A DNA stretch of 6,836 nucleotides from Promethearchaeota archaeon (GTDB taxonomy: Archaea > Asgardarchaeota > Odinarchaeia > Odinarchaeales > JBHLKK01), in assembly GCA_048939465.1 (NCBI GenBank), contig JBHLPL010000106.1, positions 1-6,836 on the forward strand, given 5' to 3'. The number at the start of each line of letters is the position of its first letter. The first letter of the stretch is position 1. Below, piece after piece: positions 1 through 6,836 of the stretch. The position numbers were made by a program, and so were the translations under genes. The notes under the pieces are model-generated. The model saw only the letters and a list, made by a program, of their open reading frames with translations, did not search any database and was not told the origin of the DNA.

Positions 1-2
1 AA

Positions 3-89
3 TGCCGGGAGCCGGACTCGAACCGGCACTCCCATTGCTGAGAAGCGGATTTTAAGTCCGCTATGTCTACCAAATTCCATCATCCCGGC
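3..89 (-). tRNA. tRNA-Leu, anticodon TAA (class II, long variable arm), 3' CCA not encoded
   Basis: Reverse complement folds as a full cloverleaf: acceptor GCCGGGA/TCCCGGC + discriminator A; D arm ATG-GAATTTGGTAGA-CAT; anticodon arm GCGGA-CTTAAAA-TCCGC; variable arm TCTCA-GCAA-TGGGA; T arm GCCGG-TTCGAGT-CCGGC. Followed by TT, not CCA. Confidence 0.97.
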
Positions 90-98
90 ATAATACTA

Positions 99-1172
99 TC
101 AAGGCTTTGCGGGCAACAAGATTCTCTTAGACCTCGGATGTGCTGGATTTGTGCGGTCCTGGTGATCATTATATTCTTTGAAGTTGAGCATGTCAACCGC
201 CCTATGCAACGTCTCACTAGATAAGTGGCTGTACCTCATCGTCATGACTATCGTCTTATGTCCTAGCAACGCCCTTATTTGCTGAAGGTCGATTCCTAGC
301 ATCGCTAGATGAGAAGCAAAGGTGTGTCTCAGGTCGTGGAACCGGAAATCGCTTATGTTTGCATTTCTCAAGGATCGTTCCCACGCGGTTTGTATGCTTC
401 TAATCGGCTTCCCGTGCTTACCAGAAAAAACATATCCGTGTGAGACTTCATGAGGCAGTTTGATCAAAGTTGTGTACAGAATATCATTGAAAGGAATGTG
501 TCGTGACTCGTGATTTTTTGAATCTCTCACCCTTATCAATCTCTTCGCTAAATCAACATCTGACCACCTTAGGTTTAGTATCTCACCTTTTCTCATCCCA
601 GTGTAGAGAGCAGTAATAACAACCGGTTTGATATGTTGGGGACAACAATAGAGCAGCCGTTTTATCTCATCGTCATTCAGGTAGCGAGTTCTCCCAGGTG
701 GTTCTCTAAGTTTCCTGACTGAACGCAGAGGGTTCTCGGTCAGATAACCCCAGTGAACCGCCTTGGTGAACATGTGCTTGATGCAGGAGATTTCCCGATT
801 AATAGTAGCAGGCTCAACCTTCATCTCTCTTCGGGTCACTATGTACTTCTCCATATCGTGTGCTTTGATCTCAGAAACAAGTTGGCCGGCAAAAGTACGT
901 AGCAGATTGTTGATGCTCGTTCTGTCTCGGCGAAGAGACTGGGCACGCTTGTGAGCCTTGGAGAAAACGAGGTATTCTTCGCATAGCTTTTCAAAGACCA
1001 TTGGCTTCATCAATGGAACCCCGAGGAACTTGTTCGCCGCAATTTGCGTCTTGATCTTTCTTTCGTATTCTTCAGCTTGTTTCTTCGAGGTCCCAATGAT
1101 TTCGCGTTTCCATTTTCCGTTTGGGAGGGAATAGCCTACGCCCCATTTCTTACCGCGTTGATAGACGCTCAT
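99..1172 (-). CDS. int: Tyrosine recombinase / phage integrase (357 aa)
   Basis: Full catalytic set R194 (TGMRKGE), K219, H279-x-x-R282 (HDLRH), H305 (LGH), Y314. N-terminal arm-binding-type segment (VYQRGKKWGVGY) and core-binding domain (PATINRE). SD-like AAGGGGG before the ATG. Confidence 0.97.
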   Translation of the reverse strand: MSVYQRGKKWGVGYSLPNGKWKREIIGTSKKQAEEYERKIKTQIAANKFLGVPLMKPMVFEKLCEEYLVFSKAHKRAQSLRRDRTSINNLLRTFAGQLVSEIKAHDMEKYIVTRREMKVEPATINREISCIKHMFTKAVHWGYLTENPLRSVRKLREPPGRTRYLNDDEIKRLLYCCPQHIKPVVITALYTGMRKGEILNLRWSDVDLAKRLIRVRDSKNHESRHIPFNDILYTTLIKLPHEVSHGYVFSGKHGKPIRSIQTAWERSLRNANISDFRFHDLRHTFASHLAMLGIDLQQIRALLGHKTIVMTMRYSHLSSETLHRAVDMLNFKEYNDHQDRTNPAHPRSKRILLPAKP

Positions 1173-1202
1173 CTATTCCCCCTTGTTTTTATTACGTACA
1201 TG

Positions 1203-1230
1203 ATTCTAACTACAGTAGGAAGAAAGTCAA
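1203..1230 (-). promoter_or_regulatory. sigma70-type promoter for int
   Basis: TTGACT (1230-1225), 16 nt, TAGAAT (1208-1203), in the xis-int gap and pointing at int. Confidence 0.7.
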
Positions 1231-1233
1231 CCA

Positions 1234-1446
1234 TCATATGATTCGGCCGCTTTTTGACTTATGTATACTCTTCTTACTTATCCACTGTTCGATCGCAGAA
1301 ACCTCGAATCGGAGTAATCTGCCGAGTTTAACATGTGGAATGTACCCACGATGTTTCCAATCATAGATCGTTTTCGGCTTAACCTGTAGCAAACTAGCAA
1401 GTTGTTGTACATCCATGAATCGTTTGTTGTCGTTAGTCCTCAACAT
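1234..1446 (-). CDS. xis: Excisionase-like HTH DNA-binding protein (HTH_17/MerR-like fold, 70 aa)
   Basis: MDVQQLASLLQVKPKTIYDWKHRGYIPHVKLGRLLRF pattern typical of excisionase-family HTH proteins; SD AGGAG; directly upstream of int; start overlaps the rep stop. Confidence 0.88.
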   Translation of the reverse strand: MLRTNDNKRFMDVQQLASLLQVKPKTIYDWKHRGYIPHVKLGRLLRFEVSAIEQWISKKSIHKSKSGRII

Positions 1447-1903
1447 TGTGCTCTCCTATCACGCTCGACTTCGCACTGTCCTGTGATTTCTCCTCAGCCT
1501 CGCCGTGTTCTGAGGAGAGACCATGTAACGATTCTTTCATTTCTGAATGACTTTGTCTGCTCTTCAGTTTGTTTTGTCGCTGCCTGCGATATTCAGATTG
1601 GTACTTCTTCCAATTTGTCACGGTGATAATATTGTTGCTATCAACACTGATACGGCCTGTTATCTTTAAGCGTTCTTTGGTTTTACGCCATTCATCGATA
1701 ATGATATTTAGAATAGCCGCTATTTGATCATCCGTCAAAGCAACCTGGGAACTCAATTTGATTACACCATCATCACCGTAGGCACTGTCTCCAGCCAAGG
1801 CAATGATGTCGGCAAAAATGCCCCTCGTGGTTGGCGACTCATTTCGTAACGTGCCACGAAGCCACTTGTCTGTGTAGATCTTAATCCATGTCCTTCTACC
1901 CAT
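1433..1903 (-). CDS. Phage replisome organiser N-terminal-domain (Rep initiator-like winged-helix) protein, 156 aa
   Basis: N-terminal WIKI..DKW, RGIF.DII.LAG, G.I and I.VTNWKKYQ motifs followed by a basic RRQRQ helix, as in phage replisome organiser N-domains; strong SD AAAGGAGG. Confidence 0.75.
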   Translation of the reverse strand: MGRRTWIKIYTDKWLRGTLRNESPTTRGIFADIIALAGDSAYGDDGVIKLSSQVALTDDQIAAILNIIIDEWRKTKERLKITGRISVDSNNIITVTNWKKYQSEYRRQRQNKLKSRQSHSEMKESLHGLSSEHGEAEEKSQDSAKSSVIGEHNVED

Positions 1904-1985
1904 TGTAGACCCTCCTTTCTCGAGCCGCCCGTTCTAACATTTGCGTCTCGTTGCCTAGCATTTGTGCTTCTTTTGCATAGTACAT
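1896..1985 (-). CDS. Possible 29-aa peptide MYYAKEAQMLGNETQMLERAARERRVYNG, coupled to rep
   Basis: ATG at 1985 preceded by GAAAGGT; its stop overlaps the rep start region. Too short to be sure. Confidence 0.3.
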   Translation of the reverse strand: MYYAKEAQMLGNETQMLERAARERRVYNG

Positions 1986-2152
1986 AATTTTACCTTTCGA
2001 AGAGGCGGTTCTGTTTACTCACGTTCTTGCCTCTCTATATATGCACTTTTTGGTCTATTCTGGGCCCTGCAAACAGGGATTTCGAGGTAATTTTGTTAAT
2101 AAACACTAAATTTCAGCACAATTATGGTGTATTTTAGACCTATCCTGTTTTG

Positions 2153-2404
2153 CTACGCGACTCTTTCACCGGTGATAGTGTTCAAATCACGCAGCGAAGA
2201 GGCTTCACCGTGAAGCATATTGATCAATGAAAGGCCTACGATTCTACTGAGATTTGTATGTAACGCTTCAAGGAATGAAAGCAGAGTCAATTCCTTATCA
2301 AATCGCTCCATTCTACGCAAAATTGTGAGCGATGAGTGTATTCTTTTGAGGAAATCCTCGTACATGCCAACGTACTTAGTGCAGTACAGTTCTTCACCTG
2401 TCAC
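2153..2404 (-). CDS. Hypothetical protein (83 aa, GTG start), possibly the distal half of a longer in-frame gene
   Basis: Co-oriented with the module, helical-looking composition, weak SD; same frame as 2420-2692. Confidence 0.45.
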   Translation of the reverse strand: MTGEELYCTKYVGMYEDFLKRIHSSLTILRRMERFDKELTLLSFLEALHTNLSRIVGLSLINMLHGEASSLRDLNTITGERVA

Positions 2405-2419
2405 AATGCTGATAGTATC

Positions 2420-2692
2420 TCACTGAAGTTCTTTAGTTTGTGGATCAGCGGTTAAGTTCATTGACCTTTCCAGCATATACATGCCATTAAAGATGCCATT
2501 AAACATGCCATTAGGTTTGGTGGCATATGTATGCCAATATGTATGCCAATATGAGTAAATGTTTTTATCTTTCTCTTTCTCCTTCTCTTTCTCCTTCTCT
2601 TTCTCCTTCTCTTTCTCCTTCTCTTTCTCCTTCTCTTTGTAATATTCCGTTGTAACCCTATCCACTTTTCCGCGATTTTGTGTGTTTTTCAC
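2420..2692 (-). CDS. Hypothetical repeat protein (90 aa) with (KE)11KDK tract and YWHT/NGM repeats, resembling the linker/iteron part of phage Rep proteins
   Basis: KEKE..KDKNIYS linker and repeat-encoded peptides are typical of phage replication initiator mid-sections; GTG start, weak SD. Confidence 0.45.
   Translation of the reverse strand: MKNTQNRGKVDRVTTEYYKEKEKEKEKEKEKEKEKEKEKEKDKNIYSYWHTYWHTYATKPNGMFNGIFNGMYMLERSMNLTADPQTKELQ
2481..2553. repeat. 12-bp-period iteron-like repeats
   Basis: ATGCCATTA at 2481, 2493, 2505; ATATGTATGCCA at 2525 and 2537 plus partial at 2549; inverted TGGCAT at 2521. Confidence 0.9.
2571..2638. repeat. Perfect 12-bp tandem repeat (TTCTCTTTCTCC) x5.7, pure polypyrimidine/polypurine tract
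   Basis: Units start at 2571, 2583, 2595, 2607, 2619, with a partial unit at 2631-2638. Confidence 0.97.
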
Positions 2693-2771
2693 TCCATCAT
2701 CGTACCTTTATTCGAAGTACCATCATAGGATCACGGTACCACGATTTTGAGATTTGTCATCCTGTCAACAG

Positions 2772-2817
2772 CCCCCCCAATTTACCCACCCCGGTCGATT
2801 TTGTGGGTACCCCCCCC
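2772..2817 (-). other. G-run element (G8..G4-T-G3..G7) with internal inverted repeat
   Basis: C7 at 2772-2778, C3/C4 at 2785-2792, C8 at 2810-2817; TACCCAC (2783-2789) / GTGGGTA (2803-2809) inverted repeat. Confidence 0.8.
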
Positions 2818-2960
2818 TGGTTACATGGTCGGCTGAGACCAAGAAAATTAGTAAACCCTGAAATATCAGCCTAAATAGCCTCATCTTGTATTCCGAATTT
2901 GCTGACACCCTTATTCTACAAGGTACAGACACACCTCCGGTAATAGGGGAGACTGCAGTT

Positions 2961-3129
2961 TTGTGACCATCATGGCTTGAGATCTGACTACTGATAACAA
3001 ACGTTATCGCAACTAAGACAGTCGTTTGATTCTCCGCCCAGGGCGGATTTCGGACACCAAGTCTCTCACGGCCATGACGGGGTACCATGGCCGGGTTTAT
3101 GACACCATGGCTTTGTGACACCAATGGCT
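2961..3129. repeat. Three 16-17 bp direct repeats TT(G/A)TGAC..ATGGCT with interspersed palindromes
   Basis: TTGTGACCATCATGGCT 2961-2977, TTATGACACCATGGCT 3097-3112, TTGTGACACCAATGGCT 3113-3129; palindromes 3033-3047 and 3069-3093. Confidence 0.7.
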
Positions 3130-3219
3130 GAGAAACTAAGGCTAGGCTTGGGCTGGCTGGCCATCTGGGTAGTGTCCACCTTGGCACATCTTCCCTATTT
3201 GTGAAGGCTCTTGTTTCTC

Positions 3220-3268
3220 ATGGTTGACAATAGATATTTCCCTATGGTTGACGATAGGTTGACAATGG
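3220..3268. repeat. Triple 14-bp direct repeat with GGTTGAC core
   Basis: ATGGTTGACAATAG 3220-3233, ATGGTTGACGATAG 3244-3257, TAGGTTGACAATGG 3255-3268. Confidence 0.85.
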
Positions 3269-3421
3269 GTTACTTACATCTATGTGTACTATGATGCATT
3301 TGAGGGTTAACTATTTTTGTAACGTGGAGCTCTCACATGATAGAGTCGTGGTCGGGATAGTCAATAGTTTGTCGAGACATAAGTCTAACACTAGTCGGCA
3401 CAGAACCTTGACAATCGTGAA

Positions 3422-3471
3422 TCTATCACCGTGATAGAAGTCAGTAGCTGCGAAGCTCCCACCGTGGGAGC
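3422..3471. promoter_or_regulatory. Two 17-bp palindromes sharing a CAC-C-GTG centre (operator- or cruciform-like)
   Basis: TCTATCAC-C-GTGATAGA 3422-3438 and GCTCCCAC-C-GTGGGAGC 3455-3471; centres 33 bp apart. Confidence 0.6.
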
Positions 3472-4052
3472 CATCCGCCAACAGAATAGTCAACCGGCTG
3501 CTCAATTCATATACACACGGTAAGACATGCAACCTCACAAGGAGATATACTCCTTAGGAAAATCGGCCTGTTACAGAGCAAATGGTGAGGGGACAGAGGC
3601 ATTTTGAGGAGTGTATAATGATGAACAGTTCCGCGGTACACCGTCCCGAGTGCTCAAGGTTCGTTTTCCCACGGTAGGATGCTGCCCGATTGTTTATGTA
3701 CAAGCTGTTCAGTTTGTTGACCAAACATATGATTTCTAGAAAACATAGAGAAGTTGATTAGTTGAACAGCCGTGAACCTGTACGACACAGCCAGAGTTGA
3801 TCAGAAATTCTTATGCCTCAGTTGTTCTTAACATTAAACAACAAAAAACAGCAAACTGAATATCCTATAGGATATATCTTCTATGTTATTCTCTTTCTAT
3901 TGGAAGTGACAGAGCCGGTACATCATTGTTGCCACATTTGTCGCATCACAGATGACAAACGTGGTTGATCGTCTACTCACAGGCATCGTTTTTGCGAAGG
4001 TAACTAACATAAAGCAGAAGCCGAAAGGAATTCATCGCTGATTCTGACCAAC

Positions 4053-4080
4053 TTGACTGGCCTCCAGTTGTGGCTATAAT
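4053..4080 (+). promoter_or_regulatory. sigma70-type promoter of the methyltransferase remnant
   Basis: TTGACT-N16-TATAAT, 40 nt before the ATG at 4121, which has SD AAGAGGA. Confidence 0.75.
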
Positions 4081-4120
4081 ATTGTCGGAATTCACCGCGT
4101 GAGAACTTAAGAGGACGGAC

Positions 4121-4311
4121 ATGCTGAGGATCACCAAGGAGTATAGTAAGGCTTCGTCTTTATTGACCTATTCGCGGGTATAGGAGGGTTCAGACTAGCA
4201 CTAGAGTCATTCGGTGCGAAATGCGTCTTCAGTTCTTAATGGAACAGACACGCACAACAAGTCTACGAAAGGAACTTCGGGGAAAAACCGGCTGGAGGGG
4301 AGGAATCTTAG
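4121..4311 (+). pseudogene. dcm: C5-cytosine DNA methyltransferase (M.HhaI-like) 5' remnant with frameshift, nonsense codon and truncation
   Basis: From 4159: FIDLFAGIGGFRLALESFGAKCVFSS*WNRHAQQVYERNFGEKPAG, closely following M.HhaI motifs I-II (FIDLFAGLGGFRLALESCGAECVYSNEWDKYAQEVYEMNFGEKPEG). TAA at 4237-4239 replaces the conserved Glu. The ATG at 4121 is one base out of frame (shift near 4148-4151). Similarity ends about 4296. Confidence 0.92.
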
Positions 4312-4399
4312 TACGCAATGGGTAATTACATAAAAAGGAAAAGCATTTGAACAAATGTAGATTTGCTCTCAAAGAATTCAGTAACATTGCTTTCTAAGC

Positions 4400-4427
4400 T
4401 TGACAATAACCCAGTTTTGACTATAGT
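4400..4427 (+). promoter_or_regulatory. sigma70-type promoter of the nuclease gene
   Basis: TTGACA-N16-TATAGT, 52 nt before the ATG. Confidence 0.75.
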
Positions 4428-4479
4428 TCAGCATAATTAGAAGGAAAGGGTATATTATTGATGCTGTAGTAACAGAATA

Positions 4480-5508
4480 ATGAAATACTCAGGATTTAAA
4501 CAAGCGGTTCTCAAATCCGGCATTCCGTTAGAGAAAACAATCAGTCAATACCTACTATCATTGGGATTACGTGATTGTGGAGAATATATCTACGAGAGAA
4601 ACAACAAAATGTTTTCTGTTGATAGTAGGGCAGTGGCTCATGCAGATTTTGCCCTCGACAAAAGAACTCATCTGATCAATTACGATTTCCTTATTGAGTG
4701 CAAGTACAAAGAACCAAATCATTATTGGGTGTTTGCATCTTACAAAGCAGCAAGAGTAACTCCATCTGTTCGGTTAGAACCAACAACAATTTACCTGAAT
4801 TTTCCGTTCGAGAAAAGGTTGCATAAATACGGATATCGGCTAGTAATGAAAGCAGAAGAATTCATCGAGATATATAATAAACCGCTTGATGACTTCTACT
4901 TTCCCCGCAGTATACCTTTGACCAATGCTGCGACCGAAATAGTGGATTCCAAGGGATTTAAATTTAATCCGCAAGCAATAAATGAAGCATCACATCAAGT
5001 AGTGTTCGCCTTATGTAGTGCGATCGTTGATAATACACTTTCGCTCATCGAGGAAGATATGGTTGACCCAGCTTATGCGAAGATCTTTGGAGGAAATGTC
5101 TTTGGCTGGCTTGGAAGCCTTATCTATCCCGTTATTGTTACTACTGCCAATCTCTGCGTAATCAAGTTAAATCAATCCATCAATCGCATAAAAAGAAGCA
5201 AACGATTCAACGAATCCTTTAGACAGGTGGATGCCGTCCTATTCTGTGTCACTGCCAACACAGAAATGCGTACATATATTAGAGAGCAATTTCGAAAGAA
5301 TGAAGCAAAATTGGTGCAGTCACCGTATTTTTCAAGAAGAAATTTGAATGCTGCACTTGATGATCTATTCCATTTATATAATACACCGGTACTCATTGTA
5401 AGACTCCCTGCTTTCAAAAGAGTAATGAAGACTGTGTTAAAGGAGATGAATGAGTATTTTATAGAACTGAGGAATTTCTGCAGGGGGAAGTCGTACAAAT
5501 ACGGTTGA
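4480..5508 (+). CDS. PD-(D/E)XK restriction-endonuclease-fold protein (342 aa), putative defence nuclease
   Basis: N-terminal SG.PLE (E18), VD (D48), LIECK (E73, K75) and WVF, the layout of a widespread uncharacterised REase-fold family; the C-terminal region is not recognised. Confidence 0.75.
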   Translation: MKYSGFKQAVLKSGIPLEKTISQYLLSLGLRDCGEYIYERNNKMFSVDSRAVAHADFALDKRTHLINYDFLIECKYKEPNHYWVFASYKAARVTPSVRLEPTTIYLNFPFEKRLHKYGYRLVMKAEEFIEIYNKPLDDFYFPRSIPLTNAATEIVDSKGFKFNPQAINEASHQVVFALCSAIVDNTLSLIEEDMVDPAYAKIFGGNVFGWLGSLIYPVIVTTANLCVIKLNQSINRIKRSKRFNESFRQVDAVLFCVTANTEMRTYIREQFRKNEAKLVQSPYFSRRNLNAALDDLFHLYNTPVLIVRLPAFKRVMKTVLKEMNEYFIELRNFCRGKSYKYG

Positions 5509-5619
5509 ACGGATCATTCATTAAAGGATGTTATGTCGAACACCATTCTTTTTGAGCCAGATTTTTTCCGTGGCGGCAGTTAACGGTTCTTGAATGAAAA
5601 TATCCCCTCAGAATCCCTG

Positions 5620-5660
5620 CTGGAATACGACCCACCGAGCACCATTTCGACCAGATTGCG
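5620..5660 (+). repeat. 41-bp direct repeat, copy 1
   Basis: CTGGAATACGACCCACCGAGCACCATTTCGACCAGATTGCG; 37/41 identical to 6515-6555, last 29 bp identical. Confidence 0.97.
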
Positions 5661-5680
5661 ACTGTTAGGTTTGGCTAGTC

Positions 5681-5708
5681 TTGACTACGCGTGAGACACG
5701 CCTATGAT
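5681..5708 (+). promoter_or_regulatory. sigma70-type promoter of the HEPN gene
   Basis: TTGACT-N16-TATGAT; the spacer contains the palindrome GCGTG-AGA-CACGC; SD AAAAGGAGG lies before the ATG at 5777. Confidence 0.7.
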
Positions 5709-5776
5709 CTGGCAGGTATAAATTGAGAATGCATGCTTGATTAGCCAACAACGAAAGACTCGAAAAGGAGGACAGA

Positions 5777-6460
5777 ATGAAGTCATATGGTATAATGGCA
5801 GAACAAAAGTTCGCTGATTGGGAAAAATGGTTAAGTAATCTGTGGAAAGAGATTTATGAATTACATCGTCAGGTGAACATGTTTATTGGTCTTTGGAATT
5901 TTGCCAATGAGAACCCCCGGCGATTCGCACATACATACTTTAAAGATTGGCTTGCAAAAACCTATTGGGCGAGCTCTTCCTTAACCATAAGAAGATTAGT
6001 AGACAAGGATAATCGCAACTATTCGCTAATGCAGCTACTAGAGGATATCAAAGTGTTTCACGCGATAGTATCCTTGGATAGACTCAAGAAGCTATATCTA
6101 CGAGGCATACGTCAAAATGACGACGTTCTAAAGCGTATCGAGGAGAATGAAGCAACCAGGGATTTCCGTAAATATGAAGAAAAGGGGGATTTCTTGAATC
6201 CCTTCTCTGTTGAGCGAGATATCCAAAACATAAATGAAATCACTAAGCCTATCGTCAGAGCCGTAAATACTTACCTTGCTCATAATAGTAGAATCAAGAA
6301 ATACGATGTTCCTAGTTTGGCAAGGACAAAGGACTGTCTGACATTGTTCCGTAGTATCTACAAGAAATATCATCTCTTGATTCTTGGTCGTGTTGCCTTT
6401 ACCGATTTTCCAAAAAGTGTAGCTAGGAAAGAGGTGAATTCTATTTTCAAAAATAATTAG
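5777..6460 (+). CDS. HEPN-domain protein, AbiU2-like (227 aa), putative abortive-infection RNase
   Basis: All-helical; SSLTIRRLVDK....SLMQLL block and late RAVNTYLAH block match the AbiU2-type HEPN layout; strong SD. Confidence 0.72.
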   Translation: MKSYGIMAEQKFADWEKWLSNLWKEIYELHRQVNMFIGLWNFANENPRRFAHTYFKDWLAKTYWASSSLTIRRLVDKDNRNYSLMQLLEDIKVFHAIVSLDRLKKLYLRGIRQNDDVLKRIEENEATRDFRKYEEKGDFLNPFSVERDIQNINEITKPIVRAVNTYLAHNSRIKKYDVPSLARTKDCLTLFRSIYKKYHLLILGRVAFTDFPKSVARKEVNSIFKNN

Positions 6461-6514
6461 TCGACCAAACCAGACTTACTGTCATGAACTGCATTCTAAA
6501 TACCTTACTGCGTA

Positions 6515-6555
6515 CTGGACTACCCACCACCGAGCACCATTTCGACCAGATTGCG
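6515..6555 (+). repeat. 41-bp direct repeat, copy 2
   Basis: CTGGACTACCCACCACCGAGCACCATTTCGACCAGATTGCG. Confidence 0.97.
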
Positions 6556-6616
6556 TTCGTCCCGAGAAGTTGTAGGATTCTAGGCAGTCGGAACGGGTGG
6601 TTCCTGGTGGAAATGG
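6537..6616. repeat. Long imperfect inverted repeat overlapping repeat copy 2
   Basis: CCATTTCGACCAG (6537-6549) pairs 12/13 with CTGGTGGAAATGG (6604-6616); in the same register CGTCCCGA (6558-6565) pairs 7/8 with TCGGAACG (6588-6595). Confidence 0.75.
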
Positions 6617-6785
6617 GTGGGGGAATTTAGTCAGACTGATCCAGGAAAATACAATATCCATGAAACGTAATAAGACTTCACGATTCCGAAACGTACTATC
6701 GGGCCTGCTTTAAAGACCTTGTTGTTGGGAATAAAGTCGAAGCTCGCCTGTTTGTGTGCGATATCTATTTTACTATGAAACGTTA

Positions 6786-6813
6786 TTGACAATGCCTGCA
6801 ACTCAATTAAACT
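6786..6813 (+). promoter_or_regulatory. Possible promoter for a gene beyond the window
   Basis: TTGACA-N16-TAAACT. Confidence 0.5.
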
Positions 6814-6836
6814 TGCTCTGTTATCACAGATTAGTA

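Follow-up and report, generated by a model that had tools for sequence, protein, structure and literature searches.

Cis-mobilizable elements (CIMEs), which belong with the tandem accretion of integrative elements such as the ICESt1/ICESt3 family of Streptococcus, are flanked by the att site of a resident element's integrase. IMEX and pdif modules likewise carry no integrase of their own and have sites of about 28-30 bp, those of IMEX being dif-like repeats in direct orientation on either side of the module. The window analysed here is the whole 6836-nt contig C43 of an Asgard metagenome-assembled genome (MAG), and it holds a unit in which one gene of the HEPN_AbiU2 family lies between two co-oriented copies (R1 and R2) of a 41-nt direct repeat, R. 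This R unit, a module on an integrative island that is bounded by repeats and has no recombinase, is an arrangement of an already known kind. It resembles a CIME in being a segment without a recombinase, bounded by direct repeats with an exact core and imperfect arms, in or next to an integrase-bearing island; it differs from one in that R is related neither to the att of the island (the 5' half of tRNA-Leu) nor to the arm-type sites of the island, and in that the unit measures only 0.9 kb and has one gene. With IMEX and pdif modules it shares the absence of an integrase and the short direct repeats at its borders, but R has no 11-6-11 inverted arms and is not the dif site of the host.

AbiU2 is a HEPN abortive-infection family of predicted RNases that has been found among restriction-modification genes (Anantharaman et al. 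2013, PMC3710099), and a single-gene integron cassette of Vibrio mimicus that encodes a HEPN protein with an AbiU2 domain was reported to protect against T4 and T7 (bioRxiv 10.64898/2026.03.17.712381). The accretion of integrative elements is among the subjects reviewed in PMC5704250. Like the Vibrio cassette, the R unit is small, carries one defence gene, from the same Pfam family, and is bounded by a repeated site; in contrast to that cassette, R forms no attC hairpin, no IntI-type integrase or attI was recognised, and the HEPN gene apparently has its own promoter. Two sites are present, and no array was seen up to the contig end, 281 nt past R2; no third copy, even a degenerate one, accompanies them, and the integrase is of the lambda/phage type. 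The window protein is like other members of the AbiU2 family in its Pfam match above the cut-off, its invariant residues and the restriction-modification remnants nearby, whereas it is divergent in sequence (its own 90% cluster apart, full-length relatives reach at most 34% identity) and its gene lacks a Sel1-repeat partner gene.

A bacterial island at tRNA-Leu(TAA)

C43 is a bacterial contig that was mis-binned into the Asgard MAG, because its tRNA-Leu(TAA), the relatives of its integrase and the neighbours of those relatives are bacterial, and it should not be treated as Asgard archaeal DNA. The tRNA matched 114 of the 132 genomes of one bacterial class (the class containing GCA_049647125.1, G400; hereafter the host class) with identities of up to 98-99%, and gave no match in the six other genomes of the Asgard class to which the MAG is assigned; it is almost identical to the tRNA beside homologous integrases on the bacterial contigs L026 and L030, and blastn against E. 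coli gave no match. Relatives of the integrase at 45-64% identity number in the thousands, and some are labelled 'bacterium' or 'candidate division WOR-3 bacterium'; the best match of the integrase among 400 Asgard genomes reached 37%. The genes next to these relatives are bacterial and encode a sigma-54 activator, ThiC, HPr kinase and T9SS-tailed proteins. As the contig is bacterial, reading the HEPN unit in terms of sigma-70 and Shine-Dalgarno signals is legitimate.

The island runs from tRNA-Leu through the integrase gene (int), an HTH_17 gene, a Phage_rep_org_N gene and about 2.5 kb with few ORFs to a gene of 342 codons and the HEPN unit (Table 1), and homologous int-xis-rep islands occupy tRNA-Leu(TAA) in bacteria. 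In one sister island (L027) both borders are copies of a perfect direct repeat, 49 nt long, made up of the 5' part of the tRNA (66-114 and 10287-10335), and the island in genome G450 has an equivalent 42-nt repeat of the tRNA 5' part, its copies lying 35 kb apart. Integration in this island family thus takes place on the upstream side of tRNA-Leu(TAA), whose 5' half is duplicated as direct repeats of 42-49 nt, an unusual attachment geometry, and from the repeats in L027 and G450 it follows that the far end of the window island lies beyond position 6836. In the window the integrase gene abuts the 5' end of an intact tRNA-Leu(TAA), in mirror image to the usual arrangement at the 3' end of a tRNA. 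Partial extra copies of the tRNA-Leu 5' part are common to many host-class genomes. A 3618-nt contig from an independent assembly (Logan, run X2) reaches from int (509) across the tRNA and about 3.1 kb further, to the left of position 1; at its end is a further copy, 25 nt long, of tRNA positions 2-26 (window 65-89), which may be a second tRNA-Leu gene or a downstream att remnant.

No cargo was common to the window and the four genomes with a 98-99% identical tRNA or a fifth at 95%, and the ORF fragment at the right end had matches at chance level only. The 342-aa gene has relatives of at most 52% identity, none of them among 272 host-phylum genomes, and its D...ECK motif suggests a PD-(D/E)xK nuclease; next to the 52% homologue (L003:200-3832) are an HTH gene, a methylase of the N6/N4 type and a restriction enzyme of the BstXI type. 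A pseudogene fragment of a dcm-type methyltransferase, with motif I and an in-frame TAA (by eye), precedes the 342-aa gene at about 4150-4300. The region is a decaying defence-gene dump.

Table 1. Coordinates of the features of the window, with the basis of each call
Feature	Positions	Strand	Basis
tRNA-Leu(TAA), island attachment site, bacterial type	2-90	-	
Tyrosine integrase, lambda-type, with N-terminal arm-binding region	99-1172	-	profile search, Int_N
HTH_17 excisionase-like gene	1234-1446	-	profile search
Phage_rep_org_N replisome-organiser-like gene	1433-1903	-	profile search
Neighbouring cargo gene, 342 aa	4480-5508	+	no Pfam family; D...ECK motif by eye
R1, left copy of the 41-nt direct repeat R	5620-5660	+	repeat search; exact core 5632-5660
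Sigma-70-like promoter match, TTGACT-16-TATGAT	5681-5708	+	consensus match, 10/12; 20 nt right of R1
Shine-Dalgarno sequence GGAGG	5767-5771	+	read from the sequence; 5 nt before the ATG at 5777
HEPN_AbiU2-family gene, 227 aa, intact	5777-6460	+	Pfam PF18734, 42 bits, E 9e-11
R2, right copy of the direct repeat R	6515-6555	+	repeat search; exact core 6527-6555

The HEPN gene and its flanking repeats

An earlier sequence-only reading of this DNA had described a self-contained defence cassette in which a repeat, a promoter, a ribosome-binding site, a HEPN gene and a second copy of the repeat form an exact 895-bp unit, each copy of the repeat lying just downstream of a cargo gene. Its coordinates were recovered exactly: R1 and R2 are identical at 37 of 41 positions, share an exact core of 29 nt and start 895 bp apart, with R1 112 nt past the stop codon of the 342-aa ORF and R2 55 nt past that of the HEPN gene. 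No exact direct repeat in the window is longer than the core (the tandem, low-complexity tract at about 2470-2660 being left out of the statistic), and the pair is far beyond chance; 100 first-order shuffles gave longest exact repeats of 12.2 nt on average and 16 nt at most, and about 8e-11 repeated 29-mers are expected by chance. The mismatches are confined to one side, with 4 in the left 12 nt and 0 in the 29 nt of the core (p = 0.005), and an alignment of the two intergenic regions showed that the likeness ends sharply at the right edge (6555/6556) and fades leftward. The 854-bp interval from R1 to R2 is one complete unit of promoter-like site, Shine-Dalgarno sequence and intact HEPN gene; this gene stands alone between the copies, and the segment holds no recombinase or transfer genes.

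The identification of the gene as HEPN held: its profile score of 42 bits lies above the curated Pfam cut-off of 26.8 bits, and the protein keeps the family-invariant residues D148, A168-H169 and Y198 as well as the near-invariant R72-R73, so that, on profile score and conserved AH motif region, the assignment to HEPN_AbiU2 is sound. Family membership predicts an abortive-infection-type RNase, and a stand-alone defence role seems plausible because of this membership and of the protective single-gene cassette in Vibrio. The ribosome-binding site GGAGG was read directly from the sequence. The promoter of its own is a consensus match only (10/12), and such matches number 6 in the region against 6.0 in shuffled sequences, which is no enrichment.

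The closest relative of the HEPN protein (90% identical) is encoded on a 996-nt JGI contig (sample 3300042731), at 201-866, and its cluster holds no further member; the other nearest full-length relatives are 32-34% identical. A relative at 65% is truncated and lies beside a ROK gene, without R. A 409-nt contig from a sediment run of another study is 98.8% identical to 5784-6192; from this run, in which depth is only about 3, no sequence of the neighbouring gene aligned. Reads of run X4, sampled at about 1 in 100, did not cover the locus, and the depth of run X3 is too low to speak of absence.

Flanking repeats are not typical of AbiU2 genes: among nine AbiU2 loci of the host phylum, one (L035, G527:C2:33268-36759) has repeats beyond chance. 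There, 26-nt direct repeats at 1374-1399 and 2201-2226 (25/26 identical, spacing 827) bracket an AbiU2-family HEPN gene at 1441-2175. Each of these repeats is a piece of a C-terminal tail of the methylase-like kind (ID.LVYELYG), of which the locus has three; the third ends an ORF at 2772-3029, and a DUF3800-like gene comes next. BLASTP detected no similarity between the HEPN proteins of L035 and the window, and L035 is a parallel to the window unit, not a relative of it.

Distribution and structure of R

R occurs twice in its own MAG (1.96 Mb, 152 contigs; pattern search with up to 3 mismatches and blastn-short). With the same tolerance it was absent from 7 genomes of the Asgard class, and its 29-mer from the 132 genomes of the host class; nor was R found in IMG/VR, in JGI metagenome contigs, in plasmids (PLSDB) or in phages (INPHARED). 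Upstream of the neighbouring 342-aa cargo gene the window has no third copy, even a degenerate one. R is consequently not the dispersed REP- or MITE-like sequence against which the sequence-only reading had set its cassette: it is found only twice in all the collections searched, the two copies being in the MAG and none in the 132 host-class genomes, a set that covers the class of the true bacterial host but not its own genome.

The statement that R has neither the layout of attC nor the arms of dif was borne out. Both copies, on both strands, fold worse than shuffled sequences (z +0.46 to +1.82), and R therefore has no attC-like hairpin; repeat search and folding gave no inverted repeat or dyad at R, and R has no Rfam match. 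A Xer/dif-type site was rejected on the lack of 11-6-11 inverted arms and on the absence from the 132 host-class genomes, which also means that R is not the chromosomal dif.

Several other identities were considered and set aside. As the 3' end of a tRNA (ACCGAGC-A-CCA), R allows no T-arm to be drawn by eye, and no tRNA of the MAG matches it. To all appearance it is not coding sequence either: no ORF spans the modelled empty site; both copies are in frame with the gene upstream, yet 2-3 stops intervene, and we treat this as chance. A type III toxin-antitoxin system (ToxIN-like) is contradicted by the lack of a tandem array, by copies that lie 895 bp apart astride the gene and by the lack of an Rfam match. 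The word AAATATCCCCTCAGAAT to the left of R1 is not a recurring element, its matches being at chance level.

The sequence-only reading had also placed the unit on an integrase-bearing element. The tyrosine integrase is indeed there, but R is not recognisable as its site: a comparison of R with the att of the island and the arm sites next to int scored 14 against a null mean of 15, and the TGTGC arm-type pair near int (137-156) does not recur in the cargo region.

Origin of the repeat pair

We tentatively favour, as a reading about as probable as not or slightly less, that R1 and R2 are the recombination-junction scar of a Campbell-type insertion of the HEPN module. It is the most economical account, because it covers the exact core, the one-sided mismatches, the abrupt edge and the complete gene unit together. 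The donor, about 0.85 kb of DNA that was circular or could circularise, would have had the HEPN_AbiU2 gene, its promoter-like region and its ribosome-binding site, and would also have borne an imperfect copy of the sequence of about 41 nt that the recipient already had downstream of the nuclease-like cargo gene on the tRNA-Leu island. A single crossover within the 29 nt of perfect identity would then have left the sequence duplicated on either side of the insert, making R1 and R2 junctions of the attL/attR kind. The crossover may have been made by a site-specific recombinase supplied in trans or by homologous recombination of the host on the short identity; as R is unrelated to the att and arm-type sites of the resident integrase, no enzyme can be named. 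The module would now be a fixed, non-autonomous, single-gene defence unit whose HEPN protein would act as an abortive-infection-type RNase.

What was observed directly is the repeat, which is unique and asymmetric in shape, the intact gene that it brackets and the setting on a bacterial island; the insertion event, its direction and its enzyme are what we infer. The distribution of core and mismatches is as expected if the homology between donor and recipient was short and imperfect and the crossover fell within its perfect part. An insertion is further favoured by HEPN relatives that lie in other contexts (the 65% relative beside a ROK gene; the 98.8% fragment in another run, at a depth of about 3), by the uniqueness of R and the lack of a third copy in the window, by the decaying defence genes of the region, and by the precedent of single-gene HEPN AbiU2 units that travel as cassettes, as in the Vibrio integron. 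Against it, R has no inverted core-type sites of the sort usual for tyrosine recombinases. Contigs aligned to the window (about 8x) contained no empty allele and no circle junction, no second context for R or related locus carrying R was found in our searches, and at none of the few comparator loci is the HEPN unit seen to have been gained or lost at R. Of the two possibilities raised by the sequence-only reading, the scar of a circular intermediate thus agrees with the core, the asymmetry of the mismatches, the edge and the complete unit, though with no empty allele or circle in the aligned contigs, whereas a cassette array or an active site found nothing positive in its favour, be it a third copy, an empty allele, a circle junction or a related R-bearing locus.

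Two copies alone cannot tell such an insertion from accretion followed by deletion, which is the main rival. Here R would be the conserved tail at the cargo end of two related islands integrated in tandem at tRNA-Leu, an origin that we regard as unlikely, though worth serious weight; the further step, by which the older island would later have lost its int-xis-rep genes and att to leave the order cargo-R-cargo-R, we hold to be equally doubtful. Sister islands of the same integrase family show such an architecture with other elements. In L027 a co-oriented element of about 50 nt (TGGCACAAAT repeats and a hairpin) stands between cargo modules at 225-274, 1821-1870 and 3909-3958 and again next to int at 10220-10241, and the 35-kb G450 island has four or five copies of the TGGCACAAAT boundary element (in G450:C1, L056/L057, at 3661, 6587, 17056, 18321 and 27446, counted from base 35500). 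The TGGCACAAAT repeats of this element, a motif that the sister islands also have beside int, are often followed by a GGGGAGTGA...TCACTCCCC hairpin, and the elements suggest either tandem accretion or integrase-binding clusters at module borders; the TGGCACAAAT boundary element is different from R. The extra partial tRNA-Leu copies in many genomes of the class also speak for accretion, under which the fading left edge would reflect one-sided divergence and the abrupt right edge the endpoint of the deletion. Yet R contains no recognisable arm-type motif of the island and no att remnant, the 281 nt to the right of R2 contain no tRNA fragment, so that the island end predicted near R2 is not seen, and two diverged islands predict mismatches across all 41 nt, not 0/29 against 4/12.

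A different origin, in which R would be a cis element kept by selection, such as a protein-binding operator or a transcript site, and unrelated to DNA mobility, we judge improbable. Twenty-nine perfectly conserved nucleotides beside diverged flanks could mean constraint, and L027 repeats upstream regions of 60-170 nt before several cargo genes (families D2, D4 and D5); R, however, has no structure, dyad or Rfam match and is conserved in no relative, and its copies are placed differently with respect to promoters and gene starts, R1 ending 20 nt before the HEPN promoter-like site and R2 being followed by no gene start. We are slightly more reluctant to see in R an undescribed, hairpin-less cassette-capture site that loads single defence genes onto the tRNA-Leu islands of an uncultivated bacterial class, with more units past the contig end and circles of about 0.9 kb, a reading that is improbable as well. 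The co-oriented order of site, gene with its own promoter and site would suit it, as would a site that is neither attC nor dif and a contig that stops 281 nt past R2, and the 996-nt JGI contig is compatible, by arithmetic on its length only, with a circularly permuted unit of about 895 bp to which the assembler added an overlap of about 99-101 nt. Such a site is hard to reconcile with two copies in all searches, none of them upstream of the adjacent cargo gene, with the absence of R from the 132 host-class genomes, IMG/VR, JGI metagenome contigs, plasmids and phages, with aligned contigs that lack joints and with the lack of any recombinase linked to R. That the arrangement was made by the assembler, through a chimeric join of strain variants at a common short sequence, is extremely improbable. 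The contig is indeed short, metagenomic and of low depth (about 8x), and sits in a mis-binned MAG, but the order is the same in two assemblies: the independent Logan assembly (k=31) gave one colinear, unbranched contig (2817-6744/6753) that spans both copies, and contigs aligned to the window at about 8x depth showed no joints. Since the exact core of 29 nt is shorter than k, and than k-1, each junction is supported by unique words and the arrangement is not an artefact of the assembly graph.

If R is only a junction scar, as in the insertion that we favour, the locus would be another case of defence genes piling up on small integrative islands; if the same short, unstructured site bounded other genes, this would point to a gene-capture route without attC hairpins or dif sites.

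Some features of the window lie outside the R unit. At 2564-2647 a homopyrimidine tract with a 12-nt period, (TTTCTCCTTCTC)n, lies inside a minus-strand ORF, where it would encode an (EK)n run, and ATGCCA repeats at 2476-2513 adjoin it. An extended word resembling a -35 element, TTGACAAT (once TTGACGAT), occurs five times on the + strand, at 3224, 3248, 3259, 4400 and 6786. The fourth of these belongs to an 11/12 promoter match at 4400-4427, before the 342-aa gene, and the last lies 50 nt before the end of the contig, where a further + strand gene might start.
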